From NCBI GenBank assembly GCA_036274895.1, contig DASUEU010000027.1:136883-200882 (forward strand): a stretch of 64,000 nucleotides of DNA, in the 5' to 3' direction. The stretch is from Thermoanaerobaculia bacterium (GTDB lineage Bacteria; Acidobacteriota; Thermoanaerobaculia; Multivoradales; SZUA-115). The position numbers and the translations under genes were made by a program. The notes under the pieces were generated by a model. That model was not told where the DNA came from. It saw nothing but the letters and a program-made list of their open reading frames with translations, and ran no database searches. Positions 1 to 64,000 of this stretch are shown piece by piece (the first letter of the stretch is position 1; each line of letters opens with the position of its first letter).

Positions 1-913
1 AGACCAGCGAGATCAGCACCACCACCGGCGCCAAGCCGAGGCGGCGGCCCATCAGGTTGGGCTCGATGATGTTGCCGATCACCACGTTGACCAGCAGGAA
101 GCCGGCGATGGTGGCGAGCGCCCGGGCCGGGCCGAGCTGGAGGAAGGCGAGCAGGGTCGGCGGCACCGCGGCGGCGACCTGGCCGACGTTGGGGATGTAG
201 TTCAAGAGGAAGGTGAGCAGGCCCCAGAGGATCGGCAGGTCCACGCCCACGATCCACAGCCAGATCCCCACCGCCGCCCCGGTCGCCAGGCTGATGGCGG
301 TCTTGACCAGCAGGTACTGCTGGACGTCCCGGGTGATGCGCCCGAAGCGCTCCACCACGCCGTTGCTCTCGCCCAGGGCGTGGGCCAGCTTGTCGCGGAA
401 GACCAGGCTCTCGACGAAGGTGAAGACCGTGATCAGCAGCACCAGCAGGAGGAACCACACCAGCGCGGTCAACCGCGACAGGGCCCCGGAAGCCAGCGAG
501 AACAGCCGCTCGACGTCGAGGTAGCCGGCGATGTTGGTGTCCGCCGCGTCGAGGCCGAAGCGGGTGAGCCAGGGCTCGAGCTGGTGGTTCCAGGTATCGA
601 TGCGCGCCTGGTACTGGGGCGCCAGCTCCGAGACCTGGGAGACCGACACCACCACCACGAAGCCGAGCCCGAAGACCACCGCCGCGAGCAGGCCCAGGGT
701 GAGCAGCATGGCGAGCCAGGTGGGCAGGCCTCGGCGGCGCAGCCAGGCCAAGAGAGGCAGGGCCAGGATCACCAGGAAGAGGGCGAAGGTGAGCGGCACG
801 AACACCGGTGCCGCGGCCTTCAAGCCGGCGAGCACAATGGCGATGGACGCCGCGGCCTTCAAGCCGGCGAAGCTGTCACGGGGTGCTGCCTGGGGAGCCT
901 CAGGGGCGGTCAC
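1..913 (-). CDS. AI-2E family transporter (PerM/YhhT-like), C-terminus runs off the left edge. The start is uncertain, possibly GTG at 913 or an internal start.
   Basis: The reverse-complement translation gives multiple TM helices and the family motif ...VVIGNIIEPNLMGRRLGLAPVVVLISL.... GC3 is high. It is the last gene of the minus-strand LytTR operon. Confidence 0.65.
   Translation of the reverse strand, partial: MTAPEAPQAAPRDSFAGLKAAASIAIVLAGLKAAAPVFVPLTFALFLVILALPLLAWLRRRGLPTWLAMLLTLGLLAAVVFGLGFVVVVSVSQVSELAPQYQARIDTWNHQLEPWLTRFGLDAADTNIAGYLDVERLFSLASGALSRLTALVWFLLLVLLITVFTFVESLVFRDKLAHALGESNGVVERFGRITRDVQQYLLVKTAISLATGAAVGIWLWIVGVDLPILWGLLTFLLNYIPNVGQVAAAVPPTLLAFLQLGPARALATIAGFLLVNVVIGNIIEPNLMGRRLGLAPVVVLISLV
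810..887. repeat. 39-bp in-frame tandem duplication (gccgcggccttcaagccggcga...) in the 5' region of the AI-2E transporter gene
   Basis: A 22-bp exact match recurs at 810 and 849, duplicating FAGLKAAA in the protein. Confidence 0.6.
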
Positions 914-1652
914 TGGCGGGGATCATAGCCGAGGCCAGCTCCCGCAGGCGCGCGTAACCCGCCCGGGAGACCGGCAGCTTGGTGCCGTCCTTGAGCAGGG
1001 CCACCCGGCTGTCCTTGGCGTAGAGCTCGAGGCGCACCAGCCGGCCGACGTTGAGCAGGTAAGAGCGATGGATGCGCAGGAAGCGCCGTGGGTCCAGCAG
1101 CTCTTCGAGCTCGGACAGGCTCTGTTGCTTGGCGTGCGTGGCGGTGCCCACCCGGAAGGCGGCGTAGTCCCCGCGCGCCTCGACGTAGTCCACCGCCGCC
1201 GCCGGCACCACCAGGACCCGGGCGCCGTCACGGAAGAGCAGGCGCTCGAGGGGACGGCGGAGCCGGCGAGCGGCGGCGGCGAGCGGAGCGCCGGCCGGTC
1301 GCGCCCGGTCAAGCGCGCGGTCGATGGCCCGCGCCAGCCGCGCCTCGTCGAAGGGCTTGAGGAGATAGTCCACCGCACCGACCTCGAACGCCTTGAGCGC
1401 GTGCTCGTCGTAGGCCGTGGCGAAGACGATGGCCGGCTCCCGCTCGAGCATCTCCACCACCTCGAAGCCGTCGAGGCCCGGCATCTGGACGTCGAGCAGC
1501 ACCAAGTCGGGGTCGAGCCGGGTGATCGCCTCGAGCGCCGCGAAGCCGTCCGCTGCCTCGCCCACCACTTCGCAGCCGGCCATGCCGGCCAGGTACTCGC
1601 GCACCAGGGCACGGGCCGGGGCCTCGTCGTCAACCAGCAGGATCCGCATCGG
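900..1652 (-). CDS. LytTR-family response regulator (REC + LytTR DNA-binding domain)
   Basis: MRILLVDDE...LLDVQMPGLDGFEVV receiver domain, then a C-terminal LytTR-like domain (FLRIHRSYLLNVGRLVRLE). The HK upstream overlaps it by ~23 bp. Confidence 0.85.
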   Translation of the reverse strand, partial: PMRILLVDDEAPARALVREYLAGMAGCEVVGEAADGFAALEAITRLDPDLVLLDVQMPGLDGFEVVEMLEREPAIVFATAYDEHALKAFEVGAVDYLLKPFDEARLARAIDRALDRARPAGAPLAAAARRLRRPLERLLFRDGARVLVVPAAAVDYVEARGDYAAFRVGTATHAKQQSLSELEELLDPRRFLRIHRSYLLNVGRLVRLELYAKDSRVALLKDGTKLPVSRAGYARLRELASAMIPASDRP

Positions 1653-2718
1653 CGCCCTCGATCGGCAGGATGATCTCGACCGCGAAGATACCGCCATCCC
1701 CCCGCTTCACGCAGCGGGCGGATCGGCCATAAGCCAGGCGCAGGCGCTCCTCGGCGCCGGCCAGGCCGAAGCCGGTGCGCTTGCCGGTGGCGGGGCGACC
1801 CGGGTCGTAGGGGTTGGTCACCGTCACCTGGAGCTGCGCGCCCTTGCGCTCGGCCTTGAGCTCAATGGTGCCCCCCTCGGTGAGGCTGGCCACGCCGTGG
1901 CGCACGGCGTTCTCCACCAGCGGCTGGAGCAGGAGGGCGGGCACGCTCACCCCCTGGGCTTCGAGGGCCATCACCACCTCGAAGCCCAGCCTCTCGCCGA
2001 AGCGGAACCGTTCCAGAGCGACGTAGGAATGAGCCAGCTCGATCTCCCGCTCGAGCGGGACTCGCTTCTCCCGGCCGATCTCGAGGCTCGCGCGCAGGAA
2101 GTCGGCGAGGGCGATCGACATCGCCCGGGCTGCCTTGGGATCGCTGCCGCAGAGAGAGGCCAGGGAGTTCAGGGTGTTGAACAGGAAGTGGGGATTGACC
2201 TGGGCGCGCAAGGCGGCGAGCTCCGCCTCGCGCGCCGCCACTGTGAGCTTCAGCTCGCGGCGCCGGGCCAGCTCCCGCTCCTCGAGAGCGAGGAGCACGT
2301 AGTGCAGAGCCGCCGCCAACAGGTAGAAGAGAACACCCAGGGCGAGCAACGCCGGTCGTCGTGCCGTGAAAAGTCGGGCGAGCTCGTCCGGCCCGAGAGC
2401 CGTCTGTGCCCGGACGGCGAGCTGCCCCACCAGGACCCAGAGGGAGGAGGAGAAGAGTGCCGCCAGGGCATGGGTGAGCACCAGCCGCAGGGCCCCCGCC
2501 CCCACCAATGGCGTGGCTCGGCAGGGGTAGTAGGCGGCCAGCCCGATGAAGGCGAAGAGCAGGGCGAGCAGGGCGGCGAGCCCGGCGGCCTGGAGCTGCC
2601 GCCCTTCGCCCGGTGCCAGCAAGAGGTAGACGATGCCGCCGCCCAGGACGAGCCAGGCTCCGAAGTAGCCCAGAGCCCGATCGAGACCCCGGGGGCGGCG
2701 CAGGAGACGGGGCAGCAT
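1630..2718 (-). CDS. Sensor histidine kinase, LytS/YehU-type (His_kinase pfam06580 + HATPase_c), 4 TM
   Basis: N-terminal TM helices; NPHFLFNTLNSLASL H-box; C-terminal ATPase G-box (GFGLAG). Confidence 0.85.
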   Translation of the reverse strand: MLPRLLRRPRGLDRALGYFGAWLVLGGGIVYLLLAPGEGRQLQAAGLAALLALLFAFIGLAAYYPCRATPLVGAGALRLVLTHALAALFSSSLWVLVGQLAVRAQTALGPDELARLFTARRPALLALGVLFYLLAAALHYVLLALEERELARRRELKLTVAAREAELAALRAQVNPHFLFNTLNSLASLCGSDPKAARAMSIALADFLRASLEIGREKRVPLEREIELAHSYVALERFRFGERLGFEVVMALEAQGVSVPALLLQPLVENAVRHGVASLTEGGTIELKAERKGAQLQVTVTNPYDPGRPATGKRTGFGLAGAEERLRLAYGRSARCVKRGDGGIFAVEIILPIEGADADPAG

Positions 2719-2727
2719 GGCAGGCCG

Positions 2728-3441
2728 CTAGTCCTCGTCGTCCTTCTCGATCTCGTGAGAGATCCCCACCCCGCCCATGATCACCGTGCCGCGGACCAGC
2801 AGCTCCTCGCCGGTGTCCACGGCCGGTGGCTCGGTCTTGTCCTCGACACCGCCCAAGAGGGGCAGCACCTCGCTCCTCACCCTCCAACCCCGCGGCACAG
2901 CGATGTGGACGCCCCCCATCACGGCGAAGACGTCCACCACCGCCTGGCCACTGCCGATCGCGGCGCCCCGCAGGTCGAGCTCGCAGCCGCCCATCACCGC
3001 GGTGAGCGAGGCCTGCCGGAAAGCCTGACTGCGGTTGGTCAAGGTACTGCCGCCCATCACGGCCGTGCCGTTCGTGACTTGCGAGTCCTCGAGCCGCTCT
3101 TCCCCGGCGAACCCGCCCCGCAAGGCGCGGAAGATCAGGAGGCCGCCCACGGCCACCAGGGCCAGGGGCCAGAGCTGGCCGGCGGAGACCGGCAGGTAGT
3201 TGAAGTTCGCGGCCAGAAAAACGAAGCCGAGGAGGACGAGCACCACGGGGCCCCCATACCGGCTCCGGCGCTCGGTCAGCATGGCCAGGCCCACGATCAC
3301 CAGGATCAACGGCCAGAAGCGACCGAGGTTGTCGATCTCGACGACGTCGAGGTTGTCGAGCAGGAACAACAAGCCAATGGTCATCACGATCAGCCCGGCC
3401 GCCATCCGGCCGAACGAGACCTGGAGCTTGGACTCTCTCAT
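2728..3441 (-). CDS. LiaF-like membrane protein (DUF2154 / toast-rack C-terminal domain)
   Basis: Two N-terminal TM helices plus a C-terminal region with repeated VMGG...I motifs typical of the LiaF/YvqF C-terminal domain. Confidence 0.7.
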   Translation of the reverse strand: MRESKLQVSFGRMAAGLIVMTIGLLFLLDNLDVVEIDNLGRFWPLILVIVGLAMLTERRSRYGGPVVLVLLGFVFLAANFNYLPVSAGQLWPLALVAVGGLLIFRALRGGFAGEERLEDSQVTNGTAVMGGSTLTNRSQAFRQASLTAVMGGCELDLRGAAIGSGQAVVDVFAVMGGVHIAVPRGWRVRSEVLPLLGGVEDKTEPPAVDTGEELLVRGTVIMGGVGISHEIEKDDED

Positions 3442-4001
3442 CGCGACACCTCTCTTTCGGTCTCGGCCTTGGTGCGGCGGGTCGGCAGGACGCCAGTTCC
3501 CCGCAGCAGCAGGAGCAGGCCGATCAGGATCAACAGCACGGGCCAGGAATTACCCCAGTGGAGACCGCCCCAGCCCCAGACGCTGACCAGCAGCCAGGTG
3601 CCGATGGCGAGGGGCCAGAGGCCGTCCGCCCAGGTCTCCTTGGGCTTGGGCAAGGCGATGCCGATGACGCCCGCGAGGATGATCAGCAAGGGCCAGGAGT
3701 TGCCGAAGTGCAGCCCGCCGGTGTGGAAGACGCTGGCCAGGGCCCAGGCCCCGACGCCGATCAGCCAGACTGCCGAGCGCACTTGCCCGCGCCGCTCGGC
3801 CCGGAACAGGCCGAAGGCGCCGACGCCGATCAGGATCAAGGGCCAGAGCTTCACCAGCTCGCCGAAATGCACCCACTCGAGCTGCTCAGCCAGAAACGCG
3901 AAGCCGATGGCAACCAGCACCAACCCGAAAGCCAGGGTCTCGTAGCGGATGCCCCGCTTGGGAACCGGAGGGGGTAGCGGTTGGGGACCTTCCAGGTTCA
4001 T
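3438..4001 (-). CDS. Membrane protein with three tandem DUF5668 (LiaF/LiaI-type TM) repeats
   Basis: Three repeats of the (H)FG(N)LWPLILIGVG...R motif. I chose the start at MNLEG because an AGGAGG sits 8 nt upstream; the six-frame ORF begins 25 codons earlier. Confidence 0.65.
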   Translation of the reverse strand: MNLEGPQPLPPPVPKRGIRYETLAFGLVLVAIGFAFLAEQLEWVHFGELVKLWPLILIGVGAFGLFRAERRGQVRSAVWLIGVGAWALASVFHTGGLHFGNSWPLLIILAGVIGIALPKPKETWADGLWPLAIGTWLLVSVWGWGGLHWGNSWPVLLILIGLLLLLRGTGVLPTRRTKAETEREVSR

Positions 4002-4214
4002 CTTCAACCTCCTTTGCCCGCAAAGGGCGGGCGCTTCGAGGTCAGGGTACGCGGGCCTCAAGCGGGCGTTTCCCAACCACCGCCCAATGGCGGTAAAGCG
4101 TCGCCGAACGGCGCTCGGTGCCAGCTGTCACGGTGCCGCGGGGCGACTTCCGTATAATGGCCGAAAGCTGATGCTTCCCATCGATCACGGGTTCTGAGCA
4201 GAGCCGCTCTGGAA

Positions 4215-6728
4215 TTGCGCCGGATGCAGCGGGCACCGATCCAGGAGCTGTCGCCCCCGAAAGAGGCCGAGCCTCTCTCGAAGGCCGTTTCTCACCGTGA
4301 CGGCGAGCCCCTGTTCCGTGCCCTCGCCGAGTCGACCACGGTGGCGATCCTGGTTTTCCGGCAGCGCATCCTCTATGTCAACCCGGCGGCCGAGCAGCTC
4401 ACCGGCTACCGCGCCGACGAGCTGGCGGGAATGAGCTCGCTCGAGCTGATCCACCCGGACTTCCGCGAGGAGCTCGGCGCCCGGCTCGAGGCCCGGCTGG
4501 CCGGTGGCCCGGTGCCCTCCCGCTACGAGGCGATGATCCTCACCAAGAGCGGCGAGGAGCGCTGGGTCGACTACGCCGGCACGCGCATCCTGCTCGATGG
4601 GGAGCCGGCGGTACTCGCCTCGGCGGTCGACATCACCGACCGCAAGGAAGCCGAGCTCGCCCTCTACGAGAGCCGGGAGCGGCTGCGCATGGCACACCGG
4701 GGGGCCAAGCTCCTGACCTGGGACTGGAACCTGCTGGCCGACGAGATCGTGGTCTCCGAGGACGCCGGCCTGGTGTTGGGCTTTCCCCTGCCCGCGGGCT
4801 CGCTCAAGAGCCGCTATCTCTTCGAGCGTATGGTCCACCCCGAGGATCGAGATCGGCTGCTCGCGGCGGTGCGCGCGGCGATCCTCGGCGACGGCGACTA
4901 CTCGGTCGAGCACCGCATCGTCACGACGGGAGGCGAGGTGCGCTGGATCGCCGAACGCGGCCAGGCGATCCGCGACGAGACCGGCTGGGTGGTGCGCATG
5001 TTGGGCGTCTCGCAGGACATCACCGACCGCGTGCGTACCGAGCAAGCCCTGCGCCGCGAGCAGGAATGGGCCGAGACCACCCTCGCCTCGATCGATGACG
5101 GAGTGATCCGCACCGGGCCCCTGGGCTCGATCGAGTACATGAACCGGGTGGCGGAGCGGCTGACGGGGTTCTCGGCCACCGACGCCATCGGCCTCTCCCT
5201 GGACCACATCTACCGCGTCGTGGAGGAGAGCTCGCGGGTGCCCTTGCCCCACCCGGTGGGCCGCTGCCTGAAAGAGAAGCGGCCGGTGATGCTGCCGGGA
5301 CAGCGCATGCTGGTGGCCCGGGACGGCTCCGAGCACGCGGTGCGCGACTCGGCGTCGCCGATTCTGGGCGGAGGCGGTGAGCTGCTGGGCGCCGTGCTCG
5401 CCTTCAAGGACGTGACCGCCGTGCGTGACATCGAGCGCGAGCGCCTCGAGCTGGCCACCCACGACCTGCTGACCGGTCTGCCCAACCGCTCCTTCTTCGA
5501 GCGGCGGCTGGCGCGGGCCCTCGAACGCATGGCGGCCTCCGCCGGCTGCCTGGTGGTGCTCCAGCTCGACCTCGCCCAGCTCAAGGTGGTCAACGACACC
5601 TGCGGCCACCTGGCGGGTGATGAGCTGATCCGCCAGGCGAGCCGCCACCTCGTCGACTGGGACGCGGACCGCTACTCCCTGGCCCGGCTGGGCGCCGAGG
5701 AGTTCGGCTTGATTGCCGAAGCCACCTCCGCGAGCGACGCCCGCGGCGTGGCGGAGAGCCTTCGGAGTGCCCTCAAGGGCTTCCGTTTCGAGTGGCAGGA
5801 CCGGGTTTACGAGGCCCACGCCAACATCGGCTTCGTCACCGCCCGCCCGGGGGACACCCCGACCAGCCTGATGATCGCCGCCGACATCGCCTGCATGGTG
5901 GCCAAGGAGAGCGGGCGTGACCGCATCCACGAGTACCTCGCCGACGATGACGCCCTGGCCCAGCGCTACCGCCAGATGGACTGGATCCACCGCATCCACA
6001 AGGCCCTCGACAACGGCGGCTTCTGCCTCTACTGCCAGCCCATCCAGCCCCTCGACCCGGCGGCCGCCGAGGGTGGCCTGCTGGGCGAGGTGCTGATCCG
6101 AATGGTCAACGAGGAAGGGGAGCTGGTGCTGCCCCGCACCTTCGTGCCCGCGGCCGAGCGCTACCGGGTGATCTCGAAGATCGACCGCTGGGTAGTGAGC
6201 CGCAGCTTCGATTTGCTGGCGCGCGGGGCCTCGATCGGCGGCCGGCGGCTGGATCGGCTGGCGATGAACCTCTCCGGCGAGACCCTGGCTGACGAGACCT
6301 TCCTCGACTTCGTGATCGAGCACCTGGAGGCGACCGGCGTCGACCCTCACCGCCTGCTCTTCGAGATCACCGAGACGGCGGCGGTGGCCAACCTGGACGG
6401 CGCCCTGCGCTTCATCTCTGAGCTCAAGGCTCGCGGCGTCGCCTTCGTCCTCGACGACTTCGGCAGCGGCCTGTCCTCCTTCGCCTACCTCAAGAACCTG
6501 CCGGTGGACTACCTGAAGATCTCCGGCGACTTCCTCTCCGGCATCGAGACCGAGCCGATCAACCGCACCCTGGTGCGCTCGATCAACCAGGTCGGCCACG
6601 AGCTGGGCCTGCAGGTCATCGGCGAGGGGGTAGAGAGCGAGGAGATCCTCTCCGCCGTCCTCGACATCCGCCTCGACTACGTCCAGGGCTACTGGATCGC
6701 CCCACCCCAGCCCTTCGACGAGATCTAG
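4215..6728 (+). CDS. PAS/PAC sensor-containing GGDEF-EAL protein (c-di-GMP phosphodiesterase; GGDEF degenerate)
   Basis: Several PAS/PAC S-box segments; the GGDEF site reads GAEEF, which is degenerate; EAL domain with EVLIR, DDFGSG and EITE motifs. Confidence 0.85.
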   Translation: MRRMQRAPIQELSPPKEAEPLSKAVSHRDGEPLFRALAESTTVAILVFRQRILYVNPAAEQLTGYRADELAGMSSLELIHPDFREELGARLEARLAGGPVPSRYEAMILTKSGEERWVDYAGTRILLDGEPAVLASAVDITDRKEAELALYESRERLRMAHRGAKLLTWDWNLLADEIVVSEDAGLVLGFPLPAGSLKSRYLFERMVHPEDRDRLLAAVRAAILGDGDYSVEHRIVTTGGEVRWIAERGQAIRDETGWVVRMLGVSQDITDRVRTEQALRREQEWAETTLASIDDGVIRTGPLGSIEYMNRVAERLTGFSATDAIGLSLDHIYRVVEESSRVPLPHPVGRCLKEKRPVMLPGQRMLVARDGSEHAVRDSASPILGGGGELLGAVLAFKDVTAVRDIERERLELATHDLLTGLPNRSFFERRLARALERMAASAGCLVVLQLDLAQLKVVNDTCGHLAGDELIRQASRHLVDWDADRYSLARLGAEEFGLIAEATSASDARGVAESLRSALKGFRFEWQDRVYEAHANIGFVTARPGDTPTSLMIAADIACMVAKESGRDRIHEYLADDDALAQRYRQMDWIHRIHKALDNGGFCLYCQPIQPLDPAAAEGGLLGEVLIRMVNEEGELVLPRTFVPAAERYRVISKIDRWVVSRSFDLLARGASIGGRRLDRLAMNLSGETLADETFLDFVIEHLEATGVDPHRLLFEITETAAVANLDGALRFISELKARGVAFVLDDFGSGLSSFAYLKNLPVDYLKISGDFLSGIETEPINRTLVRSINQVGHELGLQVIGEGVESEEILSAVLDIRLDYVQGYWIAPPQPFDEI

Positions 6729-9007
6729 CCCAGGCTCCGCACCTCGGCCCGGGCCAGGCGGGTGACCAGGAGCACGCCGTGGCGCTCGGCCTCGGCGGCG
6801 AGGGCCGCCAGCTCCGAGCGCGTCGCTTCGCGCCCGTCGCCGGCTCCGCGCGCCCGGGCCAGGGCGAGGCGAGCCTCGAGCTCCAGGGGCAGGCCTGCCC
6901 CTCGGCTCCGGGCCAGCGCCTGCCGCAGCACCTCCGCGGCTTCCTCGCCGGCGGCCAGCTCGGCCGCGACCAGGGCGCCGTAAAGAACCACCGTCGGGTC
7001 TTGACTCGCCTCGAGGTGGGGGCGCCAGCGGGCCAGCATCCCCCGGGCCTCGTCCCGCCGGCCGGTTCGGAAGGCGGCCAACGCTTCCACCGCCCGCGCT
7101 TCGGCGGCGAAGTCCCGTGCCGCCGCCGCCTCGAAGGCTTCAGCGGCACGCTGCGCCCACTCTCGTGCCTCCTCGGGCCGGCCGCGGTCGAGCAGCAGCT
7201 TCGCCGAGGCCAGCTCACTGCGCGCCACACCTCCCCAGTCTTCCAGCTCTCGGCGCAGGGCCAGGGCCCGCAGGTGCTCGCGCCAGGCCAGCTCGCCCCG
7301 GCCTTGGTAGCGGTGCACCTCCCCTTGACGGTGCAGCTCCTCGGCTTCCTTGTCCCTGGCGCCAAGCTCCCGGTAGAGGGCGAGCGCCCGTTCGTGCTGC
7401 TCGCCGGCCTCCGCCAGCTCGCCCTGCGCCGCCAGGACGATGCCGAGGTTGCTCATCACCCCGGCGGCGGCGGAGCGGTCCCCGCTCTCGGCGAAGCCCG
7501 TGGCGGCGGCCCGCAGGTACTGCTCGGCCCCGGCCAAGTCGCCCCCCACCTTCCTCAGGAACGCCAGGCTGGAGAGGGTACGCAGCTCGTCGTCGCGGCG
7601 GCCGGTCCGGCGGGCCAGCAGGAGCGCCGCCTCGAAGTGCGCCTGGGCGGCGGGGAAATCCCCTTGCCGGCGGAGTACGCTGCCCAGCCGCCGCTCGGCG
7701 GTGACCAGGACCGGCAGGGCCTCGATCTCGCGCGCCAGCAACAGGGTCCCCTCGAGCAACTCGCGCGCGGCGGGCAGCTCACCCCGCTCGGCCAGGGACT
7801 GGGCCAGGTCGCTCTGCGCGCTGGCCTCGCCGTGGCGGTCCCCCAGGGCGCGGTAGGTCGCCAGGGCCTCGGCCAGCAGGGCCTCCGCGCGGGGCCGTTC
7901 GCCCGTCTCGGCGAGCCGGGCGGCCCGGGTCTGGAGCGCCCGGGTGGGGCCGAGCAGGTCCCCGGCAGGGCTCGCCGAGCGGGGAGCCGCGATCCAGCTC
8001 GCGCTGCTCAGGGTGAAGAGGGCGACAGCGGCGCTCCAGAAGGGCCAGCGACGCCACGCTCGGCGGCGCCCGCGCGGGGCCGCCGGCTTCGCGTCCGGGC
8101 TCGGCGCCCCGCCGAGCGCCGCCGCGACCTCGGCGGCGGAGCCGAACCGACCCTCTGGCTCGCGCTCGAGGCAGCGCAGGATCACGGCCTGCCAGCGCGG
8201 GTCGAGATCGGGCCGCAGCAGGCGCGGGCTCGGTGGCGGCCCCTCGAGACGCCGGAAGGCGGCGGCCACGGCCGTCGCTCCGGTGAACGGCAAGGCGCCG
8301 GTGACCATCTCGAAAAGCACCACCCCGAGGGCGTAGAGATCCGCGGCCGGACCGAGGGGTCTGCCCTCGATCTGCTCCGGTGCCATGTAGGCCGGAGAAC
8401 CGAGCAGGTCGCCGCTCGCGGTCAGCTGCGGGTCTTCTTCGGCGGTCAGGGAGCGGGCTAGGCCGAAGTCCGTCACCACGGCGCGCAGGCCGTCCGGCCC
8501 CTCGACCAGCACAACGTTGCTGCTCTTGAGGTCGCGGTGGACCACGCCGGCCCGATGCCCGGCGGCCAGGGCCGCCGCCACTTGCCGCGCGATTTCGAGG
8601 GCCTGCTCGATCGGCAGGGGCCCCCTGCGTTCGAGCCGCTCGGCCAGGGTCTCGCCGGCGAGCAGCTCCATGCTGACCACGGCGAGGGGCGCATCGCCAG
8701 CGCGCCGCCGGTTGGGAGGCTGGTGGAAGAAGAGGTCGTAGAGCCGGCAGACGTTCGGGTGGGTGATCTGGTGGGCCAGCCCCACCTCGCGCTTGAAGCG
8801 CTCCCGCACGGCCGGCGCCCCCGCCATCTCGGGGCGCAAGGCCTTCAAGGCCACGCGCCGGCCGAGCTCGGCGTCGTCGGCCTCCCAGACCTCCCCGACC
8901 GCTCCCTCGCCCAGCAGGCGCAGCACCCGAAACCGGTTGGCCACCCACTCGCCCGAGGAGAGGCTGGTGAGGTGCCCCCCACCGCCACCGGACAGATCGT
9001 GAAGCAT
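6725..9007 (-). CDS. Ser/Thr protein kinase with a TM segment and C-terminal TPR repeats
   Basis: GEGAVGEVW...ALK, HRDLKSSNVVL, DFGLAR and APE motifs, followed by a long Ala/Leu-rich TPR region. Confidence 0.85.
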   Translation of the reverse strand: MLHDLSGGGGGHLTSLSSGEWVANRFRVLRLLGEGAVGEVWEADDAELGRRVALKALRPEMAGAPAVRERFKREVGLAHQITHPNVCRLYDLFFHQPPNRRRAGDAPLAVVSMELLAGETLAERLERRGPLPIEQALEIARQVAAALAAGHRAGVVHRDLKSSNVVLVEGPDGLRAVVTDFGLARSLTAEEDPQLTASGDLLGSPAYMAPEQIEGRPLGPAADLYALGVVLFEMVTGALPFTGATAVAAAFRRLEGPPPSPRLLRPDLDPRWQAVILRCLEREPEGRFGSAAEVAAALGGAPSPDAKPAAPRGRRRAWRRWPFWSAAVALFTLSSASWIAAPRSASPAGDLLGPTRALQTRAARLAETGERPRAEALLAEALATYRALGDRHGEASAQSDLAQSLAERGELPAARELLEGTLLLAREIEALPVLVTAERRLGSVLRRQGDFPAAQAHFEAALLLARRTGRRDDELRTLSSLAFLRKVGGDLAGAEQYLRAAATGFAESGDRSAAAGVMSNLGIVLAAQGELAEAGEQHERALALYRELGARDKEAEELHRQGEVHRYQGRGELAWREHLRALALRRELEDWGGVARSELASAKLLLDRGRPEEAREWAQRAAEAFEAAAARDFAAEARAVEALAAFRTGRRDEARGMLARWRPHLEASQDPTVVLYGALVAAELAAGEEAAEVLRQALARSRGAGLPLELEARLALARARGAGDGREATRSELAALAAEAERHGVLLVTRLARAEVRSLG

Positions 9008-9186
9008 GATCGTCGACCCCCTGGAGAAGGAAGACGAGCCTGCAGGCCACCGGCCCTCACCCTGGAGCCCGCGAGGGATCGAAATCCCACGCTACGGAGC
9101 CACCTCCCTGGCGGGCCTGAGCGAACGGAACTCGACGAGGCCATGCTGCGTAAGATGGTCGAGCTACCTCGAAAGGAGCCGATGCC

Positions 9187-9912
9187 ATGGCTGAAGCGAA
9201 GAAGACCAATCCCTGGGTGTGGGTGGCTGCCGGCTGCGGGGGTGTCATCGTGCTGGGCGGCCTGGCGATCATGGGCCTCGGCTGGTGGGGGTTCAACAAG
9301 GCCAAGAGCTTCGAGCGCCAGCTCAAGGATCCGGTCGCCCGCGAAGCGAGCGTGCGCGAGATCCTGGGTGCGGACTCGCTACCGGATGGCTACCACGCCC
9401 ACATGGGCATGTCCCTGCTCGGCTTCATGAAGATGGCCATGCTCTCCGACCGCGAGCTTCCCGCGGGGGAGGATCCGGGCGGCAAGGTCCCTTTCGACGA
9501 GCGGGGCTTCTTCTACTTCGACATGATGGCCGGCAGCAAGAACGCCAAGAAAGTCGAAGACTTCATCGCCGGCCGGATCGGCGTCGAGGAGATGCTCGAG
9601 GACACCAATGTCAACCTCGACCTCGACGAGGGCGAGAAGATCGCCGAAGGTCCGGTGGCCATCGCCGGCGGCCAGGCGCGCTATGTGGCGCAGCGGGGTG
9701 GTGTGGGCATGGGCGTCAAGCGCCAGGACGACAGCCTCAACACCATGGTGCTGGTGGACTGCCCGGGCGATCGCCGCTTCCGCTTCGCCATCTGGTTCGG
9801 CCCCGACCCCAACCCCGACGCGCCCGCCGACCAGTTGGACCTGACCGGCACTCCCGCCGACCCGGCGGCGCTCGAGGCGTTCCTGGGGCATTTCCATCTC
9901 TGTGGGAGATAG
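9187..9912 (+). CDS. Hypothetical membrane-anchored protein
   Basis: N-terminal TM helix (WVWVAAGCGGVIVLGGLAIMGLGWW). No recognisable domain. Coding-like GC3. Confidence 0.5.
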   Translation: MAEAKKTNPWVWVAAGCGGVIVLGGLAIMGLGWWGFNKAKSFERQLKDPVAREASVREILGADSLPDGYHAHMGMSLLGFMKMAMLSDRELPAGEDPGGKVPFDERGFFYFDMMAGSKNAKKVEDFIAGRIGVEEMLEDTNVNLDLDEGEKIAEGPVAIAGGQARYVAQRGGVGMGVKRQDDSLNTMVLVDCPGDRRFRFAIWFGPDPNPDAPADQLDLTGTPADPAALEAFLGHFHLCGR

Positions 9913-10098
9913 GGGCAGCCGCCTACCCTCCCAGGTCCCGGGGGCCGCAGAGCGGCCGGAGAGGAGGAGTCGCGTCCTCCTTCCCCGACCCGCCAGGGAC
10001 GTTCATGGGTCGTTGAGGGACTTTGGTCCCTCGCGCGGACCGGGCATTCCCAGCCGCCCCGGCTTCAGTTACCCTAGCCACCTCTCGCGAGGACCCCG

Positions 10099-10884
10099 AT
10101 GACCGTCCGCACTTACAACAACTACCTGAAGATCGACGAGCTTCTCTCCCTCCAGCAGCCGGTCTCGGAGGGGCCGGAGCATGACGAGATGCTGTTCATC
10201 GTCATCCACCAGGTCTACGAGCTCTGGTTCAAGCAGATCCTCTGGGAGTTCGACTGGCTGCGCGGCGCCCTCGAGGCCAATGAGCGGCCGCGGACGATGG
10301 CGACCCTCAAGCGCATCCTGACCATCCTGAAGACCCTGGTCGGGCAGATCGACGTCCTCGAGACCATGACGCCGGTGGACTTCAGCTCGTTCCGCTCACG
10401 CCTGGACTCGGCGAGCGGCTTCCAGTCGGTGCAGTTCCGTGAGGTGGAGTTGGTGCTGGGGCATCGCCGCGAAGGTCAGCTCGATCACGTGCCGGCGGGG
10501 GGGCCCGAGCGCGCCCGCCTCGAAACACGACTCCGCGAACGCACTGTCTACGACTCCTTCCTGCGCTTCCTAGCTGCCAATGGTCACCCGGTACCGGCCG
10601 AGGTGCTGGACCGGGACGTCACGCAGGCACCCGCCGAGGACCAGCGGGTGCGCGCGATTCTGGTGGGCATCTACCGCCGGGACCCCGCCCTGCGCGAGAC
10701 CTGCGAGCGCCTGGTGGACCTCGACGAGGGGATCCAGGAGTGGCGCTACCGCCACGTCAAAATGGTGCAGCGCACCATCGGCACCAAGCGGGGCACCGGC
10801 GGATCGGCGGGGGCCGAGTACCTGCGCAACACTCTCTTCCAGCCTCTCTTCCCCGACCTCTGGGCCATCCGCACCGAGCTTTGA
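10099..10884 (+). CDS. kynA: Tryptophan 2,3-dioxygenase
   Basis: YNNYLKIDELLSLQ N-terminal signature and overall TDO-like sequence, ~260 aa. Confidence 0.85.
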   Translation: MTVRTYNNYLKIDELLSLQQPVSEGPEHDEMLFIVIHQVYELWFKQILWEFDWLRGALEANERPRTMATLKRILTILKTLVGQIDVLETMTPVDFSSFRSRLDSASGFQSVQFREVELVLGHRREGQLDHVPAGGPERARLETRLRERTVYDSFLRFLAANGHPVPAEVLDRDVTQAPAEDQRVRAILVGIYRRDPALRETCERLVDLDEGIQEWRYRHVKMVQRTIGTKRGTGGSAGAEYLRNTLFQPLFPDLWAIRTEL

Positions 10885-10904
10885 AGCCACCGCGAGGGAA
10901 CCGC

Positions 10905-12101
10905 ATGGACCTGTCCCAGCTCCGCCAGTCCCCCAACGCCCTCGCCCCACACTACTCACGTTTCCGCGTCGCCGAGCGGCTGCTGCTCACCGGCCACTCC
11001 CATCAGGCCTGGCCGGACTGCGCTCGAGAGGGGCAGCTTCAAGCCTTCGACGAGGCCGCCGCCTACGTGGACGGCAAGTGGCCGCACGCCTTTGCCAAGG
11101 CCGAGCGGGTGGCCCGGGGTCTCGCCGAGCGGATTGTGGACCCGAGCGGCAGCTATGCCCTGGCGGACTCGACCCACAGCCTGCTCGTCAAGTGGCTTTC
11201 GGCCCTGCCGTGGCGGGAGCGGCGCCGCATCGTCACCACGGACGGGGAGTTCCATGCCTTGCGGCGGCAGCTGGCCCGGCTGGAGGAGGAGGGCATCGAG
11301 GTGGTGCGGGTGCCGTCGCGACCGAGCGATGGGATCGCCGAGGGCCTCGCCGCCGCCGTGGACGACCGCACGGCCGCAGTGATGGTCTCGGCCGTGCTGT
11401 TTCGCAGTGCCGAGATCGTGCCCGGTTTGGAGCGGGTGCTGGCCGCGGCGCAGCGGGTGGGCGCCGAGCTGATGATCGACGCCTACCACGTGCTCAACGT
11501 GGTGCCTTTCCCTCTCGCCGAGCTGGGGTTGGAGGACGCCTTCGTGGTCGGGGGTGGCTACAAGTACCTGCAGATCGGCGAGGGCAACGCCTTCCTGCGC
11601 GTGCCGCGGGGACGGGACCTGCGGCCGGTGTTCACCGGCTGGTTCGCGGAATTCGCGGCCCTGTCCAGCCATCACGATCCGCTGCGGGTGGCCTACGGCC
11701 CCGGCGCCTCCGCCTTCGGCGCCGCCACCTACGACCCGACCAGCCAGTACCGCGCCGCGGCGGTGTTCGACTTCTTCGACGAGCAGGGCTTGACCGTGCC
11801 CTTCCTGCGCCAGGTCAGCCAGCACCAGGTGGGGCTGCTCGCCCGCCTCTTCGACGATCTCGACCTGCCGCCGGGGCTGATCTCTCGCGAGCGGGACGTG
11901 CCGCTGGAGCGCATCGGCGGCTTCCTGGCCCTGACCTCGCCCCGGGCCGGGGAGATCTCCGCCGCCCTCGCCCGCCGCGGTGTGGCCACCGACTACCGCG
12001 ACACCACCCTCCGCCTCGGCCCCGCCCCCTACCTCTCCGACCGCCAGATCGAAGAGGCCATGGGGCTGCTGGGGGAGGCGGTGCGGGAGGTGGCGGGGTA
12101 A
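10905..12101 (+). CDS. kynU: Kynureninase (PLP-dependent)
   Basis: LTGHSHQ and GGGYKYLQ.GEGNAFL motifs characteristic of kynureninase; RBS before the ATG at 10905. The longer six-frame ORF starting at 10740 is an out-of-frame extension. Confidence 0.8.
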   Translation: MDLSQLRQSPNALAPHYSRFRVAERLLLTGHSHQAWPDCAREGQLQAFDEAAAYVDGKWPHAFAKAERVARGLAERIVDPSGSYALADSTHSLLVKWLSALPWRERRRIVTTDGEFHALRRQLARLEEEGIEVVRVPSRPSDGIAEGLAAAVDDRTAAVMVSAVLFRSAEIVPGLERVLAAAQRVGAELMIDAYHVLNVVPFPLAELGLEDAFVVGGGYKYLQIGEGNAFLRVPRGRDLRPVFTGWFAEFAALSSHHDPLRVAYGPGASAFGAATYDPTSQYRAAAVFDFFDEQGLTVPFLRQVSQHQVGLLARLFDDLDLPPGLISRERDVPLERIGGFLALTSPRAGEISAALARRGVATDYRDTTLRLGPAPYLSDRQIEEAMGLLGEAVREVAG

Positions 12102-12237
12102 GATTCTCGGGCCGGAGAGGCCGGCTCTCGCCATGCACTCCTTGATCGAACGCTCGTGGCCACCGTTGAGCTAGTCATGGCCGAGGCTGGCGCAGATCGG
12201 TGAGGCCGCCTGGGCTAGAATCGCCCGGCCACTGACC

Positions 12238-13809
12238 ATGAGCATCGATTCCCCCTTCGAGGTTCCGGAGCGGTTCAACCTCGCCCAGCACCTGCTCGAC
12301 CGCCGCGTCGAGGAGGGGTTGGGCGAGAAGGTCGCGTTGCGCGTGGACGGCGCGGACGGCTCGACCCGCGAGTGGACCTACCGCGAGGTCTCGGAGCTGG
12401 CGCACCGCGTCGGGGACGTGCTGCGCCGGATGGGTGTCGAGCCCGAGCAGCGGGTGATCCTCGCCGTGGCCGACTCGGCCGAGTACGCGGGCTCCCTCTT
12501 CGCCATCCTGGGCATCGGGGCCGTGGCCGTGATGGTCAACCCCCGGCTCGCCCAGGACGATCTGGCGGCGATCTTCGAGTACACCCGCGCGAGCGCGGCG
12601 ATCGTCGAGAGTGAGGTGATGGCGACCTTCCTCGCCGCCCGGGGCGCGGGCCGCTATCCGCGCCGCCTGCTCACCGTGCGCGGAGCGGTGGACGGCTTCC
12701 CGGCCCTCGAGGAGGAGCTGGCGGCGAGCTCCGGGGACTCACCGCTCGAGCCCACCCACCGGGACGACCCGGCGATCTGGCTCTTCTCGGGCGGCACCAC
12801 CGGGCGGCCGAAGGCGGTGGTGCAGAGCCACGGCTCCTTCGCCAACACCACCGAGCTCTACGCTCGCCGGGCCCTGGGCTACCGGGCGAGCGACGTCACC
12901 CTTTCGGTCCCCAAGCTCTTTTTCGGCTACGCCACTGGCTCGAACCTCTTCTTCCCCTTCTCGGTAGGCGCCACGGCCGTGCTCTTCCCCGAGCACCCGA
13001 CCGCCGAGATCCTGTTCGAGAAGATCCGGCGCCACCGGCCGACCATCCTGATCAACGTGCCGACCATGGTGTCGCACATGAGCCAGCACCCCGAGGCCGG
13101 GTTGCAGGACCTCACCTGCCTGCGCTTCGCCACCTCGGCGGGGGAGGCCCTGCCGGTGGCTCTCTACCACCGCTTCAAGGAGACTTTCGGCGTCGAGCTG
13201 CTGGACGGGCTGGGCACAGCCGAGATGTGGCACATCTTCGTGACCAACCTGCCCGGGGCGGTCAAGCCGGGCACCCTGGGGCGCGTGGTGCCCGGCTTCG
13301 AGCTCAGGATCGTCGACGAGGAGGGCCGCGAGGTCGGCCCCGGCGAGGTCGGGCGGATGTGGGTGCGGGGCCATTCCCGCGCCCTCTGCTACTGGCAGGC
13401 GATGGGCAAGACGATGGAGGCCTTCCAGGGCGAGTGGTACGTGGGCGGGGACCTCGCCAGCCGCGACGAGGAAGGCTACGTCTCGTACCACGGCCGGGGG
13501 GACGAGGCCCTGAAGGTGGGCGGCAAGTGGCTGGTGCCGGCCGAGGTGGAGGGCTGTTTGCTGCGCCACCCGGCGGTCAAAGAATGCGCCGTGGTGGGCG
13601 TCGCCGACGCCAGCGGCCTGACCAAGCCCCACGCCTGGGTGGTCGCCAACACCACCGCCGACGCCGCCCTCGCCGAAGAGCTCAAAGCCTGGGCTCTCTC
13701 CCGCCTCGACGCCTACAAACACCCCCGCGAGATCCACTTCTCAGACGCCCTCCCCCGCACCCACCTGGGCAAGGTGGACCGTGGGAAGCTGCGGCGCGAA
13801 GGCGCCTGA
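12238..13809 (+). CDS. Benzoate-CoA ligase family AMP-forming aryl-CoA ligase (inferred anthranilate/2-aminobenzoate-CoA ligase)
   Basis: 523 aa with the SGGTTGRPK AMP-binding motif and a BadA/BclA-like N-terminus (FNLAQHLLDRRV...). The substrate assignment is inferred from the adjacent kynA-kynU. Confidence 0.75.
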   Translation: MSIDSPFEVPERFNLAQHLLDRRVEEGLGEKVALRVDGADGSTREWTYREVSELAHRVGDVLRRMGVEPEQRVILAVADSAEYAGSLFAILGIGAVAVMVNPRLAQDDLAAIFEYTRASAAIVESEVMATFLAARGAGRYPRRLLTVRGAVDGFPALEEELAASSGDSPLEPTHRDDPAIWLFSGGTTGRPKAVVQSHGSFANTTELYARRALGYRASDVTLSVPKLFFGYATGSNLFFPFSVGATAVLFPEHPTAEILFEKIRRHRPTILINVPTMVSHMSQHPEAGLQDLTCLRFATSAGEALPVALYHRFKETFGVELLDGLGTAEMWHIFVTNLPGAVKPGTLGRVVPGFELRIVDEEGREVGPGEVGRMWVRGHSRALCYWQAMGKTMEAFQGEWYVGGDLASRDEEGYVSYHGRGDEALKVGGKWLVPAEVEGCLLRHPAVKECAVVGVADASGLTKPHAWVVANTTADAALAEELKAWALSRLDAYKHPREIHFSDALPRTHLGKVDRGKLRREGA

Positions 13810-13815
13810 GGCTCC

Positions 13816-15337
13816 CTACTTTCCGATCCTCGCCCACCACTCCTTGGGCATCAGGTCGATGGGCAGGATGTAGCCGAGGTGGGAGTAGCCTTCGGTGTCC
13901 TCGACGGACGCGGTGGGGACGCCGATCAGGCGGAAGCTGCCGTCCAAGGCCGCGCCGCCGGAGTTGCCGGAGGCGATCTCGGCGTCGGTCTTGAGCACCA
14001 CACCGTGGCCGGTGGTGTCGAAGCCGCTGATCACCCCCCGGGTCAGGGTCACACTGGCCCGGCTGCCCAGGCCGCCGACGCTCGGGAAGCCCACGATGGT
14101 GATCGGCTCGCCCATGCGCAGGTTGCCGGGGTGGCCGAGCTCCAGGGCCGGGAAGCGGTAGCCGGCGGGCAGGGGCTGGCCATAGAAGCCGCTCTCGATC
14201 TTGACCAGGGCGAGGTCGAGGTCCTTGTCGTGGAGCTTGACGCTGCCCCGGAACATCTCCAGGGTGGGCCGGCGGGGGTCCAGGCAGAGGCCGATCACCA
14301 GCTCGCCGGGGGCGAGCAGGTTGCCGGCGTCGTCCTCGACCACGTGGTAGTTGGTGAGCACCCAGCCGTCGGGGGAGACCAGCGTGCCGCTGCCGGTCGC
14401 AGTCTCGGTCAAGATCTCGACGGTGCCGAGCAGGGCGCGGTCGAGCCCGTCGGTGGGGGCGCGCAAGGTCGGGATGGCCAGCAGCTCGGGCGGCGGCGTG
14501 GCCTCGAACCGCGCGTGCACGGTGAAGCCCACCGGATCCAGCTCGAAGGGGTCGAAGACGTTGACGTACCAGGTGCCGGCGGCCAAGGGAGGATCGGTCG
14601 AACGGTCGATCAGCAGCGTCTCGCGCCCCCGCACGCTCTCGGCCACCAGATCGGTGGGCTCGCGCTCGAAGATCGGCCGGCCGCGACGCGCGATCAGGTC
14701 GAGGTCGCCGTAGACGTCGTCGAGGTCGATGCGCAGCACGCGGGCCGTGGAGGGCACCTCGATGCGGAAGGTGCGGAACCAGCCGCTCTCGGGAGTGGTC
14801 TGGCTGGTGATCGGCTGGCCCGGGGCGAGAGGGCCGTCCACCCGGGCCTGGATGATCTCCGCGGTGAGGGTGAACGGCAGCTCGCGCGCCCGCTTCTTGC
14901 CGATGCGCGGCTCGCTCTCGAGGTTGTAGACCACGTCGATGTAGTAGACGCCGGGAGCAAGCGGCGGGTCGTTGGCGCGGGAGATGCGCAGGGTCTCGTT
15001 GTAGAGGTCGGAGATCGCTTCGTGCTCGGCGTCTTCCTCGTAGTCGAGGATCGGCGCGCCGTGGCGGGCGAAGAGGTCGAGGTCCACCGGCGAGCCGTCC
15101 AGGCGCAGGGTCAGCACCATGGCGTTCTCCGGCACGGTCACTCGAAAGCTCGCCCAGCGCTGCTCCCCCCAATCGATCACTCCGGCGGCGGGCCGGCCGA
15201 CCTCCAGGAAGGGACCGAGGTCCACCTCGGGGGTGGTGCCGCCAGCGCCTTCCTCCTCTTGGCCCCGGGCGAGCGCCGGCGCGAGCAGGCAGAGGGCGAC
15301 CAAGGCCCGGACGGCGCAGCGGCGTGCGGCGTTCACG
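13816..15337 (-). CDS. Secreted trypsin-like serine protease (S1 family) with two N-terminal PPC (pre-peptidase C-terminal) domains
   Basis: Signal peptide RRCAVRALVALCLLAPALA; two DLDL(F/I)ARxG PPC motifs; C-terminal TGSGTLV...NYHVV, DLALVK and GNSGGA catalytic triad context. GTG start inferred. Confidence 0.75.
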
Positions 15338-16478
15338 GCATCCCCCCGGCGACGATCAGGCCGCGGTCGGCGAGGGCTCTGGCGAAGCTCGGATCCCGGC
15401 GCCAGAGGCTCTCGGAACGCACCTTCTCGCTGCGCGTCATGGCCTTGAGGGCGAAAGCGAGGGGGTCGAGGTCGAGATCCTGGCGGGCGTTCTCGAACCA
15501 CTCGAGGCTGGCCTGGGCCGCCTGCTGGTAGGTCTCGACGCTCGGCCGGCGCTGCTCCTCGTAGGCGGCGAAGGCAGCGGGCAGGCCGGGCTCGCTGGCC
15601 AGGGCGTCGGCCAGGGCCACGGCGTCCTCCATGGCCAGCTTGGTGCCCGAGCCGATCGAGAAGTGAGCCGTGTGGACCGCGTCACCCAGCAGCACCGCCT
15701 TGCCGTGGCTCCACCGGCGGCAGCGCACGGTGGCGAACTGGATCCACCGCGACAGGTTCGAGAGCAGAGAGTAACCGTCGAGATCCTCCTCGAAGACCCC
15801 CTCCAGGAAGGCCCGGCTCTCCTCCTCGGCGGCCCGGTCGAGGCCGGCGGCGCGCCAGCTCTGCTCGTCGCACTCGACGATGAAGGTCGAGAGGTCCGGG
15901 CTGAACTTGTAGGAGTGGGCGATGTAGAGGCCCTGCGCCCGCTCGCGGAAGGTCAGGGTGAGGGCGTGGAAGAGGCGGTGGGTGCCGTACCAGACGTAGC
16001 GGTTCCGGCGGAAGTCGAGCTCCGGTCCGAAAGCGTCCCTCCAGGTCTCCCGCACCAGGCTTTTCACGCCGTCGGCGCCGACCAGCAGGTCGTGGGGGGG
16101 CAGCTCGTCGAGGCTGGTGATCTCGACCCCGAAGTGCAGGTCCACACCCAGCTCGCGGCATCGCTCCTGGAGCACCTGGAGGAGGGAGATGCGGGCGATG
16201 CCGGCGAAGCGGTTGCCGCCGATCGTCACCTTCTCGCCGCGATGGACGATCTCCAGGTTCTCCCAAGTGACCAGCCGCTCCTCGATCCGCTCCGAGACCA
16301 CGGGGTCGGGGGTCTCGAGCCCGGCCAGGGTCTTGCCCGAGAAGACCACGCCCCAGCCGAAGGTGCTGGAGGCGGGGTTGCGTTCGAGCACGGTCACCGA
16401 GCTGGCCGGCTCTCGCCCCTTGATCAGGGCCGCCAGGTAGAGCCCCGCCGGGCCTCCACCGAGGATCACGACCTTCAT
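15333..16478 (-). CDS. Class A FAD-dependent monooxygenase (salicylate-hydroxylase-like; candidate aryl-CoA monooxygenase component)
   Basis: MKVVILGGGPAGLY Rossmann fingerprint, DGVKSLVR and GDAVHTAH.GSG motifs. Its start overlaps the upstream OYE gene stop as ATGA. Confidence 0.8.
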   Translation of the reverse strand: MKVVILGGGPAGLYLAALIKGREPASSVTVLERNPASSTFGWGVVFSGKTLAGLETPDPVVSERIEERLVTWENLEIVHRGEKVTIGGNRFAGIARISLLQVLQERCRELGVDLHFGVEITSLDELPPHDLLVGADGVKSLVRETWRDAFGPELDFRRNRYVWYGTHRLFHALTLTFRERAQGLYIAHSYKFSPDLSTFIVECDEQSWRAAGLDRAAEEESRAFLEGVFEEDLDGYSLLSNLSRWIQFATVRCRRWSHGKAVLLGDAVHTAHFSIGSGTKLAMEDAVALADALASEPGLPAAFAAYEEQRRPSVETYQQAAQASLEWFENARQDLDLDPLAFALKAMTRSEKVRSESLWRRDPSFARALADRGLIVAGGMP

Positions 16479-17941
16479 GCGGGACCTCCTGCCGAAGGCT
16501 GCCAGGGGGGAGCGAGCAGGCGGCGCCGGCCGTCGGCGGCACGGGCGACCCCCGGCGCGTCGAGATCGAGCCGGTCCCACAGCTGGCAGGTCACCTGCTT
16601 GTGCACCTGGTCGAGACCCTCGCAGTAGTTGCAGTAAACACAGCGGCGGATCTCCTCCCCCGCCCCCAGCCTCATCTTGCGCCACCAGTCGGGGTCGGCC
16701 AGGCTCTGGCGGGCGGCCCCGACGACATCGGCGTCCCCCCGGGTGAGCAGGTCCTCGGCCTGGCGGAAGCTGGTGATGCCGCCGGTGGCGACGATGGGCG
16801 TCGAGAGGCCGGTCTCGCGCAGGGCGGCGCGGATCTGCCGGGCCGCGCCGAGGTTGCGGCCGAACGGCCCGCGGGCGTCGGAGAGCGCCGTGGGCATGCA
16901 CTCGTAGCCGGAGGGGCCGGTGTAGGGGTAGGCCGCCCAGCCCACTCGCGGCTGCTTGGCGTCCTCGAACTTGCCGCCGCGCGACAGCGACAGGAAGTCC
17001 ATCCCCGAGCGCGCCAGCTCGACCCCGAAAAAGCAGGCGTCCGCGAGCGTCGAGCCGTCATCGATCGCCTCGTCGGCGAGGTAGCGGCAGCCGACCGGAT
17101 AGCCCTCGCCGACTCGCTCGCGCACCCGGCGGAACACCTCGACGGGTAGGCGGATGCGGCCCTCGCGGGAGCCACCGTAGCCGTCGCTCCGGGAGTTGCG
17201 GGCGGAGAGGAAGGAGGCCATGGTGTAGGCGTGGGCGTAGTGCAGCTCCACGCCGTCGAAGCCCGCCTGCTGTGCCCGCACGGCTGCGGCCGCGAAGAGG
17301 TCGGGGAGCACCCGCGGCAGCTCGGCGATCTGGGGCAGGTGGAGGTCCGTGACCCGTTCGCGGTAGCCGAAGCGCAGGGCCTCGAGCTCGCGCTCGTCGA
17401 GCACGGCGGGCAGCTCGGCATCGGCCAAGGCGAGCAGGGCCTCGCGGACCGCCTCGTCGCCGAGACCGTGGCCGAAGAAGGCCCGGTGCCGGTCGGTCAG
17501 GGTGAGGAAGCGGCGAAAGAACTTCTCGGGCTCGGGGCGGCGGCGGATGGCGAGGAAGTCGATGATCTGGATCAGCAGCCGGGTGCGCCCGCCGCTCGCC
17601 CTCTTGACCGTCGCCACCAGCTCGGCGAGGCCGGGCAGGAAGCGGTCATGGCCGATGCGCAGCAGGGGGCCGCTCGGCACGTCGCGGATGCCGGTGGCCT
17701 CGACCACGAGGGCGCCGGGCTGGCCCTGGGCGAAGCGCTCGTACCAGGCCAGCACGTCGTCCGTCACGAAGCCATCCTCGGTGGAGCGCCAGGGCACCAT
17801 GGCCGGCACCCAGGTGCGCTCGGCGAGGGCCAACGGTCCCAACGAGATCGGCGAGAAGAGCCGCGAGCGCTCGGCCTCCTCCGCGCTCGGCCAGTCTCCC
17901 GGCGGACTCTCGTGCCTGATGCGCTCCGGCGGTTTCCACAT
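16475..17941 (-). CDS. Old-yellow-enzyme family FMN oxidoreductase with a 4Fe-4S motif (2,4-dienoyl-CoA-reductase-like N-domain)
   Basis: TIM-barrel OYE motifs (HYAHAY, GGSREGRIRL); C-terminal CVYC.YC...(11)...C cluster-binding signature (C-x2-C-x2-C-x11-C) as in FadH. Confidence 0.75.
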   Translation of the reverse strand: MWKPPERIRHESPPGDWPSAEEAERSRLFSPISLGPLALAERTWVPAMVPWRSTEDGFVTDDVLAWYERFAQGQPGALVVEATGIRDVPSGPLLRIGHDRFLPGLAELVATVKRASGGRTRLLIQIIDFLAIRRRPEPEKFFRRFLTLTDRHRAFFGHGLGDEAVREALLALADAELPAVLDERELEALRFGYRERVTDLHLPQIAELPRVLPDLFAAAAVRAQQAGFDGVELHYAHAYTMASFLSARNSRSDGYGGSREGRIRLPVEVFRRVRERVGEGYPVGCRYLADEAIDDGSTLADACFFGVELARSGMDFLSLSRGGKFEDAKQPRVGWAAYPYTGPSGYECMPTALSDARGPFGRNLGAARQIRAALRETGLSTPIVATGGITSFRQAEDLLTRGDADVVGAARQSLADPDWWRKMRLGAGEEIRRCVYCNYCEGLDQVHKQVTCQLWDRLDLDAPGVARAADGRRRLLAPPWQPSAGGPA

Positions 17942-17971
17942 TTTGCGTTCGGGCAGTATATCCGCCCCGGC

Positions 17972-19168
17972 TCAGGCCCCTTGGGAGCGCTTGAGCAGCT
18001 CACGGGCAATCACCAGGTGCTGGATCTCGGTGGTGCCCTCGTAGATGCGCAGGGCGCGGATCGAGCGATAGAGGCGGTCGACGGGGTGGTCGACCAGCAC
18101 CCCGCGGCCGCCCAGGATCTGCACCGCGCCGTCGACCACCCGCTGGGCCGCCTCCGCGGCGTAGGACTTGGCCATCGCCGCCTCGTAGGTGGCGCGGGGG
18201 GCACCGGAGGCGATCTCCCACGCCGCCCGGTAGGTCAAGAGGCGAGCCGCGGCCAGCTCGGTGGCCATCTCGGCGAGGCGGGCCTGCACCAGCTGGTGCT
18301 CGGCCAGGGGCCGGCCGAACTGCCGCCGCCCCCGGGCGTGGGCGAGGGCCTCCTCGAGGGCTCGGGCCGCCATGCCGCAGGCGGCCGCCGCCACCGTGGG
18401 GCGCAGCCGATCGAGGGTCGCGAGGCCGAGCTTGAAGCCCTCCCCCGGTCCTCCCAGCACGGCCTCGGCGCCGACCCGGCAGCCCCGAAAAGCGAGCTCC
18501 CCGAGCGGGTGCGGGGAGGAGAGCACCTGGGCGCGGACGAAGGTGAGGCCCGGGTCCCCGGCCTCGACCAGGAAGGCGCCGATGCCCTTGGCGCCGGCTC
18601 CCGGCGCGGTCTGGGCGAAGACCACGTAATAGTCGGCCACGCCGGCGTTGGTGATCAGGTGCTTGCCACCCTCGAGCACGTAGCCGTCGCCGTCGGCATG
18701 GGCGAGGGTGGTCATCGACGCCACGTCCGAGCCGGCCTCGGGCTCGGTCATGGCGAAGGCGGCCATGGCCTCCCCGGCCGCCACCCGCCCCAGCCAGCGG
18801 GCGCGGGCGGCGTCGTTGCCGGACAGGGTGAGGGGCATCGAGCCCAAGCCCTGGAGGGCGAAGACGGAGTCCGCCAGGGGCGAGGCAGCAGCCAGGGCCT
18901 CACGGATCAGGCACAGGGCCAGGGCGTCCGGAGCTCCGGCAACGCCGCCCCAGGCCTCGGGGATCGCCCACCGGCAGAGCCCGGCTCTCCCCAGCTCGCC
19001 GAGCAACTCCCGGGCCTCGACCCGCGCCGCCTCGTCCGTCAGCGCCTCCGGCCGCCCGGCCAGCCGCTCCCTGGCGAACGTCTCGGCCTCCCGGGCCAGG
19101 TCCAGGTGGCGCTCCGCGAGGAAGGGCTTGAGCAGAGCCAGGTCGTGCCAGCCCATCCCGGCGCTCAT
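17972..19168 (-). CDS. Acyl-CoA dehydrogenase
   Basis: 398 aa with ACAD-family architecture (…GGRGVLVDHPVDRLYR…). Confidence 0.8.
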   Translation of the reverse strand: MSAGMGWHDLALLKPFLAERHLDLAREAETFARERLAGRPEALTDEAARVEARELLGELGRAGLCRWAIPEAWGGVAGAPDALALCLIREALAAASPLADSVFALQGLGSMPLTLSGNDAARARWLGRVAAGEAMAAFAMTEPEAGSDVASMTTLAHADGDGYVLEGGKHLITNAGVADYYVVFAQTAPGAGAKGIGAFLVEAGDPGLTFVRAQVLSSPHPLGELAFRGCRVGAEAVLGGPGEGFKLGLATLDRLRPTVAAAACGMAARALEEALAHARGRRQFGRPLAEHQLVQARLAEMATELAAARLLTYRAAWEIASGAPRATYEAAMAKSYAAEAAQRVVDGAVQILGGRGVLVDHPVDRLYRSIRALRIYEGTTEIQHLVIARELLKRSQGA

Positions 19169-19965
19169 CGGAAGACCGCCTTGCGCTTGTCGACGAAGGC
19201 GCGGTGGGCCTCCTTGAAGTTGGGGTCGAGCATGCAGGCGGCCTGGATCTCGGTCTCGGCGGCCAATGCGCTCTCGAAGTCCATCGTCTGCTCCCTCAGC
19301 ACCATCATCTTGGTCACCGAGAGGCCGAACGACGGCCCGCGGGCGAGCCTCTCCGCCCAGGCGCGGGCTTCGGTCAGGGCTTCGCCGTCCGCCACCACCC
19401 GGTTGTAGAGGCCCATGGCGCAGGCGTCGCGGGCCGAGACGAAGTCCCCGAACATCAGCAGCTCCATGGCCCGGCCCTGGCCGACCAGCCTGGGCAGTAG
19501 CCAGGAGGCGCCCATGTCCGCACCCGAGAGCCCGACCTTGGTGAACAGGAAGGCGATCTTGGCGCTCTCGGCGGCCACGCGCAGGTCGCAGGCCGAGGCG
19601 ATCACCGCGCCGGCCCCGGCGACGGTGCCGTTCAAGGCGCCGAGGATCGGCCGGCGGCAGCGCAGCATGGCGAGGATCAGGGCGCCGGTCGCGCGGGTGA
19701 ACTCCAGCAGGCCCTGGAAATCACGCTCGAGCAGGGGCCCGATGATGTCCTCGACGTCGCCTCCCGAGCAGAAGGCCCGGCCCTCGCCGGTGAGCACGAT
19801 GGCGCGCACCCCCTCCTCTCCGTCGAGGGCGCGGAAGGTCTCCGCGAGCTCGCGGTAGACCTCGAAAGTCAGGGCGTTCAAGCGCTCGGGGCGCGAGAGG
19901 GTGATGGTGGCCACGCCGGTGTCGGCGTCATGGTGGTAGCGGAAGCTCTCGGGCGCGATGGGCAT
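19165..19965 (-). CDS. Enoyl-CoA hydratase/isomerase (crotonase family)
   Basis: ITLSRPERLNAL...AFCSGGDV oxyanion-hole motifs; overlaps the downstream ACAD by 4 bp. Confidence 0.85.
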   Translation of the reverse strand: MPIAPESFRYHHDADTGVATITLSRPERLNALTFEVYRELAETFRALDGEEGVRAIVLTGEGRAFCSGGDVEDIIGPLLERDFQGLLEFTRATGALILAMLRCRRPILGALNGTVAGAGAVIASACDLRVAAESAKIAFLFTKVGLSGADMGASWLLPRLVGQGRAMELLMFGDFVSARDACAMGLYNRVVADGEALTEARAWAERLARGPSFGLSVTKMMVLREQTMDFESALAAETEIQAACMLDPNFKEAHRAFVDKRKAVFR

Positions 19966-20019
19966 GGTGGTCTCCTCGGCCGGGAGGGCGCACGGCTGTG
20001 CGCCCCCACGGCTGACGTT

Positions 20020-20436
20020 TCAGCGACTCTGTGGCTCAGGCACCACGGCCGTGGCTTCGATCTCGACCTTGGCCTCGGGCACTACCAGGGCCGCCACCTG
20101 GAGCAAGGCCATGGCCGGGTAACAGCGGCCCATCACCCGGCGGTAGGCCTCGCCCACGGCCGAAAGATCCGCCAGATACTCGGCGCACGAGGTGACGTAG
20201 AAGTTGATGCGGCCGATGTGCTCCGGCCCACCCCCGGCCGCTCGCACCACCGCGAGCACGTTGCCGAGGGCTGCTTCGAACTGTTCGATGAAGGTGGTGC
20301 CGCGCAGCTGGCCCCCGGCGTCCCAGGCGATCTGCCCGGCGACGAAGAGCAGGCGCCCTCCGGGCGGCGCCAGCATGCCGTTCGAGTAGCCCCGTGGCGC
20401 GCCCAGGGACTCGGGGTTGATCGGGGTCATGGCCGC
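20020..20436 (-). CDS. RidA/YjgF/TdcF family enamine/imine deaminase
   Basis: ~140-aa C-terminal portion of the long ORF 20020..21036. The start could be at 20436 or 20448. The upstream 600 nt of that ORF is an artefact overlapping the SDR gene. Confidence 0.7.
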   Translation of the reverse strand, partial: AAMTPINPESLGAPRGYSNGMLAPPGGRLLFVAGQIAWDAGGQLRGTTFIEQFEAALGNVLAVVRAAGGGPEHIGRINFYVTSCAEYLADLSAVGEAYRRVMGRCYPAMALLQVAALVVPEAKVEIEATAVVPEPQSR

Positions 20437-20438
20437 GC

Positions 20439-21218
20439 TCATGGGATGTAACCTCCGCCGTCGAGCACCCAGGCCTGACCGTTGACCCCCTTGGCCCGCG
20501 GATCGCACAGGCAGCGCACCAGATAGGCCACCTCCTCGGGCTCGAAGATCCGGCCCTGGGGGCTCATCTTGGCCAGGCGGGTGCGGGCGTCCTGGTCCGA
20601 AAGCCCCGTCTTCTCGCGGATCTTGGCCACCGACTGCTCGGTCATCGGGGTGGCGACGTAGCCGGGGCAGACGGCGTTGACCGTCACCCCCTTGGCGGCG
20701 AGCTCCAGGGCGAGCGAGCGGGTCAGACCGATGACGGCATGCTTGGTGGCGGTGTAGGCCGAGATGTAGGGAGCCCCGGCCAGGCCGGCCACCGAGGCGA
20801 CGTTGACCACCCGCCCCCAGCCGCGGCTCGCCATCTCCGGGGCGAACTCCTTGGCGCAGAGGAAGACCCCGTGGACGTTGACCTGCATCAGCCTCTCGAG
20901 CTCGGACAGCTCGAGCAGCTTGAGTGGTGCCGAGGAGGCGATGCCGGCGTTGTTGACCAGGATGTCGACCTGGCCGAAGGCCTCGCGGGCGGCGCGGCCG
21001 AGGGCTTCCACCTCGTCGGGCAGGGTGACGTCGCACCGCGCGGCGGCGGCCCGGTAGCCCTGGCTCACCAGGCTCGCGGCCACCGCCTCGACGTCGGAGC
21101 GGGAACGGGCGGCGACCATCACGGCCGCCCCCTCGCGGGCCAGCTCGGCCGCCACCGCGGCGCCGATGCCTCGGCCGCCGCCGGTGACGACGGCCGTCTT
21201 GCCGGAAAGCGCGCTCAT
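20439..21218 (-). CDS. SDR family oxidoreductase (3-hydroxyacyl-CoA dehydrogenase/FabG-like)
   Basis: TGGGRGIG cofactor motif, NNAG, and the S...Y..K catalytic motif (YTATK). Confidence 0.85.
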   Translation of the reverse strand: MSALSGKTAVVTGGGRGIGAAVAAELAREGAAVMVAARSRSDVEAVAASLVSQGYRAAAARCDVTLPDEVEALGRAAREAFGQVDILVNNAGIASSAPLKLLELSELERLMQVNVHGVFLCAKEFAPEMASRGWGRVVNVASVAGLAGAPYISAYTATKHAVIGLTRSLALELAAKGVTVNAVCPGYVATPMTEQSVAKIREKTGLSDQDARTRLAKMSPQGRIFEPEEVAYLVRCLCDPRAKGVNGQAWVLDGGGYIP

Positions 21219-21997
21219 CCTTCTCCTCCCAGGGCTGCGATCACCGCATCCGCGACGATGCCGCCCAGCTCATGGATCGTGGCGCGACCCTCTTCGGCGG
21301 TGGCCGCCGCCGGGTCGCCGAAATAGGCCATGGGTCCTCCGGCCTCGGCGAAGGTGCGCTGGCCGGCGCGGATCGCCTCCGAGAGGGAGCGGGGGTTGGC
21401 GGCGAGCTGCCGCGCCCGGCCCTGGCGCACCCGCTCGGGCTGGGCGGCGAGGACGATCGAGGTCTCGTATTGGCCGGCGTGGCAGGCCCCGGAGCGCAGC
21501 TCCTCGGTCAGCCGCAGGGCCCAGGGCTTCCTGGCGACGTTGGGGAAGACCACCGGCACGCTGCCTCGGGACCGGGCGGCGACCACCGCAGCTTCGAGCG
21601 CCGCCAGGTGGGCCGGGTCGAGGTGAGCGTTGGCCAGGGCCAGGGCGCGGGCTCCCTGTCGGGTCCAGGCCAGGGCGAGGTCGGCCACCAGGGCCGTGAC
21701 CGTCTCGGCCGTCACCGACAGAGTGCCGGGAAAGGCATCTGCGAAGGGGGCCGCGACGTAGTCGAGGCCCGGGAGCACCACGGCCGTCCAGCCCGCCCGG
21801 GCCAGGATCTCGGCCCCGGCGCTGGCCATGGCCCCGGCGATGATGCCGTCGGTGAGCAGGGAGAGGTGGGGACCGTGGGCCTCGACGGCGCCCACCGGCA
21901 GGATGCCCACCAGCCGCTCCCTGGGGAGGGCTGCGAATTCCGTCCAGGTCAGGGCGGCCAGCTCGAGCGCCGCGCCGCCGGTCTCGGGTTGGCTCAT
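21215..21997 (-). CDS. Creatininase-family amidohydrolase
   Basis: ILPVGAVEAHGPHL and CHAGQYETS motifs of the creatinine amidohydrolase family. Confidence 0.7.
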   Translation of the reverse strand: MSQPETGGAALELAALTWTEFAALPRERLVGILPVGAVEAHGPHLSLLTDGIIAGAMASAGAEILARAGWTAVVLPGLDYVAAPFADAFPGTLSVTAETVTALVADLALAWTRQGARALALANAHLDPAHLAALEAAVVAARSRGSVPVVFPNVARKPWALRLTEELRSGACHAGQYETSIVLAAQPERVRQGRARQLAANPRSLSEAIRAGQRTFAEAGGPMAYFGDPAAATAEEGRATIHELGGIVADAVIAALGGEG

Positions 21998-22731
21998 CGC
22001 GCTCGGGGCTCACTGGCGACGAAGACGGCGGCGATCGAGCCCACTCCCTCGAGCCGCGCCAGGGAGACCGGCTCGAAGCGGTAGGAGGCGGCGCTCACCC
22101 CGGCGGGACCGGGAGCGGCGAAGTCCGGGCCGACGCCCGGCGGCGGCAGCTGCCCGAAGAGCTCGAGACGGCCGAAGCGGGAGCGCAGCAGATCCTCCCA
22201 CTCCCAGAGGTAGAGATTGTTGGGTTGGAAGCTCGAAGCGCGGTGCCGCTCGAGGGTGGTCTCGTCGATCACGGGTGGCACCGAGGCGATCAGGCGACCT
22301 TCTGGGGTGAGGTGCGAGGCCGCCCAGGACACCGCCCGGTCCAAGTCGAGGAGCTGAGCGAGCACGTTGCCGGCGACGATCAGCTCGAAGGAGCCGTTCG
22401 GGCCCCCGGCGCTGTCGAAGGAGCGACAGGAGAAGGTGATCCGGGGGTCGCTGTAACGCCGCCGGGCGAAGGCGACGGACTTGGGGTCGGGATCGAGGGC
22501 CGCCACCGACCGCGCCCCGGCGCGCAGCAGCTCGGCGGCGCCGTAGCCGGTGCCGCAGCCGAGGTCACAGACTGTTCGTCCCTCGGCGAAGCGGCCGGCG
22601 AAGAGATAGAAGCCGAGGTGGGCCTCGAAGAGATCATTGGCCACCACCGGCGCCACCGCCCGGCTTCCCGGCGGCAGGCCGTAGCGCAAGCGGGCCAGAC
22701 GGTTCCTGACACGGCGAAGAAGCGAGGCCAT
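21994..22731 (-). CDS. Class I SAM-dependent methyltransferase
   Basis: DLGCGTGY motif I; AGGAGGG RBS before the ATG at 22731; overlaps the creatininase start by 4 bp. Confidence 0.7.
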   Translation of the reverse strand: MASLLRRVRNRLARLRYGLPPGSRAVAPVVANDLFEAHLGFYLFAGRFAEGRTVCDLGCGTGYGAAELLRAGARSVAALDPDPKSVAFARRRYSDPRITFSCRSFDSAGGPNGSFELIVAGNVLAQLLDLDRAVSWAASHLTPEGRLIASVPPVIDETTLERHRASSFQPNNLYLWEWEDLLRSRFGRLELFGQLPPPGVGPDFAAPGPAGVSAASYRFEPVSLARLEGVGSIAAVFVASEPRAR

Positions 22732-22821
22732 TTCCCTCCTCGGAGCAGCGGGCAGTGAGTCGCGCTCGCGGCGAAACGCGGCGATTCTATCGCCCGGAAG
22801 CCGCGTGTTAATCTTCGCGCC

Positions 22822-23376
22822 ATGCTCCGAGAAGAGCCCGAGATGCTGGTGCCGCGGGCACCGGAAGGCGAGAGGCTCAACCTGCTCTTGCCGTCCCCGA
22901 TCGGCGAGCTCGGGCTGACCCTGCGCGGCACCGTGGTGACGGCCCTCACCATCGCGCCCACCGACGCCCTGCGCGAACGCTACACGCCGTTCACCGAACT
23001 CGATGGCGACGAGTTCCTGGAAGAGGTGGTGGGGCGTTTTTCCGAGTACTTCGCGGGCGCCCGCACCTCCTTGGAGCTCGAGCACGACCTGTCGGATTTC
23101 GAGCTCTCGAGCTTCGCGCGGCGGGTGTTCCGGGAGACGGTGAAGATCCCCTACGGCCGCACCCGCACCTACAACAAGGTGGCCGCCCTGGCCGGGCGCC
23201 CGGAGGCCTACCGGCAAGTGCTCGCCATCCTGGTCGCCAACCCGATCCCGATCCTCATCCCGTGCCACCGGGTGGTGACCCACAAGTCGGGGATCGGCAG
23301 CTTCGTCGGCGGCCAGGACCGCAAGCGCTGGTTGATGGCGATGGAAAAAGAGGCGCTCAAGGAGCAGGACCGGTAG
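22822..23376 (+). CDS. ogt: Methylated-DNA-protein-cysteine methyltransferase
   Basis: IPCHRVV active-site motif and DNA-binding HTH (TYNKVAALAG). Confidence 0.85.
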   Translation: MLREEPEMLVPRAPEGERLNLLLPSPIGELGLTLRGTVVTALTIAPTDALRERYTPFTELDGDEFLEEVVGRFSEYFAGARTSLELEHDLSDFELSSFARRVFRETVKIPYGRTRTYNKVAALAGRPEAYRQVLAILVANPIPILIPCHRVVTHKSGIGSFVGGQDRKRWLMAMEKEALKEQDR

Positions 23377-23509
23377 GGGCGCGGTCTCCGCGCCCCGCGG
23401 CGATCTGCGGCATCCGGTGCAGGGGCCGACCAATGTGTCGGCCCTCCCCGCCCCGGAGGGCGGACACGCTGGTCCGCCCCTACGACCGGAGGCGCACGGC
23501 CGTGCGCCC

Positions 23510-24668
23510 CTACTCCCTCTCGAGGACGATCTCGACCTCGGTCTCGTCCCGAGCCTCGACGGTGAACGTCTTCTCCACCGTTTCGAAGCCCGGTCGCACC
23601 ACCTGCAGGCGGTGCTCGCCCGGATCGATGATCAGGCCCTTCCTCAGGCGACCGAGATCTTCTGCGGTGCCCAGGAAGCGCCCGTCGAGATAGACCGAGG
23701 CGTCCCCCGGCTCGATCACGAGGCGAACGCGGCCCGGCTCACCCCTCACGTCGTAGGCCTCGGCGTCCTCGGCCGGCGGCGCCTTGGCCTCGGCGCCATC
23801 TTCCTGCCAGTACCAGCGCCCTCCCGACCCCTGGCGGGGAGCCTGCTCGCGCTTCGGTGCCGCCCGCTCGAAGATCTCCTCCGGCGGGACGGAGTCTCCC
23901 GGTTGCAGGGTGTCCTCCAGGTCGATCACCACGCCCGAGCGGATCTCGTAATCACGGACGAGGGTCTCATAGCCGTCCAGGTAGACCACCACCTGGTAGC
24001 TGCCCTCGGGCAGCCACAGGAAGCTCGGAAAGCCGTCGAAGTCGTCGGCAGTGCCCATCTGCTGGCCGTCGACCCAGATCTCGGCATGCTCGGGGTTGAC
24101 GTCGAAGTCCAGGGCACCGGAGCGCTCCTGGGTCTCGTACCAGTAGTAGGGGCGGTCGTAGTAGGAGCGGTAGCGGGGATGGTAGTAGTAGGGGTAGTAG
24201 GGATCGTTCCAGCCCCACCACGGCCAGTAGTAGCCGCCGTACCAGCCCCAGTAGTAGTTGTAGTTGTTGGAATGGCGCCCGTAGTAGGTGCCGGGGCGAT
24301 GGTGGTGGCCGTCCCCCGAGCCCCGGGGCCGCTCGACTCGCGTGCGGCCCGGCGACGGCGAACCTTCCCAGCTCGGACGGGTGCGGCCGGCCCGGGCCGA
24401 GGAGGAGGAAGAGCGGTCGCCGCTCTCCCGGGACGAGGCCGAAGGGGACGAGCCCGACGACGAGCGGGAGGAGGAGCTCGAGGCCGACGAGCCGGAAGAC
24501 GAGGACGACCCTGAGGTCGTGCGCTCCACGCGCACCGGGGGACCGCTGCTATCGCTCGGCCTCGAGCGCTCCCCGGCGATCACGCTCTGCGCGCTCGCGA
24601 GGAAGGCGGCGGTTCCGAGCACGAGCGCGACTCGAGGCCACGCGGGGACCTGGCTGGGGACCTTCATG
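23510..24668 (-). CDS. Secreted protein with a Ser-rich and a Tyr/Trp-rich low-complexity region and two C-terminal PEGA domains
   Basis: Signal peptide MKVPSQVPAWPRVALVLGTAAFLASA; ~55-aa segment YYGRHSNNYNYYWGWYGGYYWPWWGWNDPYYPYYYHPRY...; two PEGA-like units (LPEGSYQVVVYLDGYE; IDPGEHRLQVVRPGFE). ATGA overlap with the upstream GT2. Confidence 0.7.
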
Positions 24669-25599
24669 ACGGAATCTCCTTTCCGAGCCCCGCGCCTTCT
24701 TGCCAACCTCGATGGAGGCCTCGGATGTAGTGGAATCGAAGCACTTCCTCCCACACGCGCGGTAGCTTCAGGGGCCACTTCTGCAAGCCCCGGGCCAGTG
24801 CCTCGAGAAGGCGCTGCCGGCGCGGGGAGGGCAACGGCGGTGGCCCCTCGGGTGCCAACCCCAGGAAGGGCCCCAGCTCCGGGTGGAGGCGGTAGAAGAC
24901 CACCCCGCAGTAGCCGGCCTTCTCCTGGCGCACGGCGAAGCGCTCGAGGGTGGTCGGGTGATCGTGGTCGACCACCGCGCGAGGTTCGTAGACCAGCCTC
25001 AGGCCGCGCCGGAACAGGCGATAGCTGGCCTCGATGTCCTCCCAGGCCGGATAGGGGAAGCGCAGGTCGAAGGGCTCGGAGCGCAGCAGCTCCGTGGCGA
25101 GGGAGAGGTTCGAGGTGTAGAAGAAGTTGAAGGGAACCGCCTCGCCATCAGTGATCAGGGCGTAGCCGAATTGAAGACCGTGCTCGTTGATGTAGCGCAG
25201 AAAGGGGTCGAGCCGCATCCGCGGGTGCCAGCGGGTGTAGCCGATCACCGCGAGCTCGGGAGGGCAGCCGCGGGAGACGAAGGCCCCGTGGTGCGAGGAA
25301 AGCCAGCGCGGCGTCGGGACGGTGTCGTCCCCCAGGAAGGCCACCCGGGGGGCCCGGGCCAGCTCCACCCCTCGGTTGCGGGCCGCCGCCGGGCCGCGGT
25401 TCTCCTGGCGCAGAAAGCGAAACGGTCGCGACGAGCGATGGCCGGCGAGCAGCGCCGCCGTGCCATCGGTCGAGCCGTCGTCGACCACGATCACCTCGAA
25501 GTCCGGCGCCTCCACCTGAGCCTCGAGGGCGGTGAGCACCTCCGGCAGGACGTCCATGCGGTTGTAGGTGGGGATGACGATCGAGTAGGCGGGGACCAC
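24664..25599 (-). CDS. Glycosyltransferase family 2
   Basis: SIVIPTYNR...VIVVDDGSTDGT GT-A fold motifs. Confidence 0.85.
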   Translation of the reverse strand: MVPAYSIVIPTYNRMDVLPEVLTALEAQVEAPDFEVIVVDDGSTDGTAALLAGHRSSRPFRFLRQENRGPAAARNRGVELARAPRVAFLGDDTVPTPRWLSSHHGAFVSRGCPPELAVIGYTRWHPRMRLDPFLRYINEHGLQFGYALITDGEAVPFNFFYTSNLSLATELLRSEPFDLRFPYPAWEDIEASYRLFRRGLRLVYEPRAVVDHDHPTTLERFAVRQEKAGYCGVVFYRLHPELGPFLGLAPEGPPPLPSPRRQRLLEALARGLQKWPLKLPRVWEEVLRFHYIRGLHRGWQEGAGLGKEIPS

Positions 25600-25691
25600 G
25601 AGGCGAAACTACTCCAAAGCCCCCGAGGGCGCCAGGCCGCAGGGTAGCTCCCGCCGGAATACCCGCCTCTGAATCTCCGTATGGCATAGTC

Positions 25692-26324
25692 GTGGTCACC
25701 GAGATGGCAATCCCCCAACCCTCGATCCTCACGGCGCCGGCCTCCGCCGAGAGCGAGCTGGTGAGCCTGGCTCGCAGTGGCGACGCTGCGGCCTGTGACG
25801 AGCTGGCCCGCCGGTTCCGGCAGCCGGCCTATCTGCTCGCCCTCCAGCTGCTGGGCGACCAGGAAGATGCCCTCGACGTCGCCCAGGACTCGCTCCTGCG
25901 CTTCTTCACCAAGCTCCACCGTTTCCGCTCCGGGCTGCCCGTCAAACCCTGGCTGCTGTCGATCGTCCGCAACCGAGCCCTCGACCTGGTGCGGCGCAAG
26001 AAGGTGCGCCGTGCCGAGCCCCTGGAGAACGAAGAAGGGGATTACCGGCCGGAGCTGATCGACCATGGTGTCGACCCGGAGACCGACTACGCTCGGCGCG
26101 AGCTCAAGGAGCGCCTGTGGCGGGCCCTCGGGCTGTTGCCCGCCAACCAGCGCGAGATCCTCGTCCTGCGCGACTACCAGGACCTCTCCTACGCCGAGAT
26201 CGCCAGGGTGCTCGACGTTCCGGTGGGCACGGTGATGTCCCGCCTGCACCGCGCCCGCGCCGGCCTGCGCGTCCTGCTCGAGCGGGAGGGCTCGGCCGGC
26301 TTCCCGAGGAGCACTGCCCTGTGA
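25692..26324 (+). CDS. ECF-subfamily RNA polymerase sigma-70 factor
   Basis: Sigma70_r2 (LLALQLLGDQEDALDVAQDSLLRFF) and r4 (LSYAEIARVLDVPVGTVMSRLHRAR) regions. Confidence 0.85.
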   Translation: MVTEMAIPQPSILTAPASAESELVSLARSGDAAACDELARRFRQPAYLLALQLLGDQEDALDVAQDSLLRFFTKLHRFRSGLPVKPWLLSIVRNRALDLVRRKKVRRAEPLENEEGDYRPELIDHGVDPETDYARRELKERLWRALGLLPANQREILVLRDYQDLSYAEIARVLDVPVGTVMSRLHRARAGLRVLLEREGSAGFPRSTAL

Positions 26325-26761
26325 GCAAGAATCCGCCTCTCTTCGACGAGTCCCTCCTCTCCGGCTACCTCGACGGCGAGCTCACCCAGGCCGAGTCGCA
26401 GCGAGTCCGCCTCCACCTCGAGACCGACCCGGAAGCCCGCCGCATCTTCGACGACCTCTCGCGCATGCGCCAGGCCGCCCGCGGCACCCGCTTCCGGCTG
26501 CCCGACGACCGCCAGTGGGACGAGCGACCCAAGCACTCCGGCAGCCGGCTGGCTCGCGATGCCGGCTGGCTGCTGCTGGCCATCTGGCTGGTCGCGACCA
26601 CCGGCTTCGGCCTCTATCACCTGGCGGTGTCCCCGGAAGGGCTGTGGCTGAAGCTGACCATCTTCGCACCGCTGTCAGGCATCGCCTTGCTGTTCGGCTC
26701 GACGGTGCTCGATCGACTGAAGACCCTTCCGACCGACCGCTATCGGAGAGTGGAGAAATGA
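26321..26761 (+). CDS. Anti-sigma factor (zf-HC2-like, single TM)
   Basis: The GTG start overlaps the sigma stop (GTGA). LLSGYLDGELT...H motif, then a TM segment. Confidence 0.65.
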   Translation: MSKNPPLFDESLLSGYLDGELTQAESQRVRLHLETDPEARRIFDDLSRMRQAARGTRFRLPDDRQWDERPKHSGSRLARDAGWLLLAIWLVATTGFGLYHLAVSPEGLWLKLTIFAPLSGIALLFGSTVLDRLKTLPTDRYRRVEK

Positions 26762-27084
26762 TCGTTGCCACCACGGAGACCATCGTCGGCAAGAAGGTGG
26801 TCCGCACCCTCGGGCTGGTACGCGGCAACGCCGTGCGAGCCCGCCACATCGGGCGCGACCTGATGGCCGCCCTGCGCAATCTGGTGGGTGGCGAGATCCC
26901 CGAGTACACCAAGCTGATCGCCGAGGCCCGAGAGCAGGCCCTCGACCGCATGGTGGAGGAGGCTCACGAGCTGGGAGCGGGGGCCGTGCTGGGCGTGCGC
27001 TTCTCGACCTCGGAGCTGACCCGCGGCGCGGCCGAGCTGCTGGCCTACGGCACCGCCGTCGAGCTCGCCGACGACCAAGACTGA
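26758..27084 (+). CDS. YbjQ/UPF0145 family protein
   Basis: ATGA-coupled to the anti-sigma gene; MIVATTETIVGK...GNAV.A YbjQ-like sequence. Confidence 0.7.
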   Translation: MIVATTETIVGKKVVRTLGLVRGNAVRARHIGRDLMAALRNLVGGEIPEYTKLIAEAREQALDRMVEEAHELGAGAVLGVRFSTSELTRGAAELLAYGTAVELADDQD

Positions 27085-27312
27085 GCCGAGAGAGGATCAC
27101 CGCCTCGAGGTGCCGGTGGGTCCCCGCCGCCGCACCGTCCCTGGCTAGGCGGCCCGGCACCTCCCCAGCGCCGGGTCCGGACGGAGCGGCGGAGGCTGCC
27201 ACCGGCGAGGCCGGCCCGGCAACCCCCTCTCGCTCCAGATACGGAAGGGCCCGGCGAAGGTGACTCCGCCGGGCTCGGATCGCGCCGCGGGGCCCTATAC
27301 TCTTCCGCCGAA

Positions 27313-29409
27313 ATGGCCCTTTCACGGTTTCCGGAGCTGCGCGCCGGCCTCGCCGGGCTGGCCATCCTGGTGTCTCTGCTCGCCACCGCAAGCGAGGCCC
27401 AAGGCCGGCCCAATCTGGTGCTCCTCACCCTCGACACCACCCGAGCCGACCACCTCGGTGCCTGGGGTTGGCCGCACGCCCAAACCCCCCACCTCGACGC
27501 CCTGGCGGCTCGCGGCGTCCGCTTCGTGCGCTGTGACACGGCTGCGCCGATCACCCTGCCCAGCCACGCCACCCTGCTCACCGGCTTCTTCCCCCCACGC
27601 CACGGCGTGCGGGACAACGGCACCTTCGTGCTCGAAGAGAAAGTCGAGACCGTGGCCGAGAGGCTGGCGGCGAGCGGTTACGACACCGCGGCCGTGGTGT
27701 CGGCCATGGTGCTCGCCCGGCGGCACGGCCTGGGCCAGGGCTTTCGCTCCTACGACGATGACCTCGGTCCGGCCGACGCGGCCGGCTTGGTGGTGGCCGA
27801 GCGCACGGCCGAGGCCACGACCACGGCCGCCCTTGGCGCCCTGACCCGGCTCCGGGAGCCCTTCCTCCTCTGGGTGCACTACTTCGATCCGCACGAGGAG
27901 TACAGCCCACCCGCGGCTTTCGCCGCTCGGGCGACCGGCCCGCACCGCCTCTACGACGGCGAGATCTCCTTCATGGACAGCGAGATCGGCCGGTTCCTCG
28001 CGCGCTTGCCTGCCGACACCGTGGTGGTGGTGGTGGGCGACCACGGCGAGATGCTGGGCGATCACGGCGAGCTGACCCACGGTCTGACCCTGGGGCCGGG
28101 CGCCCGCCGGGTGCCCCTGCTGCTGGCCGGCCCCGGGCTGCCGGCCGGGACGCGCCGCGACTGCCTGGTGCGCACGGCGGACGTGGCTCCCACCCTCCTC
28201 GCCCTGGCGGGAGCGACCATCCCCGCTGGCCTGGAGGGGCGCAGCCTGCTCTCCCTCGCCCGGGACGGCGGGCCCTGTGAGCGCACCAGCTACGCCGAGA
28301 GCTTCCTGCCTTTCTTCGCCTACAAGTGGTACCCGCTGCGCGCCATCTCGGACGGATCCAGCCTCTACCTGGCGGCTCCGCGCTCGAGCCTCTTCGACCT
28401 CGACCGGGATCCGGCCGAGCTCGCGGACCTGGCGTCTTCCTCGCCGAAGCGGATGGAAGCCTGGGGCCGCCGCTTCGACGAGCTGCTGGCCGCCATGGGG
28501 GAGCGGCGCGAAGTCACGATCGAGGCGGACAACCAGCTCTCCGAGGAGCAACGCCGGCAGCTCCAGGCTCTGGGTTACGTCGGCGCGAGCGGGGGTGGCA
28601 CCGTGGAGGCGACCTTGCCCGATCCGCGCGGCATGACGACCATCGCGCGGCAGCTGCACGATGCCGCCGGAGCCGTCCAGCTCGGTCGCTGCAAAGAGGT
28701 CTTGCCGACCCTCCAGTCGATCGTCAAGCAAGACCCCCACAACTTTCCCGCTCTGACCCTGGCCGGCCAGTGTCTGGAGGAGGCGGGCAAGCTCGAGGCT
28801 GCGCTCGGCCTCTTCGCGCAGGCCAGCCGCGAGAACGGCCTGTCCGCCGTGCCGATCGCCAACGCGGCCGGCGTCCTCCTGGCCCTGGGGCGTGAGGCCG
28901 AGGCCGAACGCGAGTACCGGCGCGCCCTCACCCTCGACCCGACGCAGGCCGAGTCCGCCTCGAACCTGGCCCGGCTGCTGCGACAGCGTGGCGCGATGGC
29001 GGAGGCGCTGGCCGTGCTCGAATCGGCCCTGCGTGCCGGCGGCCATGGCCCGGCGGTCTACCTCGAGCGCGGTCTGGCCCGCGCTGAGCTCGGCCGGCTG
29101 GCGGAGGCCCTCGCCGACTTCCGCGAGGCCGCCCGGCGCAGCCCCAGCGACCCGGTGCCGCTCGAGAACGCCGCCCGGGCGGCCTACCAGCTGGGGAGGA
29201 AACGGGAGAGCGCCCAGCTCTACGAGGAGCTGCTGCGCCTCGCCGAGGAGAGGGTGGACCTGTGGAAGACCCTGGGCGCCCTCTATCTCTACGAGCTGGG
29301 CGAGCCCGAGCGGGCTGCCAGCGCCTTCCGGCGTGCCTTCGCCAAAGAGTCCGACCCGGCCGAGCGGGCCAAGCTGCAGGCGTTGCTGGCAGAGCTCGAG
29401 CAGCGGTAG
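27313..29409 (+). CDS. Sulfatase/alkaline-phosphatase-superfamily hydrolase with a C-terminal TPR domain
   Basis: LDTTRADHLG and HYFDPHEEY motifs. I did not see a canonical CxPxR FGly motif. The C-terminal ~280 aa form TPR repeats. Confidence 0.7.
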   Translation: MALSRFPELRAGLAGLAILVSLLATASEAQGRPNLVLLTLDTTRADHLGAWGWPHAQTPHLDALAARGVRFVRCDTAAPITLPSHATLLTGFFPPRHGVRDNGTFVLEEKVETVAERLAASGYDTAAVVSAMVLARRHGLGQGFRSYDDDLGPADAAGLVVAERTAEATTTAALGALTRLREPFLLWVHYFDPHEEYSPPAAFAARATGPHRLYDGEISFMDSEIGRFLARLPADTVVVVVGDHGEMLGDHGELTHGLTLGPGARRVPLLLAGPGLPAGTRRDCLVRTADVAPTLLALAGATIPAGLEGRSLLSLARDGGPCERTSYAESFLPFFAYKWYPLRAISDGSSLYLAAPRSSLFDLDRDPAELADLASSSPKRMEAWGRRFDELLAAMGERREVTIEADNQLSEEQRRQLQALGYVGASGGGTVEATLPDPRGMTTIARQLHDAAGAVQLGRCKEVLPTLQSIVKQDPHNFPALTLAGQCLEEAGKLEAALGLFAQASRENGLSAVPIANAAGVLLALGREAEAEREYRRALTLDPTQAESASNLARLLRQRGAMAEALAVLESALRAGGHGPAVYLERGLARAELGRLAEALADFREAARRSPSDPVPLENAARAAYQLGRKRESAQLYEELLRLAEERVDLWKTLGALYLYELGEPERAASAFRRAFAKESDPAERAKLQALLAELEQR

Positions 29410-29418
29410 CGGGGACCC

Positions 29419-30444
29419 TCAGCGCCTCCGCCCTTTGCCCGGCGCCAGTCGCCAGACCGAGCGGCCCTCGGGCTGCTCGAGCACCCACCAGGAGCCGTCG
29501 GGGGCGGTGGCGGAGGCCGCCGCCGGCAGCCGCCCCGGCAGGGCCACCCCCCGCGTGAGGTCGATCCAGCCGTCCCCGACCGCCACCAGATCCGTGTCGG
29601 GCAGCGGCAGGGCGCGCCGGCCGTCCGCAAACCGGCCGGCCGCCGAGGGCGTGAGGTCCCGGCGCGACAGCAGCTGCCATTCCCCGAGCGCGGACAGGGC
29701 CAGCAGCCACGAGCCGTGCGCTACCAGGGCCTCGATCCGGCTGCCGTCGAAGAGGGGGAGGCGGGCCTTCACGGCTCCCTCCGGTCCCAGCAGCTCGACG
29801 GTCGGTGGCGGCGCCACCGCCGGCTCGATGGCGAGCGAATAGGCCGGCCCACGGCCGCGCGCCACCAGCTTGCCGTTCGCCTCGTAGGCGAGCGCGGTGA
29901 GCGGCCCGGCCTCCCAGGCTCCGGCCTGGCTCTGGCAGTCCGGCAGTACCAAGACCACTCTGCCGCTCGGGCCGCTGCCGCCGAGCGTGGCCTCGGCGAG
30001 TCCGGCGATGCCTTGCGCCGGGCCGGGCACCAGCCGCGAGACCCCGCTCTGCCGTGCGCGGCAGACTTCGCGCCCCTCCTCGATCCTCACCAAGTCGCCC
30101 CCGAGGGCCAGCCACAACGTGCCGTCCCGACCGAAGGCGAGGTCGGAGAGCCAGCCGTCCGCGGTGTAGAGAAAGCCGTTCCCTCCTTCGGGCAGCTCCA
30201 CGCGCACCCGGATGCCGTCGCTCCAAGCCAGGAGGCGGCGCTGTGGGTGGAAGGCGGCCGGGCCCTCACCCGGCAGGTCGCGGACCTTCTCGAGGGAGAG
30301 GCGGCCTTGCTTGGCACCGAAAGCCAGACCGGGCGCCCAGCCCTCGGCAATCCCGGCCGGGGTGCCGGCGGCGTGTACGACCGAGCCTGAAAGGATGAGC
30401 CCGAGCGAAAGCCCGAGAAGGAACGAGGGCCGGGTGGATCTCAT
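29419..30444 (-). CDS. Secreted hypothetical protein
   Basis: Signal peptide; no recognisable domain. Confidence 0.5.
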   Translation of the reverse strand: MRSTRPSFLLGLSLGLILSGSVVHAAGTPAGIAEGWAPGLAFGAKQGRLSLEKVRDLPGEGPAAFHPQRRLLAWSDGIRVRVELPEGGNGFLYTADGWLSDLAFGRDGTLWLALGGDLVRIEEGREVCRARQSGVSRLVPGPAQGIAGLAEATLGGSGPSGRVVLVLPDCQSQAGAWEAGPLTALAYEANGKLVARGRGPAYSLAIEPAVAPPPTVELLGPEGAVKARLPLFDGSRIEALVAHGSWLLALSALGEWQLLSRRDLTPSAAGRFADGRRALPLPDTDLVAVGDGWIDLTRGVALPGRLPAAASATAPDGSWWVLEQPEGRSVWRLAPGKGRRR

Positions 30445-30525
30445 CGTTCGATGGTACCAGGGGACCCTTGACAGGACAGAACGACGTTTGTAGAGTTAAC
30501 AGCGTTAAGTTCAGGAGGTGCGTTC

Positions 30526-31158
30526 TTGGGCAGCAAGGAGCGACGTGAGCGAGAGCGGGAGGAGCTTCGGGGCAAGATCCTCGAAGCCGCCCGCGAACTC
30601 TTCGCCACCGAGGGCTACGAGGCCGTAACGATGCGCAAGATCGCCCAGCGCATCGAGTACTCGCCGACGGCGATCTACCTCCACTTCAAGGACAAGCTGG
30701 CCGTGATGCGGGCCCTCTGCGACACGGATTTCCTGGCCCTGGCGCGCCAGTTCCACAAGATCGCGGCCATCGCCGACCCGATCGAGCGGATCCGTGCCGC
30801 CGGCAGGGCCTACGCCGCCTTCGCCTTCGCCCACCCCAATCACTACCGCCTGATGTTCATGACCAGCCATCCGCACGAGACCGTCGAGGAGTCTGCGATC
30901 GAGCAAGGCAACCCCGACCAGGATGCCTACGCCTTCCTGCGTCTGGCCGTCGAGCAGGCGATCGCCTCCGGCCGCTTCCGTCCATCGGTGACGGACCCCG
31001 ACCTGATCGCCCAGCTGTTCTGGAGCGGTCTGCATGGGCTCATCGCCCTCCAGTGCACGCACTGCGACGACCCATGGGTCACCTGGAAGCCGCGCGAGGA
31101 ACTGGTGGAACGGATGATGGACGCACTGCTCACCGGCCTCGCCGCCGTGAAAGGCTGA
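30526..31158 (+). CDS. TetR/AcrR family transcriptional regulator
   Basis: HTH with TMRKIAQRIEYSPTAIYLHFKDK; TTG start as listed in the ORF track. Confidence 0.85.
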   Translation: MGSKERREREREELRGKILEAARELFATEGYEAVTMRKIAQRIEYSPTAIYLHFKDKLAVMRALCDTDFLALARQFHKIAAIADPIERIRAAGRAYAAFAFAHPNHYRLMFMTSHPHETVEESAIEQGNPDQDAYAFLRLAVEQAIASGRFRPSVTDPDLIAQLFWSGLHGLIALQCTHCDDPWVTWKPREELVERMMDALLTGLAAVKG

Positions 31159-31161
31159 TTC

Positions 31162-32289
31162 GTGGTCAACCTCGCGCTCAAGAACCTCCTCCACGACAAG
31201 TTGCGTGCCCTGATCACGATCTCGGGCGTCGCCTTCGCCGTCACCCTGGTCTTCGTCCAGGTCGGGCTGTTCCTCGGTCTGCTTTTCAATGCCTCGGTAA
31301 CCATCGATCGCATTCCCGCGGACCTCTGGGTGACCTCGAAGAACACCGCCAACATCGACTTCGCACAGACCTTCCCCGAGATCGCCATCCAGCGCGTGCG
31401 CTCGGTGCCCGGCGTGGCCCGCGCGGACAACCTGATCGTCTGGTTCATGAACGTTCGGTTGCCGTCGGGTGCGCAGGAAGGCGCCCTGGTCTACGCCCTG
31501 CACGACTTCTCCGCCTGGGGTATCCCCTGGCGGGTCGAGGAGGGCGACCTCACCGACCTCAAGCGGGGCCGCTACTTCTTCCTCGATCAGTCGGCCACGC
31601 GGCGCTGGGGTGAGTTTGAGGTCGGGCAGTATCGCGAGGTCCTGGGCAGCCGGCTCAAGCTGATCGGTCGCACCCAGGAAGCCGAGTCGTTCACCACCAC
31701 GCCGATCGTGTTCATGGACTACGACCTGGCCCAGGAGATCTCTCCCTTCGATCTCGCGGGCAAGACCACCTACGTGCTGGTGCGCCTGGCACCAGGTGCG
31801 GACGTGGCGGCGGTGCGTGCCGAGATCCAGAAGCGCCTGCCCTACAACGACGTCTTCACCCGTGAAGAGTGGCGGGAACGCTCGCGCTCCTACTGGGTGG
31901 ACTCCACCGGTCTTGGTCTCAACATGATCATGACCGTCTTCCTGGGTTGCCTGGTGGGCGTGGTGGTGGTGGCACAGACCCTCTACACCTCGACCATGGA
32001 GCACTTGAAGGAGTTCGGCACGGTCAAGGCGATCGGCGGCGGCAACCGCCAGATCTACTCGATCCTCGGCCAGCAGGCGACGGTGGCCTCGGTGCTCGGC
32101 TTCCTCTCCGGCGCCGCGATGGCTTTCGCCCTCAAGCCGGCGATGGCGAAGATCAGTCTGAAACTGCTGATCTCGAACCAGCTCGTCCTCCAAGTCTTCG
32201 CCGGCACTCTCCTGCTCTGCCTGGCCGCGGCCCTGATCTCGTTCCGCAAGGTGGCGAGGATCGATCCCGCCCTCGTGTTCCGTACCTGA
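31162..32289 (+). CDS. ABC transporter permease (FtsX/MacB-like)
   Basis: N-terminal TM, large periplasmic loop, and a C-terminal FtsX-type 3-TM bundle. Confidence 0.8.
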   Translation: MVNLALKNLLHDKLRALITISGVAFAVTLVFVQVGLFLGLLFNASVTIDRIPADLWVTSKNTANIDFAQTFPEIAIQRVRSVPGVARADNLIVWFMNVRLPSGAQEGALVYALHDFSAWGIPWRVEEGDLTDLKRGRYFFLDQSATRRWGEFEVGQYREVLGSRLKLIGRTQEAESFTTTPIVFMDYDLAQEISPFDLAGKTTYVLVRLAPGADVAAVRAEIQKRLPYNDVFTREEWRERSRSYWVDSTGLGLNMIMTVFLGCLVGVVVVAQTLYTSTMEHLKEFGTVKAIGGGNRQIYSILGQQATVASVLGFLSGAAMAFALKPAMAKISLKLLISNQLVLQVFAGTLLLCLAAALISFRKVARIDPALVFRT

Positions 32290-32301
32290 CCGGAGACAGC
32301 C

Positions 32302-32973
32302 ATGCCTGTGCTCGAAGCGACCAACGTCAAGAAGACCTTTACCGAAGGGCGCGAGACCGTGGAGGTTCTGCGCGGCGTCTCCCTCACCCTCGAGCCGGGC
32401 GAGGTGGTTGCCCTTTCCGGACCCTCGGGCTCGGGCAAGACCACCCTTCTCTCCATCCTCGGCTGCATCCTGACCCCCAGCGACGGCCGCGTGGTGATCG
32501 AAGGGACCGAGGTGGATGCCGCCCGGCCGGGGGATCTACCGGAGATCCGCCGGCGCTCGATCGGCTTCGTCTTTCAACAGTTCAATCTGTTTCCCGCCCT
32601 GACCGCTCGGGAGAACGTCGAGTACGCCTTGAACATCAAGGGCGTCGCCGGGCGCGCTGCCCGCCGGCAAGCCGAGCGGGTGCTCGACGAAGTGGGCCTC
32701 GCCGATCGCCGCCACTTCCTGCCCCGGGATCTCTCCGGCGGGCAGAAGCAGCGGGTGGCGATCGCCCGTGCCCTGGCCGGCGACCCGGCCATCCTGCTCG
32801 CCGACGAGCCCACCGCCAACCTCGACTCCGAGGTGGGCGGCAAGATCCTGACCCTGTTTCGGGATCTCGCCAAGCGCGAGAACCGAGCCCTCCTGATCGT
32901 CACCCACGACCCCAAGGTGCTGGGCGTCGCCGACCGCGCGGTTGCCATCCGCGACGGCCTGATCGCTGCCTGA
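32302..32973 (+). CDS. ABC transporter ATP-binding protein (MacB/LolD-type)
   Basis: GPSGSGKTT Walker A, LSGGQKQRVAIARAL signature, LLADEPT Walker B. Confidence 0.9.
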   Translation: MPVLEATNVKKTFTEGRETVEVLRGVSLTLEPGEVVALSGPSGSGKTTLLSILGCILTPSDGRVVIEGTEVDAARPGDLPEIRRRSIGFVFQQFNLFPALTARENVEYALNIKGVAGRAARRQAERVLDEVGLADRRHFLPRDLSGGQKQRVAIARALAGDPAILLADEPTANLDSEVGGKILTLFRDLAKRENRALLIVTHDPKVLGVADRAVAIRDGLIAA

Positions 32974-32993
32974 GCCTCGAGAGGAAGATCCCC

Positions 32994-33899
32994 GTGAGAA
33001 CGCCATCCTCCCCGTCCCTCGCCAAGAAGCTCCTCCTCCCCCTTCTGGGCGCCGCCCTGGTCGCCATGCTGGTGGCCCAACTGCGGGGCTTCGAGACAGC
33101 CCGGGCCAGCGTTCCAGCCGCTCCGGCCCAGCCGGGCGGCGAAGCCGGCGACTCCCGCATCACCGCCGAGGGTCGGCTGGTGGCCTACCCGGGCGCCGAG
33201 GTGACCATCGGCAGCGACCTCGCCGGCACCGTGGTGCGACTGCTGGTCGAGGAGAAGATGGAAGTGAAGCAGGGCCAGTTGCTCGCCGAACTGCGCTCGG
33301 ACGACGTGGCGGCCGAGCTGGCCGAGGCCCGCGCTCGTGTCGCCGAGACCGAAGCGGACCTGCGCCTTTACGAGACCGAGGTTGCTCGCGCCGAGCGCCT
33401 GGCCGCCGACGGGGTGATCGCCCAGCAGCGGGCGGACGTCGCCCGCCGGGACCGCGACGCCGCCCTCGCACGGCGCGAGACCGCCGTCGCCGCCGTGGCC
33501 CGGCTCACGGCTGTCCTGGCCAAGAGCCGCATCCTGGCGCCGATCTCCGGGTTGGTGACCAGCCGCCTGGTCGATGCTGGCGAGACCGTCGAGGCCGGCG
33601 AGGAGCTGCTGACCATCGCCGACCTCCGCCGCACCCGCGTGGAGGCCGAGGTGGACGAGTACGACGCCGGCCGGATGGCCCTCGGGCTCTCCGTCGAGGT
33701 CTCGGCCGAGGGCTTTCCCGGTCAGACCTGGCGCGGCGTGATCGAGGAAATCCCGGATGGCGTCACCAGCCGGCGCATCAAGCCCCAGGACCCCGGCCGC
33801 CCGCAGGACACCCGGGTGCTGCTGGTCAAGGTCGCGCTGGCCGAGCCCACCCCCTTGAGGCTCGGCCAGCGGGTGGAGGTGGAGATCGGCGGGGAGTGA
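32994..33899 (+). CDS. Efflux transporter periplasmic adaptor subunit (HlyD/MFP family)
   Basis: GTG start with a GAGGAAG RBS; N-terminal TM, coiled-coil region, ILAPISGLV lipoyl-like motif. Confidence 0.75.
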   Translation: MRTPSSPSLAKKLLLPLLGAALVAMLVAQLRGFETARASVPAAPAQPGGEAGDSRITAEGRLVAYPGAEVTIGSDLAGTVVRLLVEEKMEVKQGQLLAELRSDDVAAELAEARARVAETEADLRLYETEVARAERLAADGVIAQQRADVARRDRDAALARRETAVAAVARLTAVLAKSRILAPISGLVTSRLVDAGETVEAGEELLTIADLRRTRVEAEVDEYDAGRMALGLSVEVSAEGFPGQTWRGVIEEIPDGVTSRRIKPQDPGRPQDTRVLLVKVALAEPTPLRLGQRVEVEIGGE

Positions 33900-33906
33900 A
33901 GCACGG

Positions 33907-35187
33907 TCACGGGTAGTAGAGATAGCAGACGCTGGCCCAGTCGCTGCAGCAGTTGCCGTCGAACTCGCAGCCCCAGTTGCAGCTGCAAGCCGCTTCCGGG
34001 GGATCTTGGCCGCAGCGGCCGTAGCAGCTGGCGTCCCAATCGTCGGGGTAGGTCTGGCAGTCGGTGACCACCCGCAGCGTGGCCCCGAAGGTGCCGCAGT
34101 AGGGAGGGACACCGCTCTGCGAGCCGCCGTTGCAGTTCTGGGCCGAGGCCGAGACCAGGGACTCGAGGTGTCCGTCCGCCACCGGGGCAGAGAACCACAG
34201 GGTGCCCATGGGATCGTCGCAGCACCAGGGGTCGTTCTCCTCGATGTACTCGCTGACCGCGATCCCCTGTCCATCACAGGCGCCGTCCTGGATCATTTCG
34301 TAGAAGGAACCCTGCCAGACCTCGACCGGATCGGTCAGATCGCCGCCGTACCAGGAGCCGTAAGGGTTCGACCACTGGGAGTCCCAGGTGTCGCAGTTGC
34401 AGACGTTGCCCCACTCGCCGCCATTTGGCTTGGAGGGCTTGGGCCCCTTGAAGCAGGTGCGATGGTCGTCCGGGCAATCCCGACCGCGGGGGCTCGAGCC
34501 GAAGTAGACCCCGATGTCGCCCGTCATGGCCCCCTGGCCTGGGGAGTGGAAGGAGTCCAGGTTGGTACTGCACACGCCGTGGCCCGCGTGGCCATTGCAT
34601 TCGAGGGCCCAGTAGCGGTTCATGAAGCGGTCGCGGCTGTAGACCAGGGCGCTGCACCGGCAGTAGTCGGGGTACCAGGAGCGCAGGCCGAGCTGCGGGG
34701 CTGGGACCGGAGGGGCCTCGGTCCGCCGTCGGCCGGACTTGAACTCGCTCGCCGTCCAGCCGGTTTCGCCCCGGAACTCCTCCTCCAGCTTCGCCAGGGA
34801 GAGCTCGAGCTGCCCGCAAAGCTCATCCAGCCCCAGCGCGAGTAGGCAACGGTCCCTTTCGACCTCGAGCACCGCCCGCTGGTAGAGCAGGTCGACCAGC
34901 CGGCCGAGGGAGGCCGAGACGCCGAGCTCCCGGGCCCGCTCGCGAACCTGCGCCTCGACCCGGTGGCGTGAGGCCGTCGCCAGCTGATGCTCGCGGCGCT
35001 CGAGGGAGGAGGCGAGGGCCAGCTTCGCCTGCGGATCGGCATCCAGCTGTGCCTTGGTCTCGCCGAGGGAGACGAGCCCACCGAGAGTTTCCCCTGCAAG
35101 GCAGGGAAGGGTGGTCGCCACCACGAGCAGGGCGGCGAGAGTCAAGAGCAGTGACGAGATTGCGCCGAGGTTTTTCGTTCTCACCAT
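33907..35187 (-). CDS. Secreted Cys-rich protein with a C-terminal somatomedin-B-like cysteine signature
   Basis: AGGAGG RBS and signal peptide (MVRTKNLGAISSLLLTLAALLVVATTLPCLAGE); >25 Cys. The C-terminus CSCNWGCEFDGNCCSDWASVC fits C-x-C-x3-C-x5-CC-x-D-[aromatic]-x3-C. Confidence 0.65.
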   Translation of the reverse strand: MVRTKNLGAISSLLLTLAALLVVATTLPCLAGETLGGLVSLGETKAQLDADPQAKLALASSLERREHQLATASRHRVEAQVRERARELGVSASLGRLVDLLYQRAVLEVERDRCLLALGLDELCGQLELSLAKLEEEFRGETGWTASEFKSGRRRTEAPPVPAPQLGLRSWYPDYCRCSALVYSRDRFMNRYWALECNGHAGHGVCSTNLDSFHSPGQGAMTGDIGVYFGSSPRGRDCPDDHRTCFKGPKPSKPNGGEWGNVCNCDTWDSQWSNPYGSWYGGDLTDPVEVWQGSFYEMIQDGACDGQGIAVSEYIEENDPWCCDDPMGTLWFSAPVADGHLESLVSASAQNCNGGSQSGVPPYCGTFGATLRVVTDCQTYPDDWDASCYGRCGQDPPEAACSCNWGCEFDGNCCSDWASVCYLYYP

Positions 35188-35287
35188 GGCACCTCCTGTG
35201 CGGTTATGGCAATGAGCGGTATATTGCCCCAAGAAGCGACCCCGCCCCGCCGCGGCGGGGCAGAGTCGATGAGAGATCCCTCCTCCG

Positions 35288-35461
35288 TCAGAACGAGCTG
35301 TTACAGCTACCGCAGTGGTGCGAGCCGTCGTGCCCGGCGGACCGATCGCAGGAGCCCTTCCAGCTGTTGGGGCAATCACCGTGGGTGGCGCCGCACTCGC
35401 CCTGATCCTCCGGGTCCTGGCTGTCCGGGGGCTGCTTCTTGGAAGTGATCTTGGGGCTCAT
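35288..35461 (-). CDS. Unannotated small ORF (57 aa) encoding a Cys/His-rich peptide (MSPKITSKKQPPDSQDPEDQGECGATHGDCPNSWKGSCDRSAGHDGSHHCGSCNSSF)
   Basis: AGGAGG sits ~8 nt upstream of the ATG; GC3 ~85%, typical of local genes. It is below the 60-aa cutoff of the ORF track. Confidence 0.45.
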   Translation of the reverse strand: MSPKITSKKQPPDSQDPEDQGECGATHGDCPNSWKGSCDRSAGHDGSHHCGSCNSSF

Positions 35462-35644
35462 GGGGGTCCTCCTGCTCCTTGGTGTGGAGTCATCCTAGAC
35501 CTTGGTGGCCCGTGGATCCCACTACCTTGGGGCGGCGAGGTGCTGGCCGCTGGGGCGGGCGAAGGGGCCGATCCTGACCCCGCCGACCTTGCGATGCCTA
35601 CGAGCGTACGTTAGTCTGCTCGGCGAACGTACGACGGAGGCCTC

Positions 35645-35866
35645 ATGCGAATCACCGCTTCCAAGCTCCGAGAGAATATCTACAGTCTCCTGGATCAAGT
35701 CCTGACCACCGGCGTGCCCATCGAGATCGAGCGGCGGGGCCGGATCATCCGGCTCGTGCCGACGGAGCCCGCCAGCAAGCTCGATCGGCTGCCGCAGCGC
35801 GACTATCTCGAGGGCGACCCGGAAGATCTCGTTCACCTCGACTGGAGCTCCGAGTGGCGACCCTGA
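35645..35866 (+). CDS. Type II antitoxin, Phd/YefM family
   Basis: MRITASKLRENIYSLLDQV Phd-like N-terminus; overlaps the downstream PIN gene. Confidence 0.75.
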   Translation: MRITASKLRENIYSLLDQVLTTGVPIEIERRGRIIRLVPTEPASKLDRLPQRDYLEGDPEDLVHLDWSSEWRP

Positions 35867-36243
35867 CCTACCTCGACACCCACGTCGTGGCCTGGCTATT
35901 CGCAGGCGAGCTGGCGCTGCTCCCCAAGGCGGTCCGGCTCCGCTTGGAAGAGGGGGACCTGGTGATCTCTCCCATGGTCACCCTGGAGCTGCAGTTCCTC
36001 TTCGAGATCCGGCGTGTCACCAGGCCCGGCCTGGAGGTGGTGGCTGCCCTCGCTGCCGAGTTGGGGCTGCGCACCTGCGACCTGCCCTTTCCCCAGGTCG
36101 TTGCCCGCGCCGCCCACCAGAGCTGGACCCGAGATCCCTTCGACCGCCTGATCACTGCCCAGGCGGCTCTCCGCGAGGCTCCCTTGCTCACCAAGGACGG
36201 AGACATCCACACGCACTATCCGCACGCGGTCTGGAGCGGGTGA
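35854..36243 (+). CDS. PIN-domain toxin (VapC-like)
   Basis: LDTHVVAW...LPFPQ...DRLITAQA PIN acidic residues; 13-bp overlap with the antitoxin. Confidence 0.7.
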   Translation: MATLTYLDTHVVAWLFAGELALLPKAVRLRLEEGDLVISPMVTLELQFLFEIRRVTRPGLEVVAALAAELGLRTCDLPFPQVVARAAHQSWTRDPFDRLITAQAALREAPLLTKDGDIHTHYPHAVWSG

Positions 36244-36495
36244 GGTGTCCGACATCTCTTCGACACCCTCCGACAGCCCTCTTGCCCTCTCCCTGGCCCC
36301 TGCTCGATCGCCCGGTCTCTTCGTAAACAGCAGAAAATAAGTGGCTTAGCTCCGGCAGCCTCAGCCCGACCCCAGCTGGCACCGCCATTGCCTCGTCTCA
36401 CGGGCGCAAGCCACCGTGGCCACGGAGCTCGAACAGCAGAAAGCAACCCCTGCGCGGGAGCGCACAACTTCGAATCCGATCGTAGGAGACCCACC

Positions 36496-36888
36496 ATGTT
36501 GAAGAAGACCCTCGTCGCCGTCCTCGCCCTCGCCGCCATCGCCAGCGCCGCCCATGCCGGCAGCACCTTCCAGCAGAGCTGTTCGCAGATCGAGTTCGTC
36601 TACTCGAGCAACCAGCCGGTGCTGCAGGCCGTCTGCCTCAAGGCCGACGGCACCACCAACTCCACCTCCCTGGTGCTCCAGGGCATCAGCAACCAGAACG
36701 GCACGCTGGTGCAGGGCACGGGAGCCAGCAGCTTCCAGAAGAGCTGCGGCAACATCCAGATCCAGGTCACCAGCCCCACCTCCGTCAACCTGACCGCCTA
36801 CTGCCGCACCTCGAGTGGTTCCTCCAACGCCACCAGCCTGCCGCTCAACAACATCGGCAACAACAACGGCGTGCTCACGGGCGGCTAG
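36496..36888 (+). CDS. Cyanovirin-N homology (CVNH) domain lectin, secreted
   Basis: Signal peptide, then two ~50-aa tandem half-domains, each with 2 Cys: FQQSCSQIEF...LQAVCLKADGTTNSTSLVLQGISNQNGTLV and FQKSCGNIQI...LTAYCRTSSGSSNATSLPLNNIGNNNGVLT. These match the CVNH pattern F..SC...L.a.C....G....s.L.L...I.N.nG.L. Confidence 0.7.
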   Translation: MLKKTLVAVLALAAIASAAHAGSTFQQSCSQIEFVYSSNQPVLQAVCLKADGTTNSTSLVLQGISNQNGTLVQGTGASSFQKSCGNIQIQVTSPTSVNLTAYCRTSSGSSNATSLPLNNIGNNNGVLTGG

Positions 36889-36903
36889 GCCGCAACCTCT
36901 CCG

Positions 36904-36931
36904 ATCCCGGGGGGCGGACGCTCCCCGGGAT
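36904..36931. terminator. GC-rich hairpin (9-bp perfect stem ATCCCGGGG/CCCCGGGAT, 10-nt loop) between convergent genes
   Basis: Perfect inverted repeat 15 nt after the CVNH stop and ~10 nt before the convergent kinase-like gene stop. There is no U-tract, as is common in high-GC genomes. Confidence 0.5.
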
Positions 36932-36941
36932 GCCGCCCTGT

Positions 36942-37568
36942 TCAGGGTGCCCAGAGGCCGCCGGTCGCTTCGAGCCAGTCAGCGATGCGATCCGCCGCCA
37001 GGGCGGGATCCCCAGCCGAAACGTCCAGCTCGAGCCGGGGCAGCAGAGAGCCCGCGGCGAGCCCCCGCAGCACTTCTTGCTCCTCGACGAAGATCGACAG
37101 GTCGCCGTACTGGCCGGGATTGCCGGACACCAGCAGCCTCTTCTCGCGGGCGGCGGCGAAGGAGTCCGGGTTGCGGGTCACCAGCACCAACCGGAAGCCC
37201 AGGGGGAGGAGCCGCTCCTCGAGCCAGTGGAAGTCGTAGCGCCGGCCGTGCTGGCGCTCTTGATAGGCCATCGTTGAGAGGTGGAAGCGGTCGACGATCC
37301 ACGAGTAGTAGCGCTGGAGCTCGAAGAGCCGTACCCAGGTGCGATAGGTCTCGAGGGCCAGCTCCTCCTCCTCGGGAAGGAAGTTGATCAGGCCGCGGCC
37401 CCAGGGGGTGTTGGTGAAGCCGCACCACTCGGCCGAGATCAGGGGTGAGTGGTAGCGGTATTTGCGCGGTCCCACCACCCGAGGATGCTCGTTGAGGGCG
37501 AAGGCGATCTCCGTCTTGCCGGTCAGGCGGGTGCCTTCGAGGATGACCTTGGGACAGAGCTTGGGCAT
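36942..37568 (-). CDS. P-loop NTPase, deoxynucleoside-kinase/thymidylate-kinase-like
   Basis: 208 aa; VILEGTRLTGKTE Walker A in a dNK-like context; DRFHLST region resembling the dNK ERS motif; RBS before the ATG at 37568. The rest of the 597-aa six-frame ORF is antisense artefact. Confidence 0.55.
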   Translation of the reverse strand: MPKLCPKVILEGTRLTGKTEIAFALNEHPRVVGPRKYRYHSPLISAEWCGFTNTPWGRGLINFLPEEEELALETYRTWVRLFELQRYYSWIVDRFHLSTMAYQERQHGRRYDFHWLEERLLPLGFRLVLVTRNPDSFAAAREKRLLVSGNPGQYGDLSIFVEEQEVLRGLAAGSLLPRLELDVSAGDPALAADRIADWLEATGGLWAP

Positions 37569-37588
37569 GGGCGTCTCCAGGGCTTGGC

Positions 37589-38627
37589 TCAGGGCACACG
37601 CGCGACCACAAGGACGTTGCCGGGGGAGAGGGCCGGGCGGATGACCTTGGTGCGCCGGCAGCCGGCGGCCTCGAGCCAGGCGGCGTAGTCCTCGCCATGG
37701 TGGGCGCGGGCGGTGGAGGTGAGGCGGAAGAACAGGGCGACGCCGTCGCCGAACGCCGGCCGAGTGCCGGGCCGCGGGGCCTCGATCTCCCAGACGGCGA
37801 CCGTGCCGCCGGGCCGGACGGCTCGGCGCGCCCGCTCGAGGATCGCCCGGCATGGCTCCTCCTCGAAGTGGTGCAGGAGGTTGGCGACCAGGGCCACGTC
37901 GTAGCCCTCGCCCAGCTCGGCGGTCAAGGCCTCGCCCTCGCGATGCTCCACAAGATCGGCGATCCCGGCCTCCTTCGCCAGCACGCGGGCATGCTCGAGG
38001 GCCTGGGGCAGGTCCACCACCACCGAGCGCATGGGTGGATGGCGGCGGCAGATCTCCGCCCCCAGCAAGCCGTGGGAGCCGGCGAGATCGAGCAGGCGCG
38101 TCGCCCCTTTCGGCACCGGCACCCGCCCGGCCATCGCCGGAGCGTCGAAGCGAGCCACCTCGAGCATGGCTCGCTGGTACCACGCCCACTCCCCGGTGTC
38201 GGTCATGGTGTGATGGAAGTCCACGCCGCGGCCCGTCCGCACCAGGGGCTCCATCTGCTCGAGGAAGCTCCACTGGGTGAAGGTCCACTCGACGAAGCCG
38301 CGCAGGTCCTGGGGCGAGCCGGCCACCAGGCTGCGCCTGGCCAGGCGGGAGAGGCGGAAGCGCCCCCGCCGCAGTTCGAGGTAATCGAGGAAGACCAGGC
38401 TGCGCAGCAGCAGCTCGGTCGCCTCGGCATCGAGGCCCTTCTCGGCGGCCAGCTCCGCCGCGGTCTTCGAGCGCTCGGTCAGGGCCTCGAAGAGCCCCAA
38501 CCGCACCGCCGTCATCAGGCAGCGGGCCTTGACGATGGAATAGAGAGCGTCGAGGGCCGGCACCGGCACCCGGCCCACGGCCAGGGCCAGCCGCTCGAGC
38601 AGGTTGGTGGGGCGCACGCCGTACTTC
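37589..38627 (-). CDS. Class I SAM-dependent O-methyltransferase (plant/bacterial OMT type with dimerisation domain)
   Basis: LLDLAGSHG SAM motif, LVANLLHHF, and an N-terminal dimerisation-like region (MTAVRLGLFEAL). Start uncertain: GTG at ~38627 or ATG at 38764. Confidence 0.7.
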
Positions 38628-38983
38628 ACGGCGGGGGAGCCTAGCAGGCGGTGGTCTGGGGTTCGAGCGAGGAGGCTGGAAAAATGGCGACGGTTTTGCC
38701 ATTCCCCCCTTCTGTCTCGGCAACAGCGCCGCCATCGTGTCGGTCGTCTCGCCGGGATCCCCATCCGGGCGCTGTCACTCGGGGTGGGCGACCGTCCTCT
38801 CCGGAGCCCACTTCAACTGCGATTGTTGCGTCTTTGCGTCTTTTTCACCTGGCTCAAGATTTGCAGTGTTCCAGTTTCCACTTCCGAGCTGCACTATAGG
38901 GATGCACAGCCATTCCCCGGCCAACCGCGGCGTTCGGGGAGACCTCAGTTCCCGACACCGTCGCTTTCGAAGGAGGAAGAACG

Positions 38984-41394
38984 TGAAGGACAGAACCCTA
39001 CCCATCCCACTCGACGCCCGGCGGCGGGCGACGAGGCGCGCGGCCCTCGCCACCGCGCTCGCGCTGGTCCTCCTGACCGGCGGCTCCGCTCTGGCCGGCC
39101 ACGACGACGTTGGTGAGAAGTGGCAGGCCCAGGGTCCGGCCCCCAACACCGAGGGGCAGACCGAGAACGTGACCCCCGACAACCAGGTCGTGGGTGCCGT
39201 CCACGTCGTGGTCGCTCATCCCACCTCGCCGAGCACCCTCTACGTCGGATCGGTGAACGGCGGCGTGTGGAAGACCACCAACGCCACCTCCAACAACATC
39301 AAGTGGAAGCCCCTGACGGATGACCTGGGCTCGCCCTCGATCGGTGCCCTCGACATGGATCCCAGCGTGCCCAGCCACAAGACCCTGGTGGCCGGCATCG
39401 GCGGCTTCTCGAGCCTGGGCCGCTTGCGGGGCGCGGCGATCGGCCTGCTGCGCACGACCAACGGCGGCGAGAGCTGGACCGTGATCAACGGTGGCGGCAC
39501 CCTTCTCGGCAAGAACATCTCCGGCGTGGCGGCCCGGGGCAACACGCTGGTGGTTTCAGTCAACACCGCCGACGCCTTCACCTTCCCCAACATCGGCATC
39601 TTCCGCTCGGCGGACGGTGGCGCCACCTTCACCCAGATCTCAGTCGGCAACGGCGCCGGCACCGGTCTGCCCGGCGGCGTCGCCAACGATCTGGTGGGGG
39701 ATCCCCTGAACCCGAGCCGCCTGTTCACCAGCATCCTCTTCGCCAACTCGCTCGGCGGACTGAACGGCGTGTACCGCAGCGACGACACCGGGGCCACCTG
39801 GACCAAGGTCAGCAGCCCGGCCATGGATGCTCTGCTGATCTCGGGCGTCACCAGCAACGTGGAGTTCGCCGTCGGTCGCCACAACAACGTCTATGCGGCG
39901 ATTGCCAACAGCGGTCGGCTGGCCGGCGTGTTCCGCTCGGGCGACGGCGGCGCCACCTGGACGGCGATGGACCTGCCGCTGACCAACGAGGGCTCCCTGA
40001 TCGGCATCCACCCCGGCGGCCAGGCCTCGATCCACCTGTCGATCGTGGCTGACCCGACCGACGCCCACATCGTCTACATCGGCGGCGACCGCCAGCCCCT
40101 GTTCAACGAGGTGGCCAACCCGCCGCTTTCGGACTTCCCGAACTCGATCGGCGCCGTCGACTTCTCCGGCCGCCTCTTCCGCGGTAACGCCTCCTCGCCC
40201 GCGGGCAGCCAGTGGGTGCACCTCACCCACTCTTCGAGCCTCGGCGCTCCCGGCGGCGGCACGGCCTCCTCGAGCTCGCCCCACGCCGACTCCCGCGAGA
40301 TGACCTTCGACGCCCACGGCCGGCTGATCGAGACCGACGACGGCGGCATCTTCCGGCGCTCGAACCCCCGCGACAACACCGGTGACTGGACCTCGCTCAA
40401 CGGCAACCTGCAGGTCGGCGAGTTCCACGCCACCACTTCGGACGAGCTGTCGAACATCGTCTTCGGCGGTACCCAGGACATCGGCACGGACGTCCAGGAC
40501 CTGCCCTTCGACCTCGAGTGGTCGACCCTCTTGGGCGGCGATGGCAGCGACACCGCCGTCGACGACGTCTCGAACCCGGCCTTCTCCACCCGCTTCTCCT
40601 CCGCCCAGTTCCTCCAAGCCTTCAACCGCACCTTCTGGGACGCTGCCAACAACTTCCTGGGCTTCGACTTCCCGACCCGCACGCCGATTGGCGGCAGCCC
40701 GGCGATGGTGGCCCAGTTCTACACCCCGGTGCGGATCAACAACGTCGACAAGAACCGCCTGATCTTCGGCGCCAACAACGGCGTTTACGAGAGCCAGGAC
40801 CAGGGCTTCACCGTGCTGCGCATCGGCGCGGGCATCGTGGTCACCGGCAACCCCAGTGACCCCATCGGCTACGGCGCCACCGGCAACCCCGACATCCTCT
40901 ACCTCGGCACCACCGACGACGTCTGGGTGCGCACCGCCGCCCATCCGGCGCCGCTGGTGCTCTCCGCCACCTTCCCGGGCAACGGCACCGGCCGCGCCGT
41001 GCGCGACATCGCCATCGATCCGGACAACGGCAACCAGGCCTTCGCGATGAACCTGGGCGGTGTCTACCGCACCCAGGATGCCGGCGCCACCTGGACGGAC
41101 GTCACCGGCAACCTCCTCACCTTCCCCATCACCACTCCCCGCAGCCTCGCCCTGGCCCGCACTTCCGAGGGCGACGCCATCGTGGTCGGCACCGTGGGCG
41201 GCGTCTACATCGCCACGGCGGACGACGGCTTCGCGGTCTGGCAGAAGCTGGGCGAGGATCTGCCCAACACCCACGTCTTCGAGCTGGAGTACGACGCCAG
41301 CACGGACACCCTCGTCGCCGGCACCATCGGTCGCGCCACCTGGAAGCAGAAGAAGCTCTCGGAGACGATCGAGGAGATCAACAACGATGACTAG
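38984..41394 (+). CDS. Secreted BNR/Asp-box repeat beta-propeller protein (sialidase/GH74-like fold)
   Basis: GTG start after a GAAGGAGGA RBS; signal peptide; >=6 Asp-box motifs (SADGGATF, SDDTGATW, SGDGGATW, TNGGESW, TQDAGATW, SQDQGFT). Confidence 0.7.
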
Positions 41395-41450
41395 CCCCTG
41401 GAGCCTCGATCCATCCCAACGGACAACCCTTTCTTCGAGGGAGAAGACCA

Positions 41451-42484
41451 TGAGCCTCGATGTGATCTCGCGTTCGCGGCGCACCGCCGCGGCGCTTGCG
41501 CTGGTCGCGAGCCTCCTGCTCGCCGCCGGCTTCGCCCCCGCGGCCCTGGCCGCCGGGGAGCGCGCCGCCTCTCCGGCCCTCGCCGACGGCGTGGTGGTTG
41601 ACGCCGCGCGCGGCGTGGCCTACGTGATGAACGCCCAGGGCGGCATCGACGCCGTCGAGCTCGCCCGCGGCACCACCTCCTGGGCCACCGACGCGGCCGC
41701 CAAGCCGCTGCTGGTCGACGGGGAGACCCTGCTCGCCCAGGCCAAGACCGGCGCCGCGGGCCAGCTGCCCCTGGCGCTGATCAGCCTGGGCGCCGACAAG
41801 GGCGCCCGGCCCCTCGCCGTGGAGCTGCCCGCCGGCGTCCAGGCTCGCCTGGTCGACGGTCGCGACGGCTTCTTCCGCCTCGAGGCCGAGGTCGGCGCGG
41901 CGGGTGAGGTGGTCCTCACCTGGCTTTCCGCCAGCATCCCGGTGCAGGGCGCGCTGCTGGTCGACGAGGGAGCGCCCCTGGTCACTGCCTCGGCGACCCT
42001 CACCGAGCGCCGCCTCGCCCACCCGGCCACGCACCAGGAAGGTGCGGCGGCCGTCCAGCTCGCCACGGGGGTTGCCCGGGCGATGCCCGTCGAAGAGGCC
42101 CGCGGCCGGCTGGCCACCCGCGCCGGCGCTGAGCGCTTCGCCGTCAAGGCCGACGGAGCCCGGCAGTACCTGTCGGCCGATGGCCGGCACTTCCTGGTCA
42201 GTCAGACCACCCAGGCCGCCGACCCTGCTTCTCGCTATCGCTGGACGCTGGTCGAGCGGGCCAGCGGAGCGGTGCTCGGCAGCCTCGCGACGAGCGCGCC
42301 GACGGCGCCGTTCGTGATCTCCGGCTCACGGCTGATCTTGGTGGCCCAGCCGCGGATCCAGCGCGTCGAGGGCAAGTGGCTGGAGGAGGCCCGCACCTTG
42401 AAGGCCATCGACCTCGCCACCGGCGCCCAGCTGTGGACCCGCGCCGTGGTCGACCCGACTTTCCGCGGCCCGGCCGCCCCGTAG
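41451..42484 (+). CDS. Secreted hypothetical protein
   Basis: Signal peptide RRTAAALALVASLLLAAGFAPAALA; Ala-rich with no known motif. Confidence 0.5.
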
Positions 42485-42583
42485 CCCTTCCGCGCCTCAC
42501 CGCCACCCCCTCGCCTCGGACCGAGCGTCCAGCTCGGCCCGGGGCGAGGGTTCCATCCCCCCGGGTGATAGCGTGGCTCGACC

Positions 42584-43471
42584 ATGGCCTTCGCTGTTGG
42601 CCGCAGGAGGCGGACCGTGCTCACCTGGCTCGCGCTGCTCCTGATTGTCCAGGTCGGGATGCCCCTGGCGATGGCTCTGGGTCGCAACCGGCTGATTTTC
42701 CTGCCGACGGCGGCGCCGGGACCGGAAGGGGGGGTGGAGGCGTTTCCGCCCGACGTGGAGGGCCGTCTCGTGCGCATCCGGCGACCGGACGGCCGCCTGC
42801 TCCCGGCCTATGACGCCCGGCCCCGGGGCCTTGCCGACGATCACGGGCCGGTGGTGCTCTTCGCCCACGGCAACGCGGGGAACCTCTTCCATCGAGCCGG
42901 GCTGCTCGCCTTCTTCGCCCGCCACACCGGGGTGCGAACCCTGCTGTTCGAGTACTCGGGCTACGGCGGGGCCGCGGGGATGCCGAGTGAGCAGGAGGTC
43001 TACCGCGACGGCCTCGCCGCCTACGACCATCTGGTGGCCGACGGCGTGGCGCCGGGGCGCATCGTGCTGTACGGCGAGAGCCTCGGCGGCGCCGTGGCGC
43101 TCAAGATCGCCTCCGAGCGGCCGGTGGCGGGGGTGGTGCTGCAGGCGCCCTTCACCTCTCTCTCCTCCCTCGCCTGGCGGCTCTACCCATGGCTGCCCCT
43201 GGGACCGCTGCTGGTGCGCGGTGCCTTCCCCAATGCTCAACGCGTGCGCGCTCTCGCGGTGCCCCTGGCGGTGGTGCATGGCGAGGAGGACGAGATCATC
43301 CCCTTCGCCGAGGGCCGGCGCCTCCACGCTGCCGCCCCGGCCGGAGCCGAGCTGCTGCCCATCGCCGGCGCCGGCCACAACGACCTCTTCGAGATCGGCG
43401 GCGCCACGTACCTGCGGGGGCTGGGGGAGCGCTTCCGGAGGTGGGTGGCGGGGGCCAACGCGAGGGATTGA
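42584..43471 (+). CDS. Alpha/beta hydrolase (esterase/peptidase-like)
   Basis: GESLGG nucleophile elbow, HGNAGN, and a C-terminal D...H (AGHNDL). Confidence 0.75.
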   Translation: MAFAVGRRRRTVLTWLALLLIVQVGMPLAMALGRNRLIFLPTAAPGPEGGVEAFPPDVEGRLVRIRRPDGRLLPAYDARPRGLADDHGPVVLFAHGNAGNLFHRAGLLAFFARHTGVRTLLFEYSGYGGAAGMPSEQEVYRDGLAAYDHLVADGVAPGRIVLYGESLGGAVALKIASERPVAGVVLQAPFTSLSSLAWRLYPWLPLGPLLVRGAFPNAQRVRALAVPLAVVHGEEDEIIPFAEGRRLHAAAPAGAELLPIAGAGHNDLFEIGGATYLRGLGERFRRWVAGANARD

Positions 43472-43504
43472 GATCCCAGGCGTTGGCCAGGTGCTGCCCG
43501 GTGC

Positions 43505-46018
43505 TCACTTCTCGGCGGCCGCCTCCAGCTGCCGGACCCGCGAGGCCAGCTCTTCGAGCAGCCCCTGCTGCTCCTTGACGGCCTCGACGAGCACGGCAGT
43601 GAGCTTGGCGTAGTCCACGGATTTGTTGCCCTGGGCGTCGGTGTGGACGACCTCCGGCACGACTCGCTCGACCTCCTGGGCCAGGAAGCCGACCTCGGTG
43701 CCTGCCGGGAACTGCCGTTCCGGGAAGCGCGCGCGATCCCACTCGTAGCGGATGCCCTCGAGCCCGCGCACCAGGGCGAGGCCGTCGGTGATCCGCCCGC
43801 GACTGATCTTCCACCGGGCGTCCGAAGGCAGGCTCGAGACGTTGGCGCAGTAGATGGCGTAGCCGAACTCGGGCGCTACGGCCAGAACCTGGCCGCTGCT
43901 GCAGCCACCCGGGGGGAGATAGAACAGGCGGCCGTTGAGAAACGTTTCTCCATTGACGTGGAGCTTGTAGCTCGAGCCCGGCACGGTGCCGACACCCAGG
44001 CGGCCGGCAATGTCCACGTTGCTGTTGGCGTTGGGGAAGCTGACCGTTTGGAGGTTCGCGGTCATGACGAACGCCGTCGCGTTGTTGCGGGTCACCATGA
44101 AGCGGCCGAGGCTGTCGGCGCCGAACAGCTCCCAGCGGTTGTTGGGGTCGGCAAGCTGATCGGTGGGGTCGCTGAAGGCGATGCCGGTGTTGGAGCCGTG
44201 GATGTGGAGAGAGCTGCGAGGCACGCCGGTACCGATCATGACGTTGCCCGAGCCGTTGTCGCGGATCGAGCCGGAGACCAGCTGCGAGCCGTTCCACAGG
44301 GGCACGTACTGGGGGTTCTGGAAGCCGACCTCGGGATCCACCTCGGCGGTGAGGCCGGTGTGATCGATGCCGTCGGCGAAGCCGGCAGGGACGCCCGAGA
44401 TCTCACTCCAAGAACCGGCCGCGTTGTCCACGCCGTCGGCGAAGCCGGCCGGGATGCCGGTGATCTGGCTCCAGGCACCGGCCGTGTCGTCGGTTCCGTC
44501 GGCGAAGCCGGCCGGCACGCTGGCTAGCTCGCCCCAGGAGATCCCGTCCTTCACGTGCGCCGGCACGGTGGGATCTGACTCGGTGGCGATGCCGGTGTGA
44601 TCGATGCCGTCGGCAAAGCCGGCAGGGACGCCCGAGATCTCGCTCCAAGAACCGGCTGCGTTGTCCACGCCATCGGCGAAGCCGGCCGGGATGCCGATGA
44701 TCTGGCTCCAGGCCCCCGCCGCGTCGTCGGTTCCGTCGGCAAAGCCCGCCGGCACGCCGGCTAGCTCGCCCCAGGAGATCCCGTCCTTCACGTGTGCCGC
44801 CACGGTGGGATCGGACTCGGTCGCAATGCCGGTGTTGTCCACGCCGTCCGAGAAGCCGCCTGGGATGCCGGCCAGCTCGTTCCAGGAAACCCCGTCCTTC
44901 AGGCTCGCCGGCACTGTGGGATCCGTCTCGGCGGTCAGGCCGACAGCGTCGTCACCATCGGCGAAGCCGCCGGGGATACCCGCCACCTCGTTCCAGGAAA
45001 CCCCGTCTTTCACGCTCGCGGCCACCGTCGGGTCGGTCTCGGTAGCGAGGCCGACGGCGTCGTCACCATCGGCGAAGCCGGCGGGAATGCCGGCCAGCTC
45101 GTTCCAGGCCACGCCGTCTTTGACGCTCACGGCCACGGTGGGATCCGACTCCGTGGTCACCCCCACGGCGTCGTCACCATCGGCGAAGCCGGCGGGAATG
45201 CCGGCCAGCTCGTTCCAGGCCACGCCGTCCTTGACACTCGCAGCCACGGTGGGGTCTTCCTCCGTGGCCACGCCGACGGCGTCATCACCGTCGGCGAAGC
45301 CCGCGGGGATACCCGCCAGCTCACTCCAGGCCACGCCGTCCTTGACACTCGTGGCCACGGTGGGATCCGCTTCCGTCACCACGCCCACCGCATCGTCGCC
45401 GTCGGCGAAGCCGGGCGGGATGCCCGTGATCGCCTGCCAGTCGAGGGTGGTGGCGGCCGCCGTCATCTGGGTGGTGCCGTCCGGGAACTCGAAGCCGCCG
45501 TCGCTCGAGCGCACCGGCCCCTCCACCTCCAGCCCGCCCCGCAGGGTGCCGCCGGTGATGCGCAGAAAGTCCGCCGCCCCGTAGCCGGAGAGGGTGTCTG
45601 CCACGCGCGCCGCCCGCGCCTTGTCCGAGAAGATGGCGTAGGGCGCAGCCGTCAGCAGCTGCAGGGGGCGCAGGGCCTCGAGCTCGCCGGAGCCGGCCTG
45701 CCCGGTCTGGATCTCGAGCCAGCGCGGCTCGCCCGAGAACACGGTGTCGCCGAGGTCGAGCTGGAGTACGAAAAGGCCCTTCCTCACCGGTACGTCGAGC
45801 ACGGTCGTGGTGGCCAGCAGGTTGGTGGCGTCGGCATCGTCGTAGAGACTCACCACGAAGTCGTAGAGCCCGTCCGCCACGTCGCTACCCTGGCGCAGCA
45901 GGCCCTGGTAGGTGAAGGTTGAGGAGTGAGGGCCCTGCGCCCACCCGGGCGCGGCCGGCAGAAGCAGCGAGAGGACGAGGATCGAGCCGAGGAAACGTGA
46001 TCGGTGTTGGCGCAACAT
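43505..46018 (-). CDS. Secreted repeat protein with a C-terminal tail-fiber intramolecular-chaperone (peptidase S74) domain
   Basis: Signal peptide; ~9 tandem 37-aa repeats (DPTVAxSVKDGVxWxELAGIPAGFADGDDAVG...) plus ~10 shorter W.E..G.PAGFADG.D..G units. The C-terminus SDARWKI...GIRYEW...VGFLAQEVERVVPEVV...VDYAKLTAVLVEAVKEQQ matches the S74 chaperone domain. Confidence 0.75.
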   Translation of the reverse strand: MLRQHRSRFLGSILVLSLLLPAAPGWAQGPHSSTFTYQGLLRQGSDVADGLYDFVVSLYDDADATNLLATTTVLDVPVRKGLFVLQLDLGDTVFSGEPRWLEIQTGQAGSGELEALRPLQLLTAAPYAIFSDKARAARVADTLSGYGAADFLRITGGTLRGGLEVEGPVRSSDGGFEFPDGTTQMTAAATTLDWQAITGIPPGFADGDDAVGVVTEADPTVATSVKDGVAWSELAGIPAGFADGDDAVGVATEEDPTVAASVKDGVAWNELAGIPAGFADGDDAVGVTTESDPTVAVSVKDGVAWNELAGIPAGFADGDDAVGLATETDPTVAASVKDGVSWNEVAGIPGGFADGDDAVGLTAETDPTVPASLKDGVSWNELAGIPGGFSDGVDNTGIATESDPTVAAHVKDGISWGELAGVPAGFADGTDDAAGAWSQIIGIPAGFADGVDNAAGSWSEISGVPAGFADGIDHTGIATESDPTVPAHVKDGISWGELASVPAGFADGTDDTAGAWSQITGIPAGFADGVDNAAGSWSEISGVPAGFADGIDHTGLTAEVDPEVGFQNPQYVPLWNGSQLVSGSIRDNGSGNVMIGTGVPRSSLHIHGSNTGIAFSDPTDQLADPNNRWELFGADSLGRFMVTRNNATAFVMTANLQTVSFPNANSNVDIAGRLGVGTVPGSSYKLHVNGETFLNGRLFYLPPGGCSSGQVLAVAPEFGYAIYCANVSSLPSDARWKISRGRITDGLALVRGLEGIRYEWDRARFPERQFPAGTEVGFLAQEVERVVPEVVHTDAQGNKSVDYAKLTAVLVEAVKEQQGLLEELASRVRQLEAAAEK
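44370..45430. repeat. ~111-bp tandem coding repeats (about 9 copies) inside the tail-fiber-like gene
   Basis: Periodic recurrence of GIPAGFADGDDAVG-encoding units. The repeated peptide patterns in all six-frame ORFs across this interval confirm DNA-level periodicity. Confidence 0.7.
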
Positions 46019-46021
46019 GGC

Positions 46022-46300
46022 TCACTCCCCTTCCGCGGACTCATCCTGGATCACCACGGAGCTGAGCTGAAACAAGCCGAGGAAGCCGCCGGCGACCGTC
46101 GAGATCGGGGAGTCCATGGTGCCGGCATCGGCCTGGCCGACGACGGCGAGGCACTCGAACCGGCCTGAGCGGGAGGCGCCGCCCCCGCCGTCCACCGAGT
46201 ACCAGGGAACGTCGAACGTCGCCGGCGAGTCCGCCATGGCTCTCATCGGGACGATCGTGAGAATCGAAAACACGAGGACAAAGCGAGCCCATCTCGACAT
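46022..46300 (-). CDS. Small secreted protein (92 aa) immediately upstream of, and 3 bp from, the tail-fiber-like gene
   Basis: GGAGG RBS; signal peptide MSRWARFVLVFSILTIVPMRAMA; single Cys. Confidence 0.55.
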   Translation of the reverse strand: MSRWARFVLVFSILTIVPMRAMADSPATFDVPWYSVDGGGGASRSGRFECLAVVGQADAGTMDSPISTVAGGFLGLFQLSSVVIQDESAEGE

Positions 46301-46682
46301 GATCGAGCCTCCGTAGCCACGCGGGTGGATCCGTTCCTCCCGCAAACCCCGTTGAAGGGACGATCGGTTGGATGAGGTGGGGCGGGAAATGTTTAGAAGG
46401 GGGAGGAGCGCCTCGCTTCAGACGTTACCGAGCCTCGCACGGGCGGCGCCCCTCGAGAGAGTTGTGACCTGGAAACGAGCTGGCTAGACTGCCCGGTGTG
46501 GCCATCCTCGGGTTTCGCCACAGAGGGCTGCCGCCTGACGCACCGAGCACCGGGCCCGAGGAGGCACGGCAACGGGCGGCTTCATCCAGCGAAACCTTCG
46601 CCTTCCTCGTCGCCCCTGCCGAGTACATCTACACCGAAGCGCCTGACACGACCTTCAGGTCCCACTCTCTCGGGAGACTCCC

Positions 46683-46982
46683 ATGATCGCGCGAATCTGG
46701 CATGGCACGACCCCGGCTCGGCGTTCCGAGGAATACTTGAAGTTCCTCCAGGAGAGGGCGATCCCCGACTATCGGTCGGTCCCCGGCAATCTGGCGGTGT
46801 TCATCCTGAGGCGGGTCGAGGGCGACGTAGCGCATTTCATCACCCTGACGCACTGGGACTCCGTCGAGGCGATCAGGGCCTTCGCCGGGCCGGACATCTC
46901 CGTGGCGAAGTACTATCCGGAGGATACGGACCTTCTCCTCGAGCTCGAGCCCACGGTGCAGCACTTCGAAGTCTTTTCGTAG
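46683..46982 (+). CDS. Small ABM/Dabb-like (antibiotic biosynthesis monooxygenase fold) protein
   Basis: 99 aa. The ABM-like assignment is tentative, based on a ferredoxin-like fold pattern (HFITLTHWDSVEAIRAF). Confidence 0.45.
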   Translation: MIARIWHGTTPARRSEEYLKFLQERAIPDYRSVPGNLAVFILRRVEGDVAHFITLTHWDSVEAIRAFAGPDISVAKYYPEDTDLLLELEPTVQHFEVFS

Positions 46983-47494
46983 AGGTGCCAGGAAGGCTCG
47001 TCTAGCGCGACCGGGACGTTCTCGCTGATCGCCGCACGATCCGCGCCGTGGACCTCCCTAGACACGCCGCCCGGAGCTCCGGCGCCCTGGGGGTCCGGAA
47101 ACGAAAGCCGCATGTGCGCCCAGCCTGCCCACGGCGACACCTCCGTGCCCCTTCGCCCCGAAAGAGCGGCTCGAACCCGGAGTGGCTGTGTAAACCTCAA
47201 CGCGCCAGTCACTTGCCGCGGACCTTGTCCTCGCGTTCCGGTAGCCTGATGTCCCGTGGCCCGTCCCTCTCGAAGGCTTGCAGCCAGCACCTTGGTCGGC
47301 AACACGTTGTCGCTATGACTCCTTGAGGAGTCGGCGTAGAATTCCCCAAAACCTCGAACGGTGCGGGAGATTGCCAGGCCCCATCATGGTCAGGAATAGA
47401 TCGCCATTCCGACGACGGCTGGTTGCTGTTCTTGGCGCGGTGCGATGTCGGCGAATCGAGATGTACTAGTTGAGCGATCTGCGGAACGACTTCC

Positions 47495-47992
47495 ATGTCC
47501 GAACGGCAGCAGAAGACCCGATTCTTCCACGAGACGCTAAACAGCATCGTGGCCACAGCGGGCCTCCTGCTCGCCAGCATGTCACTCGGTATCCAACTCA
47601 CCGACAGAGTACAAGAAGATAGAGAGTCGGTCGAAGTAGAGCCTTCTGTCGGGACCGACCATGTCACCGTAGGGATCGCCAATACCAGCCGCAAGGACAT
47701 CTGGCTGAGATGGATCCGAATCGAGTTCGTTGATGATCTGGGCGACATCCTGCGTGACGCTGCCATTCAAGTGAAGCCACCGCCAGAAGGCGCCATGCAA
47801 CTTGCTCCAAAGCAGGTTGAAGTCTTCTCGGTCACCTTCAACGATCGCCAGGTTCCTGACGAGGCCCTGTGCGCTCAGATTGTTGTGGGCACTACGCTGG
47901 GTTTCTTGACGGACTACTACGTCACGGCCGACCTTTTCCGTTCGCCAAGTCGCTGGAGACGGATCCCCTGCCCGCGAGAGGCGAGAGAGTGA
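47495..47992 (+). CDS. Hypothetical membrane-anchored protein in a lower-GC islet
   Basis: N-terminal TM helix; ~55% GC against ~70% elsewhere; no known domain. Confidence 0.45.
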   Translation: MSERQQKTRFFHETLNSIVATAGLLLASMSLGIQLTDRVQEDRESVEVEPSVGTDHVTVGIANTSRKDIWLRWIRIEFVDDLGDILRDAAIQVKPPPEGAMQLAPKQVEVFSVTFNDRQVPDEALCAQIVVGTTLGFLTDYYVTADLFRSPSRWRRIPCPREARE

Positions 47993-48265
47993 AACTTCGC
48001 CGATAGTCGACCAGCGGCCTGGCCAGAGCTGGTACCAAGAGTGCCCGTCAAGCACCTCGTTTCGCGTATCGAAGACCCGCGCATGGGACAGAGAATCCAA
48101 TCGTGAAGGCGAGGCGGACCGGCAACCGGCCGGTCCCTGACCACCAAGACGACGGTGCGCCGTCGGCTCCGGGACGCTGAGGGCGTAACGCCCGGAGGTT
48201 CGAGACTGCCTGACCTCTCTGAGTCGGACCTGGATCGAGCAGGGCAAGCCCCTCAGGAGGACCGC

Positions 48266-50146
48266 ATGCTGCACCCCGCGTTGAGGTTGACCATCGGTGC
48301 CGTCCTTCTCGCAGCCTTGGGCGGGATCGTCGCCATCTCGTACTTCGGCAGGTTCTTCGGGCCTGCCCGTACCCTGGTCGAGACGTTGCCGTCGACGTCC
48401 CTCGGGCTCACCGCACGGTCGCTCAACGGGCGGATCCAGCCCAGGGGCCGGCCGACGACGTACTGGTTCGAGCTCGGCGAGACGACGGCTTACGGACGTA
48501 CGACCAAGCCGGTCAGCCTGCCGCCGCGAATCGGCGCGTACTACCGGGAGTCCTGGGACGAGCACGGCCGAGCGGGGTGGTTCGGTGGCCTCGGCTCGGG
48601 GGACGAGCTCGTGCACGAAGGGAGCGGCGGTGTCACCGGAGGGCACGTCTCGTGGAACCTCGGCACCGAGACCGCACCTGCCAATCAAGATGACAACCAC
48701 AATGACGGGATCGGCACGGTCAAGCTCGCGCAGTACGTGTTCACGGGACCCGTCCCGCTCGGCCCGCCCGATCTCTCGCTCGGCGGTGGGGATCCGGACT
48801 TCCGCGGTGCGAGGGTCTCGGTATCGGTACGGGGCGACCGGGGCTTGACCCTCGGCCCGGCGGAGCTCGTCTTCTGGCTGCAGAGCACGCCCAACGTTGC
48901 GGATCTCGGCACCGACCGCGAGCGGTTCTCGAACTGGGCCTACACCCGCTCCCGCCTGACCGGCGGGCTGCTGTCGTCGCGCTGGGAGAGGGTCTCCTAC
49001 GTGCTCGACAACGACACCAACGCCTGGACGTACGCGGGGAACAACGTCAACGAAGACCGCGAGGACTACATCTACGTCCCTCTCGACCAGGTTCTCGGGC
49101 ACTTGAACGGCGACCTCTTCCACATGGTGGTGATGTTCGAGGCCGGGACGCCGCCCTACGGCCCATCGCCCGGCGGGGGCCGGCTGCGGTTCGACGAGAT
49201 CGAGATCGCCTATCGCAACGAGTCGGCCCTGATGGCCTCGAACGGCGGCAGGCTGAGGTCGGGGCCGGCGGGAGGAGGGCCGCTCGAGCGGCTCACCGAC
49301 GGGTGGCGCACAGGCGTGAACCGTACCTGGCGCAGCGCGCCCTGGCCGACCGCCCCCCTCGACTTCACCTACGAGCTCGCGGACCCCGTCGAGATCGACA
49401 CCATCCAGATCCATCAGGGCGATCCCGATTGCCCGAGCGAACGGGTGGAGGTGCACACGGGGTACAAGGGCTCGGCGCTGGCGCCGCTCGTCTCCGGGGT
49501 GATTCCGGAGAAGAGCGCGGCAGGTCCGAGCTTCACCTACTTCCTGAACCGGCTACCCGCCCCGGTCATGGCGGACGTGGTCCGGGTGCGCGTCTCGTCG
49601 GGCTACCGGAAGGAGGCCTGGTGCCTCGGCGAGATCGAAGTGTTCGGCCAGGACGCGGTGGTCGAGACGGACAATGACTGGTACGGCGTGACCGCCGACT
49701 TCGACGGCCTCGAAGCCGGCAAGGAGTATCACTGGCGGCTCTGGGCCGAGAGCGGCGGCGTCAAGGTGAAGACCGACGACGCTACGTTCACCGTCCCCGA
49801 GACGACGGCGCCCGAGCTGAGAACATTGGGCGTCACGCGCCTCGGCAACGGCTCGGCGACGTTCGAAGGTCGCCTCAACCCCCTGGGCGTCCCCACCAAC
49901 TACTGCTTCGAGTACGGGGTCGACCCGCCCAGGTGGGAAGACCCGACCTATGCCCAGAAGACCCTCCTGCGCTATGGCGGACGGCAGCTCACCCCCCGGA
50001 CGGTCACCGACGTCGTGACCGGTCTGGTCCCCGGGACGACCTACCACGTCCGGATGGTGGGCGAGCTACAGACCGGGGTCGAGATCGCTTGTGGAGACTC
50101 CAATCCGGTCAAAGAGCGGACGAGCGTGTCCTTTGTGGCTCGATAG
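48266..50146 (+). CDS. Membrane-anchored protein with FN3-like and discoidin (F5/8 type C)-like domains
   Basis: CAGGAGGA RBS; N-terminal TM; FN3-like motifs (TYWFELGETTAYG, NYCFEYGVDP...TTYHVRMV); discoidin-like end (...AWCLGEIEVFG). Confidence 0.55.
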   Translation: MLHPALRLTIGAVLLAALGGIVAISYFGRFFGPARTLVETLPSTSLGLTARSLNGRIQPRGRPTTYWFELGETTAYGRTTKPVSLPPRIGAYYRESWDEHGRAGWFGGLGSGDELVHEGSGGVTGGHVSWNLGTETAPANQDDNHNDGIGTVKLAQYVFTGPVPLGPPDLSLGGGDPDFRGARVSVSVRGDRGLTLGPAELVFWLQSTPNVADLGTDRERFSNWAYTRSRLTGGLLSSRWERVSYVLDNDTNAWTYAGNNVNEDREDYIYVPLDQVLGHLNGDLFHMVVMFEAGTPPYGPSPGGGRLRFDEIEIAYRNESALMASNGGRLRSGPAGGGPLERLTDGWRTGVNRTWRSAPWPTAPLDFTYELADPVEIDTIQIHQGDPDCPSERVEVHTGYKGSALAPLVSGVIPEKSAAGPSFTYFLNRLPAPVMADVVRVRVSSGYRKEAWCLGEIEVFGQDAVVETDNDWYGVTADFDGLEAGKEYHWRLWAESGGVKVKTDDATFTVPETTAPELRTLGVTRLGNGSATFEGRLNPLGVPTNYCFEYGVDPPRWEDPTYAQKTLLRYGGRQLTPRTVTDVVTGLVPGTTYHVRMVGELQTGVEIACGDSNPVKERTSVSFVAR

Positions 50147-50169
50147 CCTCGAAGGTCTCAGGCCCCCCC

Positions 50170-51510
50170 TCACGGCGTCGTGCGCGGGCTGCCCTCCTCG
50201 GTACCGTCGGCGTACTGGCCGATCAGGCGGACGACCTTGCCGCCTTCCCGCTCGAAGCGAATGGTGAAGTCGTCGAGGTCGCCGACCAGGAAGCGGTCGC
50301 CGCCCACGGGTTGGAGGCGCAGCTTTCGGACGCCGCCGCGCTGGTACCAGAGGACACCGTCGACCAAGGTGACCGCCCGCGGGCCGTAGGTGCCGGTGAA
50401 GGCGGCGAGCTCGGCGGCCGGCAGGCTCACGGGCTTGCGGCGCATCTCGAGGATTCCCCGCGTGAAGGCGAGCTCGGCTTTGAGCTCGGGGTCGGTGGCC
50501 TTCTCGGCCAGGGCGGCGAGGGCGCGGTCGTGGGCCACGGCCAGGGCTTCGGCCGCCGGCACGGCGACGTCCGGCGCCACGCCGGTGCCTTCCCAGTTGG
50601 TGCCGGTGATCGGGTTGATCGCCCGCCCGAAGGGAACGGTGACGAAGACCGGATAGCCCTCGACGCGGTGGCCCTCGATCGGATGCGCGCCGCCGCCGGT
50701 GGTCTCCCCGACGATGGTGGCTCGCTTCAGGTTCTTGAGGTTGTAGGTGAACTCCTCGGCGGCCGAGAAGGTCCGCCCGCTGGTGAGCACGAAGACCGGC
50801 ACCTCGGGCAGGCGGGTTCCGGGCACCCAGGCGTGGGTCCAGAACTGCTTGGTCTGGTCCCCCTTGCGGATGTAGAAGCTGTTGAGGTGAGTGGTGTCGT
50901 CGTCCGGGACCAGGTAGCTCGTGAGCAGCTGGATCATGCTCGGGCTGCCGCCGCCGTTGTTGCGCAGATCGAAGATGAGGGCCTCGGCCCCGGCGAGAAA
51001 GCCCATGGCCGCGACCGCCGTGCTGCCGCCCAGTTCGGCGGGGGCGAAGCAGTCCAGCTGCACGTAGCCGACGTTGCCGGCCATCCGCTCCACCTTGCGG
51101 AAACAGGCGTTGTCGCGCCGGACCTGGGCGGCGAAGCGGGCCCGTTCCTCGGCCGGGGAGGGATCCTGTCCACCCGCGTGGGCCGGTGGTGCGGGCGCCC
51201 AGCGCACCCGCAGGTGGAGGTCGTGGCTTACGGACAGCAGATCCTCGGTGAGCTTCTGGGCGAAGGTCTCGAGGTCGGCGAGGCCGTCGTAGGCGCCGCT
51301 CGCGAGCTGTTGGGCGAGCAGATCGCCCATCTTCTTGGCCGTCTCGGGGAAGACGTAGGTCTCGTTCAGGGCGGCGGTGATGTCCGCGATGATCGCCTGG
51401 CGGTCGGTGGTGCTGACCGCGGGAGGCCGTTCTTGGGCGAGAAGAGGGGTGGTGAGCCCGGCCAGGAGGCCGAGGGAGAGCAAAGCACGCGAGAGAGACT
51501 GGACCTTCAT
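50170..51510 (-). CDS. Secreted S41 family peptidase (tail-specific/IRBP-like)
   Basis: Signal peptide; LIFDLRNNGGGS and TSGRTFSAAEEF S41 catalytic-region motifs. Confidence 0.75.
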   Translation of the reverse strand: MKVQSLSRALLSLGLLAGLTTPLLAQERPPAVSTTDRQAIIADITAALNETYVFPETAKKMGDLLAQQLASGAYDGLADLETFAQKLTEDLLSVSHDLHLRVRWAPAPPAHAGGQDPSPAEERARFAAQVRRDNACFRKVERMAGNVGYVQLDCFAPAELGGSTAVAAMGFLAGAEALIFDLRNNGGGSPSMIQLLTSYLVPDDDTTHLNSFYIRKGDQTKQFWTHAWVPGTRLPEVPVFVLTSGRTFSAAEEFTYNLKNLKRATIVGETTGGGAHPIEGHRVEGYPVFVTVPFGRAINPITGTNWEGTGVAPDVAVPAAEALAVAHDRALAALAEKATDPELKAELAFTRGILEMRRKPVSLPAAELAAFTGTYGPRAVTLVDGVLWYQRGGVRKLRLQPVGGDRFLVGDLDDFTIRFEREGGKVVRLIGQYADGTEEGSPRTTP

Positions 51511-52472
51511 CGGGGGTCCTCCTTTTGGATTTCGAGCACGAGTACGATGGAGTCACGTTCGAAGCCGGCGCGGGCGACGGGTGGCCTCTCGGCTTCGTGG
51601 AAGCCGAGAGAGCGATAGAGCGTCTGGGCCGCCCTCAGACGGTCGCTGGTGAAGAGGAAGACGGTCGAGCAGCCGTGGCGGCGAGCGCGATCGAGGGCGG
51701 CGACGGCGAGCCGGCGGCCGAGGCCACGACCCTGCCAGGCGGGCGCGATGGCCATCTTCGAGAGCTCGGCCACCTGGTCTTCGAAGAGCAGGGCGCAGGT
51801 GCCCACCACCTCCCCGGCCTGGTGCGCGAACAGCACCTCGCCGCCGCGGCCGACGATCTCCCCGGCCGGATCGGCCAGCCTGCGCAGGTCTTCCTCCTCG
51901 GGCGTGAACAACGCCTCGATCCAGGCGAGGTTCAAGGCGCGGAAGCAAGCCGCCAGCTCGGGTGCCCGCTCCGGGTCCCAGACCTCGATCTCGAGGCGCC
52001 CCAACCGGGCCTCGAGCCGGGCGGCGAGGGGGCGCTGCTCGAGGCGAGCCTCGAGAGCAGTGAGCGCTTCGAGCAGCTCGTGGCCAGACTCGGCCACCAG
52101 CTCCGCGGTCGCTGCTCGAATCTCAGCCCACAGGGGGGTCAGGCGCGCCACCGCCCGGCTGCCCCGCTCGGTGAGGGCGAGCAGCCGGCGCCGCCCGTCG
52201 AGGGGGTCGTCCGTCGAGGCGACCAGACCGTCGGTCTCCATCTCGCGGCTGATCTGAGCGATCGCCGTATGCGTGAGCCCGAGAGAAGCGGCGAGCTCTG
52301 ACACCGCCAGCGGCGAGCTGCTCGACAGGGCCGCGAGCACGGGGAACCAGCGCGCCCGGAAGCCCAGCCCCTGGTCGGCGTAGACCTCCGAGACCTCCTG
52401 CTGCAGACGGTCTCCGAGCCGCTTCAGACGGGACGCCAGGGCAAGGTGGCCGAGCTCCTTGATCAGATCCAC
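51507..52472 (-). CDS. MarR-family transcriptional regulator fused to a GNAT N-acetyltransferase
   Basis: N-terminal winged HTH (AVSELAASLGLTHTAIAQISREME...DGRRRLLALT) and C-terminal GNAT motif A (QGRGLGRRL). Confidence 0.75.
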   Translation of the reverse strand: MDLIKELGHLALASRLKRLGDRLQQEVSEVYADQGLGFRARWFPVLAALSSSSPLAVSELAASLGLTHTAIAQISREMETDGLVASTDDPLDGRRRLLALTERGSRAVARLTPLWAEIRAATAELVAESGHELLEALTALEARLEQRPLAARLEARLGRLEIEVWDPERAPELAACFRALNLAWIEALFTPEEEDLRRLADPAGEIVGRGGEVLFAHQAGEVVGTCALLFEDQVAELSKMAIAPAWQGRGLGRRLAVAALDRARRHGCSTVFLFTSDRLRAAQTLYRSLGFHEAERPPVARAGFERDSIVLVLEIQKEDPR

Positions 52473-52538
52473 GCTCTTACTACGCGGGAATCGGAAAGTG
52501 GTTTCCTAGTTTTTGGGCCGGTCGGTCGGTAGCGGCCT

Positions 52539-53237
52539 TCAGACCTCTCCGGCCCGGGGCCGCAGGAGGATCTCCTCCACCACCGTGCGGTCCGAGAGGC
52601 GCCAGGCGCCGACCACGGCCTCGGCCACGTCCTCTGCCGGCATCAGGCGCTGGGCGGGGATCGGCACTCCATCCCAGGCCGGAGTGAGGGTCGCGCCGGG
52701 GAGCACGGTCGTCACCCTCACCCCGGTCGCCAAGGTCTCCGCCCGGGCCTGCCGGGCGAGGCCCAGGAGGGCGTGCTTGGCCACGGTGTAGGCAGCTCCG
52801 TTCGGGTAGGCAGCGAGCGAGGCCACCGAGCCGAGGTAGAAGAAGTGCCCGCGGCCCCGCTCCACCATGGCGGGCAAGAAGGCGCGGGTGGTCAGGAAGG
52901 CGCTGGTCAGGTTGACCTCGAGCTGATCGTGGAAGGTGGCGAGATCGGTCTCGACCAGGGCGCCGGGGCGGAAGCGGCCGGCGTTGGCCACCACCACCTC
53001 GGGAGCGCCTTGTGCCGCGAGCAGCCCGGCCGCCACCCGGTTCACCTCGGCCTCGACCGTCACGTCGCAGGGGCACACCGAGGCCCCGGCCCCTGCCGCT
53101 CGGCAGGCCGCGGCGACCCCTTCGAGCTTGCCGGTGCTGCGGGCGAGGAGAGCCAGATGCGCACCCGGCTCCCGGGCGAAGGCCAGGGCGATGGCCTCGC
53201 CGATTCCCTGGCTGGCTCCTGTGACGACGATCAGCAT
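52539..53237 (-). CDS. SDR family oxidoreductase
   Basis: VTGASQGIG, NAG, and Y...K (YTVAK). Confidence 0.85.
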   Translation of the reverse strand: MLIVVTGASQGIGEAIALAFAREPGAHLALLARSTGKLEGVAAACRAAGAGASVCPCDVTVEAEVNRVAAGLLAAQGAPEVVVANAGRFRPGALVETDLATFHDQLEVNLTSAFLTTRAFLPAMVERGRGHFFYLGSVASLAAYPNGAAYTVAKHALLGLARQARAETLATGVRVTTVLPGATLTPAWDGVPIPAQRLMPAEDVAEAVVGAWRLSDRTVVEEILLRPRAGEV

Positions 53238-53370
53238 GGTGTGGTCCCGTGGGCGGCAGGAGCTTAGTCGAAACCGCCGTCGCCGGGGCCGCTCGAGCCC
53301 TCGGGAGCCCCGAGCGAAAGCCCTTCTTCCTTTCCTGCTAACGTTCCACCTCTCCGAGGAGAGCCTTTCG

Positions 53371-54747
53371 ATGAATGACCTGACCCAGGGTTCGGTCCAC
53401 CGTCACCTCTCGCGCCTGGCGGGGGTGATCCTGTTCGGCATGGTCTTCCAGACCCTCTACTACCTGGTGGACCTCTACTTCGTGGCCAAGGTGAGCAGCG
53501 AGGCGGTGGCCGCGGTGTCGCTCTCCGGCAACCTGATGCTGGTGACGGTGGCGCTCACCCAGGCCCTGACCATCGGCACCACCTCGCTGGTGGCCCACGC
53601 CTGGGGCCGCAAGGACTACGGCGAGGCCCGCCGGATCTTCAACCAGTCCCAGGTGCTGGCCACCGGCGTCGGCCTGCTGTTCGTGACCGCGGCCTTCGCC
53701 CTGCGGGAACGCTTCGCCGCGGGCCTCGCCGCGGACGAGGTCACCGCCCGGGCGGTGCGCGACTATCTCGACTGGTTCCTGCCCGCCATGGGGGTGCAGT
53801 TCCTGCTGGTGGCTATGGCCGCCGCCCTGCGCGGTGCGGGCGAGGTGAAGGCGCCGATGATGGTGCAGATGGTCGCCGTACTGATGAACACCATCCTGGC
53901 GCCGGTCTTGATCGTCGGCTGGGGCACCGGGCGACCGTTGGGCGTGGCTGGCGCCGGCCTCGCCACCTTCCTCTCGATCTGCGCCGGCGCCCTGCTGCTG
54001 GTGCTGTGGGTGAGGAAGCGCCACGACGTGCTGCACTTCGAGCCCCACCACTGGTGGCCGGACTGGGCTCTCTGGCGGCGGATGCTCGGCATCGGGCTGC
54101 CCACCGGCGGCGAGTTCCTGCTGATGTCGGTCTACGCCACCATGATCTACGGCCTGATCCGCGGCTTCGGCTCCCACGCCCAGGCCGGCTTCGGGGTGGG
54201 CATGCGGGTGTTGCAGACCGGCTTCATGCCGGCCCTGGCGGTGGGCTTCGCGGTGGCGCCGCTGGCCGGCCAGAACTTCGGCGCCGGGCACTTCGACCGG
54301 GTGCGGCAGAGCTTCAAGGCCGGGCTGCTGTGGGCGAGCGTGATCATGCTGACCTTCATGGCCCTCTGCCACATCTCGCCCATCGCCATGATCCGCCCCT
54401 TCGCCGAGGATCCCGAGGTGATCGCGGTGGGCACCGAGATGCTCGGCATCCTCTCCTTCAATTTCCTGGCGGCGGGCGTGGTGTTCGTCGCGAGCGCCCT
54501 GTTCCAGGCCATGGGCAACACCATCCCCTCGCTGATCGCCTCGGGCTCGCGCCTCCTGCTCTTCGCGGTGCCGGCGATGGTGGTCTCTCAGCGCCCCGGC
54601 TTCGCCCTGCGCCAGCTCTGGTGGCTGTCCGTGGGCTCGGTGCTGGTACAGATGGTCCTCGCCCTGTGGCTGCTCCGGCGCGAGATGCGCATCAAGGAGG
54701 ACGGGCTGGCGGCGGCCCGGAACGAGGCCTTCAGTCGAAGTGCTTGA
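53371..54747 (+). CDS. MATE family efflux transporter
   Basis: 12-TM protein with an N-terminus (LYYLVDLYFVAKVSSEAVAAVSL) typical of MatE. Confidence 0.8.
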   Translation: MNDLTQGSVHRHLSRLAGVILFGMVFQTLYYLVDLYFVAKVSSEAVAAVSLSGNLMLVTVALTQALTIGTTSLVAHAWGRKDYGEARRIFNQSQVLATGVGLLFVTAAFALRERFAAGLAADEVTARAVRDYLDWFLPAMGVQFLLVAMAAALRGAGEVKAPMMVQMVAVLMNTILAPVLIVGWGTGRPLGVAGAGLATFLSICAGALLLVLWVRKRHDVLHFEPHHWWPDWALWRRMLGIGLPTGGEFLLMSVYATMIYGLIRGFGSHAQAGFGVGMRVLQTGFMPALAVGFAVAPLAGQNFGAGHFDRVRQSFKAGLLWASVIMLTFMALCHISPIAMIRPFAEDPEVIAVGTEMLGILSFNFLAAGVVFVASALFQAMGNTIPSLIASGSRLLLFAVPAMVVSQRPGFALRQLWWLSVGSVLVQMVLALWLLRREMRIKEDGLAAARNEAFSRSA

Positions 54748-56242
54748 CGGTGGGCCAGAGCTCGGCCACGGGCTGCTTCAGGCTGCGGCAGATCCAGATC
54801 GGGCGGCCGTTCTCGTAGGGCATGCAGTAGCCGCAATCCGTGGTGCCGGCCCGCTCCACCTGCTCGAAGAGCCCGCGTAGCCGCTCCTCGTTCGAGCCGA
54901 CCACGATCAGCACCCGCCCATCCCAGCCGCGGGGGCCCCACAGCCAGTAGCCGTTGTGACCGCTGATCGCCGGCGGCAGGCCCCGCGCCCTCCCGAGGTG
55001 GTCGATGGCGCCGGCCACGCCGTAGTCCGGGCCGAAGACCCGGGCCGCCGCGCGCTCCTCAGCGGGAAGCTTGTCGTGGGCCGCGGCCACGGCGGAGACG
55101 ATCTCCTCCCAGCCGTGCATGTCGGCGAAGAACTGGCCCAGCTCACCCAGCTCCTTCTTCTCCTCGGTTTCCGGTGCCTGGCCGAGAGCACGGGCCCAGC
55201 GGATGTGCCCCTCGACCGGCAGCACGGGCAGCACCAGAGGCGCTGCCACGGCGCCCCCGGCGAGCAGCACGGCGAAGGCCAGCCCGGCCAGGGCCGGCCG
55301 CCAGCGCAGCATCCCCGGTCGCGCCAGCCAGCGCTCCGCTGCCACCCCCCCGGCGGCGAAGAGCCAGGTGTAGGCCGGCGCCAGGTAGCCCGAGCGGCTG
55401 GAGCCCGAGAAGGCCAGGATGGCGAAGGCGGTGAGGTAGACGGCGGCGAGCAGCCGGTGCTTCTTGCCCTCCGGGTGCCCGAGGAGGTAGCCCAGCCCGG
55501 CCAGCCACAGGGGCAGGGAGAAGGGCAGCATCATGTCCACCTGCCCGGCCACGAAGTCGCCGAGCGACACCTCCACCATCTTCTCGCCTGTGGCGTTGGC
55601 GATGAACTCGAGCGTCGGCCAGCCGTTGGTCACCTGCCAGTAGACGTGCGGGGCGAAGATCGCCGCTGCCAGGGCCCCCGCGAGCCAGGGCCAGCGGGTG
55701 GCCAGCCAGCGCCGCTCGGCGGTCGCCAGCAGGCCCACGGCCAGGCCCGCGCCCAGCCACAGCACGCTGATCTTGTTGAGTAACCCCAGCCCCAGCACCA
55801 CCCCGAGCCACAGCCAGAGCCGCGGTCCGGCGCCGTTGGCGATGCGCGCCAGGAGCCAGGCGCTCGCGGCCCAGAAGAACAGGTCGAAGGCGTTCATCGA
55901 GTAGAAGTGGTCGAAGGCCAGGTACTCCGGAGCCACCAGGGCGGCGGTCATCGCCAGGGCCTGGGCCAGCCGCCCGCCTCGCAGCTCCTTGGCCAGCAGC
56001 CCCACCAACGCCACGGTGCCCGCCCCCAAGAGGGCCGGCACCAGGCGCAAGGCGAAGAGCGAGTCCCCCAAGGTGTGGCGCACCAGCCAGAGCACGAAGA
56101 TCGACAGCGGCGGCTGGTCCACGTAGCCCGCCGCCAGTTGCTCGCTGCAAGCCAGGTAGTACAGCTCGTCCCGGAAGATGCCGTAGCCCGAGCTGGTGGC
56201 GAGGTGCAGCAGCAGCTTGCCGAAAGCGAAAAGCAGAACCAA
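54731..56242 (-). CDS. Glycosyltransferase family 39 / ArnT-like (PMT_2) membrane protein
   Basis: Multiple TM helices; DE.YY N-terminal motif (FRDELYYL). Its 3' end overlaps the MATE gene convergently by 17 bp. Confidence 0.7.
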   Translation of the reverse strand: MVLLFAFGKLLLHLATSSGYGIFRDELYYLACSEQLAAGYVDQPPLSIFVLWLVRHTLGDSLFALRLVPALLGAGTVALVGLLAKELRGGRLAQALAMTAALVAPEYLAFDHFYSMNAFDLFFWAASAWLLARIANGAGPRLWLWLGVVLGLGLLNKISVLWLGAGLAVGLLATAERRWLATRWPWLAGALAAAIFAPHVYWQVTNGWPTLEFIANATGEKMVEVSLGDFVAGQVDMMLPFSLPLWLAGLGYLLGHPEGKKHRLLAAVYLTAFAILAFSGSSRSGYLAPAYTWLFAAGGVAAERWLARPGMLRWRPALAGLAFAVLLAGGAVAAPLVLPVLPVEGHIRWARALGQAPETEEKKELGELGQFFADMHGWEEIVSAVAAAHDKLPAEERAAARVFGPDYGVAGAIDHLGRARGLPPAISGHNGYWLWGPRGWDGRVLIVVGSNEERLRGLFEQVERAGTTDCGYCMPYENGRPIWICRSLKQPVAELWPTVKHFD

Positions 56243-56319
56243 AGCCTTCTTCTCCTCGTCCCGCCAGGGACCTTCATGAGTAGCGAGTGAGTTGAATCAC
56301 TCGTTAGCCCTGAGAGCTC

Positions 56320-57105
56320 CTACCGCCACTTCGGCGGCGCTTTGGTCTCGAGGAAGGTCGCCATGCCGTGGCGACAGTCCTCGGTGGTGCGGGACGCGGC
56401 GTTGGCTTCGGTGGCGAGGTCGAGGCGTTCGGCCAGGGGGCGGCCGTAGATCTCGAGCAGCAGGCGCTTGGTGCGGGCGATCGACTCCGAGCTGGCCTTC
56501 TCGAGGATGCCGGTGGCCAGCCGCTCGCCCTCGGCGTGGAGGGACCCGGGAGCCGCGACGCGGTTGGCGAGGCCGATCTCGAAGGCCCGTGGGCCGCCGA
56601 TGGGCTCCGGGTTGATCAGCAGCTCGCGAAGGTCCGAGCCCCGCAGGCGTAGCGGCAGATAGGTCGCCACCAGGGCGGCCACGAAGCCGATCCGCACTTC
56701 GCTGTAGAGGAACTTGGCATCCTCGGCGGCGACCACGAAGTCATGCGCGGTGGCCAGACCACAGCCGCCGGCCACGCACCAGCCGTGCACCAGGGCCACG
56801 GTCAGCGCCTCCTGCCGCAGCACCGCCTCGAACAGGCCGCGCAGGCGCCGTGAGTCCTCCAGGTTCTCGTCGGGACTGGCGCCCTGCAACGACTTCAGGT
56901 GCTCGATGTCTGCGCCGGCGCAGAAGTGCTTGCCGGCGCCGGCCAGCAGAATGGCCCGCACCCCCTCCGAGCGCCAGGGGTGAAGGTAAAGCTCCGTGAC
57001 CTCGGCAAGGAGCGCCGGGGAGAGGGCGTTGGCGCGGTCGGGGTTGTTGAGGGTGACCCACAGCAGGTCATCCCGGCGGTCGACGAGCAAGTTGGTGAAA
57101 GTCAT
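56320..57105 (-). CDS. Enoyl-CoA hydratase/isomerase family protein
   Basis: LNNPDRANAL...HFCAGADI crotonase motifs; start at MTFTNLL. Confidence 0.8.
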   Translation of the reverse strand: MTFTNLLVDRRDDLLWVTLNNPDRANALSPALLAEVTELYLHPWRSEGVRAILLAGAGKHFCAGADIEHLKSLQGASPDENLEDSRRLRGLFEAVLRQEALTVALVHGWCVAGGCGLATAHDFVVAAEDAKFLYSEVRIGFVAALVATYLPLRLRGSDLRELLINPEPIGGPRAFEIGLANRVAAPGSLHAEGERLATGILEKASSESIARTKRLLLEIYGRPLAERLDLATEANAASRTTEDCRHGMATFLETKAPPKWR

Positions 57106-57112
57106 GGTCCGG

Positions 57113-57457
57113 CTAGCTGCGCAGGTCGCGCAGGGGCGTGCCCTCCGGCACCTCGATCTCAAGGGTGAGCAGCCCCTGGCCGTGGGTCTTGCCCTGGGCG
57201 TCGTTGATCAGGCTCTCGGTGCCGCCCCCGCCCAGGGAGTCGTGGAGCATGAAGTTCAAGGCCAGCAGGTTGGGCACCTCCCAGCGCTCCACCCGGCCGC
57301 GGCACACCAAGCGGAAGTGCTCCTTCACCCGCTCGGGAGTCACCTCGCGGCGCAGGATCTCGAAGTGGGCCGGAGAGTCGGCGATCAGACCGACGTTCGA
57401 GGCGTCCCCTTTGTCTCCGGACCGGGCGTGGGCGATTCTCTCCAGGCGTGCTCTCAT
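57113..57457 (-). CDS. DUF4387 family protein (AtuA-associated small subunit)
   Basis: ~114 aa; ATGA-coupled to the upstream small membrane ORF. This small partner typically accompanies DUF1446/AtuA proteins. Confidence 0.55.
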   Translation of the reverse strand: MRARLERIAHARSGDKGDASNVGLIADSPAHFEILRREVTPERVKEHFRLVCRGRVERWEVPNLLALNFMLHDSLGGGGTESLINDAQGKTHGQGLLTLEIEVPEGTPLRDLRS

Positions 57458-57789
57458 CCTGCGGCCCCCACGGGCATCAGGGCCGTGAAGCCCAGGGTCA
57501 ACTCTTCCCAATGGCGATGGGCGAGCAAGGCGAAGAGGGCCGCCGCACCCAGCCACACGGCGAGCGGCGCGCCGCGGCGAACCATCGGCTTCGCCGCGAG
57601 GAAGGTGCGGTGCAGGACCGTCACGTAGAGGGCCCCGGCCGCCAGGGCCCAGCCGGCGAAGATCAGCCGATCCGCCGCCGCGCTGGCCAGGAAGCCTCCG
57701 AGGAGGATCGGCGCCAGCCCTCCCACCAGGGCCGCATACCAGCGCCACAGGGGATAGCCCGCTGCCGCGCCCGCCGTGCCCGCGCTCAT
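57454..57789 (-). CDS. Small membrane protein (111 aa, ~3 TM) inserted between AtuA-like and DUF4387 genes
   Basis: GGAGGAGG RBS. ATGA overlaps with both neighbours. Hydrophobic segments. Confidence 0.55.
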   Translation of the reverse strand: MSAGTAGAAAGYPLWRWYAALVGGLAPILLGGFLASAAADRLIFAGWALAAGALYVTVLHRTFLAAKPMVRRGAPLAVWLGAAALFALLAHRHWEELTLGFTALMPVGAAG

Positions 57790-59153
57790 ACCTCCTCCAC
57801 GCTGACCCGCACGTGGCGCTCCACCTCTTCGCGCGCCAGCAGAGCCGGCCAGTAGGCCACGATCGGCTGCGGCTTGGGCCGGCCGCCCGCGAAGCCGGTG
57901 ACTCCCGGCGGGCCAGAGGTGACCAGGGGTGCGATCTCCTTGCCGAAGCGCTCCACCCGCTCGGGCGAAGGGTCGCGCACTCCCAGGCGCAGCACCACCT
58001 CGGGCGGGTCCGCCGGGGGGGCGAAGATCCCGGGCAGGCACGCTCCCAGGCCCAGGTACTCCTCCGAACGGTTCTCGGGGGCGAAGACAGTGCCCGACCG
58101 CTCCAGCCGCTTCCACACGATCTCCGCCGCCAGACGGGCCTTCTCGAGCGCGCGCGGGCCGGAGACCGTGAGCTGCCCCGAGGCCTTGTAGCCGGCCAGG
58201 TAGGAGGCCGAGATCTTGAGGAAGGGAGTGTTGGCGCCGCCCCGAATTCCGGACACCCGCACCCGATCGGTGTCCTCTTGGGCGAGGCGGATGCTGGTGA
58301 AGTCCGCCGTCACGTCGGGGGTGACGTAAGAGCGGGGATCCCCCATCTCGTAGAGCAACTGCTCGGCGACGGTGTCGACCGTGACCATGCCGCCGGTGCC
58401 GGCGTGCTTGGTGACCACGAAGCTGCCGTCCTCGCAGACCTCGGCCACCGGGTAGCCGACGTTCCACAGGTCCGGCACCTCCCACCAGCGGGTGAAGTTG
58501 CCGCCCGTGCACTGCGGGCCGCACTCGAGGACGTGGCCGGCGATGGTACCTGCCGCCAGGCGATCCCAGTCCTCGCTTCCCCATCCAAACTCATGGATCA
58601 GAGGGGCGAGGGCCAGGGCAGTGTCGGTGATGCGGCCGGCCAGGACGATCTGGGCGCCCTGGTCGAGGGCCTCGACGGCGGGCCGCGCCCCCAAATAGGC
58701 GTTGGCGCTGGTCACCTTGTCGAGGTGGGCGGCGAGGGGCTCGCCGCTGTCCATGTTGGCCAGGGGGTGGCCCGCCGCCACCAGCTCCGGCAGGCGAGCG
58801 ACCAGGTCGTCTCCCTCGACCACGCCGACCCGAATCCCCGTCACCCCCAGCTCTCGGGCGACGGCGAAGATCCGCTCCCGGCAGGCACGAGGGTTCAATC
58901 CTCCGGCGTTGGTGAGGATTCGTGTTCCTCGTTTCTTCAGCTCGGGCAGGACGCGGCGGATGAAGTCGATGAAATCGGTGGCATAGCCCAGGGAAGGGTC
59001 CTTGAGCTTCTGCCGCATCATGATCGAGAGGGTCACCTCGGCGAGGTAGTCCATGCCGAGATAGTCGAGGGGGCCCCCTCGCAGGAGATCGACCGGGGCA
59101 TCGACGTTGTCCCCCCAGAAGCCCTGGCCGTTCCCCACCCGCACTTTCTTCAT
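57786..59153 (-). CDS. Acyclic terpene utilisation AtuA-family protein (DUF1446)
   Basis: N-terminus MKKVRVGNGQGFWGD typical of AtuA/DUF1446; ~455 aa. Confidence 0.7.
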   Translation of the reverse strand: MKKVRVGNGQGFWGDNVDAPVDLLRGGPLDYLGMDYLAEVTLSIMMRQKLKDPSLGYATDFIDFIRRVLPELKKRGTRILTNAGGLNPRACRERIFAVARELGVTGIRVGVVEGDDLVARLPELVAAGHPLANMDSGEPLAAHLDKVTSANAYLGARPAVEALDQGAQIVLAGRITDTALALAPLIHEFGWGSEDWDRLAAGTIAGHVLECGPQCTGGNFTRWWEVPDLWNVGYPVAEVCEDGSFVVTKHAGTGGMVTVDTVAEQLLYEMGDPRSYVTPDVTADFTSIRLAQEDTDRVRVSGIRGGANTPFLKISASYLAGYKASGQLTVSGPRALEKARLAAEIVWKRLERSGTVFAPENRSEEYLGLGACLPGIFAPPADPPEVVLRLGVRDPSPERVERFGKEIAPLVTSGPPGVTGFAGGRPKPQPIVAYWPALLAREEVERHVRVSVEEV

Positions 59154-59235
59154 AGAGCCCGTAAGGTTAGCACGGCAACATTTGGCCATCCGTCTCCCAC
59201 GAGCCGGGGTCTTGCATGTTTCTTGAAGCAGACGG

Positions 59236-59625
59236 TTGCAGATGGCTGGAGCAGACGAGAAGTGCTATCGCCGGGTGGTGATCGACGGCTTCGAGGTGCT
59301 GGTCGGCAAGAGCGCCGCCGACAACGACCGGCTGACCTTCCGGGTCGCCCGTCCTCGCGACTTCTGGATGCACGTCGCCGGCTACTCCGGGAGCCACGTG
59401 GTGGTGGTGAACCCCGAGGGCCTGGCCGAGCTGCCGCGGGAGGTGCTCCAGAGGGCCGCGGAGCTCGCAGCCTGGAGCTCGAAGGCGAGGGAGGCCGGGG
59501 GCAAGGTCGAGGTCCACGTCTGCCGGGCGAGCGACGTCTCGAAGCCCCGCGGCCTGCCGGCGGGCAAGGTGCAGTTGCGGAGATGGGATTCGATCCGCGT
59601 TTACGCGAGGGAAAGTGACGCTTAG
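59236..59625 (+). CDS. DUF814/NFACT-R domain protein
   Basis: FRVARPRDFWMHVAGYSGSHVVV motif of the NFACT-R (DUF814) RNA-binding domain. Confidence 0.6.
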   Translation: MQMAGADEKCYRRVVIDGFEVLVGKSAADNDRLTFRVARPRDFWMHVAGYSGSHVVVVNPEGLAELPREVLQRAAELAAWSSKAREAGGKVEVHVCRASDVSKPRGLPAGKVQLRRWDSIRVYARESDA

Positions 59626-59654
59626 AGCCGTCTACATGAGACGGAGGACGTTCG

Positions 59655-60002
59655 ATGCTCTACGAGAAGCTCAACGAGGAGATGCAGTACACCGTCGATG
59701 AGTTCGTCGGCCGCATTCGACCCCTGTCCTGGCGCCGACGCATCGACCTTCTGGCTCAGGCCGGCGCACCCTTCGCCGACCAGTTCGACGCCGCCGCGGC
59801 GAGCCTCGCGCTCAAGGGCTTCGTCACGGCGGTCCTCGAGCGGCTGAACCCCCTCGAGGTGGATGACCCCTTCCTCGCCTACCTGCTGTCCCTGTCGCTC
59901 AATCCGGAGCACAAGACGGCGGCGCTCGCCTACCTGGCGCGTCACCCGGATGCCCGTCGGCTGGTGGGGGAGGAGTGGGGAGTCGACGACGCGGTGAACT
60001 GA
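59655..60002 (+). CDS. Hypothetical protein
   Basis: 115 aa with coding-like codon usage; no motif recognised. Confidence 0.45.
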   Translation: MLYEKLNEEMQYTVDEFVGRIRPLSWRRRIDLLAQAGAPFADQFDAAAASLALKGFVTAVLERLNPLEVDDPFLAYLLSLSLNPEHKTAALAYLARHPDARRLVGEEWGVDDAVN

Positions 60003-60004
60003 CC

Positions 60005-61669
60005 TCAGGTCTGGAGCACGCCGGTCTTGAACTCGCCCAGGTGGGGGTTCTGGGCCACCGCCGCCAAAGCCCGACCGAGCACGCTCCGGGTCTCGGCCGG
60101 GTCGATGATCGCGTCCACCCACAGCCGGGCCGCGGCGTAGCGGGGGTCCATCGCCGCCTGGTAGCGAGCCTGGATCTGCGACAGCAGGGCCTGCCTTTCC
60201 TCCTCGCCGACCTCATCGCCCCGCTTGCCGAGCTGGATGGCGAGCAGGGTGCGTGAGGCTTGCTCGCCGCCCATCACCGAGATCGCCGCCGACGGCCAGG
60301 CGAAGACGAAGCGGGCGCCGTAGGCCTTGCCGCACATGGCGTAGTTGCCGGCACCGTAGGAGTTGCCCACGAAGAGGGTGATCTTGGGCACGGTCGAGTT
60401 GGCGACCGCGTTGACCATCTTCGCCCCGTCCTTGATGATGCCGCCCCGCTCCGCCCGTGACCCCACCATGAAGCCGGTGACGTCCTGGAGGAAGAGGAGG
60501 GGGATCTCTTTTTGGTTGCACAGCTCGACGAAGCGGGCTCCCTTGTCGGCCGAGTCGGAGTAGAGCACGCCGCCGATCTGGAGCTCCCGCTCCCGCTCGC
60601 CGGCGCCGGTCTTCTTGTGGACGATCGAGCGCTGGTTGGCCACCACGCCGACCACGCGGCCCTCGATGAAGCCCGTGCCGCAGATCAGGGTCCTGCCATA
60701 GGTGGCCTTGTACTCGTCGAAGTCGCTGCCGTCGAGTAGGCGGGCGAGGACGTCGTACATCTCGTAGGGCCGGGAGCGGTCCACCGGCATCACACCGTAG
60801 AGCTCCTCGGGAGGCCAGGCCGCTGGCGCCGGCTCCCGTCGAGCGAAGGGCGCCTCATCGCTCCGGGCGAGCTGGCCCAGCTGGCTGCGGATCTTCGCCA
60901 GGCACGAGGCATCGTCGGGGTGGCGGTGATCCACCACCCCCGAGACGTCGCACTGCACCAGGGCTCCGCCCAGGTCCTGGTTGTCGATCACCTCGCCGAT
61001 GGCAGCCTTCACCAGGTGAGCGCCGGCCAAGAAGATCGAGCCGGTGCCCTCGACGATGTGGGCCTCGTCGCTCATGATCGGCAGGTAGGCGCCCCCCGCC
61101 ACGCAAGGGCCCATGATCGCCGCCATCTGGAACACCCCCTCGGCGGAGAGGCGGGCGTTGTTGTAGAAGGCGCGGCCGAAGTGCTCCTTGTCGGGGAAGA
61201 TCTCGTCCTGCATGGGCAGGAACACTCCCGCCGAGTCGACCAGGTAGACGATCGGCAGGCGGTTCTCGAGGGCGATCTCCTGCGCCCGCAGGACCTTCTT
61301 GGCGGTCAAGGGAAACCAGGCACCGGCCTTGACGGTGGCGTCATTGGCGACCACGACGAAGTCGCGGCCGTGCACCCGGCCGATGCCGACCACCACCCCG
61401 GCGGCCGGCGCCCCGCCGTACTCGGCGTAGAAGCCGTGAGCCACCCACAGGCCCAGCTCGAGGAAAGGGGAGCCGGGGTCACAGAGGGCCGCCACCCGCT
61501 CGCGGGCGGTCATCTTGCCCAGCGCCCGCTGGCGGGCTTGTGCCGCCTCGCCGCCGCCCTGGCGGATGCGCGCTTCCTCCTCGCGCAGCGCCGCCAGCTC
61601 TCCCCGCCAATGCGCGGCCTGGCGCGCGAAGGCGTCGTCCTTCTTGAGCTTGGAGTCGATCGGCGGCAC
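60005..61669 (-). CDS. Acyl-CoA carboxylase carboxyltransferase subunit (methylcrotonyl/geranyl-CoA carboxylase beta-like)
   Basis: 554 aa with two crotonase-fold CT domains (VANDATVKAGAW, GGAYLP, FAWPSAAISVMG). Confidence 0.8.
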   Translation of the reverse strand: MPPIDSKLKKDDAFARQAAHWRGELAALREEEARIRQGGGEAAQARQRALGKMTARERVAALCDPGSPFLELGLWVAHGFYAEYGGAPAAGVVVGIGRVHGRDFVVVANDATVKAGAWFPLTAKKVLRAQEIALENRLPIVYLVDSAGVFLPMQDEIFPDKEHFGRAFYNNARLSAEGVFQMAAIMGPCVAGGAYLPIMSDEAHIVEGTGSIFLAGAHLVKAAIGEVIDNQDLGGALVQCDVSGVVDHRHPDDASCLAKIRSQLGQLARSDEAPFARREPAPAAWPPEELYGVMPVDRSRPYEMYDVLARLLDGSDFDEYKATYGRTLICGTGFIEGRVVGVVANQRSIVHKKTGAGERERELQIGGVLYSDSADKGARFVELCNQKEIPLLFLQDVTGFMVGSRAERGGIIKDGAKMVNAVANSTVPKITLFVGNSYGAGNYAMCGKAYGARFVFAWPSAAISVMGGEQASRTLLAIQLGKRGDEVGEEERQALLSQIQARYQAAMDPRYAAARLWVDAIIDPAETRSVLGRALAAVAQNPHLGEFKTGVLQT

Positions 61670-61770
61670 GGCCGGTGGATTATAGGAGAGGGTCTCCCGC
61701 CAGGACGCTTCCGCGAATTACGTCTACACCGTAGAGAGGTCGCCCGCGGCCATGCAAAGAGGAGGTAGAC

Positions 61771-62031
61771 ATGTTGTCCACATGCGAGTATGCTCTCGAC
61801 ATGAGCAAGATGATCCAGCTGCGCAACGTGCCGGACGACCTGCACCGCCTGCTCAAGGCGCGGGCGGCGATGGCCGGGATGTCGCTCTCCGACTTCCTCC
61901 TCTCGGAGGTGCGCAAGGTCGCCGAGCGGCCCACCCTCGAGGAGATGCTCGATCGGATCGCGGCGCTGCCGCCCGTCACCGTGAGTGTGCCCGCGGCGGA
62001 GATCATCCGCCAGGAGAGGGAAGGGCGATGA
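61771..62031 (+). CDS. Type II antitoxin (FitA/VapB-like ribbon-helix-helix)
   Basis: AGAGGAGG RBS; MIQLRNVPDDLHRLLKARAAMAGMSLSDFL typical of FitA-like antitoxins. An alternative start is at 61801. Confidence 0.7.
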   Translation: MLSTCEYALDMSKMIQLRNVPDDLHRLLKARAAMAGMSLSDFLLSEVRKVAERPTLEEMLDRIAALPPVTVSVPAAEIIRQEREGR

Positions 62032-62420
62032 TGGTGCTCGACGCCTCGGCCCTGGTGGAGCTCCTGCTGTCGAGCGAGAAGGGGCGGCGGCTGGGCTGGC
62101 GCCTCCGGCGCCGGGAGACCTCGCTGCACGCTCCCCATCTCATCGACCTGGAGGTGACGCAGACCTTGCGCCGCTACCTGCGCGCCGGCGAGCTGGAGCC
62201 CGCCCGCGGGCGGCTGGCGGTCGAGGCACTCGCTCAGCTCGCGGTCTACCGCCACCGCCACGACGTGTTGCTGCCGCGGATTTGGGAGCTGAAGGCCAAC
62301 CTCACCGCCTACGACGCCGCCTACCTCGCCCTCGCCGAGGCCCTCGAAGCCCCGCTGCTCACCTGCGACGAACGCCTGCTCTCCGCCCCCGGGCACCGGG
62401 CGCAGGTGGAGGTGGTGTAA
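62028..62420 (+). CDS. PIN-domain toxin VapC
   Basis: ATGA overlap with the antitoxin; MVLDASALVELL...DAAYLALAEAL PIN motifs. Confidence 0.75.
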   Translation: MMVLDASALVELLLSSEKGRRLGWRLRRRETSLHAPHLIDLEVTQTLRRYLRAGELEPARGRLAVEALAQLAVYRHRHDVLLPRIWELKANLTAYDAAYLALAEALEAPLLTCDERLLSAPGHRAQVEVV

Positions 62421-62436
62421 GTAGGATGGGCGCTCC

Positions 62437-63153
62437 ATGAGAATCCACCTCCTCGCCTTCGCCACCGCGGCCGAAGCTCTGGGCCGGGAGAGCACCGAAA
62501 TCGAGCTGCCGGAGGGGTGCCGGATCGGAGAGTTGCGGGGCCTGCTGGGCAGCCGCTTCCCGGCGCTCGCTCCGCTGTGGGGGCGCCTCGCGATCGCCGT
62601 CGACGGCGAGCTGGTGGGCGATGACCACCGGCTACCGGACGGCGCCGAGGTGGCCTTGCTACCGCCAGTGTCCGGGGGCAGCGGCAGCGAAGCGCTTCCG
62701 GCTCTAACCGAGGCTCCCCTCGACCTGGCGGCCGTGGCGGCTCGGGTGAGCTCGCCCGGCCGTGGCGCCCTGGTGCTCTTCTCGGGCACCGTTCGAAACC
62801 ACCACCGGGGCCGCGCCGTCGAGGCGATCACCTACACGGCCTACCGGCCGATGGCTGCTCGCCGAATCGAGGCCATCGTGGCCGAGCTGGAAGCCGAGGA
62901 GCCCGACCTGGCCGTGGCCCTCGTCCACCGCCTGGGCCGGTTGCGGCCCGGCGAGGCGAGCGTGGTGATCGCTGCCACCTCGCCGCATCGGGCCGCGGCC
63001 TACCGGGCCAGCCGCACGGCCCTCGAACGGCTGAAGGCCGAGGTGCCGATCTGGAAGCACGAGCACTACGCCGACGGCAGCTCCGCCTGGCGCGAGGAGG
63101 AGAGCCTGCTCAGCGCGGAGAGGCCGGAGCCGGTGGGCGCGGCTCGAGGGTGA
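62437..63153 (+). CDS. MoaD-MoaE fusion (molybdopterin synthase sulfur-carrier plus catalytic subunit)
   Basis: N-terminal ~90-aa MoaD-like domain ending ...LLPPVSGG, followed by a MoaE-like domain (VLFSGTVRNHH.G..V). Confidence 0.7.
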   Translation: MRIHLLAFATAAEALGRESTEIELPEGCRIGELRGLLGSRFPALAPLWGRLAIAVDGELVGDDHRLPDGAEVALLPPVSGGSGSEALPALTEAPLDLAAVAARVSSPGRGALVLFSGTVRNHHRGRAVEAITYTAYRPMAARRIEAIVAELEAEEPDLAVALVHRLGRLRPGEASVVIAATSPHRAAAYRASRTALERLKAEVPIWKHEHYADGSSAWREEESLLSAERPEPVGAARG

Positions 63154-64000
63154 GCGGGTCCCGCTCGGGCAGGTGCCGCCAAACCCCGGGCACCAGCAGC
63201 GAGAGCGGCGTTTTCTGACCTGGGTCGAGGCGCTCGATCTCCACCGAACGGCCGGCCACCAGCAGGATCATCTCCTGCGGCGACAGCACCTCGACCGCGG
63301 CTCGGCGGATCTCCTCGGGCGTGATCGTGGCCAACCGGCCGGGCAGGTCGCGCCAGGTGCGATGGGGCCGGCCGAGCAGGTCGTCCTCGGCGAAGGTGCC
63401 GGCCACCTCCTCGGCGGTGTCGAACTGGAACGGCAGGCCGTCGATGACGCCCTTCCTGACGAACGCCAGCTCCGCCTCGGTCGGGCTGGTCTGCCGCAGG
63501 CGCTCGATCTCGGCCAGGGCCATCTCCACCGCGAGCCCGACCTTCTCACCGCCGGTCTCGAACTGGATGCGCAGCTCACCGGGCCAGAGCTCGCCGGTGG
63601 TCAGGCGGGCTCCGGCCCGGTAGGCCAGCCCGGCCTCGCGACGCAGGCGGGTGGGGATGCGGGCACCTCGGCCGCCGAGCAGCTCACCGAGCAGCGAGAG
63701 GGCCTCGGCGCTGCGGTCCTCCCAGCCGGAGCGGCGTGCCGTCCGCTGCCCCAAGAGCACCTTGGCCTGAGCCAGGTCCCGCTCGATCAAGTAGACCCCC
63801 GGTGGCGAGGCGGCTGGAGGCGAGGGCGGCGGCCAGGGCGCCTTCTCCCCCACGGCCCAACCGGCGAAGCCCCTCTCGAGGGCCGCCAGCACCGCCGCGG
63901 GCTCGACGTCCCCCGAGATCGCGACGACCATCTCGGCCGGTTGCCACCACCGGCGGTGGAACTCCACCAGATCCTCGCGTCGGATCGCCGCCAGTCGAGC
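63110..64000 (-). CDS. M16 (pitrilysin/insulinase) family peptidase, C-terminal part; the gene continues past the right edge
   Basis: Inactive-half/C-terminal M16 domain pattern. The ORF has no upstream stop before the window end. Confidence 0.55.
   Translation of the reverse strand, partial: ARLAAIRREDLVEFHRRWWQPAEMVVAISGDVEPAAVLAALERGFAGWAVGEKAPWPPPSPPAASPPGVYLIERDLAQAKVLLGQRTARRSGWEDRSAEALSLLGELLGGRGARIPTRLRREAGLAYRAGARLTTGELWPGELRIQFETGGEKVGLAVEMALAEIERLRQTSPTEAELAFVRKGVIDGLPFQFDTAEEVAGTFAEDDLLGRPHRTWRDLPGRLATITPEEIRRAAVEVLSPQEMILLVAGRSVEIERLDPGQKTPLSLLVPGVWRHLPERDPLTLEPRPPAPASPR

Follow-up and report, generated by a model that had tools for sequence, protein, structure and literature searches.

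A probable exported cyanovirin-N homology (CVNH) protein encoded by a resident, stand-alone gene of a Thermoanaerobaculia bacterium

The putative lectin gene of the CVNH family is located at positions 36496 to 36888 on the plus strand of a window of 64,000 nucleotides, by which we mean the whole stretch of DNA that was analysed (GC content 70.2%), from the chromosome of a soil bacterium of the Acidobacteriota. The gene starts with ATG and comprises 130 codons and a TAG stop, encoding a precursor of 130 aa, and a Shine-Dalgarno sequence, AGGAGA (36484..36489, plus strand), is found 6 nt 5' of the start codon. A related MAG, MAG040, whose CVNH protein is 83% identical, was used as the syntenic comparison, and the Shine-Dalgarno sequence is kept there. 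The original prediction placed the gene among toxin-antitoxin genes and Cys-rich proteins. Both were found nearby: a Phd/YefM antitoxin (35645..35866) and a PIN toxin (35854..36243) adjoin the CVNH gene upstream, and the minus strand has a Cys-rich ORF of 490 aa that matches Somatomedin-B (33907..35379). The adjoining downstream gene (36942..37568, minus strand) has an unrelated gene in its place in MAG040.

The product was assigned to its family by several profiles. Searching with the Pfam HMM PF08881, the check proposed with the original prediction, gave 52.8 bits in two stretches, well over the gathering threshold of 24.5 (E = 7.2e-14), and the same domain was present in all homologs among the matches listed (at least 120). 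The NCBIfam equivalog NF052356, "mannose-binding lectin", was matched over profile positions 1-102 of 103 with 84.7 bits (E = 5.9e-24), a small margin over the cut-off of 80. Profile matches to the structures of cyanovirin-N (CV-N), microvirin and Cyt-CVNH had E values from 1e-12 to 1e-5. At JGI two homologs are called "opacity protein-like surface antigen", a name that no domain match supported. An NCBI protein, [quoted passage not shown], is 100% identical to the product of 36496..36888. Since a CVNH annotation of this very protein already exists, our results leave its classification unchanged; its identity is already known, and it is an ordinary member of a small known family.

The N-terminus consists of MLKK, 15 hydrophobic residues and AHA followed by GS, with A-x-A at positions -3/-1. 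This n/h/c-region layout corresponds to a predicted Sec-type signal peptide of residues 1-21 (MLKKTLVAVLALAAIASAAHA followed by GS; 36496..36558, plus strand), in which a lipobox Cys is absent. The same layout and A-x-A site were found in 45 aligned homologs, in agreement with the proposal of a 130-aa secreted protein, and residues 11-22 are disordered in the AF2 model (pLDDT below 50). The signal peptide would thus direct the precursor to Sec export, signal peptidase I presumably cutting after AHA and two disulfides forming in the periplasm. In a diderm such a signal speaks for export as far as the periplasm, not for release into the surroundings.

The mature CVNH domain, residues 22-130 (36559..36885, plus strand; about 109 aa), contains two pseudo-repeats. 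When the two mature halves were aligned with each other, the score was 80 as compared with -4.9 +/- 9.8 in 500 shuffles (z = 8.7), none of which scored as well. Each half has two Cys, C29 and C47 in the first and C84 and C103 in the second; all four are invariant in 46 sequences and align with C8, C22, C58 and C73 of CV-N. The duplicated half-domains with two Cys each, as described at first, were thus recovered both as an internal repeat and as the CV-N Cys positions, and by homology to CV-N the disulfides are expected to be C29-C47 and C84-C103. The AF2 model had a pLDDT of 82.8 overall and 86-95 over the domain, with 10 strands. In the Foldseek comparison run with this model as a check of the fold, the top 20 PDB matches were all CV-N or CVNH structures (TM 0.65-0.83 normalised to the target for the predicted model, with rmsd 2.1-2.7 A at TM 0.75-0.83) and were the sole significant ones, the next match having E = 0.39. 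The model thus has the predicted CV-N fold, with two lobes each made of a three-stranded sheet and a beta-hairpin. Domain profiles, PDB sequence matches and predicted fold all agree with the reading as a secreted CVNH-family lectin.

A loop motif, GI[SG]N[QN]NGxL, is carried by each half, and nowhere is the family more conserved than in these two loops, GISNQNGTL and NIGNNNGVL. Residues I64, N66, G69, L71, F80, Q81, S83, C84, G85, I120, N122, G125 and L127 are invariant and are situated in or beside the stretches matching segments 41-44, 50-56 and 92-95 of CV-N, which bind sugar (segments from PMC11952781). In contrast to CV-N, the mature protein is nearly uncharged, with 5 charged residues among 108, and 59% of it is S, T, N, Q or G. 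Four N-x-S/T sequons occur in the sequence; they were not considered as glycosylation sites but were attributed to the richness of the CVNH motifs in Asn, Ser and Thr. The hinge reads VQGTGASS; it has no Pro and exceeds that of CV-N by 2 residues, and a swapping hinge of the CV-N type (residues ~48-55, Pro51) was not recognised in it. We do not retain "domain-swapped beta-sandwich" as the description of the fold, of which swapping is not the defining state. The product would rather be an elongated two-lobed monomer with a Gly-rich hinge.

Among known proteins, microvirin was the best single-domain sequence match in PDB (E = 7.6e-5 with the single sequence, 5.6e-12 with the profile). The two proteins share a CVNH fold of about 108 residues and a hinge free of Pro, and in both the segments between the Cys are longer than in CV-N, with insertions ("YDPDST", "GDGEQS") at matching places; the identity at fold level is about 31%. 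Of the 10 residues which we take to be the contacts in the MVN-dimannose complex, two (N66, T105) are identical in the window protein. Microvirin is acidic and, according to PMC7077325, is a monomeric lectin with two domains 35% identical, whereas the window protein is nearly uncharged and has the loop motif kept in both halves. Cyanovirin-N from Nostoc ellipsosporum (PDB 2ezm, 6x7h) has the same pseudo-symmetric two-lobed fold as the predicted model (TM 0.83, rmsd 2.2 A, ~107 residues), and the four homologous Cys positions and the tandem half-domain duplication are common features. The identity is 27-29%, however, and the window protein has insertions of 4 residues per half and 2 in the hinge and is missing the hinge Pro51 as well as E41, E56, R76 and E23. 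Unlike cyanovirin-N, it has a predicted Sec signal peptide and comes from a diderm, high-GC, non-cyanobacterial host. Significant fold matches with the Pfam domain in common were also obtained for Cyt-CVNH (Cyanothece 7424; PDB 5k79), TbCVNH, NcCVNH, GzCVNH, CrCVNH and MoCVNH3, Cyt-CVNH and the fungal and fern proteins being 20-33% identical to the window protein. Eukaryotic CVNHs are often cytoplasmic or fused, for example to LysM, while the window protein is a single domain and predicted to be exported.

The actual subfamily consists of exported CVNH proteins of ~130 aa from soil and marine bacteria, which share 45-83% identity, length, signal peptide and invariant residues. Its hosts are Xanthobacteraceae, Pseudolabrys, Rhizomicrobium, Caulobacter, Nitrosovibrio, the Roseobacter group and Acidobacteriota, and the differences seen within it are at the level of lineages, namely in the genomic context and in a sigma-54 motif that was seen only in some of the acidobacterial members. 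With 56 loci in 185,579 species genomes, and 665 clusters, 221 of them at E <= 1e-10, in 1.84 billion representatives, the family is indeed as sporadic as had been stated. A literature search, mostly in openly accessible journals, returned nothing on non-cyanobacterial bacterial CVNH proteins.

The gap between the convergent genes downstream is 53 nt long and contains a GC-rich stem-loop, ATCCCGGGGGGC-GGAC-GCTCCCCGGGAT (36904..36931, not assigned to a strand), 15 nt after the stop codon. It has 12 bp around the loop GGAC and a dG of -24.8 kcal/mol. In MAG040 the stem is kept, with the loop ATCT, the wobble at a different position and the outermost pair changed from A-T to C-G, a compensatory change. 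The sequence directly 3' of the stem is GCCGCCCTG, and there was no T-run beside the hairpin on either strand, which is the reason why the terminator scan did not flag it. Lacking a U-tract, the element is not a canonical intrinsic terminator. What had been called a perfect hairpin terminator is consequently a hairpin at the expected place, with one G-T (G.U) pair in its stem. Stem-loops with z < -2 were found within 70 nt of the stop in 35 of 57 family loci. The hairpin is a probable transcript-end or stabilising element, and the transcript would end at it or be stabilised by it.

Upstream of the gene, a candidate sigma-54 (-24/-12) promoter, TGGCACcgccaTTGC, was recognised at 36377..36391 on the plus strand, the motif starting 119 nt 5' of the ATG. 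It is the one exact match to TGGCAC-N5-TTGC on both strands of the 64-kb window, where 0.12 would be expected. On the two strands of the ~470 kb of loci retrieved, the exact motif occurs just three times, each time starting 110-119 nt 5' of a CVNH gene and on the same strand as that gene. The matches outside the window, at 110 and 117 nt, belong to MAG040 and to locus L029 of Acidobacteriota MFD01213, the latter being non-syntenic and otherwise unalignable. None of the proteobacterial homologs has the exact motif 5' of the gene, and two further acidobacterial homologs lack it as well. Relaxed matches (8-9/10) 5' of some proteobacterial homologs were not above background (0.10 and 0.015 per 360 nt) and were discarded. 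This motif is a new detail of the present analysis. From its sequence and recurrence we lean towards reading 36377..36391 as a sigma-54 promoter, at which transcription would probably begin in this lineage. Expression from such a promoter would depend on an activator; six-frame translations of the 64-kb window contained neither of the activator signatures searched for (GAFTGA and the GESGxGK Walker motif). Inverted repeats of at least 10 nt were not found upstream of the gene, and a sigma-70 promoter scan of 36000..37300 gave none.

The leader has a segment conserved in MAG040 (36414..36464, plus strand) with two short palindromes, CCGTGGCCACGG (36414..36425, plus strand) and TGCGC-GGGA-GCGCA (36451..36464, plus strand). 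In the pairwise alignment with MAG040 the palindromes are the conserved blocks, separated by DNA that has diverged. The predicted 5' leader, 36402..36500, folded no better than its shuffles (z = +0.39), and an Rfam scan of 35400..37100 gave no match to a known riboswitch or leader. Terminator-like calls in 36000..37300 were restricted to the minus strand, at the TGCGC-GGGA-GCGCA palindrome, and were not read as terminators because no minus-strand gene ends there.

Several features of the locus might be taken as signs that the gene arrived recently by horizontal transfer, as cargo of an accessory island recognisable by its toxin-antitoxin genes, and an acquired origin had been part of the original prediction. 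The Phd/PIN pair is directly upstream, and the neighbourhood turns over: the gene at 36942..37568 is replaced in MAG040, which has an extra AAA_14/DUF4143 gene nearby. In addition, the family is distributed patchily over the phyla, acidobacterial and proteobacterial members being 55-63% identical, and the acidobacterial sequences fall in three places of the NJ tree. Composition and synteny, however, oppose a recent event. At 0.96, the GC3 of the CVNH gene exceeds that of every other local gene (0.81-0.93), and the lower total GC of the gene is due to its amino-acid content (GC1 0.50). In MAG040 it stands in a syntenic block, its protein being 83% identical in comparison with 81-95% for the flanking genes, and leader, promoter motif and hairpin are all in place. 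The 64-kb window has no tRNA, a local step in GC was not seen, and the neighbours that were scanned included neither an integrase nor a transposase. Moreover, the sequence groups with other Acidobacteriota in the NJ tree (bootstrap 58%; 95% with MAG040). Thus, neither its composition, nor mobility genes or a tRNA border, nor absence from relatives marks this locus as a recently acquired genomic island, and we regard recent acquisition as distinctly improbable. Older inter-phylum transfers would fit the patchy spread across phyla, and even these are at most suggested, as the deep nodes of the NJ tree are unsupported. Neighbours of the gene vary with the lineage examined, Xanthobacteraceae homologs being situated between tig-clpP-clpX-lon and yjeF-glnB-glnA, and a hairpin follows most of the stops; the gene is stand-alone and monocistronic. 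Taken together, it is very probable that 36496..36888 encodes an exported CVNH-family protein and is a resident stand-alone gene.

Conservation of the sugar sites was assessed by hand mapping on alignments, with the CV-N sugar-binding segments defined as in PMC11952781. About 4/16 residues per site are identical to CV-N: N66, S78, F80 and T105 in segments 41-44, 50-56 and 74-78, and F25, Q27, C47 and N122 in segments 1-7, 22-26 and 92-95. Several changes in both sets are conservative, and charged residues are lost, E41, E56, R76 and E23 of CV-N corresponding to S65, K82, S106 and L48. As the CV-N sugar-site residues are poorly kept and the charged ones replaced, mannose specificity is uncertain, and we give a mannose-type ligand slightly less than an even chance. 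Lectin activity as such appears likely.

The poor conservation of the sugar contacts could also be read as a CVNH fold with a protein or other non-carbohydrate ligand, in which case the product would be no lectin. Binding-site residues are known to vary strongly across CVNH homologs (PMC11952781), and the fungal secreted SsCVNH is reported to act by targeting a plant peroxidase (PMC11064801). On the other hand, the biochemically characterised bacterial members (CV-N, microvirin and Cyt-CVNH) are all mannose-type lectins and are at the same time the closest structural and sequence matches. The mannose-binding lectin equivalog threshold is passed, and the family-invariant polar loops, rich in Asn, Ser, Thr and Gln, suit the binding of sugar hydroxyls. 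A non-carbohydrate ligand is accordingly an improbable alternative to the lectin reading.

CV-N targets high-mannose N-glycans of enveloped eukaryotic viruses. To our knowledge, tailed phages have no high-mannose N-glycans, and we count this against a role of the protein in anti-phage defence by analogy with antiviral CV-N. Homologs are placed in housekeeping neighbourhoods and not in defence islands, and no conserved partner gene was seen across the loci compared. In favour of such a role stand only the name and CV-N activity in vitro on enveloped animal viruses (PMC11952781), besides the adjoining toxin-antitoxin pair. An anti-phage factor is in our opinion extremely improbable.

As a lectin, the protein would have one glycan-binding loop per lobe, and with a loop on each lobe it could bind and bridge oligosaccharides, the likeliest ligands being of the terminal alpha-mannoside type. 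These could come from the envelope or exopolysaccharide of the producer itself, as proposed for microvirin, or from soil fungal or other mannans. For microvirin, binding to the producer's LPS has been described and a role in colony formation proposed; the natural roles of CVNH lectins are largely unknown (PMC4390846). A broader reading, which we consider rather doubtful, takes the ~130-aa proteins of Acidobacteriota, Alphaproteobacteria and others as a subfamily of their own, whose natural ligand may not be the Man-alpha(1-2)Man of CV-N and could be a bacterial exopolysaccharide or fungal wall glycan. On this reading the subfamily would have spread from one soil phylum to another and, in some Acidobacteriota, have been placed under sigma-54 control. 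It draws on the almost uncharged, Asn/Ser/Thr/Gln-rich surface and the two equally conserved binding loops, both predicted. If true, the protein would be a lectin of new specificity that is regulated and acts in the matrix or in adhesion.

Beyond confirming the first reading, the gene is of little wider import. CVNH lectins are of interest as antiviral leads, and the sigma-54 motif is a testable hint on regulation. The gene belongs to a well-populated exported subfamily in soil and marine diderms, whose cultured carriers, including Caulobacter sp. AP07 and Root655, Nitrosovibrio sp. Nv6 and Phaeobacter strains, are tractable systems for the role of such proteins on the side of the producer.

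The gene under study reads on the plus strand as an ORF of 130 aa, from ATG at 36496 to TAG at 36886..36888 (36496..36888), with an AGGAGA ribosome-binding site at 36484..36489, 6 nt before the start codon. A longer TTG-initiated version (36388..) given by the ORF finder finds no support, since all homologs begin at the ATG position. The N-terminus runs from MLKK through TLVAVLALAAIASA to AHA followed by GS, and is laid out like a Sec/SPase I signal, in line with the secreted protein of the original prediction; the A-x-A cleavage site is common to 45 homologs, and no lipobox cysteine was found in the signal region. The predicted mature protein of about 109 residues (36562..36885, plus strand) is extreme in composition, Ser, Thr, Asn, Gln and Gly making up 59%, and only 5 of 108 residues are charged. 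Its four N-x-S/T sequons are probably a side effect of the CVNH motifs.

Several independent tests agree that this is a CVNH-domain protein. The Pfam profile PF08881, proposed earlier as a check on the assignment, matched at E = 7.2e-14, its 52.8 bits exceeding the gathering score of 24.5, and the NCBIfam equivalog NF052356 'mannose-binding lectin' was matched over the whole profile with 84.7 bits (cut-off 80). The top sequence matches in PDB were microvirin (2y1s), fern CrCVNH (2jzj), Cyt-CVNH (5k79) and cyanovirin-N (CV-N), and a CVNH family profile lifted these to E = 1e-12 to 1e-5; among solved structures microvirin is the nearest. The predicted duplication was recovered as well. Aligned with each other, the two halves score 80 where shuffled ones give -4.9 +/- 9.8 (z = 8.7), and each holds two cysteines, C29, C47, C84 and C103 being invariant in the family and aligned with C8, C22, C58 and C73 of CV-N. 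An AlphaFold2 model built from 46 family sequences (pLDDT 82.8 overall, 86-95 over the domain, signal-peptide region disordered) has ten strands in the order of CV-N. In a Foldseek search of the PDB with this model all 20 significant matches were CV-N or CVNH structures, the 21st having E = 0.39, and the best reached TM-scores of 0.75-0.83 (normalised to target) with rmsd 2.1-2.7 A. Every testable defining feature of a CVNH protein was found, and family membership, predicted fold, duplication, cysteines and a conserved export signal are all demonstrated for the window protein. The Pfam and NCBIfam/PGAP pipelines already name the protein, and NCBI nr has its exact sequence under the title 'MAG TPA: CVNH domain-containing protein [Thermoanaerobaculia bacterium]' (P0001), Thermoanaerobaculia being a class within Acidobacteriota. 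Its subfamily, made up of exported proteins of about 130 aa, is unstudied although already catalogued.

A word-indexed search returned 198 relatives, nearly all of 125-137 aa and mostly from soil and water metagenomes; PF08881 was flagged on all relatives among the matches listed. The superfamily is small: when 1.84 billion cluster representatives were searched exhaustively with a profile, 665 clusters passed E <= 1e-3, 221 passed E <= 1e-10 and 26 passed E <= 1e-30. Among 185,579 species, one genome each, 56 loci encode a relative. They are scattered over Thermoanaerobaculia and other Acidobacteriota, Xanthobacteraceae, Pseudolabrys and Rhizomicrobium, Caulobacter (with isolates AP07, Root655 and UNC358MFTsu5.1), Nitrosovibrio sp. 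Nv6, the Roseobacter group (Sulfitobacter, Phaeobacter, Pseudophaeobacter), some Gammaproteobacteria, one Leptospirales MAG, one Geobacter MAG, and Cyanobacteria (Scytonema HK-05 plasmid, Nostoc ATCC 43529, Microcoleaceae). The earlier word 'sporadic' is thus a fair description, while cyanobacteria, fungi and ferns are not the limits of the family. Two of the cyanobacterial relatives, on Scytonema sp. HK-05 plasmid1 (L062) and in a Microcoleaceae MAG (L063), form the terminal part of long open frames of 639 and 533 codons stop-to-stop, and their product is possibly a multidomain protein. The first ~20 residues of their two half-domains are near-identical to each other (S[RT]FQNSCTNISI[ND]GDVL[SF]A.CAD), which suggests recent internal duplication or gene conversion.

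The toxin-antitoxin genes and the Cys-rich secreted neighbour expected around the gene were located. Upstream are a Phd/YefM antitoxin (35645..35866), a PIN toxin (35854..36243) and, on the minus strand, a Cys-rich, probably secreted 490-aa ORF (33907..35379). The C-terminus of the latter matches the Somatomedin B domain PF01033 (26.3 bits against 23.1), a domain familiar mainly from vitronectin and ENPP proteins of animals. No NCBIfam match was found for this ORF, which is 85% conserved in MAG040 (GCA_044869955.1), the related syntenic MAG. Further downstream lies a secreted-looking 885-aa protein (38737..41394, plus strand) with weak Sortilin-Vps10/BNR-type repeats, 87% conserved in MAG040. 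The original prediction suggested that the CVNH gene is accessory or horizontally acquired cargo, and its neighbourhood is not inert. The protein of the convergent gene directly downstream (36942..37568, minus strand) has 208 aa, is P-loop-like and matches thymidylate kinase only weakly; in MAG040 the place of this gene is taken by an unrelated 256-aa gene (L001 8453..9223, minus strand) without a Pfam match, so there is a gene-sized variable slot between the CVNH hairpin and the O-methyltransferase gene. Between its O-methyltransferase and sortilin/BNR-like genes MAG040 carries one further gene, for an AAA_14/DUF4143 ATPase (L001 10617..11768, minus strand), absent at the corresponding place of the window. 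Yet the evidence goes against a recent arrival. The closest relative, 83% identical, sits in MAG040 within the same gene block (TetR, MacB, ABC, HlyD, Somatomedin-B protein, Phd, PIN, CVNH, O-methyltransferase, sortilin/BNR protein), whose flanking proteins are 81-95% identical, a range that includes the CVNH value. The GC3 of the gene, 0.96, is the maximum of the neighbourhood; its lower total GC of 65% is due to a GC1 of 0.50, reflecting a Ser/Thr/Asn/Gln-rich protein. No tRNA was found in the 64-kb window, no GC step was seen, and no integrase or transposase turned up among the scanned CVNH neighbours.

In the NJ tree the window and MAG040 sequences pair with a bootstrap of 95% and belong to a five-member acidobacterial group (58%). 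Further acidobacterial sequences branch with Nitrosovibrio/Geobacter and with Leptospirales/Gammaproteobacteria; groups at genus level (Caulobacter, Roseobacter group, Xanthobacteraceae) hold together, and identity across phyla is 55-63%. Tree and identities hint at old transfers with vertical descent thereafter; as the deep nodes have almost no support, this is a suggestion only. Neighbours differ across other lineages, so there is no conserved partner gene: in L004 they are a MacB-type permease and a multicopper oxidase, in L005 genes of fatty-acid and amino-acid metabolism. In three Xanthobacteraceae-type contigs (L006, L008, L009) the gene is fixed between tig-clpP-clpX-lon and yjeF(nnr)-glnB-glnA. 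These surroundings are core housekeeping genes and show that inheritance has been stable and vertical in that lineage.

No sigma-70-like promoter and no Rfam match were found in the 252-nt spacer upstream of the gene. The spacer contains an exact sigma-54 -24/-12 motif (TGGCAC-N5-TTGC), TGGCACcgccaTTGC, at 36377..36391 on the plus strand. It is the only exact match on both strands of the window, where 0.12 are expected; 12 of 100 shuffled windows had one. Both strands of about 470 kb of fetched loci held only three, in the window, in MAG040 (L010 3891..3905) and in L029 (3884..3898), each beginning 110-119 nt before a CVNH start codon and lying on the strand of the gene. L029 is from an Acidobacteriota MAG whose CVNH protein is 62% identical; this locus is not syntenic with the window, and apart from the motif the DNA upstream of its gene cannot be aligned. 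The motif was absent upstream of the proteobacterial and two other acidobacterial CVNH loci, and no activator gene was found in the window. For part of the acidobacterial clade we consider the case for a sigma-54 promoter good, if only computational. About 94 nt long, the predicted leader is not unusually stable and has two short plus-strand palindromes conserved in MAG040, CCGTGGCCACGG (36414..36425) and TGCGC-GGGA-GCGCA (36451..36464). The DNA between them diverges; read on the minus strand, the second palindrome was picked up as terminator-like.

At the 3' end, the 53-nt gap before the convergent gene ending at 36942 holds the stem-loop ATCCCGGGGGGC / GGAC / GCTCCCCGGGAT (36904..36931; 12 pairs, dG -24.8 kcal/mol). 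The location predicted for a perfect hairpin terminator was right; however, one pair is G.U, and there is no T-run on either strand, hence the terminator scan did not call it and it is not a canonical intrinsic terminator. MAG040 keeps the stem with the loop changed from GGAC to ATCT, the wobble position shifted and the outermost pair altered from A-T to C-G, a compensatory change. Of 57 family loci, 35 have a stem-loop with z < -2 no more than 70 nt past the stop codon, and in many proteobacterial cases a proper T-tract is present; the CVNH gene is therefore a self-contained transcription unit. In this high-GC genome the U-tract-less hairpin may be a weak or bidirectional terminator, or a 3' stabiliser.

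The precursor would be exported by Sec, cleaved after Ala21 and furnished with two disulfides in the periplasm. The mature protein would be a two-lobed monomer, judging by its hinge, VQGTGASS, which is Pro-free and two residues longer than that of CV-N, WQPSN with Pro51; it is to the hinge that swapping is ascribed (PMC11952781). In this the protein is like microvirin, described as monomeric (PMC7077325). Subfamily-invariant residues cluster in the equivalent loops G63-I-S-N-Q-N-G-T-L71 and N119-I-G-N-N-N-G-V-L127 and in F80-Q-K-S-C-G85, corresponding to the sugar-binding segments 41-44, 92-95 and 50-56 of CV-N as defined in PMC11952781. With invariant residues in both loops, the two putative sugar sites each look constrained, pointing to a bivalent lectin that could cross-link glycans. 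Identity to CV-N at the site residues is only about one in four, and none of the charged positions keeps its residue (E41 to S65, E56 to K82, R76 to S106, E23 to L48). Alpha-mannoside-type ligands would be the likeliest, a call we consider roughly evenly balanced, because of the NCBIfam equivalog and the nearest characterised relatives. The best precedent for a biological role is microvirin, which binds the LPS of its producer with a proposed role in colony formation, natural roles of these lectins being otherwise unknown, as reviews stress (PMC4390846); fungal mannans in soil are an equally reasonable target. We consider it rather unlikely that the subfamily consists of regulated matrix or adhesion lectins of non-CV-N specificity spread by old inter-phylum transfer. 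What is added to a known family is small: the sigma-54 motif, evidence for a resident rather than recently arrived gene, the conserved U-tract-less hairpin, and the taxonomic spread of the subfamily, including cultured carriers.
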